Source: Bacilli bacterium
Lineage (GTDB): Bacteria > Bacillota_I > Bacilli_A > RFN20 > CAG-826
DNA length: 52,346 nucleotides
Direction: 5' to 3'
Assembly: GCA_024696885.1 (NCBI GenBank)
Contig: JAILGI010000044.1
Span: forward strand, 1-52,346
Below are positions 1-52,346 of this stretch, piece after piece; within the stretch, counting starts at the first letter, position 1, and each line of letters begins with the position of its first letter. The notes beneath the pieces are model-generated. The model was not told the origin of the DNA, made no database searches, and saw only the letters and a program-made list of their open reading frames with translations. The translations under genes and the position numbers were made by a program.

Positions 1-360
1 TATTGGAATAACGAACAATACTATGGAATTGGTTTAGGTGCCTCTGGTTATTTAAATAACGTGAGATACGAAAACACAAAAAGCATTAACGGATACCTAA
101 AAGGTATATTTAAGAAAGAGGAAGAAAAAATAACCTTCCAAGATAATCTTGAATATCAAATAATGCTCAATTTAAGAACTAACAAAGGAATTGATTTAAA
201 TCAATTTGAGGATAAATTTGGCTTCGATTTATACAAAAAGAAGCAGGACGTTATTAGTGAACTAGAAAAAGAGAAATTGCTAGAGGTTAAAAGCCATCAT
301 TTAGTGGCCACTTTTGAAGGCATGATGGTGCTCGATCAAATTATCCTCAAACTCTTTTAA
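1..360 (+). CDS. hemW: C-terminal part of a HemW/HemN-like radical SAM protein (5' end outside the window)
   Basis: Frame 1 is open from base 1 (YWNNEQYYGIGLGASGYL...), which resembles the conserved C-terminal region of HemW/YqeR-type proteins. The listed ORF 61..360 is only the part after an internal GTG. Confidence 0.65.
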   Translation, partial: YWNNEQYYGIGLGASGYLNNVRYENTKSINGYLKGIFKKEEEKITFQDNLEYQIMLNLRTNKGIDLNQFEDKFGFDLYKKKQDVISELEKEKLLEVKSHHLVATFEGMMVLDQIILKLF

Positions 361-397
361 GACAAACAAGAATGTTTCGTGTTATTATATAAAAACG

Positions 398-1237
398 ATG
401 AAAGTAATAAAAAATCAGTCTTTTACGGGCGAAAGAGCCCTCTTTAGTACTCAAGAAGCAACCATTGAGAATTGCGTCTTTTTTGATGGTGAATCACCTT
501 TAAAAGAAAGCAAGGACCTTCACCTCAGCAATGTCACTTTTCAGTGGAAATATCCACTTTGGTATTGCAAAAATGTTGTATTAGAAAACTCTACAATTGA
601 AGAAACCGCAAGAAGTGGTATCTGGTATATCGATAACATCGAAGTCAAAAACACTAAGATAATTGCTCCTAAGACTTTCAGAAAAGGAAAGCATATCAAA
701 GTGAGGAATTCCGATTTTCCTCATGGACAAGAAACACTATGGGGTTGTGAAGATATAAATATCGAAAACTCCCATATTGTGGGTGATTATTTTGCTTACT
801 TTAGTAATAATATTCATATAAAAAACGTCCAAATTGATGGCAATTATGCCTTTGATTCTTGTGAGGATATTCTTGTTGAAAACTGCATCTTAAATAGCAA
901 AGATTCATTCTGGAATTGTAAGAATGTCGTTATCAAAGATACGACAATCATCGGTGAATATTTAGCTTGGAACACGAAAAATATTCGTTTTATTAACTGC
1001 AAAATAGAGTCCCATCAAGGTCTTTGCTACATTGAAGATCTATACATGGAAAACTGCACATTAGAAAACTCTGATTTGACGTTTGAATTTTGCAAAAATA
1101 TCGATGTCTCCATTAATTCTGTGGTGGACTCAATTAAAAATCCGATTTCCGGAAGAATAATGGTCAAAGGCGTTAAAGAACTTATCATGGATGAAAAATT
1201 CATTGAACCCAAAAACACAGAAATCATCATTAAGTAA
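398..1237 (+). CDS. uncharacterised beta-helix repeat protein (DUF3737-like)
   Basis: A 279-aa ORF made of degenerate ~20-aa repeats (..N-x-x-I/V-x-N-C/S-x-I..) typical of right-handed beta-helix proteins. It resembles the Firmicutes DUF3737 family from memory. Confidence 0.5.
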   Translation: MKVIKNQSFTGERALFSTQEATIENCVFFDGESPLKESKDLHLSNVTFQWKYPLWYCKNVVLENSTIEETARSGIWYIDNIEVKNTKIIAPKTFRKGKHIKVRNSDFPHGQETLWGCEDINIENSHIVGDYFAYFSNNIHIKNVQIDGNYAFDSCEDILVENCILNSKDSFWNCKNVVIKDTTIIGEYLAWNTKNIRFINCKIESHQGLCYIEDLYMENCTLENSDLTFEFCKNIDVSINSVVDSIKNPISGRIMVKGVKELIMDEKFIEPKNTEIIIK

Positions 1238-1238
1238 T

Positions 1239-2384
1239 ATGAAATATAATTTTGATGAAATAGCGAATAGAAAAAACACCAATAGTGTGAAATACGACGA
1301 ATTCGATTCTGAACTCCCAATGTGGGTTGCAGATATGGATTTTCGTGTGGCGCCCGCGATTGAAAGTGCGATTAAAAAGCAACTCGAAATACTAGCGATT
1401 GGTTATTCATTGATTCCCGATGAATTCTTTAATAGCTTTGCTAATTTTTATAAAAAGCACTACGGAACTACATTTTCCAAAAACGAAATGGTCTATGTAT
1501 CCGGAGTTGTTGCTTCTATAGATGCGACCTTAAAACGCATCGGTAATAAAGGCGATAATGTCGTTGTTTTAGCGCCTATTTACCATACTTTTTATCACTG
1601 TATTGAAAACAACAATAAGAAAGTCCTTCCCTCTAACTTTTTAGTTAATGATGGTAAATACCAAATCGATTTTCTTGATTTAGAGAAAAAACTGTCTTCA
1701 AAGGAAAGTTCCATCCTTTTACTTTGTAACCCACATAATCCGATTGGTAAAATCTTCTCTAAAGAAGAACTACTTAAAATCTCAAAACTCGCCGATAAAT
1801 ATGGTGTGTTTGTCATATCAGATGAAATACATGGTTTATTAGCTTCACCAAACACCAAATACATCCCATATTCCAATGTTAGTGTGAACGATAATTACAT
1901 GGTGTGCTTATCCAATTCCAAAGCCTTTAATATTGCTGGTCTTCAATCTGCAATCGCAGTTATTCCAAATGAAGAAAAAAGAAAATTATTACAAGACGCC
2001 TTCTATGAAGACGATATTGGCGAGCCTAATTTCTTTGCGGTATCCGCTAATATAGCGGCGTTAAACGAAAGTGAAAAATGGCTTGCAGAACTTAATGAAT
2101 ATATTTACGAAAACAAGAAGGTTTTCTTTGAAAAAGTAAATGAAATACCTCGTTTAAAAGTATATTGGGGTGACGCTACCTACATGATGTGGGTGGAATA
2201 TCAAAATGATATTAATTCACGTGAATTCGTAAAAAAACTAAACGAAGAAGAAGGCTTACTGGTGTCCCCAGGGATTCAATTTGGAGAAAGTGGTGAGCAT
2301 CATTTTAGAATCAACCTTGCCACTTCAAGAAAAAATGTCTTGAAAGCAATTCAAAAATTAAAACATTTTATGGAAGGGAAATAG
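1239..2384 (+). CDS. PLP-dependent class I/II aminotransferase, MalY/PatB-type C-S lyase
   Basis: N-terminus MKYNFDEIANRKNTNSVKYD, CNPHNPIGK, and the PLP-lysine motif SNSKAFNIAGL. Start moved to ATG 1239 (in frame, 1 nt after the upstream stop) instead of ORF-track 1191. Confidence 0.8.
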   Translation: MKYNFDEIANRKNTNSVKYDEFDSELPMWVADMDFRVAPAIESAIKKQLEILAIGYSLIPDEFFNSFANFYKKHYGTTFSKNEMVYVSGVVASIDATLKRIGNKGDNVVVLAPIYHTFYHCIENNNKKVLPSNFLVNDGKYQIDFLDLEKKLSSKESSILLLCNPHNPIGKIFSKEELLKISKLADKYGVFVISDEIHGLLASPNTKYIPYSNVSVNDNYMVCLSNSKAFNIAGLQSAIAVIPNEEKRKLLQDAFYEDDIGEPNFFAVSANIAALNESEKWLAELNEYIYENKKVFFEKVNEIPRLKVYWGDATYMMWVEYQNDINSREFVKKLNEEEGLLVSPGIQFGESGEHHFRINLATSRKNVLKAIQKLKHFMEGK

Positions 2385-2386
2385 AT

Positions 2387-2614
2387 ATGTGTTTTTTCAA
2401 GAAAAAAGAACCTAAACCAGTCATTGAAAGTAAATTTACAATGAAACAACATGTTTATTTTCGCAGAAATGGCGAATTAATGTTCGGCTGGATCTATGAA
2501 ATTAAACAAGGAAAAGATGGCAAAATCATATATGATGTCCAAGTTGGTGGTCAATGTCCCGCGGTTATCCATGACCTTCCCGAAGAATCTCTTTGGGTGA
2601 AAAAAGAGAAATAA
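2387..2614 (+). CDS. small hypothetical protein (75 aa)
   Basis: ORF starting 2 nt after the aminotransferase stop and preceded by GAAGGGA. No recognisable motif. An alternative start is the internal Met (MKQHVYF). Confidence 0.4.
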   Translation: MCFFKKKEPKPVIESKFTMKQHVYFRRNGELMFGWIYEIKQGKDGKIIYDVQVGGQCPAVIHDLPEESLWVKKEK

Positions 2615-2700
2615 TTAAGTATCAAAAAAAGCGAAAGGAAAAAGAGAGCAAAAATCTTTTTTCTTTTTTTATTTAAAAAAGACTGGTAAAATTATTGTGT

Positions 2701-4455
2701 ATGAAAACGATAAACATTTTTTACGCTGTAGACGATAACTACATCAACTTACTTAAAGTAGCAATGTCATCCATGATTGACAATGCCTCACCAAACTACA
2801 AATATCATGTCTATGTTTTGCACACTTCATTGTCCATGGCATCAAAGAAGATTCTAAAACAAGGAGTTAAACGTAAAAACTTACAAATATCCTTCTTTAA
2901 TGTCCAAGCTCAAATGGAGTTGCTCTCCAAAAAATTAAATGTTAGAGATTATTACACCTTAACAACTTACTACCGTTTGATTTTACCAAACACCTTTGTT
3001 TTTATAAACAAAGCTATCTATTTAGATTCCGATATCGTTGTTAAAGGCGATATTTCTAAGCTCTATGAATATCATTTAGGTGAAAACCTTGTCGGCGCGG
3101 TTAAAGATGGATCCGTCCAAATCTTCGATGAATTCATCACCTACGTCGAAAAAGCTTTAGATATTCCTCATGAACATTACTTCAACGCTGGTATTCTTCT
3201 CATGAACCTCAAGAAGATGAGAGAATTCCACTTTGAAAAGAAAGTTACTGAATTAGTTAAAAAAGTCTCATTTAAGGTCGCTCAAGACCAAGACTTGTTA
3301 AACGTCATTTGTAAAGATCGTGTTTTATATTTACCAGAGTCCTGGAACAAAATGCCTTTAGGCGAAAAGATTCCTGAGCCAAATATCATCCATTACAACT
3401 TAATCCTCAAACCATGGAAACAAGATGACATCATGTACGAAGATGTCTTCTGGGCGCTTGCTGGTAAATATGGTGTGAGTGATATCCTTTTAGATTTTAA
3501 ATCTAAAATCCCAGAAGAAAGACGTATCCAAGAACGCGAAGGCATTGAAAACGTTAAAGCCCTTTGCTTATACGAAGCAAAGAGAAAGAGATACTACAAA
3601 GAAGGTATCAAATTTCTTAGTGAAGAAGAGAAGACCGAAAGACAAATCATTCTCGAACGTATTCAAGAATTTGAAAAAGCGGGAACATTTGATAAGGATG
3701 TCGAAAATGATCCTCCATTCACCCCTCTTCAACCTGGTGACGTCGATTATTTAAGAAAGAGATTTATCAACAAAATCAGAACAAGAGTGACGATTAGAAA
3801 ATCCAATAAGTTCTTCAACAACCTCATTAAGCAAGGTCAAATAGTTATTGATGGATATGAAAATGTGGAAATCCTTAAAGGTTTAAAAACTGGCGCTGTA
3901 TTAACCGCTAACCACTTCAATCCATTCGATAGCATTCCGATTCATAAAGCCGTAGCGAAATATGCACCGAAGAAGAAATTATTCAAAGTTATCCGTGAAG
4001 GTAACTGGACATTCCCAGGCCTTTATGGTCAATTTATGCGTAACTGCAACTCCCTCCCATTAGCATCTAACACTTTAGTGTTAAGACAAATGATTCGCGC
4101 GACTGACACCATCTTAAAACGTGGTGACCTTGTCTTAATCTACGCTGAACAATCTATGTGGTGGAACTATCGTAAACCAAAGCCATTAAAACCAGGTGCC
4201 TTTAGATTTGCGGCAACCGCAAATGTCCCTGTTATCCCAACATTCATCACAATGAGAGATACGGACAAAAAGGACCAAGATGGTTATCCAATTCAAGCTT
4301 ATACACTCCATATTTTGGAACCAATCTATCCAGATCCATCATTATCCGTCGCGGAAAATGTGAAGAACATGAAAGCCGCTAACGAATTAGCTTGGAAAAA
4401 TATTTACGAAAAAGTGTATGGTATTCCATTAGAATACACAACCGTTAAGAAATAA
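2701..4455 (+). CDS. fusion protein: N-terminal family-8 glycosyltransferase plus C-terminal PlsC/LPLAT-type acyltransferase
   Basis: GT8 motifs: IFYAVDDNY, DxD in YLDSDIVV, HYFNAGILLMNL, DQDLLN, KPW. Acyltransferase motifs: H-x4-D in ANHFNPFD, REG, VPVIP. ATG 2701 is preferred to TTG 2695. Confidence 0.75.
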   Translation: MKTINIFYAVDDNYINLLKVAMSSMIDNASPNYKYHVYVLHTSLSMASKKILKQGVKRKNLQISFFNVQAQMELLSKKLNVRDYYTLTTYYRLILPNTFVFINKAIYLDSDIVVKGDISKLYEYHLGENLVGAVKDGSVQIFDEFITYVEKALDIPHEHYFNAGILLMNLKKMREFHFEKKVTELVKKVSFKVAQDQDLLNVICKDRVLYLPESWNKMPLGEKIPEPNIIHYNLILKPWKQDDIMYEDVFWALAGKYGVSDILLDFKSKIPEERRIQEREGIENVKALCLYEAKRKRYYKEGIKFLSEEEKTERQIILERIQEFEKAGTFDKDVENDPPFTPLQPGDVDYLRKRFINKIRTRVTIRKSNKFFNNLIKQGQIVIDGYENVEILKGLKTGAVLTANHFNPFDSIPIHKAVAKYAPKKKLFKVIREGNWTFPGLYGQFMRNCNSLPLASNTLVLRQMIRATDTILKRGDLVLIYAEQSMWWNYRKPKPLKPGAFRFAATANVPVIPTFITMRDTDKKDQDGYPIQAYTLHILEPIYPDPSLSVAENVKNMKAANELAWKNIYEKVYGIPLEYTTVKK

Positions 4456-5072
4456 TGCTTTTATATCTATTAGTCATCTTCATTTCAACAGCTATTATTG
4501 CCGTAGTTAATATTTTAACCAACCCAATGAATGAACCGTGGTATTACTATTTGTTAATGACTTTAGCCATGGTTGCCGCTGCTTTTGTAGTGGATGCAAT
4601 AGTGGCCATTATTGGAAGACGTCTTCCAAAGAAATGGATGGACCCAAATAAGAAGATTTTTACTGCAAGTAAAAAAGAAATGAAGTTTTATGAGAAAATC
4701 AAAGTCCAAAAATGGAAGGATAAAGTTCCTGAACTCGGCGGATTTACCGATTTCCATAAAAACAAATTAGTGGATCCATGGAATAATGCGTATGTCAGCC
4801 GTTATCTATTAGAAGCTTGTTATGGAGTGGTGATTCATCTATTCTCGCCATTCTTCAGCTTCTTAATTCTTCTCGCCGACTATAAGATTTATTCCGGATG
4901 GTCATGGACCTGGTTAACCATAGGTTTACCAGTAGCGATTATTAACGCTATATTGATTGTCCTTCCAACCTTCATTCTTAAATACAATATTCCAAAATTA
5001 AAAATGCTTTACGAAATTAATCGTAAAAACGAAGAAAGAAAAGCAAAGCAACAAGCAGAGGAAAACAAATAA
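4455..5072 (+). CDS. polytopic membrane protein, CrtO-like (glycosyl-4,4'-diaponeurosporenoate acyltransferase-like)
   Basis: Four hydrophobic helices. The loop FYEKIKVQKWKDKVPELGG resembles the WFYVRKWKHK loop of staphylococcal CrtO (from memory). Its start overlaps the upstream stop (TAATG). Confidence 0.4.
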   Translation: MLLYLLVIFISTAIIAVVNILTNPMNEPWYYYLLMTLAMVAAAFVVDAIVAIIGRRLPKKWMDPNKKIFTASKKEMKFYEKIKVQKWKDKVPELGGFTDFHKNKLVDPWNNAYVSRYLLEACYGVVIHLFSPFFSFLILLADYKIYSGWSWTWLTIGLPVAIINAILIVLPTFILKYNIPKLKMLYEINRKNEERKAKQQAEENK

Positions 5073-5085
5073 GCCTCTGCTTTTT
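5054..5085. terminator. bidirectional rho-independent terminator between convergent genes
   Basis: AGCAGAGG (5054..5061) pairs with CCTCTGCT (5074..5081) across a 12-nt loop, followed by TTTTT. It lies between the 4455..5072 gene and yggS. Confidence 0.7.
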
Positions 5086-5716
5086 ATTTGAATAAAATAC
5101 GACCTAAGCGAATATGAGTGGCGTGATGTTTTAAAGCGATTAAATAATCGTCACTCATACCCATAGATAAATAAGGAAGAGAAATGTGAAGTTTTTCTTC
5201 GATTTCGTTTCGTAATAAATGTAGTTTTTCAAATTGTTCGTCTAAAGAATCGCTAGCGGCGTTTTTAACCGCCATCATCATTAGACCAACTAGGTGAATC
5301 TTCTCGTATTTTAAACACTCTTTAACAGAGTTAAGAACGCATTCCATTTTGACACCGTTCTTACTTTCTTCATTATTAACCGACACTTCGATAAAACAAT
5401 CGAGAGGAGTTTCTCTTAAAACGTTGATTTTCTCCGCTAGGAGGAGCGAATCTAAGGAATGTAAGCAATCGATCTTGTTGATGACTTTATGCGCCTTGTT
5501 GCGCTGTAAATGGCCAATAAAATGCCAAGATAATTTTAAAGACTGCAAAGAATCATATTTTTCTAAGAAAGCATCCACTCTATTTTCACCAAAATTAGTT
5601 ATACCAGCGTCATACAAAGTACGAATATCATTGGCGTCAGCGTACTTACTCGCAGCCACAACGGTAACATTATTAGGGATAGTGGATAAGAAACTTTTGA
5701 TATCTTCACGAACCAT
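5084..5716 (-). CDS. yggS: YggS/YlmE-family PLP homeostasis protein
   Basis: VTVVAASKY (PLP lysine), FGENRV and WHFIGHLQRNK motifs; 210 aa. Confidence 0.85.
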   Translation of the reverse strand: MVREDIKSFLSTIPNNVTVVAASKYADANDIRTLYDAGITNFGENRVDAFLEKYDSLQSLKLSWHFIGHLQRNKAHKVINKIDCLHSLDSLLLAEKINVLRETPLDCFIEVSVNNEESKNGVKMECVLNSVKECLKYEKIHLVGLMMMAVKNAASDSLDEQFEKLHLLRNEIEEKLHISLPYLSMGMSDDYLIALKHHATHIRLGRILFK

Positions 5717-5895
5717 AAAACTATCTTATAACAGAATAAAAAGATTAACAAAAATAATGATTATTTATCATTTGGTAAAAAGCATGAGATAGTGTATCCT
5801 ATATTTAGTTATTTGAACGGTCTTGTGACATTAAAAAGTAATCATTTTACTAAATTACATTATCAAAGATAAAGAAATGTTAACAAAGTTAAAAA

Positions 5896-5923
5896 CTACT
5901 AAAAAACGACTAAATAACTACTA
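5896..5923 (-). repeat. 11-bp-phased TAGTAG array, locus A (3 units)
   Basis: + strand cores CTACTA 5896, CGACTA 5907, CTACTA 5918, spaced exactly 11 and 11 bp. The last core runs into the AGGAGG RBS of the 5933 gene. Confidence 0.8.
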
Positions 5924-5932
5924 GGAGGATAT

Positions 5933-6841
5933 ATGGACTCTCTTAAGACTTTAATGGATAAAAAACAATACGCTTTGGTTCTTAAACTGACAGAAAATAG
6001 CGTAGATCCCACTTATCTTTTTTATCGTATAAGCGCGTTGCTCGCCACGGGCAAAGCGGAAGAATCTTTAGCCTGCATCAAGGCGAATAGAGAACTCTTA
6101 GAATCCAACTTAAGCATCCTTATCCGTGTCCATATGGAAATCCTTTGCCTATTAGGAAGATTTGATGAGGCCTATGAAGAATTAAAGCATTATGAAAATC
6201 TTCCTTATGTCTCTCAACAAGTAGAGGAATTATTACGCTCCATGCCTCAATATATACGTTCTGAGGAAAAGAAGTCTTTTGGTTCAAAAGAGATGAATGA
6301 TGATCAAGTTATTAAACTCCTTCGCTCCGATGATATGAACGATGTTCTTATCGCTCTTGACATAGTCAAAAGTCGCAAAATTGAACCATTCTTAAACGAT
6401 TTAAGAGCTTTGATGGTTAATCACCCACTTCAATCTATTCGTTCCTTCACTTTATTTGTCCTTGTACAAAATGAATTTAAGCAAGAAGTCGCGTTCAAGC
6501 ACATTGATGAAATCATTCACGTTGTGCCCGCTAATTTAGAACCTCCATTTTCCACAAATCAGTTTAATAATGTGGTGAGAAAGATATCTCATGAATATAA
6601 AAATCCATCCTTAGAGGAAACCGCGATTCAAATCCTTTCTACCTACATCATGTATATTTATCCTGATGTTATCGCTTATAGCGATGAAGTTATCATTGAA
6701 GCTTTATTCCAAATTGGTAACACCTATTTACAGACAAGTGATTCTAAAGATTTATCATCTCGCTGTGTAGAAAAGAAAATCAGCCTTGTTGAAGTCAAAG
6801 AATTAATCGATAAAATCAATAAAGCATTAAACGATTTCTAA
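5933..6841 (+). CDS. hypothetical all-helical protein (TPR-like N-terminus)
   Basis: 302-aa ORF with a strong RBS (AGGAGG, 5923..5928). Helical-repeat character, with no catalytic motif recognised. Confidence 0.6.
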   Translation: MDSLKTLMDKKQYALVLKLTENSVDPTYLFYRISALLATGKAEESLACIKANRELLESNLSILIRVHMEILCLLGRFDEAYEELKHYENLPYVSQQVEELLRSMPQYIRSEEKKSFGSKEMNDDQVIKLLRSDDMNDVLIALDIVKSRKIEPFLNDLRALMVNHPLQSIRSFTLFVLVQNEFKQEVAFKHIDEIIHVVPANLEPPFSTNQFNNVVRKISHEYKNPSLEETAIQILSTYIMYIYPDVIAYSDEVIIEALFQIGNTYLQTSDSKDLSSRCVEKKISLVEVKELIDKINKALNDF

Positions 6842-6856
6842 AAAGATTATGAAATA

Positions 6857-6886
6857 AGTCGAAACCATTAAGTTTCGGCTTTTTTT
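6857..6886 (+). terminator. rho-independent terminator
   Basis: A 9-bp stem, AGTCGAAAC / GTTTCGGCT (one G-U pair), with a 6-nt loop, then TTTTTTT. Confidence 0.7.
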
Positions 6887-6887
6887 C

Positions 6888-6917
6888 TTGCGTGTAACAT
6901 GCGTTTATGTGTATAAT
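6888..6917 (+). promoter_or_regulatory. candidate sigma-A promoter of tig
   Basis: TTGCGT (6888..6893), an 18-nt spacer, then TATAAT (6912..6917), about 30 nt upstream of the tig start. Confidence 0.45.
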
Positions 6918-6948
6918 ACGAAACGCACATGTTTGGAGGTATATATAC

Positions 6949-8223
6949 ATGGAAAGAAAATTAACAAAGCTCGAACATTCACATGTTGAAGTGCTTGTCA
7001 CCGTGGATGCGAAGACTTGGAAAGATGCGCAAAAGAAAGCTTTTGATAAAGAAGCAGCGAACGTTGAAATCCCAGGTTTCCGTAAAGGTAAAGCACCAGA
7101 AAACTTAGTGAAATCAAAAGTTAATCAAATGAAAGTAATGGACGAAGCTATCAACGCTTTATTACCAGTTGCTTATCGTGAGATTATAGAACAAGATGGT
7201 GTTAAACCATACGCTCAACCAAAGGTTGATATTACCAAATTAAGCGATACTGAATTAGAAATTAAGTTCACAATTGTCACCGCTCCAGAAGTGAAGTTAG
7301 GTGCTTATAAAGGCTTAAAGATTGGTCATAACGAAGTCAAGGTTGATCCTGAAGAAGTCGAAACCGCAATTAAGAAAGTGTTAAGTGAAAACGCTTCCTT
7401 AGTGGTTAAAGAAGATGTCGCTAAAGAAGGCGACACAGTTATCTTAGACTTTGCTGGTTCAATCGATGGCAAAGCATTCGAAGGTGGTTCTGCTCAAAAC
7501 TATGAATTGGAACTCGGATCCCATGCTTTCATCCCTGGCTTTGAAGAACAATTAGTGGGTCATAAAGCTGGTGAACACGTTGATGTCAACGTCAAATTCC
7601 CAGAAAACTATGTCGAAGAATTAAAAGGCAAAGATGCTGTCTTCGCATGTGACATTCACGAAGTGAAAGAAAAGAAACTTCCTGAATTAAACGATGAATT
7701 CGTCAAAGAATTAAAACTCAAAGACGTCGAAACAGTTGCTCAATTAAGAGCCAACAAAGAAGCGGAAATCAAAGCGAATAAAGAAAACGCGGAAAAGAGA
7801 GACTACATGGATAAATTACTCTCTGAAATCGCGAAGAACGCACAAGTGGAAATCCCAGATGAAATCCTCGATAACCAAGTCGCAAGTCGTAAAGAAGACT
7901 TTGAAAAGAGAATTTCTCAATCCGGATTCACCCTTGAAAAATATCTCCAAGTTTTAGGTCAAAAAGAAGAAGAATTCTTAGCCCAAATTAGAAAAGACGC
8001 TCTCAGAGATGTTACTCACTATGTCATCATGGAAGAAATCGGCAAAGCCGAAGGTATTGAAATCACCGAAGCAGATTTAGAATTTGAATTTGCAAGAATG
8101 GCAGAACAATACAACATGAAAATCGAAGACATTAAGAAAGCATTAAGCAGCCAACTCGGAGACATGAAGAACAGTTTATTCATGACTAGAGTGGAACAAT
8201 TCCTAACTGAAAATAACGATTAA
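6949..8223 (+). CDS. tig: trigger factor
   Basis: MERKLTKLEHSHVEVLVTVD..., GFRKGKAP ribosome-binding signature, FKBP-type middle domain. Start set at ATG 6949 behind GGAGG rather than ORF-track 6907. Confidence 0.9.
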   Translation: MERKLTKLEHSHVEVLVTVDAKTWKDAQKKAFDKEAANVEIPGFRKGKAPENLVKSKVNQMKVMDEAINALLPVAYREIIEQDGVKPYAQPKVDITKLSDTELEIKFTIVTAPEVKLGAYKGLKIGHNEVKVDPEEVETAIKKVLSENASLVVKEDVAKEGDTVILDFAGSIDGKAFEGGSAQNYELELGSHAFIPGFEEQLVGHKAGEHVDVNVKFPENYVEELKGKDAVFACDIHEVKEKKLPELNDEFVKELKLKDVETVAQLRANKEAEIKANKENAEKRDYMDKLLSEIAKNAQVEIPDEILDNQVASRKEDFEKRISQSGFTLEKYLQVLGQKEEEFLAQIRKDALRDVTHYVIMEEIGKAEGIEITEADLEFEFARMAEQYNMKIEDIKKALSSQLGDMKNSLFMTRVEQFLTENND

Positions 8224-8245
8224 TTTAATTAAAAGGAGGTAAATT

Positions 8246-10570
8246 ATGCCAAATAAACCTCAAAAACTCACACTCCCTATCATCATTACTCGTGGCACCA
8301 TCGTCTATCCTGGTACCCAAGAAGTGATTGATGCGGGAAGAGAAATCTCCATCAACGCAGTTAACGCTGGCAAGCGCGAAGCGGATTCCTTAGTGTTTAT
8401 GACTTCTCAATTTAATGAGGATGTCGATAACCCCACCGAAAACGATGTATATCTCGTTGGCACCCTTTGCCACATTATTTCCGTATCCCCTCGCCAAGGC
8501 TTTTATAAAGTCCGTATCGAAGGCGCGGAACGTGTCAGCTTAACTTCCATCAAATATGATGAAGATAACAAATACTATGTTGCCGAAGGCAAAATACTAC
8601 CATTACCCCTTCTTGAAGATGAGGTTAATGATGAATTATTAAGAGATTTGAAACAAACAATTGACCAATATCCGGACATTGTGGCGAAGATGCCTAAATC
8701 AATCTCTAACACCATTTCCCGCAGCAAAAACGTGGATGTTGTTTGCTATGCTTTAGCGAGCATTCTCGATGCTCCAGTGAAGACCAAACAAGCGATTTTA
8801 GAGTTAGATGATTTTAATCAACTCGTGGAAAACGCGAAAACTTTACTCAAAGGCGAACAACAAAAAACAGAACTTGAAAGAGGCATTCAAGATTCTGTCA
8901 GAGAAGCCGCGGAGAAGTCTCAAAAAGAATATTTCTTAAGAGAAAAATTAAAAGCGATTAAGAAAGAACTCGGTGAAGATAGTGGTTCTAATTCTCCAGA
9001 TGCCATCTTGGAAAAATTAGAAAATAACCCATATCCAGAACACATCAAGAAAAAGGTCAAATCCGAATTAAAGAAATTCGATATGATGCCTGGTGGTTCT
9101 TTAGAAGCCGCTTTAATTCAATCTTATTTAGACGTAGTCATGAATGTCCCCTGGTGGCAAAAAACCGAAGACAACAATGACTTACATAACGTCGAAAAGA
9201 TACTCGATGAAGATCATTACGGATTAGAAGATCCCAAAAAGAGAATTATCGAATATCTTGCGGTTAAGAAATTAACCGGCAATTTAAAGAGCCCTATTCT
9301 CTGTTTCTATGGCCCACCTGGAACTGGTAAAACCAGTTTAGGTAAATCTATCGCTCGCGCTTTAGGAAGAAAATTCTTCAAAGCTAGCTTAGGTGGCATC
9401 TCTGATGAAGCGGAAATCCGCGGTCATAGAAGAACCTACGTTGGTTCCTTACCAGGCCGTATTATTCAAGGCATGCGTAAAGCGGGCGTTACTAACCCCG
9501 TCTTCCTCCTTGATGAAGTCGATAAACTCGCTAGTTCTTATAAAGGCGACCCCGCAAGCGCTCTTTTAGAGGTGTTGGATCCCGAACAAAATAATCAATT
9601 CAACGATAACTACTTAGAAGAACCATATGATTTAAGCGATGTCTTATTCATTTGCACCGCTAACTATTTAGATCAAATTCCTGGTCCTTTAAGAGATCGT
9701 TTAGAATTGATCCAACTTTCCAGTTATACCGAAATTGAAAAGATTCACATCGCTAAAGAACACTTAGTGAAAAAGCAAATCGAAATTAACGGTTTAAAAG
9801 AAGAAGATGTCTCCTTTACCGATGGAGCTATTACTTTCATCATCCGTGCTTATACACGCGAAGCAGGCGTGCGTAACTTAGAAAGAAAAATTGCGGCATG
9901 CTTAAGAAAAGTCGCCGTTGCGATCGTCAAAGATCCTAAACTTGGTCACACTGAAATCGATGAAGAAAAGGTCAGAGAATACCTCGGAACACCAATTTTT
10001 GAAGACACCAAGAAGGAAAAAGAACCACAAGTGGGTGTCGTTACTGGCCTCGCTTACACCGAATACGGTGGTGACATCTTGCCAATTGAAGTTAATTACT
10101 TCAAAGGAAAAGGTGGACTTGTTTTAACCGGTAATTTAGGTGATGTCATGAAAGAAAGTGCCTCCATTGCTTTAGACTATGTGAAGAGCAACGCTGAACA
10201 CTTCAATATCGATGCCTCTTTATTCGGCGAAAATGACATTCATATTCACGTCCCAGAAGGCGCAGTGCCAAAAGATGGTCCAAGCGCTGGTGTCGCAATT
10301 ACAACCGCCATCATTTCTTGTTTAAGCAAGACTCCTGTTGACTCTAACGTCGCTATGACAGGTGAAGTTACACTTCGCGGTAACGCTCTTGCTATCGGTG
10401 GATTAAGAGAAAAATCCCTCGCCGCTTTAAGAAGTGGTATTACAACCATTATCGTTCCTAAAGACAACAAGAAAGATGTCGATGAACTTCCTAAGGAAGT
10501 TAAAGATAATTTAAACATCATCTACATGTCCAGCGTTGATGACGCTGTCAAGGTGGCGTTACTTAAATAA
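8246..10570 (+). CDS. lon: ATP-dependent Lon protease (LonA)
   Basis: Walker A GPPGTGKTS, catalytic PKDGPSAGV, 774 aa, strong RBS AAGGAGG. Confidence 0.95.
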   Translation: MPNKPQKLTLPIIITRGTIVYPGTQEVIDAGREISINAVNAGKREADSLVFMTSQFNEDVDNPTENDVYLVGTLCHIISVSPRQGFYKVRIEGAERVSLTSIKYDEDNKYYVAEGKILPLPLLEDEVNDELLRDLKQTIDQYPDIVAKMPKSISNTISRSKNVDVVCYALASILDAPVKTKQAILELDDFNQLVENAKTLLKGEQQKTELERGIQDSVREAAEKSQKEYFLREKLKAIKKELGEDSGSNSPDAILEKLENNPYPEHIKKKVKSELKKFDMMPGGSLEAALIQSYLDVVMNVPWWQKTEDNNDLHNVEKILDEDHYGLEDPKKRIIEYLAVKKLTGNLKSPILCFYGPPGTGKTSLGKSIARALGRKFFKASLGGISDEAEIRGHRRTYVGSLPGRIIQGMRKAGVTNPVFLLDEVDKLASSYKGDPASALLEVLDPEQNNQFNDNYLEEPYDLSDVLFICTANYLDQIPGPLRDRLELIQLSSYTEIEKIHIAKEHLVKKQIEINGLKEEDVSFTDGAITFIIRAYTREAGVRNLERKIAACLRKVAVAIVKDPKLGHTEIDEEKVREYLGTPIFEDTKKEKEPQVGVVTGLAYTEYGGDILPIEVNYFKGKGGLVLTGNLGDVMKESASIALDYVKSNAEHFNIDASLFGENDIHIHVPEGAVPKDGPSAGVAITTAIISCLSKTPVDSNVAMTGEVTLRGNALAIGGLREKSLAALRSGITTIIVPKDNKKDVDELPKEVKDNLNIIYMSSVDDAVKVALLK

Positions 10571-10572
10571 TT

Positions 10573-11151
10573 ATGATTAATTTCGCTAACGTTACTTTTA
10601 TCAAATCCGCGCCAAGCATCACGGATGCCCCTCAAGGTGGTTATCCGGAAGTTTTGATCGTCGGAAAAAGTAACGTTGGCAAATCATCATTAATCAACGC
10701 GTTATGTTCGCGTAAATCCCTCGCTTTTACATCTTCTAAACCAGGCCATACACGTCTATTAAATTATTACGAAGTTGATAAACGCTTCTACCTCGTGGAC
10801 GCTCCTGGGTATGGTTACGCAAAAGGGGGAGTTAATCTCGATCGTTTATTCGGTGAGATGATGGATGAATATTTTCAAAAAGCGACACGCTTAAAACTCG
10901 TCCTCATCTTGCTCGATTCGAGAAGAAATTTAGAGGAAAACGATTTAGAAATTCTTTCATTTATGAAAGAATATAACTACAATTATTACCTTGTAATCAC
11001 GAAAGTTGATAAGGTCAATCAAAGTGAGAAAGCAAAGTTAAATACGCATTTAAAAGAATGCAAAATTGATGAAAGTCGCATCTTCTATACGAGTAGTCTT
11101 GATAAGAATACTCTTACAAAATTAAAAAGTGGCATTGAAAAAGCCCTTTAA
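10573..11151 (+). CDS. engB: ribosome biogenesis GTPase EngB/YsxC
   Basis: GKSNVGKSSLIN and DAPGYG motifs. Position after lon matches B. subtilis lonA-ysxC. Confidence 0.9.
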   Translation: MINFANVTFIKSAPSITDAPQGGYPEVLIVGKSNVGKSSLINALCSRKSLAFTSSKPGHTRLLNYYEVDKRFYLVDAPGYGYAKGGVNLDRLFGEMMDEYFQKATRLKLVLILLDSRRNLEENDLEILSFMKEYNYNYYLVITKVDKVNQSEKAKLNTHLKECKIDESRIFYTSSLDKNTLTKLKSGIEKAL

Positions 11152-11171
11152 TAAAATTATTATTAACATAT

Positions 11172-11368
11172 ATTGATGAATTCCAGTGAAGAAGAGGAGT
11201 AGCTTAACACTCTTGGAATAGAGATTCGGGGATGGTGGAAGCCTGAAACAAGAATTAAGTGAAGGTCGCTTTGGAGGAATAGTTGCCTAGCGAAAATAGG
11301 TTAATAAGTGCGTCGCAAGACGAACTAAGGTGGTACCACGCGTAAGCGTCCTTAGAGGGCGTTTTTTA
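11172..11368 (+). promoter_or_regulatory. T-box leader (tRNA-sensing riboswitch) of valS
   Basis: TGATGA K-turn region (about 11173), AGAGA (11220..11224), distal-loop GGTGGAA (11234..11240) and the T-box sequence AAGGTGGTACCACGCG (11327..11342). These are followed by a short hairpin plus TTTTTT (11347..11367). A possible GUC (Val) specifier lies at 11265..11267, but I am not certain of it. Confidence 0.8.
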
Positions 11369-11388
11369 TTGCCCAGAAGGAGAGAGTT

Positions 11389-13983
11389 ATGTTAGACAAA
11401 CGTTACGACCCACATCAAGTGGAACAAGGCAAGTATGACAAATGGAAAGAGGCTGGTTATTTTACCGCTGGAGACAAGAGCAAACAACCATTTTCCATTG
11501 TTATTCCCCCACCAAATGTAACCGGAAAATTACATCTTGGTCACGCTTGGGACACAACCATTCAAGATATTATTGCTCGTTATAAAAAAATGTGCGGATA
11601 TGATGTTTGTTATCTTCCTGGAATGGATCACGCTGGCATCGCTACACAAGCCAAAGTTATGGATAAATTATCCAAATCTGGCATTGATGTGACCAAGATT
11701 AGCCGTGAATTCTTTCTTCAGAAAGCCTGGGAATGGAAAGACGAATATGCCTTAAACATTCATGAACAATGGAAAAAGATGGGTTTAGCCCTTGATTATA
11801 GCAAAGAAAGATTCACATTAGATGAAGGTTTAAACTATGCGGTGAGAACCGTTTTTAAGACTTTATATGACCATGGATTAATCTATCAAGGTGAAAAGAT
11901 CATTAACTGGGATCCAGTCCAAATGACCGCGTTAAGTAACATAGAAGTTATCCACCAAGATGACCCAGGTGAAATGTTCTATTTTAAATATCCTATCGTC
12001 GATTCTGATGAATATTTAATCGTCGCCACAACAAGACCAGAAACCATGTTTGGTGATGTTTGTGTTGTCGTCAATCCTAACGATGAAAGATATAAGAAAT
12101 ATGTGGGAATGAAGGTTATAAATCCCGCGAACGGTGACATTATTCCATTAATCGCTGATGAATATGTCGATTTAGAGTTTGGAACAGGCGCTATGAAGTG
12201 TACACCAGCTCATGATCCTAATGACTTCCTCATTGGTGAAAAATATCATTTTGCAAAACCAATTATCTTTAATAAGAACGCGACAATGAATAGCTTATGC
12301 GGTAAATACGAAGGCATGGATCGCTTTGAATGCCGTAAAGCCCTTGTTGAACAAATCAAAAAAGATGGCAATTTCATCAAAATTGAAAAGATTGTTCACC
12401 CAGTCGGTCACTCTGAAAGAACTAACGCCGTTGTAGAACCAATGCTTTCCAAACAATGGTTTGTGAAAATGCGTCCTTTAGCGGAACAAGCATTAGCGAA
12501 CCAAAAGAATAAAGATAACCGTGTTGACTTCGTTCCATCTCGTTTTGAAAACGTCTTCACACAATGGATGGAAAAGGTCGATGACTGGTGCATTTCCCGT
12601 CAATTATGGTGGGGCCATCGTATTCCTGCTTATTATAATAAGCATACAGGCGAAGTTCTCGTCAGTGTGGATGAACCGAAAGACAAAGAAAATTGGGTGC
12701 AAGACGAAGATGTTTTAGACACTTGGTTCTCCTCTCAATTATGGCCATTTTCCACTTGGGGTTGGCCAAATGACACTGATGATTTAAAACGCTATTTCCC
12801 AACCGATTGCTTAGTCACTGGTTATGACATTATATTCTTCTGGGTCTCTAGAATGATTTTTGAGTCATTAGAAATGACACAAAAGAGACCATTTAAAGAA
12901 GTTGTTATCCACGGCTTAGTACGTGATGAATTAGGTAGGAAAATGTCTAAATCCCTCGGCAATGGTGTTGATCCAATCGAAGTTATTGACCATTATGGTG
13001 CGGACGCTTTGCGTTACTTCTTAACCACAAATAGCACCCCTGGACAAGATATGCGTTATATCGATGAAAAAGTCGCCGCCAGTGGTAATTATTTAAATAA
13101 AATATGGAATTCCGCACGTTACGTTTTAAGCGTCTTACCGGAGAATTTCAAAATCCAAGAAATCAAAAAGGAACTTTTATCCCCAATTGATAAATGGATT
13201 ATCAACCGTTTAGAACTCACAATTGAACGTGTAACAAGTAACATGAACAAATATGATTTCAACGCAGCAAGCAACCATTTATACAATTTTGTCTACGATG
13301 ATTTCTGTTCACAATACTTAGAGATGAGTAAAGTGGCGTTAAATTCATCTGATGAAAATAAAAAGAATACAACATACCAAGTGTTGGTTAAATGTTTGAA
13401 GAATATCATCCTCTTAATTTACCCATATACACCTTTCATTGCTGAGGAATTATATCTCAATTTACCTAACCATTTAGAAAGCGTTATGCTAGAAAGATAC
13501 CCCGTCTACGAAGAGGGTTTAATCGATGAGTCTATCAACGCTGAAATCGAGTTGTTATTCAACATCATTAGGGATGTTAGAAACTATAAAATTGAGAACA
13601 AAATTGCCCCTAACGCAAAGCTCGATTTATCTCTCTATCTTAAGATAAAAACATTTGATGAATTCTTAACTTATTTAAATAGATTCACATTCTCAAATGT
13701 CTCTTTAGTGGGTGAGGAAATTCTCAATCAAAAAGGCGAGACAAAAGCTTATCACGATGCGATTTTAAATATCGTCAATGAAGCCGGTAAAGAAGAGGCT
13801 ATCAAGCGCTTAGAAAAAGAGATTGAAAATGAGCAAAACGAAATCATGCGTGGTGAGAAAATGCTCTCTAATCCTAACTTCATCAACAAGGCTCCAAAAG
13901 AAAAGGTGGAACTTGAAGAAAGTAAGTTAAAAAAACACCGCGAGGCTCTCGCTTCTTTACTTGAAAAAAGAAAAAATATTTAA
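11389..13983 (+). CDS. valS: valine--tRNA ligase
   Basis: HIGH-type KLHLGHAWD, KMSKS, C-terminal coiled coil; 864 aa. Confidence 0.95.
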   Translation: MLDKRYDPHQVEQGKYDKWKEAGYFTAGDKSKQPFSIVIPPPNVTGKLHLGHAWDTTIQDIIARYKKMCGYDVCYLPGMDHAGIATQAKVMDKLSKSGIDVTKISREFFLQKAWEWKDEYALNIHEQWKKMGLALDYSKERFTLDEGLNYAVRTVFKTLYDHGLIYQGEKIINWDPVQMTALSNIEVIHQDDPGEMFYFKYPIVDSDEYLIVATTRPETMFGDVCVVVNPNDERYKKYVGMKVINPANGDIIPLIADEYVDLEFGTGAMKCTPAHDPNDFLIGEKYHFAKPIIFNKNATMNSLCGKYEGMDRFECRKALVEQIKKDGNFIKIEKIVHPVGHSERTNAVVEPMLSKQWFVKMRPLAEQALANQKNKDNRVDFVPSRFENVFTQWMEKVDDWCISRQLWWGHRIPAYYNKHTGEVLVSVDEPKDKENWVQDEDVLDTWFSSQLWPFSTWGWPNDTDDLKRYFPTDCLVTGYDIIFFWVSRMIFESLEMTQKRPFKEVVIHGLVRDELGRKMSKSLGNGVDPIEVIDHYGADALRYFLTTNSTPGQDMRYIDEKVAASGNYLNKIWNSARYVLSVLPENFKIQEIKKELLSPIDKWIINRLELTIERVTSNMNKYDFNAASNHLYNFVYDDFCSQYLEMSKVALNSSDENKKNTTYQVLVKCLKNIILLIYPYTPFIAEELYLNLPNHLESVMLERYPVYEEGLIDESINAEIELLFNIIRDVRNYKIENKIAPNAKLDLSLYLKIKTFDEFLTYLNRFTFSNVSLVGEEILNQKGETKAYHDAILNIVNEAGKEEAIKRLEKEIENEQNEIMRGEKMLSNPNFINKAPKEKVELEESKLKKHREALASLLEKRKNI

Positions 13984-14048
13984 AAATTTTCATAAAAAGT
14001 GAAAATAATTAACGAAAAATCTCCGATATGTTTATAGGAGGTTTTTTT

Positions 14049-14231
14049 ATGAAATACACTTTATTAACTGAACAAGAAATGGAAGAAACAAAAGGTGGAG
14101 GAGCAGTTACGCTTGTCACCGTTATGACAGTATTGTGCGCGTCTATAATCGCGGTCGTGGTATATCGTTTATTTATGTCTTCTAAAGGAAGCGCCACCGT
14201 TCCTGGCGGTTGGAAATTCACTTGGAACTAA
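14049..14231 (+). CDS. 60-aa peptide with a double-glycine-type leader and a hydrophobic core (bacteriocin-like or small membrane peptide)
   Basis: AGGAGG (14035..14040) lies 8 nt before ATG 14049. Sequence: MKYTLLTEQEMEETKGG / GAVTLVTVMTVLCASIIAVVVYRLFMSSKGSATVPGGWKFTWN. Its stop codon TAA directly abuts the TTG start of radC. Confidence 0.6.
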   Translation: MKYTLLTEQEMEETKGGGAVTLVTVMTVLCASIIAVVVYRLFMSSKGSATVPGGWKFTWN

Positions 14232-14936
14232 TTGAGCACTTTTAAAGATAGACCTGTTTTCGAAAAGCCGAGAGAAAAGGCTCTCATGTTTGGCGTGGAA
14301 AAGCTCACAGATGATGAACTTTTGGCGCTTCTATTAGGAACTGGCACCATAGGTGTTTCGGTTTTAGAGTTAGCACATTCTCTAATTGCAGATAATGGAG
14401 GTCTTTTCAATCTCTTTCGAAAATCATATTCAGCGCTTCTCGATGTCAAAGGCATTGGACCAGGAAAAGCTTTGCTTCTTTCCGCTTGCTTTGAACTAAG
14501 CAAAAGATACGAAACGAGTCGTTTCATCGGGAAAGAAGAAATCGTGAACACTGAGAAATTATATCAAAGATATGTTGGCAAACTTTGCACATTAAATTAC
14601 GAATCTTTAGTCATTGTCATTTTGGATAGCAAAAGGAAGGTGGTCCATGAAGAAACGATGTACAAAGGTAGTGAAGATGCAGTTGTTTGTCACCCTATTG
14701 AAATCTTGAAAAAGGTCATTTTACATAATGGTCGATATTACTATTTACTCCATAATCATCCCAGTGGGAATTCCACCCCATCATCAGACGATGTCGCTTT
14801 AACCGCAGAGTTGGTTTCAAATGTGGGAAAACTAAGAGTAAAACTACTTGATCACATCATTATTGCCAGAGATGGTTACTATTCTTTTTTGGAAATGAAA
14901 AAGAGAGGGACAAAACGCCTTTTAGATTGGAACTAA
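14232..14936 (+). CDS. radC: RadC-family JAB/MPN domain protein
   Basis: N-terminal FEKPREKAL...LTDDELLALLLGTG and JAB motif HNHPSG. A TTG start at 14232 is required to keep the conserved N-terminus. Confidence 0.85.
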   Translation: MSTFKDRPVFEKPREKALMFGVEKLTDDELLALLLGTGTIGVSVLELAHSLIADNGGLFNLFRKSYSALLDVKGIGPGKALLLSACFELSKRYETSRFIGKEEIVNTEKLYQRYVGKLCTLNYESLVIVILDSKRKVVHEETMYKGSEDAVVCHPIEILKKVILHNGRYYYLLHNHPSGNSTPSSDDVALTAELVSNVGKLRVKLLDHIIIARDGYYSFLEMKKRGTKRLLDWN

Positions 14937-14954
14937 AAATACCCAAAATAATAA

Positions 14955-14984
14955 TTGACCGAATCATATAATATATGATATATT
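14955..14984 (+). promoter_or_regulatory. candidate promoter of the rplU operon
   Basis: TTGACC (14955..14960), an 18-nt spacer, then extended -10 TGaTATATT (14976..14984). Confidence 0.5.
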
Positions 14985-14989
14985 ACTAA

Positions 14990-15085
14990 CGTTGTCGCCT
15001 CACTAGCTACAACCGCATAGAAGAGGTTATAGAAATCCTATTAAGGATACCTTAATAGCGAGTCATTAGTGAATCTTTCAAAGGA
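14990..15085 (+). ncRNA. structured 5' leader of rplU (L21-leader-like)
   Basis: A perfect 9-bp hairpin, CTATTAAGG-ATA-CCTTAATAG (15038..15058), sits inside a ~100-nt untranslated leader. This is the location of the Firmicutes L21 leader; its identity was not verified. Confidence 0.45.
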
Positions 15086-15093
15086 GGGACATT

Positions 15094-15402
15094 ATGTACG
15101 CAATTATTGAAACTGGCGGAAAGCAAATTCGCGTTGAAGTAGGCTCCAAAATTTTCGTTGAAAAGTTAGAAGCAGAAGTCGGCGCTACAGTGACATTAGA
15201 CAAAGTTTTATTTGTCGGTGGCAAATCTATCAAAGTTGGTGCACCTTATGTTGAAGGCGCTACCGTTTCCGCAAAAGTTGAAAAACAAGGAAAATCCAAA
15301 AAAATCCGTGTCTTCAAGTACAAAGCAAAAGCGAACGAACACAAGACCATCGGTCATCGTCAACCATTCACTTGCTTAGTTATCGAAGCCATTAATGCCT
15401 AA
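15094..15402 (+). CDS. rplU: 50S ribosomal protein L21
   Basis: [17 protein letters not shown]..., 102 aa. Confidence 0.95.
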
Positions 15403-15404
15403 TC

Positions 15405-15719
15405 ATGACAAAAATTACTGTTAGGTATCAAAGCACAGGCGAATTCATTTCATTAAAGAGTGAAGGCCACGCTGATAGTGCACCAAAAGGTGAAGACTTA
15501 GTGTGTGCTGCGATTAGTGGTGTTATCCTCGGAGGCATTAATGCCCTAGAAGAAAAACACTTCCAAATCAAAGTTAATGAAAAACAAGGAAATATTGAAC
15601 TGTGCAATGTCGGAAAAATGAACGAACACGATAACGTTGTTATCGAAGTTATCGTCAGTCAATTGCAATCAATCGCAAGAGACAATCCGAAATTTATGAA
15701 AATATCGGTTGAAAAATAA
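15405..15719 (+). CDS. prp: ribosomal-processing cysteine protease Prp (YsxB)
   Basis: GHA...DLVCAAISG His/Cys dyad context; lies between rplU and rpmA. Confidence 0.85.
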   Translation: MTKITVRYQSTGEFISLKSEGHADSAPKGEDLVCAAISGVILGGINALEEKHFQIKVNEKQGNIELCNVGKMNEHDNVVIEVIVSQLQSIARDNPKFMKISVEK

Positions 15720-15742
15720 TCGATAGAAAGGAATGAGAAACT

Positions 15743-16030
15743 ATGTATATTAGAGTAAACTTACAATTCTTTGCTTCTAAAAAAGGTGTTGGTTCCACGA
15801 AAAATGGTCGTGATTCTGCTGGTCGTCGTTTAGGCGCGAAAGTTGCTGACGGTCAATGGTGCCACTGCGGTTCCATTATCTATCGTCAAAGAGGCACGAA
15901 GATTTATCCAGGAGAAAATACCAAACTTGGTAAAGACGACACTGTCTTTGCCACAGCAAGCGGTGTTGTTAAATATTATCGCGTTGGCAAAGATCGCACA
16001 GCGGTCAAAGTTGTACCAAGCGAAAGATAA
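15743..16030 (+). CDS. rpmA: 50S ribosomal protein L27 (with N-terminal propeptide)
   Basis: [25 protein letters not shown] carries the Firmicutes Prp cleavage motif. Confidence 0.95.
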
Positions 16031-16052
16031 TTTAGCGTAACAAAGAATGAAG

Positions 16053-16077
16053 AAAGACCACAATTTAGTGGTCTTTT
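16053..16077 (+). terminator. rho-independent terminator after rpmA
   Basis: AAAGACCAC - AATTTA - GTGGTCTTT, followed by T-rich sequence. Confidence 0.8.
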
Positions 16078-16113
16078 ATTTTATATTATTTTATAATATC
16101 TTTAGGTAATTCT

Positions 16114-17391
16114 ATGTTTATTGATCGTGCAGTAGTAGAAGTAAGAAGTGGTAAAGGAGGCGACGGCGCCATTAGCTTTTTACACGCCAAATACGTTCCA
16201 AATGGTGGACCTGATGGTGGTAATGGAGGACGTGGCGCCTCCATCTATTTCCGTGCGAGTAGAACAATTACCACACTTTTAAATTTCCGTCATTCCAAAA
16301 CCTTTATTGGTCAAGATGGTGGTAAGGGTGACATCAAGAATCAATACGGCAAATATGCAGAAGATGTCTATATTGATGTTCCTATCGGCACGGTTATCTT
16401 TGAAGAAGAAGGCCATAAATTCCTCGGCGATTTAAATGAGGAAGGAAAAGTTGTATGCGCCGCTAAAGGTGGTAGAGGTGGTCGTGGAAACTCCATGTTC
16501 AAATCACCCACAAACCGCGCCCCTAAGATTGCCGAAAACGGTGAACCAGGCGAAATAAAACGCATCATTTTAGAGCTAAAACTCCTCGCTGATGTGGGAT
16601 TAGTCGGTTATCCAAGCGTTGGTAAATCCACATTTTTAAGCGTTGTTAGCGCAGCTAAACCGGAAATCGCTGATTATCCATTCACCACAATCGTGCCTAA
16701 TTTAGGTGTTGTTAAAGTAAAAAATGGTTCTTCCTTCGTTATGGCGGATCTTCCGGGATTAATTGAAGGTGCCCATTTAGGTAAAGGTCTAGGATTACAA
16801 TTTCTCCGCCACATTGAAAGATGCCGCGTCATCATTCACATTATTGACTTAGGTGAATCTGGTCGTGATCCTTATAACGACTATTTGGTCATTAATGATG
16901 AACTAAAGAATTATGGTTTTGGTTTAGAGAAACGCCCCATGATTTTAGTGGCCAGTAAGATGGATGAAGAAGGGGCAAAAGAGCGCCTTGAAGTACTCAA
17001 AAAGCAAATTAATAAAGAAATATATCCTCTTTCTTCTTTATTAGAAGAAGGTGTGGACGCCATTTTATATGAATGCGCAAAATTATTAGAAACCACACCA
17101 ATTTTCCCACTTTATAGTGAAGATAGTGAGGAATTAGAACATAAAGTCTATTCCTTAGAGGAAGAAGAAAAAGAATTTGAAATTCGTCGATTAGACGCTC
17201 ATACGTGGAGAATTTTGGGTGACAAAATCATCAAATTCTATCGTATGACCAATATTTCTACGGATGAAGGCATGATGATTTTAATGAACCGTATCCGTAA
17301 ACTAAAGATCGATGATGAATTAGAAAAATTAGGAGCCACCGATGGTGATACAGTCATCCTCGATGATTTCTCCTTTGAATACGTGAGGTAA
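16114..17391 (+). CDS. obg: GTPase Obg/CgtA
   Basis: Glycine-rich Obg fold (GKGGDG, GGRGG), G1 GYPSVGKST, C-terminal OCT domain. Confidence 0.95.
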   Translation: MFIDRAVVEVRSGKGGDGAISFLHAKYVPNGGPDGGNGGRGASIYFRASRTITTLLNFRHSKTFIGQDGGKGDIKNQYGKYAEDVYIDVPIGTVIFEEEGHKFLGDLNEEGKVVCAAKGGRGGRGNSMFKSPTNRAPKIAENGEPGEIKRIILELKLLADVGLVGYPSVGKSTFLSVVSAAKPEIADYPFTTIVPNLGVVKVKNGSSFVMADLPGLIEGAHLGKGLGLQFLRHIERCRVIIHIIDLGESGRDPYNDYLVINDELKNYGFGLEKRPMILVASKMDEEGAKERLEVLKKQINKEIYPLSSLLEEGVDAILYECAKLLETTPIFPLYSEDSEELEHKVYSLEEEEKEFEIRRLDAHTWRILGDKIIKFYRMTNISTDEGMMILMNRIRKLKIDDELEKLGATDGDTVILDDFSFEYVR

Positions 17392-17394
17392 TTT

Positions 17395-18138
17395 ATGAAA
17401 CTCGAAGAATATTTAAAAGTCATTGAAAAATTCTTACAAGATTATCTCCAAAGCACAAATGCAAAAGGCTATGTTTTAGGCATCTCCGGAGGCGTTGATT
17501 CCTCTCTTGTTTCTGTTTTAACAAGAAAAGCGGTTGGAAAAGACAAAGTGACTGGCATTATGTTGCCCATTAATTCTTTAAAAGAAGATTTAGAAGATGC
17601 TTTAGAACTAGTCAAAGCCCACGATATTAACTATTTGGTTATCGATGGAAGCGATATTTTTAATCAATATGTGGAAGCTTTTAAAAAGCAAGGTGTGGAA
17701 TTAGACACCGCGACAAAGTCAAACTTAAAAGCGAGAATCCGTATGTCTATTCTTTATGCATACGCGCAAAAGAATAGTTTATTAGTCTTAGGCACTGATA
17801 ATAAGGATGAAAGATATACCGGCTATTTCACTAAACATGGTGATGGTGCGGCAGATTTATTCCCCATCGCTAAATTATTAAAAAGAGAAGTCGTGGAGGC
17901 TTCTAAAATATTAGGTATTTCCACCCGTCTAGCGGAAAGAGTGCCATCCGCTGGTCTATTCCCTGGACAAACTGACGAAAAGGAAATGGGCATTACCTAT
18001 AAGGAATTAGACGATTATTTAATTGGTAAACCAATTAATGAAGAAACAAAGAAGAGAATTGAATATTTACACCGCATTAGTGAGCATAAACGCGCGCTCA
18101 CTCCGGAACCAGAGGAATTTATTCGCGATGAAGAATAA
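17395..18138 (+). CDS. nadE: NH3-dependent NAD+ synthetase
   Basis: PP-loop SGGVDSS; 247 aa. Confidence 0.9.
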   Translation: MKLEEYLKVIEKFLQDYLQSTNAKGYVLGISGGVDSSLVSVLTRKAVGKDKVTGIMLPINSLKEDLEDALELVKAHDINYLVIDGSDIFNQYVEAFKKQGVELDTATKSNLKARIRMSILYAYAQKNSLLVLGTDNKDERYTGYFTKHGDGAADLFPIAKLLKREVVEASKILGISTRLAERVPSAGLFPGQTDEKEMGITYKELDDYLIGKPINEETKKRIEYLHRISEHKRALTPEPEEFIRDEE

Positions 18139-18234
18139 AGCGAAAGCCAGCGTTTTCTTCGCTTTCTTAAGCGGAGCAGTTATTCTTTCTATAATCTTAT
18201 TATTTATATTAGTGAACAGATAGGAGGTTATTCG

Positions 18235-18786
18235 ATGATTTATTTTTTAAGAGGTAAAGTTGCCTCAGTTGATAAGGACACCGTCATTATTGATGTTCAT
18301 GATGTCGGCTATCAAGTCTTAGTGAGCCATATCGATGAATACGAAATCGGACAAGATGTTTTTGTCTATACCTATAATGTCGTTAGAGAAGATGAACAAT
18401 ATCTCGTAGCCTTCAAATCTCTAGAAGAAAAAACAGTATTTTTATCATTGATAAAAGTCAAAGGTTTAGGACCCAAAACTGCGATTGGAGCCTTAAGCGC
18501 GACCACACCAAACCAAGTTATCGCTGCGATCAGCAGTAATAATGTCGCTTTCTTAAAGAAACTACCCGGTATTGGTGGTAAAGCCGCTGCGCAAATCATC
18601 CTCGACTTAAAGGGTGAACTCACCGGTGAAAAAGGTGATCCAGGTGTTTATGACGATGTCTATGAAGCCTTAAAAGAATTAGGTTTCAAAGGAGCAGCGA
18701 TTGACCGCGTCTTAGCGAGCATCAATGAACCAAACGCCAGCGCGGAAGAAGTAATTAGAATCGCATTATCCAAGTTAAGGAAGTAA
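18235..18786 (+). CDS. ruvA: Holliday junction helicase subunit RuvA
   Basis: MIYFLRGKV..., HhH motifs [12 protein letters not shown] / [12 protein letters not shown]. Confidence 0.9.
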
Positions 18787-18787
18787 T

Positions 18788-19792
18788 ATGTCACGTTTAT
18801 TAGACGCTCACATTAATAGCATTGACAAGCAAGAAGAGACATCTTTAAGACCGATTAGCCTAGATGAATATGTAGGTCAAAAAGACTTAAAGAAAAATCT
18901 CCGTGTTTTTATCGGTGCTGCTTTACATAGAGACGAACCTTTAGACCACGTTTTATTCTATGGTCCTCCTGGATTAGGCAAGACCACATTAGCTTATGTT
19001 ATCGCTCATGAAATGCATGCGAATATTCATGTTGCTAGTGGTCCAAGCTTAGAAAAAACTGGCGATTTAGCTGCTATTTTAAGCGAACTTGAACCAGGCG
19101 ATATCCTCTTTATTGATGAAATTCATCGCCTCCCTCGCGTGGTGGAAGAAAGCTTATACACTGCGATGGAAGATTTCAAATTCTCCATCGTCTTAAATAG
19201 AGAAAACGGATCCCGTGTATTGACTCTGGATTTACCGCCTTTCACTCTTATTGGCGCGACCACTAGAGCGGGTAATTTATCCTCCCCATTAAGAGCGAGA
19301 TTCGGTATAAGTGAAAAGCTGAATTTCTACGATATTGAAGAAACGACACAAATTGTTCAAAGAACAAGTAAAGTTTTCAATTGTCCAATTGATAAAGATG
19401 CCGCGGAAGAAATCGCAAAAAGAAGTAGAGGCACACCTCGTATTGCTAACCGTTTGTTTAGACGTGTTCGTGACTTCGTGAACTTTGAAGGTAAAGATAA
19501 TATTGATATCAATGACGCGACAAATGCCTTGCAAGCTTTGAAAGTGGATGCAATCGGATTAGATGATGTCGATATCCGCTACTTAAAGACACTCATCGAA
19601 CGTTTCAATGGTGGTCCAGTTGGCTTAGAGACATTGGCTAACGCTATCGGAGAGGAAATCAATAACCTGGAAGATGTGTATGAGCCATATCTATTACAAA
19701 TTGGATTCATCGATCGTACACCTCGAGGAAGAGTGGCGAATGAAAAGGCTTATAAGCATTTAAAAATCAAGCATCAAATGAATTTATTCTAA
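18788..19792 (+). CDS. ruvB: Holliday junction helicase RuvB
   Basis: [12 protein letters not shown], Walker [18 protein letters not shown]. Confidence 0.95.
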
Positions 19793-19809
19793 AGGAAAAT
19801 ATATAAAAT

Positions 19810-19850
19810 GTGGGTTAAGTTTTCAATCGATGCCCACTTTTTTATTTTTT
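19810..19850 (+). terminator. possible terminator after ruvB
   Basis: GTGGG (19810..19814) pairs with CCCAC (19833..19837) across a long loop, followed by TTTTTTATTTTTT. The stem is weak. Confidence 0.4.
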
Positions 19851-19987
19851 CTAAAAATCTTATCTTTCTAATAAATTAGAAAAGTGTTTTTCGTATATTT
19901 CTACATAAAGTATTTGAATTATATTTATAATTCGTGTAATCTTATTCATAGTCGTGTGAATACGTACCTATACAGGAGGGATACATT

Positions 19988-22642
19988 ATGCGTAGATTAT
20001 GGGCTTACATTCTATTAGCAGTAACTTCATTAGTGCTAGTGGGTGTTTCCTTTGCTCCTATGATTAGCAAAGCAAATTCCAATATGGATTATCAACCAGG
20101 ACGCGAACTTATTTTCCGCGTTTATGAAAAAGAAGGAGATGGCTCTGAAGCGTTGACAAAAGACGGTTTAGAAAACGTCGCTTCAATTATGGAAGAACGT
20201 TTAGAAAACCAAGGCGTTTCCCGTTACCAAGTCAACATCGAAGGTGAAGACACCATTACCGTTACTCTTTCTCAAGATTACGAATCCAATTACAACAACA
20301 TCGTTTCCTATATGGAATTTGATGGTTCTTTTGGTTTAACCAATAGCGCTGGTGATTTCGCCCTTGCTGATGAATTCTTAACAGATGACAAAGCCTTTAT
20401 TGATTCTATTAACAGTTATCCATGTATCGTCCTTCCTGTAAACGTGGAAAATGATCAATATAAGAACGTTTTCTCTAGAGCCAAGAGTGAAGATGCGAAA
20501 GCTGAGACCGTCTCCACTGATGATGATGGCAATGAAGAAACCGCTTATTTCCTCTATTTATGGTATGGTTTTGACGAAGAAGAATATCAAAAACCTGACG
20601 TCGATTATAACGATGAAAAGATTTTGATGAAGATTAGAGTGCAAGATGACGAAGCTGACCAATATTTTGGTTCTTCCGATAATCAACTCTATTCCATTAT
20701 TAATTTAGACGCTAACGAAGATGGCACTGCTACATTCACCGAAAAGAAACAAGCCTATGATCGTGCTAATTTCTTCGTTAACTTATTAAACGCCTCTGAA
20801 CTTGACTACAATGTCAAATTAGTGGGCAGCAACTATGTTGATTCCTGGATTGAAGACTTAATTTATCGTGGTGATGTCGCTATGGTTAACCTTTCTGCGA
20901 CATTAATGGCTTTAATTAGCGCCATTATCTTAGTCTCCTTAATTCTCGTCTATTTCTACAAATTAGGCGCGATTAGCGTGATCGTTACATCAATCGTGTC
21001 CGTTTTTGCGGGCTTATGCGCGATGGTGTTATTAACCGCTGAATACAATACAATCGCCATCTTTGGCTTTGTCGCTGTTGCTTTAGCCTCTATTGCCAGT
21101 GGTGTTATTTATTTAAATAAAATTAAAGACGAAGCATATCGTGGAAGAAGCTTAAAGAAAGCTAACCTCGAAGGTGGTAAAAAAGCTTTATTACCAGTCG
21201 CTGATGTTAACGTTGTTCTCATTATCGTTGGTGTATTCTGCTACATCTTAGGTGGTAGTGCTTTACGTTCCTTCGCTGCAGTCACCGTTTTAGGCGGTAT
21301 TGCTTCCTTACTCTTAAATACTTTAGGTTTAAAAATCTTACTCTGGTTAGCCACCAACGCGACATGTGTCGTTGGCAAATATCATTTATTTGGTATTGAA
21401 GATGAAAAAGTCCCAGATTTATTAAGTGAAGATAAACAAGTTTATAACGGTCCATATGCGGAAGTTGATCTCACCAAGACCAAGAAGAAAATGAGCATCT
21501 TTGGTGGCATTTTATTCGTCGCTTCCTTAGTTTGCATGATCGTTTTTGCTTCTTTAAACAATGGTGCGATTTATTCACAAATTCAAAATGGACAAACCAG
21601 CAAAGTTTACTTTGAAACCACCGCGGTGGAAAGTTCATCTTTAGATGAATCCGCGATTCGTGATATCTTAGGTAAGACATTTACCTTTGTTGATAGCAAC
21701 GATAATGGTGTTTTAGACACTAACGAAAAATCCACATGCTTAGGTGGTGAAAACATCGTTTCTATCGATAACAAAGATAAAACATACACCGTTACAGTTG
21801 ATGATGAAGATAAGGTTTATAACGTCTTTATCGTTAATTTAAAGAGCTATATTTCCCCAGAAGCTAAAGCTTGCTATAAAGTTTCTGATACCGAAATCAT
21901 CTATCAAGGTGATAACTCTTTAACAGATGTTAACAGCATTCTTTCTTTCGCGATTAGTGAAAAGGACATCCTTGAACACGATGCGACTATTTCTTTAAAG
22001 ACAGTAAGAACATATTCTGTCAGTGAACCAAAGGTTTTACCAATCATTCTCGCCTCTTTAGTTGGCGTTCTCGTCAGTGGTTTATACCTCATCTTAAGAT
22101 ACCGCTTATCGAGAGGTTTAGCCGCGACCGCATTAGCTTTAGCCGCCGGAACAATCGCTATGGGATTCTTATCCATGATTCACATTCAAACAACAAGTGT
22201 CGCTGCTATCCTTGCTCCTATGACTATCTTAGTGGCATTCATTGCTGCGATCATGTTTATGAACCGTGAAAGAGAATTAATCATCGATGATAGAAGCAGA
22301 GATAATTCTCTTGAAAAGAGAAAAGAATTATCTATTAAAGCTACATCTTATGCTTATACCAGCGTTTATACATTCATCTTTGCCGCTGCGTTAATCGGCA
22401 TTAGTTTCTTCGGATTTGGTAGCAAAGCGACAGCTCTTCCATACATGGGATTATGCCTCCTCCTCTTATTAGTGGTGGTCATTATTCCTCCTGTGTTTAT
22501 GCCTCTTGCGAACGCCTTATATGCACTCACAAGCAAGATTAAGGTGGGAAGACCTAACAAGAAAAAGAAAGCCAAAAAGGCACATAAAGTCAATAAATCC
22601 GCAGAACCTGAAGAAGCCATCTTTATTGGCATTAACGATTAA
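19988..22642 (+). CDS. secDF: fused protein-export membrane protein SecDF
   Basis: 884 aa, with two 6-TM blocks each preceded by a large extracytoplasmic domain; RBS GGAGGG. Confidence 0.85.
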   Translation: MRRLWAYILLAVTSLVLVGVSFAPMISKANSNMDYQPGRELIFRVYEKEGDGSEALTKDGLENVASIMEERLENQGVSRYQVNIEGEDTITVTLSQDYESNYNNIVSYMEFDGSFGLTNSAGDFALADEFLTDDKAFIDSINSYPCIVLPVNVENDQYKNVFSRAKSEDAKAETVSTDDDGNEETAYFLYLWYGFDEEEYQKPDVDYNDEKILMKIRVQDDEADQYFGSSDNQLYSIINLDANEDGTATFTEKKQAYDRANFFVNLLNASELDYNVKLVGSNYVDSWIEDLIYRGDVAMVNLSATLMALISAIILVSLILVYFYKLGAISVIVTSIVSVFAGLCAMVLLTAEYNTIAIFGFVAVALASIASGVIYLNKIKDEAYRGRSLKKANLEGGKKALLPVADVNVVLIIVGVFCYILGGSALRSFAAVTVLGGIASLLLNTLGLKILLWLATNATCVVGKYHLFGIEDEKVPDLLSEDKQVYNGPYAEVDLTKTKKKMSIFGGILFVASLVCMIVFASLNNGAIYSQIQNGQTSKVYFETTAVESSSLDESAIRDILGKTFTFVDSNDNGVLDTNEKSTCLGGENIVSIDNKDKTYTVTVDDEDKVYNVFIVNLKSYISPEAKACYKVSDTEIIYQGDNSLTDVNSILSFAISEKDILEHDATISLKTVRTYSVSEPKVLPIILASLVGVLVSGLYLILRYRLSRGLAATALALAAGTIAMGFLSMIHIQTTSVAAILAPMTILVAFIAAIMFMNRERELIIDDRSRDNSLEKRKELSIKATSYAYTSVYTFIFAAALIGISFFGFGSKATALPYMGLCLLLLLVVVIIPPVFMPLANALYALTSKIKVGRPNKKKKAKKAHKVNKSAEPEEAIFIGIND

Positions 22643-22649
22643 TTTTATT

Positions 22650-22669
22650 GGGCTACTCTGTAGCCCTTT
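22650..22669 (+). terminator. rho-independent terminator after secDF
   Basis: GGGCTAC-TCT-GTAGCCC, followed by TTT. Confidence 0.7.
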
Positions 22670-22678
22670 ATCTTATTT

Positions 22679-24241
22679 ATGAACAACTCCTTATTTCAAC
22701 GTCTATTAGAATACTTCCACATCGATGAAAAGAAGTATCAAGAAATTACTAGACCAGTATCTAGTGATACTTTCGCTGTGGGGCATAATTTCAAACATAT
22801 TAATGAAGCTGTCGCTTTAGTAAAAGAAGCGGTGGATAACCATAAAAAGATTTTCATTTATGGTGATTATGACGCTGATGGCATTATGGGAACATCGATA
22901 TTAGTAAAGATGTTTGAATATATAAATTACCCTGTTGACTATTACATTCCATCCCGTTATATTGATGGTTACGGTTTAACCTATCAAAGAGCGCTTGAGG
23001 CGATTGAAAATAAAGTAGACTTAATGATTACTGTCGATAATGGTGTTGCCGCCTTTGAGGCCATAAAAACCTTAAAAGAACACAATATTAAAGTTCTCGT
23101 TTTGGATCATCATGAAATCGGAGAGGAATTACCTAACGCCGATGCGATATTACACCCAACTTTTGACGAGTTTGGTGAAACACCTTCCAGTGGTGCATTT
23201 GTGGCTTTCAACTTTACTCGTGCATATCTCGGCTATTTTGATAAATACCTATCGACGCTTGCGTCCGTTAGCCTTATTAGCGATATGATGCCTTTGTTAG
23301 ATTACAATCGCGATTTATTAAGAATCGTATTTCAAAATTATAAAGAGGGAGAATTTATCCAATTCGATTTATTAAAGGAAGATGAACCATTTAATGAAGC
23401 CACAATTGGCATGAAAATCGCTCCTAAAATTAACTCTATCGGTCGTTTATACGAAGATAATTCTCCTAACCTTTTAGTGAAATTCTTTACTTCTAACAAC
23501 AAGGAAGAAATCTTACACTACATTGATTGGATAAATGAATCAAATGAAGAGAGAAAAGCGTTGTCTAAAGCATCTGATGAGATGACTGTTGATTTCATTG
23601 AGGGCGATAAATCGCTAGTTTACATTAGTGAAACAAAAGAGGGTTTACTTGGCTTAGTCGCCAATAACTTGATGAATAAATATCATGTTCCCGTTGTCGC
23701 TTTATCGCTTGAAAAGGAAAAAGGCGTTTATAAAGGAAGCGCTCGCGCTCCTTTAGGTTTTAATATTGTTGATGCCTTTAATTACGCCAAACAATACACA
23801 ATTGTCGCAGGGGGTCACGCTTCCGCGGGTGGCTGTTCCATTAAAGAAGAGGATATTGATGGTTTTACAAAGAAGTTCAAAGAATACGCTGATACGCATC
23901 CAATTGAACATATTGAAAAAGACTATATTGAATTAAAATTAACAGAAATCACTAAAGACAATTATAAAATAATTGAATCATTCTCACCTTTTGGTGAAAG
24001 CTGGCCTAGACCGGAACTATTGTTAAATAGCATATCCACAAAATCACTTTATTTTTCTAAAACTGGTGAGCACATTTTCACCCAAGTTGGTTATGGTGGT
24101 CGTTTGGTGGGCTTCTATTTTGGTATGGAAGAAGTTAAAAAATATCCATTTATTGACTTAGTCGGAAATTTAAGACTTAACACCTTCAGAGGCTACACAA
24201 ATGTGGAGTTTTTAATTAAAGAAATCAAACAAATGCAATAA
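22679..24241 (+). CDS. recJ: single-stranded-DNA exonuclease RecJ (short form)
   Basis: DHH motifs (IYGDYDADG, VLDHHE) and DHHA1 motif GGHASAGG; 520 aa. Confidence 0.85.
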   Translation: MNNSLFQRLLEYFHIDEKKYQEITRPVSSDTFAVGHNFKHINEAVALVKEAVDNHKKIFIYGDYDADGIMGTSILVKMFEYINYPVDYYIPSRYIDGYGLTYQRALEAIENKVDLMITVDNGVAAFEAIKTLKEHNIKVLVLDHHEIGEELPNADAILHPTFDEFGETPSSGAFVAFNFTRAYLGYFDKYLSTLASVSLISDMMPLLDYNRDLLRIVFQNYKEGEFIQFDLLKEDEPFNEATIGMKIAPKINSIGRLYEDNSPNLLVKFFTSNNKEEILHYIDWINESNEERKALSKASDEMTVDFIEGDKSLVYISETKEGLLGLVANNLMNKYHVPVVALSLEKEKGVYKGSARAPLGFNIVDAFNYAKQYTIVAGGHASAGGCSIKEEDIDGFTKKFKEYADTHPIEHIEKDYIELKLTEITKDNYKIIESFSPFGESWPRPELLLNSISTKSLYFSKTGEHIFTQVGYGGRLVGFYFGMEEVKKYPFIDLVGNLRLNTFRGYTNVEFLIKEIKQMQ

Positions 24242-24294
24242 ATTATTGTATTTTAGCAATAATTTGTGAATAATCAGTTCATAACGGTGCTGAT

Positions 24295-26124
24295 ATGTTC
24301 ACGAACAAGTATTTAAGAAAATATTATCTCCATTATTCTTGGCTCTTAATTATCGGAGTCATTATTTTAGGTGGCATTGATTATCTACAAACGATTTTGC
24401 CGGAATTCTTAGGTCAAATAACCGACACTTTCAAAAAAGCAATTGAAATCAATGCTTTTAATGATGAAATGCAAAGCGATGTCTTAAGAATCGCTACATA
24501 TACTATCTTAATATCTATTGGTATGATGCTCGGTAGAATGCTTTGGCGTTTTGCTATTTTTAGAGCGAGCAAAGGCATTGAAGCTAAACTCCGTCATGAG
24601 ATGTTTGAAAAAGCGGAGCGTTTACCAGTTGAATATTATCACACTAATTCCGTAGGAACAGTTATGTCATGGTTCACTAATGATGTCGAAACAATCGAAG
24701 AATTTATCGGTTGGGGAACAGTCATGATGGTGGATGCTTTATTCCTTTCTACTTTAGTAGTTATCAAAATGGTCCGTTATAACTTAGCGATGACATTATT
24801 GATCGCTATACCCCTTGTTTTAATTATCGTTTGGGGTGCGTTAGTGGAAAAATTCATGTCTAATGTCTGGGATAACCGTCAAAAATCAAACGATGATTTG
24901 TACGATTACTCACGTGAAAGTATCACTGGCTTACGCGTTATTAAAGCTTTCGTGAAAGAAAAACAGGAATTATATTCCTTCTCCAAAGTCGCGAAAAAGA
25001 ACCAAGAAGCCAATATCAAATTTGTCCGCATTTACATGATTTTTGATATCACAATTGAAATCATTTTAGCGGGTTTAACTGTGCTAATTATCTGGTTAGG
25101 CGGTTATTTTGTCTATTTAACAGCGAATGGTGGAACACCAAATTTATTCGGTATTACATTCTCCTTTGAATTAAAAGATTTAGTAACCATGCTCGCCTAT
25201 ATGGATTTAATCATTTGGCCCATGATTGCCTTAGGCCAGATTATTTCTTCTTATTCAAGAAGTAAGACCTCTATGAAGCGTATTTCTCGTTTCTTAGATA
25301 CACCAGAAATCATCAAAGATGCTGCCGATGCGATAGATGTGGAAAATCCTAAAGGAGAAATCATCTTTAAAGACTTTTCCTTTATTTATCCATCTGGGAA
25401 GAAAGAAGAATTACAAGATATTAATTTGACCATCAAAGCCGGTGAAACCATCGGTGTTGTGGGCAAAATTGGTAGTGGTAAAACCACTTTAGTGAACGCT
25501 TTATTAAGAATTTATAACGTCAATGAAAATCAAGTGTTTATTGATGGTGTGGATATCATGAAAATTAAGCTTAATTCACTCCACAATATCATTAGTTATG
25601 TACCACAAGATAATTACTTATTCTCGGACACTTTAAGAAGAAATATTGCTTTCGGTGATGTAAATACATCACTAGATAAAGTTGAAGAGGCTGCAAAGTT
25701 TGCTTGTGTAGATGAAGATATTGAAGAATTCTCTTTAAAATATGAAACAATCTCTGGAGAAAGAGGTGTCACCCTTTCTGGTGGTCAAAAACAACGTATT
25801 TCCATCGCTAGAGCTTATATTAGACAAACTCCAATTCTTATCTTAGATGATAGTGTCAGCGCAGTGGATATTAAAACAGAAGAAACAATTCTCGCCAATA
25901 TCAAAAATGACAGAAAAGGTAAGACTACCATTTTAGTGTCATCTCGTGTCTCCACGGTGAAAGATTTAGATCGCATTATCGTGATGAACGAAGGAAAAGT
26001 GGAAGCATTTGATACTCCTAAGAATTTATTCTCCATTTCTCCAACCTATAAGAGAATGGTCCTCCTTCAACAATTAGAAGAAGAAAAAGTCACAAGAAAG
26101 GAGGAAATTGTCCATGAACGTTGA
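24295..26124 (+). CDS. ABC exporter, fused TMD-NBD half transporter (heterodimer partner 1)
   Basis: Six TM helices followed by Walker A GKIGSGKTT, signature LSGGQKQR and Walker B ILILDD. There is no N-terminal C39 peptidase domain. Confidence 0.9.
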   Translation: MFTNKYLRKYYLHYSWLLIIGVIILGGIDYLQTILPEFLGQITDTFKKAIEINAFNDEMQSDVLRIATYTILISIGMMLGRMLWRFAIFRASKGIEAKLRHEMFEKAERLPVEYYHTNSVGTVMSWFTNDVETIEEFIGWGTVMMVDALFLSTLVVIKMVRYNLAMTLLIAIPLVLIIVWGALVEKFMSNVWDNRQKSNDDLYDYSRESITGLRVIKAFVKEKQELYSFSKVAKKNQEANIKFVRIYMIFDITIEIILAGLTVLIIWLGGYFVYLTANGGTPNLFGITFSFELKDLVTMLAYMDLIIWPMIALGQIISSYSRSKTSMKRISRFLDTPEIIKDAADAIDVENPKGEIIFKDFSFIYPSGKKEELQDINLTIKAGETIGVVGKIGSGKTTLVNALLRIYNVNENQVFIDGVDIMKIKLNSLHNIISYVPQDNYLFSDTLRRNIAFGDVNTSLDKVEEAAKFACVDEDIEEFSLKYETISGERGVTLSGGQKQRISIARAYIRQTPILILDDSVSAVDIKTEETILANIKNDRKGKTTILVSSRVSTVKDLDRIIVMNEGKVEAFDTPKNLFSISPTYKRMVLLQQLEEEKVTRKEEIVHER

Positions 26125-27889
26125 AACATTGGAACAATTAAAGGGCGATAAGAAAATCCCCACCAGCATCCTCCTAAGAAAGATTTGGAAATATCTCAAA
26201 AAAGAGATTCCGTCTTTAATCATTGCGCTCGTTCTTGTTATTGCAAACGTTGGTTTTGATGTGGTTTTCCCTCTTATTATTGAAAAGATTACTAACCACT
26301 TCAGTAATACTGACCCCACAAAATTCTCATTAACGTTCCTAGGCCTTATGGCAGGAGGCTACCTCGCTTTAGCAATCGTGGGACAAGCCTTCCTTTATAT
26401 CGAAAGTATTATCTTACAAAAAGCCGGTCAAAGAATCGTTTATCGATTAAGAATGGATGTCTTTGAACACATTGAGAATATGTCACAAAATCAACTCAAT
26501 GATATGCCTGTTGGCTCTTTAGTTACCAGAGTGGCAAATTACACTACATCAATATCTGATTTATTCACGCATGTTTTAGTTAATTTAGTGCGAAATGCTT
26601 TAACCATCTTTGGTGTATTTATCATCATGTTTACCAAGAGCATTCCTCTATCTGGAATCATGTCCATTTTCGTGGTCATCATTTTCATCGCATCCTTCTT
26701 TTTCAGCAAGGCTATACGCAAGATATTCTCCAACGAGAGAAAATATATTTCTGATTTAAATACCTTCTTAAACGAGAATTTATCCGGTATTAAAATCGTG
26801 CAATTATTTAACCAACAAAAGCGTAAAAATGAGGAGTTTATTGTTAAAAACGAAACCTTAAGAAAACAGAGATATAAATTAACTATCGCTTTTGGCATCT
26901 ATCGTCCATTCATTTCCTTCTTATATTATTTCGCTATTGCGTTGACGTTCTTCTTTGGCATGAAGTTATCCTTAACTCCTGGTTCCGTTTTGGCATTTTA
27001 TTTATACTTGTCCAAATTCTTTAATCCTGTTCAAAATATCGCTGATCAACTTAACGAGATTCAAAAAGCCAACGCTGCTTGTGAAAAACTCTTTAACTTA
27101 CTCGATGTTCCTTCTGAAATCGTGGATAGAGAAGATGCGATTGAAATTGATCAATTTGAAGGAAGAATAGAATTTAAAAACGTTTGGTTTGCCTATAATC
27201 CTGATGAATGGATTTTAAAAGACGTTTCCTTTGTCATTGAACCAAAGAAAACAGTGGCTTTTGTCGGAGCGACAGGCGCGGGAAAAACGACTATTCTATC
27301 CCTAATCGTCCGTAACTACGAAATACAAAAAGGCGAGATTTTAATTGATGGAATTAACATCAATAACATCAAGATTAAATCGCTAAGAAAAGCCGTTGGA
27401 CAAATGCTCCAAGATGTCTTCTTATTCTCTGGAAGTATCAAGAGTAATATTACCCTACATGATGAATCGTTTAGTGACGAGCAAGTCATGGAGGCATGCC
27501 GCTACGTGAATGCAGATTCATTTATAAATAAAGCGGAAAAAGGCTTGGATGAAGAAGTTATTGAAAGAGGAGAAAATCTTTCTCAAGGTCAAAGACAACT
27601 TCTTTCCTTCGCCAGAACTGTCCTACATCAACCACAAATATTGATTCTCGATGAAGCCACAGCGAATATCGATACGGAAACTGAAGTCCTTATTCAACAA
27701 TCTTTAGAAAAGATGAAGACTATTGGTACCATGCTTATCGTTGCCCATAGATTATCAACCATCCAAAAAGCGGACCTAATTGTTGTCTTACAAAAGGGCG
27801 AAGTAATTGAAAAAGGCAACCACCAAGAACTACTTAAGCAAAAAGGATTCTATTATCGCCTATATCAACTACAATTTAACGATAGATAA
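26114..27889 (+). CDS. ABC exporter, fused TMD-NBD half transporter (heterodimer partner 2)
   Basis: Walker A GATGAGKTT, signature LSQGQRQL, Walker B ILILDEA. Start set at ATG 26114, 9 nt after GGAGG (26100..26104). It overlaps the upstream gene. Confidence 0.9.
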   Translation: MNVETLEQLKGDKKIPTSILLRKIWKYLKKEIPSLIIALVLVIANVGFDVVFPLIIEKITNHFSNTDPTKFSLTFLGLMAGGYLALAIVGQAFLYIESIILQKAGQRIVYRLRMDVFEHIENMSQNQLNDMPVGSLVTRVANYTTSISDLFTHVLVNLVRNALTIFGVFIIMFTKSIPLSGIMSIFVVIIFIASFFFSKAIRKIFSNERKYISDLNTFLNENLSGIKIVQLFNQQKRKNEEFIVKNETLRKQRYKLTIAFGIYRPFISFLYYFAIALTFFFGMKLSLTPGSVLAFYLYLSKFFNPVQNIADQLNEIQKANAACEKLFNLLDVPSEIVDREDAIEIDQFEGRIEFKNVWFAYNPDEWILKDVSFVIEPKKTVAFVGATGAGKTTILSLIVRNYEIQKGEILIDGININNIKIKSLRKAVGQMLQDVFLFSGSIKSNITLHDESFSDEQVMEACRYVNADSFINKAEKGLDEEVIERGENLSQGQRQLLSFARTVLHQPQILILDEATANIDTETEVLIQQSLEKMKTIGTMLIVAHRLSTIQKADLIVVLQKGEVIEKGNHQELLKQKGFYYRLYQLQFNDR

Positions 27890-27890
27890 T

Positions 27891-27920
27891 AAAGACGTTG
27901 TAACGACGTCTTTTCTTTTG
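27891..27920 (+). terminator. rho-independent terminator after the ABC pair
   Basis: AAAGACGT-TGTAACG-ACGTCTTT, then TCTTTT. Confidence 0.8.
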
Positions 27921-27977
27921 TATGGCATTTTATATTTTCTTTAAAAAATAAAGAAAAAGTTTTATCATATATGTATT

Positions 27978-30197
27978 ATGGCAGAGACGAAAAAAGAAAC
28001 ATTGATTAATGGTGGTTATCCTCTTCATACATTTAATGACGTAGAAGAGTTATATTTGCCATACATTTCTTCTTTAGAAGACCGTCAAAGAATTCGCGAT
28101 GCTTATGAATTTATTTTGAAAAAACACGAAGGTCAATTAAGAAAAAGTGGTGAACCATATTACCATCATTTAATTGAAGTGGCATATATTGTTGCTAATC
28201 TTCATACTGGTCCTAATACAATTATCGCTGCACTTCTTCACGACGTTGTCGAAGACACTGATACTTCTATTGAAGATATTGAAAAAAAGTGGGGCGATGA
28301 AGTAGCTCATTTAGTGGATTCTTTAACCAAGATTCAAAGATTAAAGCTTTCCAAAATTACCAGTGAGGAATTTGAAGCAGAAGACCATCGTAAGATATTC
28401 ATTGGAATGGCCAAAGATATCCGTGTCATCATCATCAAATTAGCGGATCGTCTCCATAATATGCGCACATTATGCGCGCTATCTCACGAAAGACAAATAA
28501 GCATGTCTAAAGAAACAGCGGAAGTCTTTGTTCCAATCGCTCATCGAATCGGTTTAGATGCGATTAAGAGTGAGATGGAAGACCTCTGCTTGAAATATCT
28601 ACATCCTGTGGAATATAAGGAAATCAAGAACCTCTTATCCAAAAAGGAAAAATACTTAAAGAAATCACTCGATGGATTAAAGAAACGTTTAGCGGATATT
28701 CTTTTAGAAAACAACATTCCATTTAATGTTTCATCACGCGTTAAATCCATCGCTTCCATTTATAACAAAATGTACGTAAAAGGTCATATTTTTAACGAGA
28801 TTTATGACATATTAGCGTTAAGAATTATCACTGATACTGAACTACACTGTTATGAAATTTTAGGTTTAATCCATAAAACGTATAAACCAGTTCCTGGTCG
28901 TTTTAAAGATTATATCGCTATGCCTAAACCAAACCTCTATCAATCCTTACACACCACAATCGTGTCGGGTGATGGTAACTTCTATGAAGTCCAAATTCGC
29001 ACCAACGAGATGGATGAAGTGGCGGAAAGTGGTGTTGCCGCTCATTGGGCTTATAAAGAAGGTAGTGGATATAATTCTAAACAAGAACAACAGGAAATTG
29101 AAAATAAACTTCACTGGTTTAGAGACTTTGTCTCCATTTCTAGCGATACAGAAGGTGGTTCCGCCACTGAATATATGGATGCTCTGACACATGATATTTT
29201 TGAAAGCAGCGTCTATGTCTTCACCCCAAAAGGCAAAGTTGTGGAATTACCAATGGGTAGCACTCCGGTCGACTTTGCTTATCGTATCCATACGAAAGTG
29301 GGTGACACTACGGTTGGTGCACTCGTTAATAACGTGATGGTCCCATTAAACACCTTTTTAAAGACAGGTGATATGGTGGAAATTAAAACGAATAAGAATT
29401 CACCTGGACCAAGCGAAGGTTGGCTCGAGTTCGTCCGTAGCAATAGCGCTAAATCCGCAATCAAAAAATTCATCGCTAAGAAGAACGCTGAGTTAGTTAA
29501 AGAAGAGAAGGTTGCCAGAGGCAAAAATAGTTGTATTGATGCCTTTAAAGATCGAGGAATTGGCGAAGAAGAAATGATGGAATATCTCAATAATCCATCC
29601 TTGCTACAACACTTCGAATTTGAATCTCTTGATGATTTATTTGTTGCCGTCAGCGGTCGTAAACCATCTCCAGGTGCGATTATCGACTATTTAAGAATTA
29701 AAAAGCCAATTGTTATTCCAAATAACGGCAAAATCAAGACATCTTCTGGTTCTGATTGCCCTGTTTATTGCAAAGGCGTTGGTAGGATTGCCATTAGTCT
29801 AGCAAGCTGCTGTACACCTATCCCTGGCGATGATATTGTTGGATATATTACCAAAGGTAAAGGCATAACTGTTCACCGCAAAACATGCCCGAATATGTTG
29901 CATCAAAAGGCACGTCTTGTCGATGTCTATTGGCGTGATGACTTACAGTTTGCTACCTACCCAGTTGATGCCATTATCGAAAGTAGTGATCGTCCAAACT
30001 TATTAGTGGACATCATGCACTGTTTAACCGCTCAAAAGGTGACATTGACCAATTTACACGCCAAACGAAATGATACTAATTTAACAACAACAATTACAGT
30101 TTCCTTTTATGTCAGCGACGCCAAACGTTTGAATGATATATTCAATGTTTTAAAAGGTATCACTGGTATCTACACTGTAACCCGTTTAATACACTAA
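27978..30197 (+). CDS. relA: bifunctional (p)ppGpp synthetase/hydrolase Rel
   Basis: HD domain (HHLIEVA..LLHDVVEDT), synthetase domain (YQSLHTTI), TGS and ACT regions; 739 aa. Confidence 0.95.
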   Translation: MAETKKETLINGGYPLHTFNDVEELYLPYISSLEDRQRIRDAYEFILKKHEGQLRKSGEPYYHHLIEVAYIVANLHTGPNTIIAALLHDVVEDTDTSIEDIEKKWGDEVAHLVDSLTKIQRLKLSKITSEEFEAEDHRKIFIGMAKDIRVIIIKLADRLHNMRTLCALSHERQISMSKETAEVFVPIAHRIGLDAIKSEMEDLCLKYLHPVEYKEIKNLLSKKEKYLKKSLDGLKKRLADILLENNIPFNVSSRVKSIASIYNKMYVKGHIFNEIYDILALRIITDTELHCYEILGLIHKTYKPVPGRFKDYIAMPKPNLYQSLHTTIVSGDGNFYEVQIRTNEMDEVAESGVAAHWAYKEGSGYNSKQEQQEIENKLHWFRDFVSISSDTEGGSATEYMDALTHDIFESSVYVFTPKGKVVELPMGSTPVDFAYRIHTKVGDTTVGALVNNVMVPLNTFLKTGDMVEIKTNKNSPGPSEGWLEFVRSNSAKSAIKKFIAKKNAELVKEEKVARGKNSCIDAFKDRGIGEEEMMEYLNNPSLLQHFEFESLDDLFVAVSGRKPSPGAIIDYLRIKKPIVIPNNGKIKTSSGSDCPVYCKGVGRIAISLASCCTPIPGDDIVGYITKGKGITVHRKTCPNMLHQKARLVDVYWRDDLQFATYPVDAIIESSDRPNLLVDIMHCLTAQKVTLTNLHAKRNDTNLTTTITVSFYVSDAKRLNDIFNVLKGITGIYTVTRLIH

Positions 30198-30208
30198 GGA
30201 GGAGTTTT

Positions 30209-31525
30209 ATGTCAATTATTAATGTCAAAGGAACTCATGATATTATTGGTAAAGAAAGTGAATTGTTCCACTATGTGGAAAGTTTAATGCGCTTAATTAG
30301 TAAGCAATATGCTTTTAGCGAAGTCCGTCCCCCTGTTTTAGAACATAGCGAACTTTTTGTTCGTGGTGTTGGCGAATCTAGTGATGTCGTGAGAAAAGAA
30401 ATGTATACATTCCTTGATAAAGGAGAAAGAAGTCTCACATTAAGACCAGAATTCACCGCGGGAATTATGCGTTTAATCGTGCAAAATAAGCTATATGCGA
30501 CAAACGATTTACCACTTAAATATTTTTATTTAGGTCCTGTTTTCCGTTATGAAAGACCACAATTAGGACGTTATCGTCAATTCAACCAATTCGGTGTTGA
30601 ATGCGTTGGTGGTAATTCCTATTTCTACGATGTAGAAACCATCTCCTTAGCCTATGATATTTTGAAATCTTTAAAACTTAATAACGTTGTTATTAAAATT
30701 AATACCTTAGGTGATGAAGAAAGCCGTAATAACTATCGTTTAGCTTTAAAGGAATTCTTCAAAGAACATATCATCGATATGTGTGAAGATTGTAAACAAA
30801 GATATGAACTTAATCCATTGCGCATTCTTGATTGCAAGGTTCCCGAAGATCAAGAAATCGTCAAGAACGCTCCTAAGATGAGTGATTATCTAACTAACGA
30901 AAGTAAAGAGAGATTCCAACGCGTTTTATCCGCTTTAGAACAATTAGAAATTCCTTATATTGTGGATGATGGTCTAGTCAGAGGTTTAGATTATTATTCT
31001 GAAACCGTTTTTGAATTCCATTACACTTCCCAAAATGGGAACAATTATGGCGCGATAGGCGCAGGTGGGCATTACTCGCACCTCGTGAAAGAAGTCGGTG
31101 GACCAGATATCCCCGGTATCGGTTTTTCTTTCGGAGTGGAAAGAATTGTCTCCGTCTTAAAAGACGATAATATCTTAAACGAAGAAAAAATCGATGACCG
31201 AGTGGACTTCTACGTCATGCCAATCGGTGAAGAAAACCTCAATTATGCCTATGAAATAGCCAGAAAGATTCGCCATTTAGATTTTAGTGTCGATATTTGC
31301 TTAGAAAAAGCCAAGGTTCCAGCAATGTTTAAGCGCGCGGAAAAGAAGAATGTGAGATTCGCTATTATCATCGGTGAAAACGAAGTTAAAGAAAGAAAGA
31401 TTATTATCAAAAACTTAGCTTCACAACAACAAATTGAATTATCAGAAGATAAAATCTTCTCAGATATATACGATATCTACGATCAATGCTTCAGCTGTGA
31501 TGGCGATTGTGAGAATTGTAGATAA
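30209..31525 (+). CDS. hisS: histidine--tRNA ligase
   Basis: Class II motifs (RPEFTAG, FRYERPQLGRYRQF, GGGRYD-like GAGGHYS); RBS AGGAGG. Confidence 0.9.
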   Translation: MSIINVKGTHDIIGKESELFHYVESLMRLISKQYAFSEVRPPVLEHSELFVRGVGESSDVVRKEMYTFLDKGERSLTLRPEFTAGIMRLIVQNKLYATNDLPLKYFYLGPVFRYERPQLGRYRQFNQFGVECVGGNSYFYDVETISLAYDILKSLKLNNVVIKINTLGDEESRNNYRLALKEFFKEHIIDMCEDCKQRYELNPLRILDCKVPEDQEIVKNAPKMSDYLTNESKERFQRVLSALEQLEIPYIVDDGLVRGLDYYSETVFEFHYTSQNGNNYGAIGAGGHYSHLVKEVGGPDIPGIGFSFGVERIVSVLKDDNILNEEKIDDRVDFYVMPIGEENLNYAYEIARKIRHLDFSVDICLEKAKVPAMFKRAEKKNVRFAIIIGENEVKERKIIIKNLASQQQIELSEDKIFSDIYDIYDQCFSCDGDCENCR

Positions 31526-31536
31526 AGGAGTTTATA

Positions 31537-33260
31537 TGGAAAGAACACATTACAATACAGCATTAAGTGAAAAGAATGTTGGCGAACACGTCACCCTTTT
31601 AGGGTGGGTCAGTAAAAGAAGAAACTTTGGTTCCATTTTATTTATCGATTTAAGAGATAGAAGTGGCATCATCCAAATCTTAGTTAATGATGCGGACAAA
31701 GTACCGGATATTCGTAACGAATATGTCATCCAGGTCAAGGGCGTCGTCCAATTAAAAGAACAAGCAAATGAAAAATTAAAGACCGGTAAGATTGAAGTCC
31801 TCGCTGAAGAAATTAAAGTCATCAATACCGCGAAGACAACTCCCATTATTATCGCGGATGAAACAGATGCATTAGAGGATACAAGATTAAAGTATCGTTA
31901 TCTCGATTTACGTAGACCATGCATGCAACATTATTTTGATATTCGTGACCAAATTAAAATCACGACACACAAGTATTTGCATGAACACAATTTCATAGAA
32001 ATTGAAACACCAATGCTCTGCGCTTCTTCACCAGAAGGCGCCAAGGAATATTTAGTTCCTTCACGTGTACACCCAGGTCAATTCTATGCGCTCCCACAAA
32101 GCCCACAAATGTTTAAACAACTCTTAATGGTGGGTGGTTTTGAAAGATATTACCAAATCGCTCGTTGTTTTAGAGACGAAGACTTACGTGCGGATAGACA
32201 ACCAGACTTCACCCAAATCGATATTGAAACATCCTTCTTGGATCAAGACCAATTCTTACCCATTATGGAAGGATTAATTAAAGAAATCTTTAAAAACACC
32301 ATCGGTTACGAAGTAAAACTTCCTCTTCGTCAAATGACTTATAAAGAAGCGATGGAAAGATTTGGTAGTGATAAACCAGATACTCGTTTCGGTATTGAAC
32401 TCCATGACTTAAAAGAAGTTTTCAAGAATACAACCTTTGAAGCTTATAAAAACGCAGAAGCAATTAAAGGTATCGCCGTTAATAGTGTGGCCCATGAAAC
32501 CAGCCGTAAAGTTATTGATAACTTAACTTTAGAAGCGAAGAAATTCGGTTTAGGCGGTTTGGCAGTCTTAAAAGTGGAGAACGGGGAGTTGACCGGTTCC
32601 TTCGCTAAATTCCTCTTAAAAGAGGAAATTGAAGCCTTATTTAAAGAATTTGGCTTACAAGATGATGACATTTTAATCATGGCCGCAGGTGCATATAACA
32701 GAGTATCCCCATTATTAGGCGCATTACGCTTACAATATGGAAAACAACTCGGTTTAATCAAGCCAAATACTTATGATCTTTTATGGGTCATTGATTTCCC
32801 AATGTTTGAAAGAGATTTAGAAACCGGTAAGATGGTGGCTTCTCATCACCCATTTACCCGCCCTAAAGATGAAGATTTGCATTGGTTAGATGAAGACCCC
32901 ACCCAAATGTTAAGCTATGCTTACGATATCGTTATTAATGGTTATGAAGCAGGTGGTGGTACACTCCGTATTTATGACCAAAACGTGCAAAAGAAAATAT
33001 TCAATATTTTAGGTTTAAGCGATAAAGAAGTTGAAGAGAAATTTGGCTACTTTGTCGATGCCTTACAATATGGCACACCACCTCATGGCGGTATGGCATT
33101 TGGCCTTGATCGTTTAGCGATGATTCTCGGTGGAACTGATAATATTAGAGATGTTATCGCCTTCCCAAAGAACTTGGCCGCAGTATGCCCGATGTCAGGC
33201 GCTCCAACGACTGTTACAGAGCAACAATTGGATGACCTTGGTATTGAGGTTAAGAAATAG
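31537..33260 (+). CDS. aspS: aspartate--tRNA ligase
   Basis: MERTHYNTALSEKNVGEHVTLLGWV..., FRDEDLRADRQPDFTQIDIE, GLDRL. Start set at ATG 31537 behind AAGGAG; the ORF-track 31434 start overlaps hisS. Confidence 0.95.
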
Positions 33261-33261
33261 T

Positions 33262-33281
33262 TATAAATCTTAAGATTTATA
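33262..33281. repeat. perfect 20-bp AT-rich palindrome
   Basis: TATAAATCTT/AAGATTTATA lies immediately after the aspS stop and 3 nt before repeat locus B. Confidence 0.85.
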
Positions 33282-33284
33282 TAA

Positions 33285-33312
33285 ATACTAATAAACTACT
33301 AAAAATCTACTA
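33285..33312 (-). repeat. 11-bp-phased TAGTAG array, locus B (3 units)
   Basis: + strand cores ATACTA 33285, CTACTA 33296, CTACTA 33307, spaced exactly 11 bp. The array ends 5 nt before the tkt RBS GGAG. Confidence 0.85.
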
Positions 33313-33328
33313 ATCAAGGAGAAACAAA

Positions 33329-35299
33329 ATGAGAAAAATTGATGAATTAGCAGTTAGCGCAATTAGAGCACTTTGTATTGATGAAATCAATAAAGCGAAT
33401 TCTGGTCACCCAGGCATGGCTTTAGGTAGCGCACCAATCCTTTACACCTTATGGACAAGACATTTAGTCAATGATCCAAAAGATCCAGAATGGTTTAACC
33501 GTGACAGATTTGTCCTAAGCGCAGGACACGCAAGTGCTTTACTTTATTCCATTCTTCATATCGCAGGATACGAAGTAAGCATGGAAGACATTCAGCATTT
33601 CCGTCAAATCGATTCCTTAACTCCTGGACATCCTGAATATAGATGGACAAAAGGTGTCGATGCGACAAGCGGACCTTTAGGTCAAGGTATCGCTCAAGCT
33701 GTTGGTATGGCCATGGCGGAAGCGAGCGTAGCCGCTAATTACACTGATGGTCAAAGATTAATGAATCATTACACATATGCTTTATGTGGTGATGGTTGTT
33801 TACACGAAGGTATTAGCCAAGAAGCTATCTCCTTAGCGGGACATCAAAAACTCAATAAACTCATTTTGTTATATGATGCTAATCAAGTTACACTTGATGG
33901 TGCACTTGACTTATCATTCTCCGAAGAAGTTAAAACTCGTTTTATCGCCAGTGAATGGAACGTCTTAGAAGTTGAAAACGGTCAAGATGTTGATGCGATT
34001 GACGCAGCTATTAAAGAAGCTAAAAAGTCTTTAGACAAACCAACCATGATTATGGTTCACACCGTTATTGGTTATGGTTCTGCAAAGCAAGGCACAAGCA
34101 AAGTCCACGGCTCACCTTTAGGTGTGGAAGATGGACATCATGCAAAAGTGGATGTTTATGGTTATGATCATCCTGATTTCTTTGTTCCTGAAGAAGTCTA
34201 TGCAGAATTCAAGAATACATTTGCCGCTAGAGGCGAAAAAGCACACGCTGATTGGAATGAAGAATTAAAGGCGTATGGTAAAGAACATAAAGCGGAATTA
34301 GAAAGATTCTTATCTTTGATAAATCCTGATGTTTCTTCCTTATTACCAAATGAACTCCCAAAATTCGAAGAAGGAAGCGCGACATCAACACGTGTTGCTA
34401 GCGGCAAAGCATTGAATGCTTATATGAACGTGTTACCTAATTTAATCGGTGGTTCCGCTGACGTTGCGGGTTCCGTTATGACTAAGTTAGATGGCGGTGT
34501 CAATTTTGATGCTTCTCATAGAGAAGGACATAACATTAACTGGGGTATTCGTGAATTTGCGATGGCCTCCGCTCAAAATGGTATGCTTCTCCATGGTGGA
34601 TTAAGAACATATGTCGGTTGTTTCTGCGTCTTCGCGGATTATATGAAACCCGCAATTCGTATGGCAGCCTTATCTCATCTTCCAGCTATCTATCTATTCT
34701 CTCATGATAGTATCGCGGTAGGCGAAGATGGACCAACCCACCAACCAATTGAACAATTAGCAATGCTTCGTTCTATTCCAAATACCAGAACCATTCGTCC
34801 AGCGGATGAAAGAGAAACATATGCTTCTTGGTTAATGGCGTTAAGAAGCACAAAAACACCAACTGCGCTTATCTTATCACGTCAAAACTTACCATTATTA
34901 AGCGGTAGTTCTCTAGAAGGCGTCGAAAAAGGTGCTTATGTGATCTCTAAAGAAGCCAAAGAAGCCCAATACATTTTGATCGCCACAGGTAGTGAAGTCT
35001 CCTTAGCGATTGATGCACAAAAGAAACTTTTAGAAGAAGGCATTGATGTTCGCGTTGTCTCCATGCCATCATGGGAACTCTTTGAAGAACAAGATGAATC
35101 CTATAAAGATAGCGTTTTATCACTTCCAAGATGCAAGAGAGTGTCTGTTGAAATGCTTTCAACCTTTGGTTGGGATAGATACGCAAAGCATCATATGGGA
35201 TTAGATTGTTTCGGTGCTTCCGCCCCAGCAAAAGATGTCATTAAGAAGTTTGATTTCACCGCTGATCATCTCGTTAGATTAGTGAAAGACATTAAATAA
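33329..35299 (+). CDS. tkt: transketolase
   Basis: SGHPGMALG, GDGCLHEGIS, TPP/pyrimidine-binding domains; 656 aa. Confidence 0.95.
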   Translation: MRKIDELAVSAIRALCIDEINKANSGHPGMALGSAPILYTLWTRHLVNDPKDPEWFNRDRFVLSAGHASALLYSILHIAGYEVSMEDIQHFRQIDSLTPGHPEYRWTKGVDATSGPLGQGIAQAVGMAMAEASVAANYTDGQRLMNHYTYALCGDGCLHEGISQEAISLAGHQKLNKLILLYDANQVTLDGALDLSFSEEVKTRFIASEWNVLEVENGQDVDAIDAAIKEAKKSLDKPTMIMVHTVIGYGSAKQGTSKVHGSPLGVEDGHHAKVDVYGYDHPDFFVPEEVYAEFKNTFAARGEKAHADWNEELKAYGKEHKAELERFLSLINPDVSSLLPNELPKFEEGSATSTRVASGKALNAYMNVLPNLIGGSADVAGSVMTKLDGGVNFDASHREGHNINWGIREFAMASAQNGMLLHGGLRTYVGCFCVFADYMKPAIRMAALSHLPAIYLFSHDSIAVGEDGPTHQPIEQLAMLRSIPNTRTIRPADERETYASWLMALRSTKTPTALILSRQNLPLLSGSSLEGVEKGAYVISKEAKEAQYILIATGSEVSLAIDAQKKLLEEGIDVRVVSMPSWELFEEQDESYKDSVLSLPRCKRVSVEMLSTFGWDRYAKHHMGLDCFGASAPAKDVIKKFDFTADHLVRLVKDIK

Positions 35300-35307
35300 A
35301 TAAGAAT

Positions 35308-35327
35308 AAGTGGGAGACCCACTTTTT
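35308..35327 (+). terminator. rho-independent terminator after tkt
   Basis: AAGTGGG-AGA-CCCACTT, then TTT. Confidence 0.8.
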
Positions 35328-35386
35328 CTTTTGCTGCTTCATAAACTCAACTTGTAAGTTATATATATTTCATATAATATATACGT

Positions 35387-35722
35387 ATGGGAAAATACAT
35401 TTACATCGATAAAGATTCACAAAAAGGGCGCTTTGGTATTGGCGTTGGTGTTTTTACATCACTTACCTATGAAGCTTTAAAGCGTATTCCTGATTTGATT
35501 CACGAAGTCGAGAATAAGAAGAAATACCGCACTCACCTTAATAAGGTGGAAAGCGAAATCCATCATGGAGTCGTGGAAATCAAGGTTGAAGTCTTTGTGA
35601 AAAAAGGCGTCAATTTAAAAACCACCAAAGAGAGAATTATCGAAGAAGTTAATTCCATCTTTATGATGATGGCGGAACAAATCCCTGTTGAAGTCAAAGT
35701 TAAATTTGAACAATTAGATTAA
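35387..35722 (+). CDS. Asp23/Gls24-family protein (YqhY-like)
   Basis: 111 aa. Its position directly upstream of nusB matches B. subtilis yqhY. The sequence match is weak and judged only by eye. Confidence 0.6.
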   Translation: MGKYIYIDKDSQKGRFGIGVGVFTSLTYEALKRIPDLIHEVENKKKYRTHLNKVESEIHHGVVEIKVEVFVKKGVNLKTTKERIIEEVNSIFMMMAEQIPVEVKVKFEQLD

Positions 35723-35723
35723 T

Positions 35724-36134
35724 ATGGCCTTATCTAGACAAAAAGAACATTATGTAATAATGACAGTCATTTATGATGAACTGTCTGATTTTGTCTTGGG
35801 TAAAGGTGAGAATTTCCGTGATGCCAGAGATTTAATGATCTCTTTATCAGAATGTCCTTATGAGGAAATCAGCGACTATATGAAAAACGTTGTGTCTTAT
35901 TCTTTGAACAACTACGGCAAGATTAGAGATATATGTACACCATATTTACGCGGATGGAAATGGGATAGACTTCCCTTATTAACACAATCAATTCTTTTGA
36001 TGAGCTATGCTCACATGCAAGTGGAAAAAGTCGACAAGCGCATTGTTATTAATGTGGCAGTCGATTTAGCCAAGCAATATATTGAAGAAAAACAAGCCAA
36101 ATTTATCAACGCCATTCTTGATGAGGTGCTTTAA
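35724..36134 (+). CDS. nusB: transcription antitermination factor NusB
   Basis: C-terminal INVAVDLAKQY...KFINAILDEV signature; 136 aa. Confidence 0.85.
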   Translation: MALSRQKEHYVIMTVIYDELSDFVLGKGENFRDARDLMISLSECPYEEISDYMKNVVSYSLNNYGKIRDICTPYLRGWKWDRLPLLTQSILLMSYAHMQVEKVDKRIVINVAVDLAKQYIEEKQAKFINAILDEVL

Positions 36135-37279
36135 TGCTCCCTACAAGGACTGTTTATACTGTTAGCGATATAAATCGCTATATCAAAACTTTAATTACAA
36201 ATGATGAAAATTTAAAATTCATCTATGTGAAAGGTGAAATAAGCAATTTCAAGCCAGGCGCGAATGGGCACCTTTATTTTTCTCTGAAAGATAAAGATTG
36301 CCTAATTAATGTCGCGATGTTTAATAACTACGCCAAAAATATCGCTTTTGTGCCCAAAAACGGCGATGAGGTCGTCATTTTAGCGTCCGCGGATGTTTAT
36401 CCCGCCCGTGGAACTTATCAGCTTCTCGCTTTTGAAATGAGCCAAGTTGGTTTAGGTGACATCTTAGTGGAATTGGAAAAGCTGAAAAAGCAACTTCAAT
36501 CTGAAGGATTATTTGAACAAAGCCGTAAAAGACCAATCAATATCTATCCAAAAGCCATCGGAGTCATAACAGCGAAGAATTCCGCGGCTATTAAAGATAT
36601 TTTAACTAATGTTAAAAGAAGATATCCAATCACAGATATCTACGTTTTTTATAGCGCAGTCCAAGGCGAAAGCGCGCCTAAGGAATTATTAAGAGCGTTC
36701 GAAGAAAGCCAAAAATACAATTTAGACACTTTGATTATCGGACGTGGCGGGGGCGCAAGTGAAGATTTAAGCGCTTTTAACGATGAAAAGTTAGTGAGAG
36801 CGATTGCTAGCAGCAAAATGCCAGTTATCGCTGCTGTAGGCCATGAAATTGATAGTACATTAGTGGACTTCGTAGCTGATAAACGTGCCAGTACACCTAC
36901 AGGCGCTGCCGAATTAGCGGTTGTGGATCGTAGAGAAATAGAACAGAAATTCCAATATGCTTTAGATGATATGAAAACCGCGATTAAGGACAAATTGGTG
37001 GATATGAAAGATAGTGTTTCTTCTTTAAAAGAAGAATTAGATGAAGAAATGCTTGAATATATCAAAGATAAACAAAGAAACTTAAAGAATTTAAAAGATC
37101 GTTTAGAAGCTTTGTCGCCTTTAAGTGTCCTTGATAGAGGATTCTCCATTACAGAAAAAGAAAATGGCGAATTAATAAAAGACGTAAAAGATTTACAAAA
37201 GGATGATAAAGTCATAACAATATTGAAAACCGGTACTATTTATAGTAAGGTAGAGAAAGTTGAAGGTAATAAAAAATGA
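36134..37279 (+). CDS. xseA: exodeoxyribonuclease VII large subunit
   Basis: YTVSDINRYIK...GEISNF OB-fold N-terminus, GRGGGASEDL. Confidence 0.9.
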   Translation: MLPTRTVYTVSDINRYIKTLITNDENLKFIYVKGEISNFKPGANGHLYFSLKDKDCLINVAMFNNYAKNIAFVPKNGDEVVILASADVYPARGTYQLLAFEMSQVGLGDILVELEKLKKQLQSEGLFEQSRKRPINIYPKAIGVITAKNSAAIKDILTNVKRRYPITDIYVFYSAVQGESAPKELLRAFEESQKYNLDTLIIGRGGGASEDLSAFNDEKLVRAIASSKMPVIAAVGHEIDSTLVDFVADKRASTPTGAAELAVVDRREIEQKFQYALDDMKTAIKDKLVDMKDSVSSLKEELDEEMLEYIKDKQRNLKNLKDRLEALSPLSVLDRGFSITEKENGELIKDVKDLQKDDKVITILKTGTIYSKVEKVEGNKK

Positions 37280-37470
37280 TGGATGAAAAAATGGATTTTC
37301 AAACTGCCAGTCGTAGATTAGAAGAGATTGTAGAGCTCATCTCCAATCAATCTTTATCCCTTCAAGAAAGCCTTAAATTATATGAAGAAGGCCAAGAAAT
37401 TATCAAAATGTTAACAAAAGAGTTAAATGACGCTGAAGAAAAAGTGGAAAAGATTGTCGACATCAAATAA
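37276..37470 (+). CDS. xseB: exodeoxyribonuclease VII small subunit
   Basis: FQTASRRLEEIVELI...LSLQESLKLYEEG; overlaps the xseA stop. Confidence 0.9.
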   Translation: MMDEKMDFQTASRRLEEIVELISNQSLSLQESLKLYEEGQEIIKMLTKELNDAEEKVEKIVDIK

Positions 37471-37483
37471 TTTTGAAATTTGT

Positions 37484-37511
37484 TAGTAATTAATTAGTAG
37501 ATTTTTAGTAT
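37484..37511 (+). repeat. 11-bp-phased TAGTAG array, locus C (3 units)
   Basis: Cores TAGTAA 37484, TAGTAG 37495, TAGTAT 37506. The third core ends 1 nt before the A of the dxs ATG (37512). Confidence 0.85.
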
Positions 37512-39350
37512 ATGAGTAAGAAGAAAGTAATTCAAAGAATTAATCTAAGTGAGATTAAAGATCCCGATTTTCTTCAAACTCTCTCTTTAGATGAATTAAA
37601 GCAACTCGCTAGTGATATTAGATTAAATATTATTGAATCCACATCCAAAAATGGTGGACACCTTTCTAGTAACCTAGGCGCAGTTGATGCGACTATTGCA
37701 TTGTGCAAAACCTTTGATTTTAAGAAAGATAAAGTGATTTTTGATGTTGGCCATCAATGCTATACATACAAAATACTTACTGGTCGTTCTTTAGAACGTT
37801 TAAGACAAAAAGGTGGTGTCTGTGGTTTCCAATTGATGGAAGAATCTCCATTCGATCACTTCGAAGCTGGCCATAGTTCAACATCTATTGCTGTCGCTAA
37901 CGGTATGGCTATTGCCCGTGACTTGAATAAAGAAAGATACAATATCGTGGCATTCATCGGTGATTCGTCTATCGCTAATGGTTTAGCTTTCGAAGCGTTA
38001 AATGATGTTGCTTTGCAAAAGCATAAGATTATCATCGTTTTAAACGATAACGATATGTCGATTACATATCCTGTCGGTGGACTTTCTAGAGTCTTTAGAA
38101 AATACGGTAACTCCGCATTTTATGCGAAGAGTAAATCGTTCTTTAAAAAGATCTTCTGCTGGAATCCTCTTGGAAGAGGCATTTATCACTGTGGTAGTTC
38201 TTTTAAGAACTGGTTTAAATTCCACGCTTTAAGAACCAACATCTTTGATAACTGGGGTTTTGCCTATATCGGACCTGTTGATGGTCATAATATTAAGGAC
38301 ATGGAAAAAGCATTCGCTAGAGCAAAGAAAATCGATAAATCCGTTGTTGTTCATATTAAGACTGTCAAAGGTAAAGGCTACAAATTATCTGAAGGTGATG
38401 AAAAAGGTTCATGGCATGGTGTTTCCCCGTTTGATAAAGAAACTGGTCAAGCCACGAAAGAAAAGAAATACACATGGTCCAAATTCTATTCTGATTTGCT
38501 CTTGGAAGAGATGAAAAAGGATGAAAAAATTGTCACCATCGTCCCTGGAACAGGTGTAGGCAGTTATATAACTGGTATTCACGATATCTTCCCCAAGAGA
38601 ACAATTGATGTCGGTATTGCTGAAGAATATGCGCTTACCATGTCAGGTGGTTTATCCGTCAGCGGTTATCACCCAGTTGTTTCTATCTATTCCACATTCT
38701 TGCAAAGAGCATACGATGAAATATCCCATGATCTTGCTCGTATCAATTTAAACGCCACTTTATTAGTGGACCGCGCTGGATTAGTGGGAAATGATGGCAA
38801 GAGTCATCAAGGCATCTATGATGAAGCCTTCTTAATCAGCATTCCAAATACTGTCATTACAATGGCGTCTAATAGAGGTCAATCTAAGAGCTTATTCGAT
38901 GAATCCTTAAAAGGTCATGGCGTATTCGCCATCCGCTTCTCTAAAGATCAATGCAAAGATGGTTTTGAAGAAGAAGTCGTCCCATTTGGAAAATGGAAAG
39001 AAGAAATTAAGGGTAAAGATATCGCAATAGTTGGTGTCGGACCAGAAGTGGAAGACTTGAAAGCGGCGTTAAAAGACAAGAACGTAACATTAATTAACGC
39101 TATTTATCAAAAACCATTAGATGATGAATGGGTTGATAAATTGGTGAAATATAAGAAGGTCATCATTTATGATGCTTATGGTGTCATTAATGGATTCCCA
39201 CGTTATCTTGCATCCACATTATTGGAACGCGGATTCAAAGGAGAATTGGTCATTAAGGCAATTCCCGATACGTTCGTTCCTCACGCAACATCTAGTGAGC
39301 AAAAGCAAGAATATAAGCTCACCGTAGAAGATGTAATTAGCGAAATATAA
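37512..39350 (+). CDS. dxs: 1-deoxy-D-xylulose-5-phosphate synthase
   Basis: GGHLSSNLGAVD, IGDSSIANG, transketolase-like domains; 612 aa. No SD is visible upstream. Confidence 0.9.
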   Translation: MSKKKVIQRINLSEIKDPDFLQTLSLDELKQLASDIRLNIIESTSKNGGHLSSNLGAVDATIALCKTFDFKKDKVIFDVGHQCYTYKILTGRSLERLRQKGGVCGFQLMEESPFDHFEAGHSSTSIAVANGMAIARDLNKERYNIVAFIGDSSIANGLAFEALNDVALQKHKIIIVLNDNDMSITYPVGGLSRVFRKYGNSAFYAKSKSFFKKIFCWNPLGRGIYHCGSSFKNWFKFHALRTNIFDNWGFAYIGPVDGHNIKDMEKAFARAKKIDKSVVVHIKTVKGKGYKLSEGDEKGSWHGVSPFDKETGQATKEKKYTWSKFYSDLLLEEMKKDEKIVTIVPGTGVGSYITGIHDIFPKRTIDVGIAEEYALTMSGGLSVSGYHPVVSIYSTFLQRAYDEISHDLARINLNATLLVDRAGLVGNDGKSHQGIYDEAFLISIPNTVITMASNRGQSKSLFDESLKGHGVFAIRFSKDQCKDGFEEEVVPFGKWKEEIKGKDIAIVGVGPEVEDLKAALKDKNVTLINAIYQKPLDDEWVDKLVKYKKVIIYDAYGVINGFPRYLASTLLERGFKGELVIKAIPDTFVPHATSSEQKQEYKLTVEDVISEI

Positions 39351-39395
39351 GTTTTGGTTAACATAATATTTGAATACATTATATAATAATGGCGT

Positions 39396-40589
39396 ATGAG
39401 TAAAGTGATAGTTCACATCGACTTAAACGCCTTTTTTGTTCGAGCGGAGGAAATAAAAGAACCCTCTTTAGAGAATAAACCTGTTGCTATTGGTAAAGAA
39501 GGAAGAGGGGGAATTGTTTCGACTTGCTCATATGAAGCGAGGAAATTTGGTGTCCATTCTGGTATGCCAATGTTTCAAGCTAAACAACTCTGTCCAAATC
39601 TTATCGTCCTTCCTGGCGATTATCGCTTTTATCGAGCACTCTCACGCACGTTTTTCGCATTCATGAGGAATTATACCCCACTAGTGGAAATCGCCTCTGT
39701 AGACGAGTGTTATGCGGATTTTACCGAGGTAATCAAAGGAAAGAAGGATGTGGAATCCTATTTTAGGAGGTTGCAATCCGATCTATTTGCTAAAACAGGT
39801 TTAAAGTGTTCCATCGGTGTGGGACCTAATAAGTTTTTAGCAAAAATGGGTAGTGATTATAAAAAACCTCTGGGTTTAACCATCATCCGCAAAAAAGATG
39901 TATCGACAATTTTATATCCATTATCTTTAGATAAACTATATGGTGTTGGAAAGCGTACCCTTCCTAAACTACAAGCGATGGGCATTTCTACGATTGGAGA
40001 ACTCGCGAAAAGATTATTTGAAGACGATAGTGAAACGCTTAAAGTTTTAGGCAAGTTTTCTATCACTTTAACAGAATGGCTTAAAGGCAATGGTGACGAT
40101 GAAATAATTGTTGAAGAATTCGATCCCAAATCTATCGGACATTCCACAACGCTGAAAAACGACACGAATGATTTTGAAGATATAAAACCTATCTATCGTG
40201 AACTATGTAACGAAATTGCTTACCAAGCAAAAAAAGAAAAGAAGATGGGCCACACCGTCCAAATAGTCATTAAGGAATCAGATGGTAATTTTACTACACA
40301 CAATAAATCAGTGACTTTAGATAGACCGATTAATGACGCAAATTTGATATACAAATATGCGACAAACTTATACGAAAAATACTTTCTTGGCATCACAGTG
40401 AGACTTGTTGGTGTTACTTTGCAAAACCTTATATCCCAAAAAGAAGCGGTTATCCAAATGAGTTTGTTTAATTACGAAGAACACGAATCTGAGAACAAGA
40501 CAAAACTGCTTATTAATGAAATTAACCGTGGTTTAGATAAACCTCTTTTGATGCGCGCTTCCGATGTGAAAAAGGAGAAAAAGAAATGA
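39396..40589 (+). CDS. dinB: DNA polymerase IV
   Basis: HIDLNAFF, SVDECY, and the C-terminal clamp-binding-type motif QMSLF (40455..40469). Confidence 0.9.
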   Translation: MSKVIVHIDLNAFFVRAEEIKEPSLENKPVAIGKEGRGGIVSTCSYEARKFGVHSGMPMFQAKQLCPNLIVLPGDYRFYRALSRTFFAFMRNYTPLVEIASVDECYADFTEVIKGKKDVESYFRRLQSDLFAKTGLKCSIGVGPNKFLAKMGSDYKKPLGLTIIRKKDVSTILYPLSLDKLYGVGKRTLPKLQAMGISTIGELAKRLFEDDSETLKVLGKFSITLTEWLKGNGDDEIIVEEFDPKSIGHSTTLKNDTNDFEDIKPIYRELCNEIAYQAKKEKKMGHTVQIVIKESDGNFTTHNKSVTLDRPINDANLIYKYATNLYEKYFLGITVRLVGVTLQNLISQKEAVIQMSLFNYEEHESENKTKLLINEINRGLDKPLLMRASDVKKEKKK

Positions 40590-41467
40590 ATATAGAAGAT
40601 GGCTTAGAACTATTTGCCCAATATATGACTGTGGAAAAAGGCTTATCAATGCAAACTCTTTCCTCATACATGAGTGATCTCCGCTTATTCTTTGAATATT
40701 ATTCCGATAAAAAGGAAATATCGGATTTGATGGCCACTGATTTGGAGGAATACCTTAACTATTTGAATGGAATCGGAAGGAACATATCAACGTGTCTAAG
40801 AAAATTTTCTTCCATCCGTTCTTTTTATCTTTTTCTAAAGAAAGAAGGATATTCCGATATCGAACTTGAAGACATCGAAATGCCTAAAAAGCCGATGACA
40901 TTTCCTAACTGCCTCTCTATTGAAGAAGTCGATGAACTGTTAGATATGCCTGATATTGAAAAACCAGAAGGCTTAAGAGATAAGGCGATGCTGGAGTTAA
41001 TGTACGCTAGCGGACTACGCGTTAGTGAACTTTTATCATTAGAAAGACGAAAGATTAACCTTGAAAAAGGAATCGTGAAAATATTTGGTAAAGGGGCAAA
41101 GGAAAGAAAGGTCCCGGTTGGCGAATTTGCCATGGAATATATCAAGATGTATATCGATGGACCGAGAAGAAAGAATCCAGGAAAAGATAGCAAATATCTA
41201 TTTTTAAATAGATATGGAAAGCCATTATCCCGTCAATACTTCTTCATGCAAATCAAAAAGTACGCAGACATGGCGGGAATCGAGGTTTCTATTTCTCCTC
41301 ACACCCTTAGACATTGCTTCGCCACGCACCTATTAGAAAACGGGGCACAACTTAGAGCGGTACAGGAAATGCTTGGCCACACAAACATTGCAACAACCCA
41401 AATTTATACGCATATATCCACTAAGCGCATTATCAGTGCGTATGATTTGTATATGAAAAAGAAATAA
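40586..41467 (+). CDS. xerD: tyrosine recombinase XerD (RipX-like)
   Basis: RHCFATHLLENGAQLRAVQEMLGHTNIATTQIYTH (R-H-R-Y catalytic set). Adjacent to deoB, as ripX-drm is in B. subtilis. Confidence 0.8.
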   Translation: MNIEDGLELFAQYMTVEKGLSMQTLSSYMSDLRLFFEYYSDKKEISDLMATDLEEYLNYLNGIGRNISTCLRKFSSIRSFYLFLKKEGYSDIELEDIEMPKKPMTFPNCLSIEEVDELLDMPDIEKPEGLRDKAMLELMYASGLRVSELLSLERRKINLEKGIVKIFGKGAKERKVPVGEFAMEYIKMYIDGPRRKNPGKDSKYLFLNRYGKPLSRQYFFMQIKKYADMAGIEVSISPHTLRHCFATHLLENGAQLRAVQEMLGHTNIATTQIYTHISTKRIISAYDLYMKKK

Positions 41468-41500
41468 GATAAAATTGTTGATGATTGGAGACAAAAAAAT

Positions 41501-42724
41501 ATGTCCTATAAATTTAAAAGAATTTTTGTTATTGTTGCCGATTCCGTAGGAATTGGTTATGAACCAGATGCCGATCAATACTTTAACGCTGGTCAAAACG
41601 ATGTTGGCAGTAACACCATCGTTCACATCAGTGAAAAGATGCGTGATGGCAGAGGCTTAATTATTCCTACAATGAACGCGATAGGCATTGCTGATTTAGC
41701 GAACATTCGCGGCACAAGCAAAGTTTTGCACCCACAATCATATGTTGCTCGCGCTAGAGAAGAATCAAAAGGCAAAGACACAATGACCGGTCACTGGGAA
41801 ATGATGGGTGTTTATACCACGAAGCCATTTATGACCTTTACGGACAATGGTTTTCCAAAGGAATTAATGGATGAACTTGAAAAGAGAACAGGCCATAAAC
41901 TCATTGGCAACAAAGCTGCAAGTGGCACCGAAATCCTCGTTGAACTCGGAGAAGAACAAATGAGAGATAATTCGCTTATTGTTTACACATCCGCTGATAG
42001 CGTGTTACAAATCGCTGCCCACGAAGAAGTTACAGGTTTGGAAGAATTATATCGCTGCTGTGAAATCGCTCGTGAACTCTGCATGGATCCACGTTATATG
42101 GTGGGAAGAGTTATTGCTCGTCCTTATTTAGGAACTGATAAAACCAATTTCAAACGTGTTACTGCTCATAGACATGACTTAGCTTTGAAACCACCAGTAA
42201 AAACTGTCATGAATATCCTTGAAGAAAAGGGATTAATGGTTAGCTGTGTTGGTAAGATTGGCGATATCTTTGATGGATATGGCGTTGTGAAGACACAAAA
42301 GACATCTTCAAATGAAGATGGTATGGATAAAACCATCGACGAAGCTAAGAATCACGACTTCACAGGTATCTGTTACGTCAACTTAGTGGAATTCGATAGT
42401 GAATACGGTCATAGAAGAGATCCTATCGGTTATGGTAACTGCTTAGAAGCTTTTGATAAACGCCTCGCTGAACTTATTGAAAATCTCAAAGAAGATGATT
42501 TAGTTATCGTTACAGCGGATCATGGTAATGACCCAACCTGGGCAGGAACTGACCACACCAGAGAAAAAGTTCCTCTACTCATGTATTCTAAGAAATTCAC
42601 AGATGGAAGATATCTCGATGAAAGAACATCCTTTGCCGATATTGGTGCGACAATTCTCGCTAACTTCCATTTAGATAAACCGGATTATTTATTAGGCAAA
42701 CCAATTGAAGAATTGCTCAAATAA
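41501..42724 (+). CDS. deoB: phosphopentomutase
   Basis: DSVGIG, GHWEMMG, TADHGNDP motifs; 407 aa. Confidence 0.9.
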   Translation: MSYKFKRIFVIVADSVGIGYEPDADQYFNAGQNDVGSNTIVHISEKMRDGRGLIIPTMNAIGIADLANIRGTSKVLHPQSYVARAREESKGKDTMTGHWEMMGVYTTKPFMTFTDNGFPKELMDELEKRTGHKLIGNKAASGTEILVELGEEQMRDNSLIVYTSADSVLQIAAHEEVTGLEELYRCCEIARELCMDPRYMVGRVIARPYLGTDKTNFKRVTAHRHDLALKPPVKTVMNILEEKGLMVSCVGKIGDIFDGYGVVKTQKTSSNEDGMDKTIDEAKNHDFTGICYVNLVEFDSEYGHRRDPIGYGNCLEAFDKRLAELIENLKEDDLVIVTADHGNDPTWAGTDHTREKVPLLMYSKKFTDGRYLDERTSFADIGATILANFHLDKPDYLLGKPIEELLK

Positions 42725-42752
42725 AAAATAGTGTAAAAATTTAAAAATGAAT

Positions 42753-42779
42753 ACACTCCTATTAATAGGAGTGTTTTTT
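42753..42779 (+). terminator. rho-independent terminator after deoB
   Basis: ACACTCCTA-TTAA-TAGGAGTGT, then TTTTT. Confidence 0.85.
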
Positions 42780-42867
42780 CTTTATAAAAATAATGTGAAA
42801 CAAATACGCCATTTTTTCCCAATAAGTTTATAGAGGGATATTTTTAAACCCACATTAGGAGACGAAT

Positions 42868-43518
42868 ATGAGTACAAGAGAAAATAGTGGAATCGACTAT
42901 CAAAACTTCAAGAAATATAACAGGATGAGAAGTTCCGACGAAGAAGAAAGAAAAAGACAATTAGCCTTGGAAAGAAGGAAAGGCCAATTCGATATGATAT
43001 CTTGGCTTTTAAGACAAAATGACTATGTAAGATATGCGGAAACACATAAATTGAGATATAAAGCCTTAGCAGGTGAAATATATGAGATTGATTTCGGCAT
43101 CAATGTTAACGCTGAATTGTCTTATCGGCATTACGGACTTGTCCTAGCAGACTCAGAAGAAAGCAATCCATTAGTCATGGTCTGTCCGTTGAAGACCAAT
43201 TTTAAAGGTGCCCACCCTGCGAGCGACGTAAATCTTGGTTATATTGAGGAATTGAACAGTGATCATGAATCTTTGGCAATCATTAATCAAATTAGAATGG
43301 TGGACAAAATTAGAATTTACCGTAGAACCACAATTGGAAAATATGTCAAACCAAAATACACCTTGTCAGATGTTGAGCAAGATGATTTTGAGGATGAATA
43401 TGAAGGTGAGACTTATACGCCTTATAGGTTAGAAGCTAAGAAATTCGAAATAGTGAAAACCGCCATCATGAACTACATTAAGTTTGGCAAAATAGATCCG
43501 GAGGAGAAAAATTACTAG
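42868..43518 (+). CDS. long solitary MazF/PemK-fold protein (putative endoribonuclease toxin-like) with N- and C-terminal extensions
   Basis: Core aa 69-151: GEIYEIDFG..AELSYRHYGLVLA...LVMVCPLKT...SLAIINQIRMVDKIRI. This parallels MazF/EndoA signatures GDVY.ADL..GSE..G.RPVLV, AAIT and EQIRTIDKQRL. RBS AGGAG. Confidence 0.6.
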   Translation: MSTRENSGIDYQNFKKYNRMRSSDEEERKRQLALERRKGQFDMISWLLRQNDYVRYAETHKLRYKALAGEIYEIDFGINVNAELSYRHYGLVLADSEESNPLVMVCPLKTNFKGAHPASDVNLGYIEELNSDHESLAIINQIRMVDKIRIYRRTTIGKYVKPKYTLSDVEQDDFEDEYEGETYTPYRLEAKKFEIVKTAIMNYIKFGKIDPEEKNY

Positions 43519-43532
43519 TAGATTTCTAGTAG
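43516..43532 (+). repeat. 11-bp-phased TAGTAG array, locus D (2 units)
   Basis: TAGTAGATTTC TAGTAGATTTT. The first TAG is the stop codon of the MazF-like gene. Confidence 0.8.
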
Positions 43533-43550
43533 ATTTTATCCAACTAAAGT

Positions 43551-43591
43551 ATGTGGAAAAGTCAACTAATTCACGGTTGATAAATCCACAT
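43551..43591 (+). terminator. extended hairpin, possible terminator of the MazF-like gene
   Basis: ATGTGGA..TCAAC-TAATTCACG-GTTGA..TCCACAT, followed by ATTTTAGGTTTT. Confidence 0.35.
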
Positions 43592-43647
43592 ATTTTAGGT
43601 TTTAGCAAATATAATGTTTTGATATATTCTTATCTTTTTTATATTTT

Positions 43648-43675
43648 GGTTAACATAACGGAAATTATACGAAGT
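43648..43675 (-). other. dif: candidate dif site (XerC/XerD chromosome dimer resolution site)
   Basis: The minus strand reads ACTTCGTATAA-TTTCCG-TTATGTTAACC. B. subtilis dif (from memory) is ACTTCCTAGAA-TATATA-TTATGTAAACT. Arms match 9/11 and 9/11; the central region differs. The site lies at the + to - gene-orientation switch. Confidence 0.6.
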
Positions 43676-43723
43676 TACTATTATTTGACTCTTTTACACA
43701 ATTATGGCGGTGGATGAAGGTAA

Positions 43724-43750
43724 AGAAAAAGAGACTTGTTACAGCCTCTT
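43724..43750 (-). terminator. rho-independent terminator after nadD/yqeK
   Basis: The minus strand reads AAGAGGCT-GTAACA-AGTCTCTT (one G-U pair), then TTTTCTTT. Confidence 0.6.
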
Positions 43751-43770
43751 GTGATAATGATTCTTTTAAG

Positions 43771-44844
43771 TTAGTCTAGATAAAATTGGAAACAAGAATA
43801 GGTTAAACGATTATTAATGTCTCCTTTGCTCTCTTCTAGGAACTCTTTATTAGCTTTGAGCACTATTTTGAACCCTTCATCGATGTCTTTCATCATGGCA
43901 TCAACGTATTCTGTAGAGTCATAGCCTCTTGTTGGCTCAATTTTATCTGCGGCATAGATGATTTTACCTAGGGTGCACATGTTATCCTTGCCCGTCGCGT
44001 GATATTTGATGGCCTCTAAGATGTCTTGGTCCACTATTTTAAACTCTTCTTTGGCAATGTATTCACTAGCGAATTGATGATATGCGAATCTTGGAAGGTC
44101 TAAATCTTCCTTATAAGCCTTCATCATGATTGGCTTTTGGTCTATTTCTTTTCCAATATCATGTAATAAACCGGCAATATATGCTCTTTCAGGATGTTCT
44201 AAACCATGCTTTTTAGCGATGTCATAAGCTAGTGAAGCCACACTAATACAATGATTAAGGCGAAAATCTTTTAAGTATTCACGGATTTTAGGCATGAAAT
44301 AAAGATTATTGGAGACAATATAGTCAATTACTTGTTTGTTCAAATATAAGGCCTTTAAACTGCGTATTTCAGTGGAACTAATATCTTGATATTCCCCCAC
44401 TACTTCTTGCATTTTAAACTTTTGAATATTTCCTTTATCTAAATCGTAATTTGGACGTGGGAAAAAGATAATATGCACCTTTTTAGCGATTTCATCGGCT
44501 TGCTTCCATTTATGGAAGGCGTTCACATGGTCTGTTCCAATTAAGTAAAAGAAAGTATCGTTTGGATACTTATTTATAAAGTAATTTACTGTATCTATGG
44601 AGTAGTTTTGTTCTTCGTCCTTTTCGACTTCAAATAAATCTATAGAAAAGCGAGGATAATCTTTGATCGATAATTCGATCATCTTAATTTTATGTTCAAT
44701 AGGAGCGGAATCATTTTTCCAAACCGATATTTTGCTTGGCAAAAAAATGACATTAGCGTCAAATTGTTTGCTTGCCGCTTCCGCCATCGAGATATGTCCT
44801 AGATGAATAGGATCGAAAGATCCACCAAAGAGAATTTTGTTCAT
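43771..44844 (-). CDS. nadD: fusion of nicotinate-nucleotide adenylyltransferase NadD and HD-domain YqeK (Ap4A hydrolase family)
   Basis: N-terminal GGSFDPIHLGH. The C-terminal half carries the HD motif HCISVA...AGLLHDIGKE. Confidence 0.85.
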   Translation of the reverse strand: MNKILFGGSFDPIHLGHISMAEAASKQFDANVIFLPSKISVWKNDSAPIEHKIKMIELSIKDYPRFSIDLFEVEKDEEQNYSIDTVNYFINKYPNDTFFYLIGTDHVNAFHKWKQADEIAKKVHIIFFPRPNYDLDKGNIQKFKMQEVVGEYQDISSTEIRSLKALYLNKQVIDYIVSNNLYFMPKIREYLKDFRLNHCISVASLAYDIAKKHGLEHPERAYIAGLLHDIGKEIDQKPIMMKAYKEDLDLPRFAYHQFASEYIAKEEFKIVDQDILEAIKYHATGKDNMCTLGKIIYAADKIEPTRGYDSTEYVDAMMKDIDEGFKIVLKANKEFLEESKGDINNRLTYSCFQFYLD

Positions 44845-45137
44845 TATTTGATTAGTTTGATTTGTGGTTTTTCTTTATTCCTACGGAATAATACTATAAC
44901 TCTTCCCACTATTTGGACCACTTCCGCTTTTAGGCGTAATGATAATTCCATAGCAAGAGGCTCAATTTCACCTTCGTATCCACGCATGACATCCACTTTG
45001 ATGAGTTCATGAGCGGTTAAGGCTTTATTGAGCATATCAATAACAGTGTCAGAGATATCTTTTTTGCCAACTTGGTATTTAGTCTCTAACTTATTAGCGA
45101 GAGCTTTTAATTGTTTCTTTTGTGTTTGAGAGAGCAT
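44844..45137 (-). CDS. yhbY: YhbY/YqeI CRM-domain RNA-binding protein
   Basis: LSQTQKKQLKALANKL...VGKKDISD...ELIKVDV; its stop overlaps the nadD start (TAATG). Confidence 0.85.
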   Translation of the reverse strand: MLSQTQKKQLKALANKLETKYQVGKKDISDTVIDMLNKALTAHELIKVDVMRGYEGEIEPLAMELSLRLKAEVVQIVGRVIVLFRRNKEKPQIKLIK

Positions 45138-45141
45138 AACA

Positions 45142-46287
45142 TTAATCTTTCTTAATCTTGCTAACTGTTTCCTTTAAAGCAGCGCCTTTAGGGAAAATAA
45201 CACGGATAATTTGGCCTTTAGCTTCAAAGCTAATCCAACCTAAACCGGTAATGGAGATATCGTGTCTTTGACCATCGTTTTCCATGGTGTATTCGAATAA
45301 ATCGTAATCAGTGAAACTGAAGAATCTTTCACTAACTGGTCTTAAAGAACGTTTGATGACATTTTCTCTAAAGAAAGAGTCGACTTTTTCGTTCTTCATC
45401 TTCTTGAATTCATTGCCTTCTGCACCATAGAAGGTGATGCGTGTTTTCTTACCTTCAATTAAGGTAAATGCCGCTAAAGAACCAACAACAAAGGCTTCGC
45501 CTTCATCTAATGTGGCTTTTTCTGCTTTTACTTCTTTTCTTGGTGTAATAATAGCGCGTGTTTCTTTTTCCACTTTGCCTAAAACGGATGTATTGAGTGA
45601 GAAACCAGGTAATTCATAGAAAAATGATGAGTTACTAAGAGGAATCTCCAACACTTTCACTGTGGTGTGTGGGTAGTATTCAGTTTTAATCGCACGTTTG
45701 GATTTATTGCTATATCCTTTGAGCATCTTATTGATGATGGAAGTTTTACCAGAGGCAAGAGAACCGATCATATATGCATCGTGCCCTTGTCTTGTTTTAT
45801 TTAAAGCTTCTAATAATTCACCAGGAACGATATTTTCGGTATTACCGAAGAGTCTCACAGAATGTGGAGTGATTCCTGCTTCTTTAAAACGATCGATGAC
45901 AAATTGTTTTAAAGCTTCTTCATCAGTATGCTTTGGCATTAAATCAAGTTTGGTACCAAACACGACGATTTTTAGTTTCTTTATTTTTTTAACAACTTCT
46001 GGGTTTAACGTGCCATTAAAGGAAATTAAATCGACAACCCAAATAATGAGAGCGTCAGTAGCAACGGCATCATCGAGGATTTTTAAGATATCATCATCAG
46101 CATCGAGTTCGAGCATACCAGTATTGATAGCTTTCATCTTCTCGTAGCAGTTATGGCAATAAAGAACGCGATTTTCAGCGCCTTCCACCATTAAATCTTT
46201 TCCAATGAAGCCACTTTCAGATTTTTTCATACTTTGTAAGACCGCACCACAGTTGTAGCAGCGCATAACTCTTCTAACTTTTCCCAT
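45142..46287 (-). CDS. yqeH: ribosome biogenesis GTPase YqeH
   Basis: N-terminal zinc finger CYNCG...CHNCY, and a circularly permuted G domain (GTKLD then GSLASGKTS). Confidence 0.85.
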   Translation of the reverse strand: MGKVRRVMRCYNCGAVLQSMKKSESGFIGKDLMVEGAENRVLYCHNCYEKMKAINTGMLELDADDDILKILDDAVATDALIIWVVDLISFNGTLNPEVVKKIKKLKIVVFGTKLDLMPKHTDEEALKQFVIDRFKEAGITPHSVRLFGNTENIVPGELLEALNKTRQGHDAYMIGSLASGKTSIINKMLKGYSNKSKRAIKTEYYPHTTVKVLEIPLSNSSFFYELPGFSLNTSVLGKVEKETRAIITPRKEVKAEKATLDEGEAFVVGSLAAFTLIEGKKTRITFYGAEGNEFKKMKNEKVDSFFRENVIKRSLRPVSERFFSFTDYDLFEYTMENDGQRHDISITGLGWISFEAKGQIIRVIFPKGAALKETVSKIKKD

Positions 46288-46837
46288 AAAGAGTCCTCCA
46301 ATCTATTAATTTGCCTTTTTTGGCGTAATGTTTTCGCATTGGTCGATCAATAAGACGATTAAAATGTGTTGTCCATTGGTCTTCTTTAACTATTTTATCA
46401 GTTAAAACCATCCTAATGTTAGCCTTATTTGCCATTCCAGCATCAGTAACTAATTGATCACCCACCATCATTGTCTCGTCAACGTTAATACTCTTTTGAG
46501 CGATTAAGCGCTTAATCTTTCTCGCAAATGGCTTTCTAGCACTATACATGCATTCCAAGCCTAAATTCTTAGCATAGGATGTAACGCGTTTACCTTTATT
46601 ATTAGAAATAATAATGGGGGTAATACCAGCTTCAATAACTTTAGCGATGTATTCCTTTGTTCTTTCCGTAGGAACATAAAGGCGATAGCTATCAAGTGTA
46701 TTGTCTAAATCAACAAATAAGGTTTTGACATTGTGTTGAACGAAGAAATCAACATCAATTTCGAATAGTGATTTAGCATGAACAAATACTTTCCTGGATA
46801 AACACATGTAATTATTATAGCGAAATCGTTCTTTCAT
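46274..46837 (-). CDS. yqeG: YqeG-family HAD-IIIA phosphatase
   Basis: LFVDLDNTL and MMVGDQLVTD motifs. The true start may be the internal ATG at 46807 (MCLSRK...), which sits 6 nt after a TATAAT box. Confidence 0.8.
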   Translation of the reverse strand: MKERFRYNNYMCLSRKVFVHAKSLFEIDVDFFVQHNVKTLFVDLDNTLDSYRLYVPTERTKEYIAKVIEAGITPIIISNNKGKRVTSYAKNLGLECMYSARKPFARKIKRLIAQKSINVDETMMVGDQLVTDAGMANKANIRMVLTDKIVKEDQWTTHFNRLIDRPMRKHYAKKGKLIDWRTLYGKS

Positions 46838-46865
46838 TTATAGACAAAAGTCATAAATGATTAAA

Positions 46866-46899
46866 AAATGAAAAAGAAAAACCGATTTTATTCGGTTTT
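46866..46899 (-). terminator. rho-independent terminator after parC
   Basis: The minus strand reads AAAACCGA-ATAAAA-TCGGTTTT, then TCTTTTTC. Confidence 0.7.
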
Positions 46900-46913
46900 C
46901 TATATAATTATAT

Positions 46914-46941
46914 CTACTAATTATCTACTAGTTTATTACTA
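46914..46941 (-). repeat. 11-bp-phased TAGTAG array, locus E (3 units)
   Basis: + strand cores CTACTA 46914, CTACTA 46925, TTACTA 46936, spaced exactly 11 bp, between the parC stop and its terminator. Confidence 0.85.
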
Positions 46942-46952
46942 GAATTTTAATT

Positions 46953-46970
46953 TAACATATTAATATGTTA
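46953..46970. repeat. perfect 18-bp AT-rich palindrome
   Basis: TAACATATT/AATATGTTA abuts the parC stop codon (46971..46973). Confidence 0.85.
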
Positions 46971-49694
46971 TTAATCTAAATCATCAAAGAGGTTCATCTG
47001 TTCGAATGTGCCTGCTTTGTCTTTATTCTTTTCTTCCTTTTTCTTTTCCTTTTTCTCCACTACAGGAGCAGGATTTTCTTCAACAGGAGACACCGCTTCT
47101 TCCACTTCGGCTTCTTCTTGAACCGTTTCGTTTTCTAAGAGTTCAACTTCTTCATTAGCGGATTCTTCTGCTTCTTCTTCATCTGGATGAACGACTTGTT
47201 GAACTAGATATGATTTAAGCGCTTTGTCAATTCTTTCTAAGTCAGTATCATAAGCAGCGTTAACGAATGTTCTTGCTGGTATAGAGATGTTCTTCTTTGC
47301 GTATTTACCAGCGTCTGTAAGACTTAAATCTTCTAAAAGAAGATTAAATACACTTTGATCACTTAAACATAAGTTTGCGGTAAATGGTTTAGTCTTGTCC
47401 TTAACTTTTAAAGCAGCAACGATTTTATGGATATCACCTTTAAAGCAAGGCATTAACAATTGTACTTTTCCTAAACGGTTCGTGCGTGGGAACCTATTAT
47501 TATCGCTTACGCGTTCGTGCGCTTTATCGGTAATGACCACGAATTTGCTTTTTTCGCCCTCTGTGAACGCTAAAAGGGCGGCCAATGAGTTCTTACCTAA
47601 CTGTGCAATAGATTTCACGCCTCCGGCCTTACTTCCGAGAATTGTTAAATCATTTTCATTAAACAAGGAAGCGTTACCATTACTTGTTATTACAAGTAAA
47701 TCACAATTGCCTGTTAAGATTTGCACACCGACAACTTCGTCTCCATTTAAGAGTTTCATACATCTTAATGGACGTGAGCGTTTGGAGAAAACTAAAGATG
47801 AAACGAGCATTCTCTTAATTTGACCGAACTTTGTTAAGATACCAAAGCAAATATCGTTTCTAAAATCAGAAACCGCGAATCCTTTGATAATCTTTTCGCC
47901 TGGTCCCAAGGTCACAAATGTGTTGAGGTGAGTACCTTCATCCTTCCATTTGTTATCGGTTAATTTATGGACTGGAATGCAGACATAATTACCTAAATTT
48001 GTGAAAGAAAGGAGATAGTCAGTTGTAAAACAACTGCCGTAAGTAACTAAGGTGTCACCGCTCTTAATACCTGGAAGCGCATTTTCACCACTTCCACGAT
48101 AAGACTTAACACTGGATCTCTTTAAATAGCCATCGCGAGTTAAGGAGATATAACATTCTTCTTTGGCGATTAATTGACGTTTATCAATTGGGCCAACTTC
48201 GCCTTTTTCTTCAATTGTTGTTCTTCTTTCATCGCCGTATTTATCAGCAATTGCTCTTAGATCTTTAACGATGACGCGATTAAGCTTATTAGGATCTTCG
48301 ATAATTGTTTTTAAAGTTTCAATATCGGCTTCTAATTGTTTTTTCTCCTTAAGGAGAATTTCTTCATCAGTGTGACTTAACTTGTATAAAGGCATGGTCA
48401 CGATAGCTTCTGCTTGTTCATTAGAGAAACCAAAGCGTTTCATCAAATTGACTTTACTATCGGCTTTGTCTTTACTCTTCTTGATAATGTCAACGACTTC
48501 GTTAATATTTAACGAAGCGGTAATCAAACCATCGACAATATGTAATCTTTCTGAGAATTTTGCTAAGTCAAATTTGCTCTTTCTTAAGACGACATCTACT
48601 TGGTGAGCAATATAGGAATCGACATAGTCGATTAATGATAATGTTTTTGGTGTTCCGTCCACGATTGCGACGATATTTGCCGAATAACTAGTCAATAATG
48701 GCGTTTTGTTCATCAAATATTTGAGTAAAAGATCCGCTTTTGCGTCTTTTTTACAATCGATAACGATTCTAATACCCTTCCAATCGGATTCATCACGGAT
48801 TTCAATCATACCGGAAACCGATTTTGCGTGGATAATTTTGTCTATTTCATAGACAAGTTGTGATTTAACCACTTTATATGGGATTTCTGTAATGATAATT
48901 TGAATGATGTCTTTTTGAGGGACAATTTCGGTTCTTGCCGCGACTTCAATACGGCCTCTACCGGTTAAATAGATGTTTTTTAAACCTTCTGAACGATAGA
49001 TGATGCCACCACCAGGGAAGTCTGGGCCTTGGACAAATTGGAGTAAATCCTCCACTGTTGCGTTTTTATGGTTGATGCGATAAATAATAGCATCAATAAG
49101 TTCTCTTAAATTGTGAGGTGGTATTTCAGTTGCTAAAGCAACTGCGATACCTTCTGTACCATTGACAAATAAGTTAGGAAAACGTGCTGGTAAGACAGTT
49201 GGCTCTAATTCGGTATCATCGAAGTTAAGTTGCATATCAACGGTCTTTTTATCGATGTCTCGAATTAATTCATTACTTAATTCGGCAAGGCGAGATTCGG
49301 TATAACGATAGGCGGCTGGTTGGTCACCATCGATAGAACCATTGTTGCCTTGGAAATTGATTAAAGGATAGCGAACCTTCCAATCTTGGCTCATACGAGC
49401 CAAAGCTTCATAAATTGATGTATCACCATGTGGGTGGAAAGTACCCATCACAGCACCAACTGTATGAGCACATTTTCTTGTTGGCTTGTTAAAAGTGTTT
49501 CCACTTTTGTACATGGAGAAAATGATTCTTCTTTGGACTGGTTTTAATCCATCACGAACATCTGGGATAGCACGATCTTGAATGACATACTTGGCATATG
49601 TGGCATAGCGATCAGACATCACATTTTCTAATGGTTCAAGAGAAATATTCTCTTGGATGATTTCTTCGACTACTTTAGCGTTCTTTTTTGCCAT
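46971..49694 (-). CDS. parC: DNA topoisomerase IV subunit A (GyrA/ParC family) with a long acidic C-terminal tail
   Basis: Active-site context AAYRYTESRLA. ParC is preferred over GyrA because of the plsY-parE-parC synteny known from Bacillus and Staphylococcus. 907 aa. Confidence 0.75.
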   Translation of the reverse strand: MAKKNAKVVEEIIQENISLEPLENVMSDRYATYAKYVIQDRAIPDVRDGLKPVQRRIIFSMYKSGNTFNKPTRKCAHTVGAVMGTFHPHGDTSIYEALARMSQDWKVRYPLINFQGNNGSIDGDQPAAYRYTESRLAELSNELIRDIDKKTVDMQLNFDDTELEPTVLPARFPNLFVNGTEGIAVALATEIPPHNLRELIDAIIYRINHKNATVEDLLQFVQGPDFPGGGIIYRSEGLKNIYLTGRGRIEVAARTEIVPQKDIIQIIITEIPYKVVKSQLVYEIDKIIHAKSVSGMIEIRDESDWKGIRIVIDCKKDAKADLLLKYLMNKTPLLTSYSANIVAIVDGTPKTLSLIDYVDSYIAHQVDVVLRKSKFDLAKFSERLHIVDGLITASLNINEVVDIIKKSKDKADSKVNLMKRFGFSNEQAEAIVTMPLYKLSHTDEEILLKEKKQLEADIETLKTIIEDPNKLNRVIVKDLRAIADKYGDERRTTIEEKGEVGPIDKRQLIAKEECYISLTRDGYLKRSSVKSYRGSGENALPGIKSGDTLVTYGSCFTTDYLLSFTNLGNYVCIPVHKLTDNKWKDEGTHLNTFVTLGPGEKIIKGFAVSDFRNDICFGILTKFGQIKRMLVSSLVFSKRSRPLRCMKLLNGDEVVGVQILTGNCDLLVITSNGNASLFNENDLTILGSKAGGVKSIAQLGKNSLAALLAFTEGEKSKFVVITDKAHERVSDNNRFPRTNRLGKVQLLMPCFKGDIHKIVAALKVKDKTKPFTANLCLSDQSVFNLLLEDLSLTDAGKYAKKNISIPARTFVNAAYDTDLERIDKALKSYLVQQVVHPDEEEAEESANEEVELLENETVQEEAEVEEAVSPVEENPAPVVEKKEKKKEEKNKDKAGTFEQMNLFDDLD

Positions 49695-49695
49695 A

Positions 49696-51639
49696 CTATT
49701 TGACCTCCTTTAAGAAGGTGTCTACTTCGTTGAAGTCAACGTTTTCTTCAACCCATTTCTTTCTTGCTGTGGTGTCTTTGCCCATCAATGTTTGCACTCT
49801 TGATTCCGCTAATAAGGGGTCTTCGATGTCAACACGAATTAATAAACGAGAACGTGGATCCATGGTGGTTTCTTTAAGTTGAACAGCATCCATTTCACCA
49901 AGACCTTTATAACGGGAAACTTTATATCCAGCACCGATTTTCTTTTTACAAGCTTCTAAGCCTTCATCGTCCCAAGCGTACTCTTGTTTAATCTTATGGT
50001 TCTCTTCTTTATATATTCTATATAAAGGTGGAACAGCAATATAAACATTTCCGTTGGTGATGAGAGGTCTCATAAAGTGATAGAAAAATGTCAAAAGTAA
50101 GGTTTGAATATGAGCACCATCGGTATCAGCATCTGTCATGATGATGATTTTGCCGTAATGGATGTCTTCAATATTGAAAGTTTGGCCAAAACCCGCACCA
50201 ATGGTGTTAATAATGGTCGCAATTTCTTCATTTTTCATGACTGTGGAGATAGAAAGACCATCAGTATTTAATGGTTTACCTCTAAGAGGTAAAATGGCTT
50301 GATGTAATCTATCTCTACCCTTTTTAGCACTACCACCAGCGGAATCACCTTCTACGATGAATAATTCGTTTTTGAGGTAATCTTTGCTTTGGGCAGGTGT
50401 TAATTTATCAGAAAGAATGACCTCGTTTTTGACTTTTTTCACACTACGAGCATCATCTTTTGCTTTTCTTGCAGCGATTCTTGCAGCTTGAGAATCCAAG
50501 CATTTTTTAATAATGATTGTGGCGAGTTCCTTATTTTCGGTTAAATAATAAGTAAACTTATTGTAAATGAAATTTTGCACAATGTAGGTTGCTTCTTGGG
50601 TACCTAATTTGCCCTTTGTTTGACCTTCGAATTCAAGTAAAGCTTCTGGGATTTTAAGGGAAATTATGGCGGTGAGACCTTCTCTAACATCATTTCCGTC
50701 TAATTTTTTACCATGCAAAATATTGTATGTTTCACCGAAGTCATTGACCGCTCTTGTGATACCTGTTCTAAAGCCAGTTTCATGTGTTCCACCTTCTTTA
50801 GTTCTCACGTTATTGACGTAAGAAAGGATGGTTTCGTTGTAGTCTTCAGAGCAGTATTGCAAAGCAATCTCCATATCAATTCCGGTGTTTTCATCAGTTT
50901 CTGAAAAGGCGGTAATTGGGGTCAATTCCTTCTTATTTACGTTGATATGTTGGACATATTCCACTAGTCCATTTTCACAGTAAAACTCTTGGTTATCACC
51001 GGTTCTTTCGTCGATTAAAACGAACATCACACCCTTCATTAAGAAGGCGCTTTCTTGGAGGTGACCAGCGATAGTTTCACGCTTAAAATCGACCGTAGAA
51101 AAGATGGTAGGATCAGGCTTAAAACGGACTAAAGTACCATGCCTTTTGGTACCCCCTAATTGCTCTAATGGAGTGACTAGATGACCACCATTTTCAAAGC
51201 GGATATGATTAACTACACCGTTTAAATAAACGGTGACGTCGCACCAAAGTGATAAAGCATTGGTTACAGAAGCACCAACACCATGAAGGCCAGCAGCGGA
51301 CTTATAAACCGCACTATTGAACTTGCCACCAGCATGCAATTCTGTGAAGACAATTTCTACAGCGGGACGGCCTGTTTCTTTATTGATTCCGCAGGGAATT
51401 CCTCTTCCTTCATCAAGGACAGAAACGGAACCATCTTTATGAATGGTGACAGTGATTTTATTACCAAATCCAGAGAGAGCTTCATCAACAGCGTTATCAA
51501 CAACTTCCCACACTAAATGATGCAAACCAGTTGCGTTTGTGGAACCGATATACATTGCTGGTCTTTTTCTCACACCTTCAAGGCCTTGAAGAATGTGAAT
51601 ATCATCAGCACCATAAGATAACTTTTCGTTAATCGCCAT
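49696..51639 (-). CDS. parE: DNA topoisomerase IV subunit B (GyrB/ParE family)
   Basis: GHKL ATPase (EVVDNAVDEA, GLHGVG), Toprim EGDSAGGSAK, DADTDGAHI; RBS GGAGGG. Confidence 0.75.
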   Translation of the reverse strand: MAINEKLSYGADDIHILQGLEGVRKRPAMYIGSTNATGLHHLVWEVVDNAVDEALSGFGNKITVTIHKDGSVSVLDEGRGIPCGINKETGRPAVEIVFTELHAGGKFNSAVYKSAAGLHGVGASVTNALSLWCDVTVYLNGVVNHIRFENGGHLVTPLEQLGGTKRHGTLVRFKPDPTIFSTVDFKRETIAGHLQESAFLMKGVMFVLIDERTGDNQEFYCENGLVEYVQHINVNKKELTPITAFSETDENTGIDMEIALQYCSEDYNETILSYVNNVRTKEGGTHETGFRTGITRAVNDFGETYNILHGKKLDGNDVREGLTAIISLKIPEALLEFEGQTKGKLGTQEATYIVQNFIYNKFTYYLTENKELATIIIKKCLDSQAARIAARKAKDDARSVKKVKNEVILSDKLTPAQSKDYLKNELFIVEGDSAGGSAKKGRDRLHQAILPLRGKPLNTDGLSISTVMKNEEIATIINTIGAGFGQTFNIEDIHYGKIIIMTDADTDGAHIQTLLLTFFYHFMRPLITNGNVYIAVPPLYRIYKEENHKIKQEYAWDDEGLEACKKKIGAGYKVSRYKGLGEMDAVQLKETTMDPRSRLLIRVDIEDPLLAESRVQTLMGKDTTARKKWVEENVDFNEVDTFLKEVK

Positions 51640-51681
51640 TGACTATCCCTCCGTTAGTTTCTTAATTATATACAAATTAAG

Positions 51682-51709
51682 TTGCATTTATAAAGCAATT
51701 TAGTATAAT
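51682..51709 (+). promoter_or_regulatory. candidate promoter of plsY
   Basis: TTGCAT (51682..51687), a 16-nt spacer, then TATAAT (51704..51709). Confidence 0.4.
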
Positions 51710-51737
51710 AATCGGCAGGCAAAAAAGGAGGAAAATT

Positions 51738-52346
51738 ATGAATATATTTTACAATATATTAAGCGCTCTCTTCTGTTTAATTTTAGGTTATTTTTTTGGT
51801 TCAATTCCAACGGCAGTTTGGATTGGTAAAGCCTTTTTCCATCGTGATCCAAGATTAGAAGGCAGCAAAAATGCTGGAGGTACAAATGCTGGTCGTTTGT
51901 TTGGCAAAAAGATCGGTGTTTTAGTCATCTTCCTCGACATGCTCAAACTCATTCTTCCAATGTATTTATGCTTTTTGATGTTTACATACATCAAATTTGG
52001 TAATTCTCCTTTATGCCCAAAACCAGAAGAATTTGATCAATTTGGCTTAAATTATCACTATATTGTCGGTTGGCCAGTGTATTGGTTAGCTGTCGTTGGT
52101 TGCGTTGTTGGCCATTGTTGGCCATTTTTTGCCTCCTTTAAAGGTGGCAAAGGTGTTTCCTGCTATATGGGCACCGTTTGTGCCTCTACTTGGATGCTTG
52201 GATTGATCCCTGGTTTAACCTATTTCTTGTTCTTGAAGATTACAAAAAAGGTCTCTTTAACAAGCATTATCGTCTCTATTTTAATCACTGTTGTCACCTG
52301 GGTTTGGATCATCTTATTCATGCTTGGAGTGATTCCAACAAACCTC
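51738..52346 (+). CDS. plsY: glycerol-3-phosphate acyltransferase PlsY (3' end outside the window)
   Basis: Not in the ORF track because it is open-ended. RBS AAGGAGG, then ATG 51738. Translation: MNIFYNILSALFCLILGYFFGSIPTAVWIGK...GSKNAGGTNAGR...HCWPFFASFKGGKGVS, which are PlsY signature motifs. Confidence 0.85.
   Translation, partial: MNIFYNILSALFCLILGYFFGSIPTAVWIGKAFFHRDPRLEGSKNAGGTNAGRLFGKKIGVLVIFLDMLKLILPMYLCFLMFTYIKFGNSPLCPKPEEFDQFGLNYHYIVGWPVYWLAVVGCVVGHCWPFFASFKGGKGVSCYMGTVCASTWMLGLIPGLTYFLFLKITKKVSLTSIIVSILITVVTWVWIILFMLGVIPTNL

Follow-up and report, generated by a model that had tools for sequence, protein, structure and literature searches.

Tandem direct repeats with a period of 10 or 11 bp are a known format for protein recognition sites on bacterial DNA. 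Winged-helix response regulators of the OmpR/PhoB type (ArcA, PhoP/WalR, CtrA, RR_1586) use head-to-tail repeats of a 5–7 bp core, placed 10–11 bp apart centre to centre. In ArcA boxes the direct repeats number two to four and are 11 or 22 bp apart, measured between centres (PMC3798270), and ArcA sites with three repeats have been documented (PMC3798270, PMC4173790). The box of C. difficile RR_1586 consists of two copies of DRTTAAGNWWW (PMC6222199). Outside the response regulators, the RepB bind locus of pMV158 contains three tandem 11-bp direct repeats that are bound on the same face, with a hairpin-forming inverted repeat nearby (PMC9943647). Rok of B. subtilis is a nucleoid-associated protein that acts as a xenogeneic silencer. 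Its winged helix contacts DNA in the minor groove, with TACTA and AACTA as the preferred pentamers, followed by TpA steps of the ATATA type, while rigid A-tracts are disfavoured (PMC6212790).

The window described here is the whole stretch of 52,346 nucleotides that was analysed. It contains five intergenic loci, termed arrays A to E, in which two or three units with a TAGTAG-like core follow each other at an exact 11-bp period (Table 1). A preliminary description of these loci is correct in every coordinate and sequence. The + strand of the window carries relA, hisS, aspS, tkt, nusB, xseA/B, dxs, dinB, xerD, deoB and a PemK-like gene, and the − strand carries nadD/yqeK, yhbY, yqeH, yqeG, parC and parE. 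The neighbours of the arrays, including two loci found in relatives (F and G, see below), are housekeeping genes, namely aspS, tkt, xseB, dxs, parC, yqeG, plsY and lepA.

Table 1. Arrays and associated sequence features in the window
Feature	Position	Strand	Description
Palindrome at A	5880–5892		TTAAC-aaa-GTTAA = TTAACaaaGTTAA; flanks array A
Array A	5896–5923	−	Three units, cores at 5896/5907/5918; TAGTAG, TAGTCG, TAGTAG on the − strand (CTACTA, CGACTA, CTACTA read on the + strand)
Palindrome at B	33262–33281		Perfect, 20 bp, 10-bp arms; directly after the aspS stop codon, beside array B
Array B	33285–33312	−	Three units, cores at 33285/33296/33307; TAGTAG, TAGTAG, TAGTAT on the − strand
Array C	37484–37511	+	Three units, TAGTAA, TAGTAG, TAGTAT; cores at 37484/37495/37506
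Array D	43516–43532	+	Two units, cores at 43516/43527; 116 bp upstream of dif
DnaA-box-like 9-mer	43552–43560	−	TTTTCCACA; accompanies array D
dif-like 28-mer	43648–43675		GGTTAACATAA-CGGAAA-TTATACGAAGT; conserved in relatives; not part of the array family
Intrinsic terminator	46877–46900	−	Between array E, 13 nt upstream of it, and the yqeG promoter
Array E	46914–46941	−	Three units, cores at 46914/46925/46936; TAGTAA, TAGTAG, TAGTAG on the − strand
Palindrome at E	46953–46970		Perfect, 18 bp, 9-bp arms; directly after the parC stop codon, beside array E

Each array sits close to a gene boundary. Array A adjoins the Shine-Dalgarno (SD) sequence of a 302-aa ORF at 5933, in a divergent spacer shared with a YggS-like gene (5084–5716, − strand). 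Array B is placed between its palindrome and the SD and ATG (33329) of tkt. Array C begins 13 nt past the stop codon of xseB (37468–37470), and its last unit adjoins the ATG of dxs (37512), a gene without an SD. The first TAG of array D is itself the stop codon of the PemK-like gene (42868–43518). The strand on which array E reads is the sense strand of parC and yqeG.

The arrays are far more frequent than chance allows, as had been claimed. A search for TAGTAG-N5-TAGTAG with at most one mismatch gives 9 matches in the window, all of them in the five loci, compared to 0.12 ± 0.33 in dinucleotide-preserving shuffles, and 0 of 100 shuffles reach 9. The TAGTAG hexamer itself is rare in the window, with 5 and 6 copies on the two strands compared to about 19 per strand expected from base composition. 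Nine of these 11 copies are the perfect hexamers of the arrays, in agreement with the preliminary count, and the other two (16133 and 24755) are in coding DNA.

Related DNA was sampled as ±10 kb around tkt from 80 genomes and at further loci anchored on yqeG, giving about 72 kb per genome near the terminus. The part belonging to relatives amounts to about 576 kb; these relatives are uncultured Bacilli of rumen and gut that carry the label Erysipelotrichaceae or Coprobacillus. Nearest to the window are MAGs from rumen, horse and gut, also uncultured (with the labels Erysipelotrichaceae, Bacilli and Coprobacillus), whose Tkt identity is at most 82%; a search for the identical Tkt protein found no record. 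DUF3737 homologues, when used as anchors, led to a single syntenic contig, L314.

The strict 11-bp phase noted in the window also holds in this sample. In the approximately 576 kb of clade DNA, same-strand TAGTA pairs occur 78 times at 11 bp, 0 times at 10 bp and 2 times at 12 bp. Pairs at 22 bp occur 27 times and pairs at 33 bp never, and controls contain no pairs at any of these spacings. This means that clade arrays consist of two or three exact units and no more; the arrays with two units are D, G and some of F.

The conserved unit, as seen in a logo of the clade units, is wwTTAGTAnwT, in which TTAGTA (reverse complement TACTAA) is near-invariant. Position +5, the sixth base of the hexamer, is G in just 42% of units, while position +7 is T in 78% and the spacer is AT-rich. 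This corrects the consensus proposed earlier, TAGTAG(A/T)TTTT, in its sixth G, and makes TTAGTA the conserved core. This core is quasi-palindromic (TA-G/C-TA). Units within one array are not identical copies of each other, and their spacers differ. Degenerate units that remain in phase are mostly TAGTT, which is AACTA on the other strand (AACTA is present in 11 degenerate units). Other degenerate units are CAGTA, TAGTG and TAGTC, and TAA or TGA never takes the place of TAG. Among 96 AT-rich pentamers TACTA ranks 1st in rarity in the window, 2nd in the clade and 5th in unrelated low-GC controls; since the depletion is also found in control genomes, it is not clade-specific.

The arrays are restricted to intergenic DNA and recur at orthologous spacers. 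Both outcomes that the preliminary description had named as refuting, an equal frequency in coding DNA and an absence from orthologous spacers, are thereby clearly contradicted. In the clade DNA scanned first, about 88% of which is coding, 57 of 58 exact TAGTA-N6-TAGTA pairs are intergenic, and all five arrays recur in relatives. Array A is kept in the closest syntenic contig (L314/L315) as AACTA/TACTA/TACTA followed by GGAGG. Array B is found upstream of tkt in about 18 relatives, array D in more than 15, and array E in L201–L203, L319 and L320. Arrays B, C and D recur across the clade in the same orientation, including in genomes of 52–53% GC (L021, L029) and in a Coprobacillus MAG. In L010–L012, from whose locus dxs is absent, array C is still kept after xseB and is followed by a terminator. 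Two new loci were found in addition: locus F, directly after plsY and just past the right end of the window (in the yqeG-anchored relatives), and locus G, directly after lepA and about 53 kb from dif (in the closest syntenic contig). More distant relatives, with 59–60% YqeG identity, retain C, D, E and F.

Across this range the cores persist at 32–53% GC and 55–82% protein identity, while spacers and flanks diverge. The retention of arrays at the same places in relatives indicates a real, functional signal. The data thus establish a motif, a strict phase, intergenic restriction, and deep conservation of position and orientation. Purifying selection is very strong and confined to the cores, and it extends over a clade of family or order rank.

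Outside the clade the arrays are largely absent. About 50 loci from other phyla contain none, save for one match with one mismatch in the cyanobacterial locus L077, and none is present in P0247 and P0257, two unrelated genomes of 24–28% GC that were reached via DUF3737 homologues and serve as negative controls. Look-alike arrays are present in three IMG/VR viral contigs (L245, L303, L304), where the spacers are again AT-rich and an intrinsic terminator comes 3–25 nt after the array; in L245 there are four units after a gene of 74 aa. A metagenome-wide scan for three-unit arrays gave eukaryotic and other satellites and an unrelated TTAGTAGGTKAT family, and no new contexts from the clade.

That 11-bp TAGTAG satellites occur elsewhere in metagenomes lends some color to a neutral origin, in which the arrays would have arisen by slippage in AT-rich DNA or be left over from a mobile element, either REP- or MITE-like or a rolling-circle origin. 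A hairpin next to three 11-bp direct repeats does recall the double-strand origin of pMV158 (PMC9943647). However, the arrays described here are chromosomal, dispersed and orthologously conserved, keeping their position and orientation across deep divergence while spacers change freely. Their units are non-identical and never exceed three in the clade, and no Rep or transposase gene is nearby. The hairpin is also 4–12 nt away here, compared to 84 bp in pMV158. The conservation data already largely refute slippage and relic models, and such an origin is barely credible. Iterons, one of the architectures suggested in the preliminary description, are unlikely, since there is no initiator gene or origin nearby, the neighbours are housekeeping genes and the locus is at the terminus.

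Three of the arrays are coupled to a small palindrome. The perfect palindromes that were reported to follow the upstream stop codon at B and E are borne out, and array A has one too, which also precedes the array in the closest relative (L314/L315). The arms at A, B and E range from 5 to 10 bp, and the stems differ between genomes while staying self-complementary. At the loci orthologous to B, a palindrome with arms of 6–10 bp is present in 19 of 20, and its stems vary symmetrically among relatives (TATAAAC, TATATAC, TTATAAC, TACATACT, CTATCCTT). Such symmetric change between close relatives makes the palindromes look more like hairpins than like a conserved operator. The distance between palindrome and array is kept. 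At B, 16 of 18 genomes have the C of the first unit 14–16.5 nt from the dyad, a register fixed within ±1 bp, while the spacing between array and ATG ranges from 16 to 25 nt. At E, all 4 genomes that were measured have exactly 22 nt between the dyad and the central G of the first unit, although the intervening sequence differs.

The placement of the arrays relative to transcripts follows two patterns. The sense arrays C, D, F and G start 0–23 nt past the stop codon of the upstream gene, and this placement is tight at D and F despite spacers of 250–390 bp. Array E is also on the sense strand, but about 30 nt past the parC stop, beyond its palindrome. Arrays A and B have the opposite, antisense orientation and adjoin the SD of the next gene. 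An intrinsic terminator follows 3–25 nt after the array at E, at F, and at C of L010–L012. Outside the window, the hairpin after E is also seen in L201–L203 and L320, with none evident in the L319 context shown, and the one after F in L201–L203, L319 and L320. Most terminators in the window have no array. Arrays A, B, C, E and G each precede the start of a gene, which at C and G has no SD, while D and F are between convergent genes.

It is quite possible, and is the reading tentatively preferred here, that the arrays are helically phased binding sites for a putative protein of the winged-helix type, which would act at transcription-unit borders as an operator, roadblock or boundary. We infer that the reader of the arrays is a protein acting on DNA. 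The arrays would then be lineage-specific cis-elements that are read as double-stranded DNA, with TTAGTA boxes, two or three per array, that follow each other at exactly one helical turn (11 bp) and hence on the same face of the helix. An oligomerizing, sequence-specific protein of the winged-helix kind could bind these boxes side by side. The rigidity of the one-turn spacing, with zero exceptions at 10 bp, is a hallmark of cooperative binding on one face of B-DNA, and the 5–6 near-invariant bases with an AT-rich spacer and T at +7 fit a recognition helix together with a contact by a wing or in the minor groove. Relative to the local gene, A and B have one orientation and C to G the other, and each is conserved. 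The fixed register of palindrome and array beside a drifting distance to the start codon speaks for the DNA reading as well.

Candidates for the binding protein may be sought in two groups, namely response regulators of the OmpR/PhoB/ArcA kind and nucleoid-associated proteins similar to Rok. The arrays resemble OmpR/PhoB boxes in their 5–7 bp core, AT-rich spacer, 11-bp spacing and repeat number (two to four in the known boxes), and for repressors of this group either orientation to the gene is possible. The format of winged-helix response-regulator sites proposed in the preliminary description thus stands with respect to direct repeats, a core of about 6 bp, an AT-rich spacer and 11 bp centre to centre, and the nucleoid-protein reading offered there is possible as well. 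Unlike OmpR/PhoB boxes, many arrays are located after stop codons or between convergent genes and not at promoters, and at three sites a palindrome accompanies the array in fixed register. To our knowledge, the TTAGTA core matches no regulator box. The only response regulator found in the sampled DNA is an atypical receiver/OmpR-like protein, encoded with a kinase near the syntenic region in L314; it is absent from the window, and nothing links it to the arrays. No candidate binding protein is found among the genes of the window.

The likeness to Rok concerns sequence preference. The array cores TACTA/AACTA, with AACTA as the sole variant tolerated, the TpA-rich palindromes and the A/T-tract spacers all appear Rok-like, and Rok is the sole protein found whose sequence specificity seems to match, as a matter of resemblance and not of membership. 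However, Rok has been described only in some Bacillus species, and no 11-bp phased arrays have been described for it. A tblastn search with the Rok C-terminal domain (checked against PDB 5ZUZ) gave nothing significant in the roughly 72 kb per genome that were sampled.

The arrays are an orphan cis-element found from sequence alone, in an uncultured rumen and gut clade without a characterized regulator. Should a response regulator read them, the arrays would define its regulon, which would include tkt, dxs, the yqeG-nadD operon and others. If the reader is a Rok-like nucleoid protein, that mode of reading DNA would extend far beyond Bacillus, and the arrays would be natural high-affinity phased sites.

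Under the DNA-binding reading, the sites are at transcription-unit borders: some come just past a stop codon, some precede a terminator, and others have a small palindrome on one side and the next ribosome-binding site on the other. A protein bound there would act on RNA polymerase moving between units, as an operator or roadblock, or it might mark and organize unit boundaries. The position of D and F counts against this reading, as a promoter is not expected between convergent genes. None of the arrays overlaps a clear sigma-70 promoter, the nearest thing being a weak ATAACA-16-TAAAAT match at E. The possibility that the arrays are themselves sigma-70 promoters, given that TTAGTA-N17-TAGTAT mimics −35 and −10 elements, was rejected, because the predicted starts fall inside coding DNA or before terminators and a promoter scan gave no consistent promoter.

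The main rival to the DNA-binding reading is a function at the level of the transcript, which is possible but rather unlikely. Here, UUAGUA repeats in 3′ UTRs (between stop and terminator) and UACUAA repeats between hairpin and SD in 5′ leaders would be sites for an RNA-binding protein or RNase that controls how stable the 3′ end is, how often the terminator is read through or how well the next cistron is translated. The way in which sense arrays hug the stop codon and precede a terminator, even in long spacers, suggests that presence inside the transcript matters. Both orientations give UAnUA in RNA owing to the quasi-palindromic core, the palindromes show symmetric compensatory change as stems do, and the absence of an SD after C and G may be added to these points. 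Against this, an exact period of 11 nt has no structural meaning in single-stranded RNA, and the two orientations give different flanking RNA (UUAGUAG versus CUACUAA). The leaders show no folding beyond the terminator, and most of the terminators in the window do without an array.

Known RNA-level systems offer a partial parallel. TRAP and HutP read (G/U)AG or UAG triplets that are 2–4 nt apart in RNA. The arrays are similar to their sites in having repeated UAG-containing motifs beside terminators and start codons. The sites of TRAP and HutP, however, have spacers of 2–4 nt and function in a single orientation, while the spacers of the arrays are 5–6 nt beyond a core of 5–6 nt, the conserved core is TTAGTA with a period of 11 nt, and A and B are antisense.

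Searches for RNA families and for pairing also favor the DNA-binding reading. Rfam 15 covariance models detect just a T-box and an L21 leader in the window, both away from the arrays, so no Rfam family matches the arrays themselves. Arrays B and C share 18 complementary nt. Pairing of 5′ (CUACUA) with 3′ (UAGUAG) arrays in the manner of an sRNA and its mRNA was considered and rejected, as own-genome duplexes (−17.2 kcal/mol) are no better than cross-genome ones (−16.4 ± 4.4 kcal/mol), and the complementary arrays show no covariation within genomes. Related RNA was found in just one metatranscriptome, as short contigs about 88% identical that cover coding parts only.

A separate alternative is a fail-safe stop cassette, in which three units at 11 nt would place a TAG in each reading frame and keep ribosomes off the hairpin or the next gene. 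The frame arithmetic is true for every three-unit array, and C to G all read in the sense direction behind a stop codon, often with a terminator immediately following. The preliminary description had drawn attention to double TAG stops in three frames; as a selected feature these do not survive the comparison, since the second G is present in only 42% of units, TTAGTA is conserved well past the TAG triplet, A and B are antisense, and D, G and some F have only two units. Moreover, TAA and TGA never substitute for TAG even though TAA is the usual stop codon (33 of 41 genes), and few genes have an array. Such a cassette is very improbable.

No current model covers both the DNA-like phase and the transcript-like placement of the arrays. 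A more speculative and on balance improbable proposal is a punctuation system for transcription units in uncultured Erysipelotrichales-like Bacilli and their phages, in which a Rok-like or novel protein on phased TACTA boxes would form a bacterial insulator. RNA polymerase, and perhaps the replisome or condensin too, would meet it as a polar barrier or as the boundary of a domain, and its boxes directly past stop codons, before terminators and beside dif would not be a classical operator. This placement hints at the insulation of transcription units, which is poorly understood in bacteria.

The proximity of arrays to the replication terminus remains to be considered. At about 43.6 kb both the gene strand and the GC skew switch, and the dif-like site is at the GC-skew maximum, which indicates that the window spans the terminus. 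The earlier remark that four of the five loci are near this site is accurate (within 10.4 kb). With the loci from relatives included, 5 of 7 known loci are within about 10 kb of dif in the approximately 72 kb sampled per genome, and A and G are 38 and 53 kb away. This excess near dif is mild and unexplained.

A role in the terminus or in replication could take the form of Ter-like fork arrest, KOPS-like guiding of FtsK, matS-like organization, or a DnaA-related function with TAG as a DnaA-trio. The arrays resemble Ter/RTP, KOPS and matS sites in that they cluster around dif, with one directly beside it. In contrast to such sites they have no polarity with respect to dif or replication: their order is A−, B−, C+, D+, dif, E−, F+, with no switch at dif, which fits neither a fork trap nor KOPS. 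Since arrays are also present 38 and 53 kb away and in viral contigs, the link to the terminus is weak, and the likelihood of a terminus element is very slim.

In all relatives, array D adjoins dif and DnaA-box-like motifs. It is always followed by GTGGATAA or TGTGGAAAA, and relatives carry GGTGGATAA, TGTGGATAA or TGTGGAAAAGTC where the window has its DnaA-box-like 9-mer. There are no DnaA boxes near A, B, C, E and F. A DnaA-trio element requires three or more contiguous triplets of the TAG type beside DnaA boxes, but the TAG triplets of the arrays are not contiguous in this way: at most two are, and the second G is present in 42%. The units were also considered as weak DnaA boxes and rejected, since the fit of TTATCTACT to 7 of 9 positions applies to no more than a minority of spacers, and at D the units do not share the phase of the true boxes. 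Elsewhere in the window, GGTTAACATAAT at 39356 was considered as a XerD half-site and is more simply explained as the −35 element of the dinB promoter.

At the 28-bp dif-like site, which marks the replication terminus, the gene strands converge and GC skew reaches its maximum. xerD (40586) and parC/parE lie near this site, which is also kept in relatives, including the contigs L010 and L201–L203 among others. The PemK/MazF-like gene adjoins dif in all relatives, and in the window the first TAG of array D, the two-unit array beside dif, is the stop codon of this gene. Its product carries an N-terminal extension of 68 aa, and no obvious antitoxin gene was found for it in the window.

Features located in the window and in the related or viral contigs
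Feature	Location	Details
Four TAGTA units with T-rich spacers	L245 9557–9860	IMG/VR contig, 65 kb, phage-like
Histidine kinase and 187-aa protein genes	L314 8173–9913	immediately left of the counterpart of the window's DUF3737 gene
T-box leader	window 11177–11356	upstream of valS; 88 bits, slightly below gathering score
Unannotated ORF, 60 aa	window 14049–14231	valS-radC spacer
Ribosomal protein L21 leader	window 15001–15076	upstream of rplU
PemK/MazF-like protein gene	window 42868–43518	
DnaA-box-like 9-mer	window 43552–43560	TTTTCCACA
Dif-like site	window 43648–43675	GGTTAACATAA-CGGAAA-TTATACGAAGT

DnaA-box-like 9-mers near dif are conserved in the window and in the relatives' contigs L007, L008, L010, L201, L202, L319 and L320, where they take forms such as GGTGGATAA, TGTGGATAA and a tandem TGTGGAAAATGTGGAAAAGTC. 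The terminus is an odd location for a DnaA-box cluster.

Beyond the window, the array of the viral contig L245 comes after tail genes; a 74-aa ORF ends ahead of it, and an intrinsic terminator follows it. In L314, the closest syntenic relative, the 187-aa protein encoded with the histidine kinase combines a weak receiver domain with a C-terminus that is OmpR-like but degenerate. No other two-component pair was seen near any array; this one is absent from the window, and no link between it and the arrays was found.

Another 11-bp family, with 3–6 tandem units of TTAGTAGGTKAT, occupies intergenic DNA of Bacteroidota-like contigs from rumen metagenomes with a GC content of about 0.5 (L088, L098, L128, L135, L162, L171, L173, L183 and L189), and TAnnTTTG-type promoters lie close to these arrays. 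Its period and TAGTAG core are those of the window arrays, but it differs from them in lineage and in its GC-containing spacer.

Leaderless-type starts are seen at dinB (39358–39396), where the promoter TTAACA-18-TATAAT places 8 nt between the −10 element and the ATG, and at yqeG (46807–46837). Because yqeG shows the arrangement TATAAT-6 nt-ATG, its true start is probably 46807, with a predicted product of 177 aa. An SD is also absent from dxs, tig, recJ and further genes. The 60-aa ORF has a good SD, and in its product a hydrophobic peptide comes after a leader of the double-glycine type (MKYTLLTEQEMEETKGG...); it looks like a bacteriocin or peptide pheromone precursor.

Follow-up and report, generated by a model that had tools for sequence, protein, structure and literature searches.

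The DNA analysed here, referred to as the window, is a stretch of 52,346 nucleotides that makes up a whole contig (C90) of a draft genome of 1.08 Mb, which is assembled into 97 contigs, is 86% complete and has a G+C content of 36%. On its minus strand, a 28-bp sequence resembling the Xer recombination site dif lies within a gap of 252 bp (43519..43770) between two convergent genes. Both had been pointed out in a preliminary description of this DNA, made from the sequence alone; the minus-strand 28-mer at 43648-43675 was re-read and matches, and the extent of the non-coding gap was confirmed. The locus has the following features:

39356..39366, minus strand: lone exact copy of the XerD arm, TTATGTTAACC, without a XerC arm alongside (1/11 positions); candidate XerD operator
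39358..39387, plus strand: sigma-70-like promoter TTAACA-18-TATAAT, predicted by consensus match (11/12), ending 8 nt before the dinB ATG
39396..40589, plus strand: dinB (DNA polymerase IV), first gene of the dinB-xerD operon, overlapping the start of xerD by 4 nt
40586..41467, plus strand: xerD, 293 aa, 2.2 kb from the dif site (TIGR02225 XerD, 320.1 bits, versus 284.6 for XerC)
42868..43518, plus strand: ORF left of the dif site, 216 aa, with a weak PemK/MazF-like domain (Pfam, 33 bits)
43648..43675, minus strand: predicted dif site, 28 bp, ACTTCGTATAA-TTTCCG-TTATGTTAACC; exact sequence, single copy in the assembly, conserved
43648..43658, minus strand: XerD-type arm TTATGTTAACC, 9/11 identical to the right arm of B. 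subtilis dif, its first 9 nt identical to the E. coli XerD arm
43659..43664, minus strand: central region TTTCCG, 6 bp, a spacer that varies among relatives
43665..43675, minus strand: XerC-type arm ACTTCGTATAA, clade consensus ACTTCG[C/T]ATAA, 9/11 identical to the left arm of B. subtilis dif
43729..43750, minus strand: intrinsic-terminator-like hairpin after nadD/yqeK
43771..44844, minus strand: nadD/yqeK fusion ORF right of the dif site, 357 aa (NF005519, 310 bits)
46971..51639, minus strand: parC and parE (topoisomerase IV; TIGR01061, TIGR01058), 3.3-8 kb from the dif site

The PemK/MazF-like ORF has homologues in the same slot in two relatives (G002 and G019), and is absent there in three others (G018, G012 and G033). 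This slot adjoining the site is variable, as relatives other than G002 and G019 hold different small ORFs in it. On the opposite side, NadD and the HD-domain protein YqeK are encoded in one ORF, and the fusion is kept in relatives. The terminator-like hairpin at 43729..43750 lies between this ORF and the 28-mer, and therefore the 28-mer is predicted to be downstream of the point at which nadD/yqeK transcription stops.

The 28-mer has an 11-6-11 geometry with a partial inner dyad (ATAA / TTAT). It was compared with the dif sequences of B. subtilis (ACTTCCTAGAATATATATTATGTAAACT) and E. coli (GGTGCGCATAATGTATATTATGTTAAAT), both taken from Kono et al. 2011 (PMC3025954). It agrees with B. subtilis dif at 18 of the 22 arm positions, and the counts given in the preliminary description, 9 of 11 in each arm and the first 9 nt of the XerD arm shared with E. 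coli dif, are correct with respect to these references. For the base composition of the genome, 0.02 sites with at most 4 arm mismatches to B. subtilis dif would be expected by chance in the window, which upholds the earlier estimate that an 18/22 match is improbable in about 100 kb. The corresponding expectation for the assembly is 0.41, and hence the match to B. subtilis alone is unconvincing at genome scale, where this resemblance is weak evidence, suggestive and not decisive. The site is nevertheless the best B. subtilis-like match in the assembly, with 4 arm mismatches compared with 5 in the runner-up. The 28-mer occurs in one copy in the 97-contig assembly, so that the uniqueness proposed earlier holds for the assembled DNA, which represents 86% of the genome.

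We accepted the 28-mer as a probable dif because each related genome carries one orthologous site with conserved arms, and not on the basis of the B. subtilis match alone. Forty relatives were searched for both arms separated by any spacer, with at most 3 mismatches, and the reversed pattern was used as a control. Exactly one two-arm match was found in 18 of the 24 genomes of the same family, while the reversed control pattern gave almost none at this limit of 3 arm mismatches. Relatives that are 90-99% complete yielded one match per genome, and those that are 97-99% complete carry only the orthologous site. Among the 0-mismatch matches listed for the whole order, most have the core TTCG[C/T]ATAA-N6-TTATGTNAA, at about one per genome. 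Additionally, public genomes were scanned with the XerD protein, which gave 80 loci, 61 of them from this lineage. Most of the 80 loci belong to metagenome-assembled genomes (MAGs) of rumen, horse faeces and gut that carry the labels Bacilli, Erysipelotrichaceae or Bacillales, and Candidatus Fiminaster equi (Bacilli incertae sedis) is among the sources. Of the 61 lineage loci, 51 have one dif site downstream of xerD, at a distance of 1.5-5.5 kb and on a constant strand.

The site is embedded in a conserved gene order, dxs-dinB-xerD-deoB on one side and nadD/yqeK-yhbY-yqeH-yqeG-parC-parE on the other, relative to which its orientation is fixed, the XerD arm always pointing toward the xerD side. 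When the relatives were aligned on the site, the arms appeared near-invariant, the spacers differed from genome to genome, and the flanks were unrelated. A set of 66 distinct sites gives an information content of 1.77 and 1.57 bits per position for the two arms, compared with 0.84 for the spacer and 0.33-0.41 for the flanks; the arm scores are somewhat inflated, as the sites were chosen by arm similarity, while their place and strand are fixed independently by synteny. In these 66 sites, positions 1-6 and 8-11 of the XerC-type arm are near-invariant, and TTATGT and AA are invariant in the XerD-type arm. Conserved arms combined with a drifting spacer and flanks are the pattern that would be expected of protein-binding arms around a free crossover region.

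The central hexamer had been regarded in the preliminary description as atypical for a chromosomal dif on account of its G and C residues. The comparison with relatives contradicts that view: the 66 distinct clade sites contain 31 different hexamer spacers, and every one of the 66 includes G or C, with a mean of 1.9 such residues. A G/C-containing spacer is thus normal in this clade. The TTTCCG spacer itself recurs in G020, a relative of another genus. Its final G is rare, being found in 2 of the 66 distinct sites, with the consensus A in the other 64; G-ending spacers, such as TGTATG, also occur in another family of the order. The resolution of chromosome dimers joins identical sister copies of the site, and spacer homology therefore holds whatever the sequence.

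The position of the site in the chromosome was assessed from nucleotide skew and gene orientation, which are correlated and do not represent independent signals, and from the distance to dnaA. In the window, the cumulative G-C curve peaks at 43819, which is 157 bp away from the centre of the 28-mer, with a weak skew of +0.05 to the left of it and -0.03 to the right. Left of the site, 34 of 35 ORFs of at least 80 aa are on the plus strand. The preliminary description had counted 42 of 43 coding sequences on that strand; the bias stands, and the exact figure does not, presumably because shorter coding sequences had been included. Its statement that the next six coding sequences to the right are on the minus strand was borne out by six consecutive minus-strand ORFs, after which plsY, at 51738, is on the plus strand.

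Other short contigs of the assembly show many local changes in the sign of the skew that follow gene orientation. Consequently, the skew of these contigs was dropped as a test of the uniqueness of the terminus in the 97-contig draft, and the long contigs of relatives were used instead, since skew in short contigs is uninformative. We took 46-80 kb around the orthologous site from five relatives, in which the cumulative G-C maximum lies 105, 115, 378, 716 and 1568 bp from dif. In all five, the gene strand switches at dif, for example with strand ratios of 27:1 and then 3:33 in G018, and 31:0 and then 2:7 in G002. Skew and strand bias, which the preliminary description had proposed to plot over the whole chromosome, both switch at the site in the window and in the five relatives. 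The near-closed genome of the relative G018 (98% complete, about 1.0 Mb) provides a check that does not depend on skew: dif at 184.4 kb and dnaA at 713.9 kb are on one contig of 879 kb, separated by about 530 kb, which places dif about half a genome away from dnaA. As the skew is weak here and several short contigs switch locally, the terminus call rests mainly on the relatives. Taken together, these results support the location of the 28-mer at the replication terminus, where the two replichores meet.

The proteins that would act on such a site are encoded in the assembly. It contains exactly two tyrosine recombinases, one on C90 (xerD) and the other on contig C42, between topA and rpsB. The C90 protein is below the TIGR02225 cut-off of 329.6 bits and above that of PRK00283, and the C42 protein scores best as XerC (324 bits, versus 294 for XerD); both are 5-12 bits under the NCBIfam equivalog cut-offs, each matching its own model best. 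In full-length alignments of the two proteins with E. coli XerD (1A0P), the catalytic R, K, H-x-x-R, H and Y are intact. With the XerS model the recombinases gave only 115-117 bits, compared with its cut-off of 267, and the assembly holds no Cre-like third recombinase. The xerC-type gene follows topA, as does codV in B. subtilis. A single FtsK, with alpha, motor and gamma domains (PF01580, PF17854, PF09397), is encoded on contig C14. Domain models also agree with the preliminary assignment of xerD (40586..41467) and of the topoisomerase IV genes (46971..51639) to the neighbourhood of the site. The parE and parC genes are 3-8 kb from dif here and in 4 of 5 relatives examined, and 7-12 kb from it in G019. 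The decatenase genes and the dimer-resolution site are, as a matter of synteny, conserved close neighbours at the terminus.

Motifs that might orient an FtsK/SpoIIIE-type translocase toward the site were also considered. Two known FtsK/SpoIIIE motifs, GGGNAGGG, which is the KOPS of E. coli, and GAGAAGGG, are essentially absent. In the window, GAAGAAG, the KOPS of L. lactis (PMC3384302), points toward dif in a ratio of 32:3 to the left of the site and 6:0 to its right, counts that include the coding-strand bias, by which purine-rich 7-mers are skewed in general. GAAGAAG has a stronger polarity than composition-matched 7-mers in the window (38:3 versus 330:149, Fisher p = 6e-4), again with the coding-strand bias included, and a slightly stronger one when six genomes are pooled (p = 0.013), but it is not the purine 7-mer with the greatest skew. 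When skewed k-mers were sought de novo, the words obtained were generic, rich in purines and explained by the coding strand. The polarity of GAAGAAG toward dif is suggestive only.

The single copy, the orthologues, the arm conservation, the skew, the distance to dnaA and the presence of XerC, XerD and FtsK agree with the preliminary reading of the site as dif at a probable terminus. We are highly confident that the 28-mer is the chromosomal dif of this uncultured small-genome Bacilli bacterium, of a gut or rumen lineage (Bacilli incertae sedis), at the place where the replichores meet. It is very probably a canonical XerCD-type dif, an ordinary housekeeping feature whose reaction can be predicted by homology. 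By analogy with E. coli and B. subtilis, XerC from C42 would bind the arm ACTTCGTATAA, assigned to it from the homology with the dif sites of these two species, and XerD, encoded 2.2 kb away, would bind the arm TTATGTTAACC. When recombination has dimerised sister chromosomes, FtsK at the septum would pair the two dif copies and activate XerD, and XerC and XerD would then swap strands across the 6-bp spacer, restoring monomers. The arm-to-protein assignment and the recombination reaction are what we infer from these homologies.

The preliminary description had offered as an alternative that the 28-mer is a pseudo-dif or the attachment scar of an IMEX, that is, a hybrid left by a Xer-integrated mobile element, with the true dif elsewhere. 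The variable ORF at 42868..43518 next to the site would fit such an origin, as would the second exact XerD arm located 4.3 kb away in direct orientation, and the unassembled 14% of the genome could hold a second site. Against it, every other 28-mer in the window has 7 or more arm mismatches, the second XerD arm is not accompanied by a XerC arm (1/11), and the genes dinB-xerD-deoB, which occupy the 4.3 kb separating the two XerD arms, are housekeeping genes in family-wide synteny. Moreover, relatives that are 97-99% complete have just the orthologous site, and the G/C spacer that had raised the suspicion is the rule in the clade. A scar recognised through the extra arm was rejected as well, since the sole extra XerD arm is a conserved promoter element. 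With flanks that are syntenic, spacers that contain G or C clade-wide and no second dif-like 28-mer in the window, we consider this alternative highly improbable. A chance resemblance in AT-rich intergenic DNA, devoid of function, would be compatible with the roughly 0.4 sites with at most 4 mismatches to the B. subtilis arms that are expected in such an assembly. It does not account for one orthologue per genome over dozens of genera, with invariant arms, unconserved flanks, and a fixed place and orientation, and its probability is negligible.

A real site that serves a single recombinase, in the style of XerS or XerH, or mainly the docking of XerD, instead of a two-recombinase XerCD dif, would be in line with the clade-wide proximity of xerD to the site (2.2 kb here), as in the XerS/difSL and XerH/difH modules, and with the lone XerD arm, which indicates that XerD-only sites exist in this genome. 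However, the arms are unlike each other in sequence and each has its own conservation, the geometry is 28 bp in an 11-6-11 arrangement and not that of the 31-bp difSL, and a XerC-type paralogue with intact catalytic residues is present in the classical topA-linked position. We therefore regard a single-recombinase site as very unlikely. A contamination by loxP or a vector was also rejected, given that only one half of the site matches and that the site is orthologous in many independent MAGs.

Compared with known systems, the two-recombinase dif favoured here is closest in outline to that of B. subtilis, with CodV (XerC) and RipX (XerD), and to the Firmicutes dif profile (PMC3025954). Apart from the 28-bp architecture and the 18 of 22 arm positions, the two have in common a single copy at the switch of GC skew, two paralogous recombinases and an FtsK/SpoIIIE-type translocase. 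They differ in the XerC arm (CCTAG in B. subtilis versus CG[C/T]AT in this clade), in the spacer (TATATA versus a G/C-containing spacer in every clade member) and in the extra XerD arm that the clade has on the promoter of the xerD operon. Whereas xerD genes are mostly near the origin (Kono et al. 2011, PMC3025954), those of the clade are 2-5 kb from dif. The E. coli dif/XerCD/FtsK system shares with the present one the XerD arm TTATGTTAA, the inner ATAA/TTAT dyad and the FtsK gamma domain, while the outer half of its XerC arm, GGTGCG, is unrelated to ACTTCG here. XerS/difSL of streptococci and lactococci (PMC1914069) and XerH/difH resemble the clade in the tight linkage of the recombinase gene to the site at the terminus, but they employ a single recombinase and a different site (31 bp in the case of difSL), in contrast to the two Xer paralogues and the classical 28-bp site found here. 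The departures from the textbook dif are thus the ACTTCG[C/T]ATAA arm, the G/C-containing spacers, and the tight linkage of xerD and parCE to dif. A likeness to loxP of phage P1 is treated as a curiosity: a run of 14 consecutive bases, TAACTTCGTATAAT, is common to the XerC half of the site (43663..43677, minus strand) and to a loxP arm with the start of its spacer; the other arm is unmatched, and the spacer has 8 bp in loxP and 6 bp here.

The only other copy of the XerD-arm 11-mer in the assembly is the lone arm at 39356..39366. It lies in the gap between dxs and dinB, 4.3 kb from dif and in the orientation of dif, and shares 15 nt with the dif copy. The -35 hexamer of the predicted dinB promoter is inside this arm. 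Related loci have a copy of the XerD arm with 0-1 mismatch a short distance upstream of dinB, always on the same strand; a strict count gave 37 of 52 such loci, and another scan about 45 of 57. The distance from the arm to the -10-like box ranges from about 8 to 18 nt across relatives. This varying distance, together with the conservation of the whole 11-mer, led us to reject the explanation that the lone arm is a mere -35 box. In 20 of the 36 loci with both elements, the lone arm is identical to the XerD arm of the dif of the same genome, compared with 13.4 +/- 2.4 for random pairing, the observed number being inflated by relatedness.

In B. subtilis, XerD-only dif-like sites at the terminus, termed XDS, unload Smc-ScpAB, according to passages in PMC11840125 and PMC10945525 that cite Karaboja et al. 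2021. The lone arm is similar to XDS in that only the XerD half is kept and in that it is near the terminus, but XDS form a scattered set, whereas the lone arm is one site with a fixed position at the xerD operon promoter. No ScpB (PF04079) was found among 41 genomes from the order and no SMC hinge among 24 from the family, while control genomes scored; the search with TIGR02168 was insensitive and uninformative on Smc. Within the order, a single ORF was positive for the hinge, and it encodes a divergent SMC-like ATPase instead of a canonical Smc. A divergent SMC-like ATPase of 1139 aa, with weak matches to TIGR02680 and the hinge, is encoded in 9 of 30 family genomes, this genome not being among them. 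The order may therefore lack canonical Smc-ScpAB, the known client of XDS, and the reading of the lone arm as an SMC-unloading site is weakened by the failure to find ScpB and the SMC hinge. Four loci of the scan, L080, L081, L084 and L086, have three to five extra exact XerD-arm 11-mers within 6 kb of dif, several of them inside the dxs and nadD coding regions, where about 1.5 copies per Mb would be expected; this suggests an XDS-like cluster around dif in these loci.

Given that neither ScpB nor the SMC hinge was found, we favour the autoregulation of dinB-xerD by XerD as the role of the lone arm. As a tentative proposal, for which we would put the chances at somewhat under even, XerD may repress its own gene and dinB in a sequence-specific manner by binding to the lone arm as an operator, so that free XerD would be titrated against the single target that it has in the chromosome. 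The literature searched yielded no description of autoregulation by XerD.

The dif site pins the replication terminus on contig C90, which helps to order and orient the contigs of fragmented MAGs. The clade consensus, ACTTCG[C/T]ATAA-N6-TTATGTTAAC[C/T], can be used to find the terminus, and mobile elements that exploit Xer, in uncultured gut and rumen Bacilli, and G/C-containing spacers prove to be normal in bona fide dif sites. The biology of dif itself is textbook knowledge, and more interest attaches to the lone XerD arm at the promoter of dinB-xerD. If this arm is truly an operator, XerD would gain a hitherto undescribed regulatory role, tied to a mutagenic polymerase.
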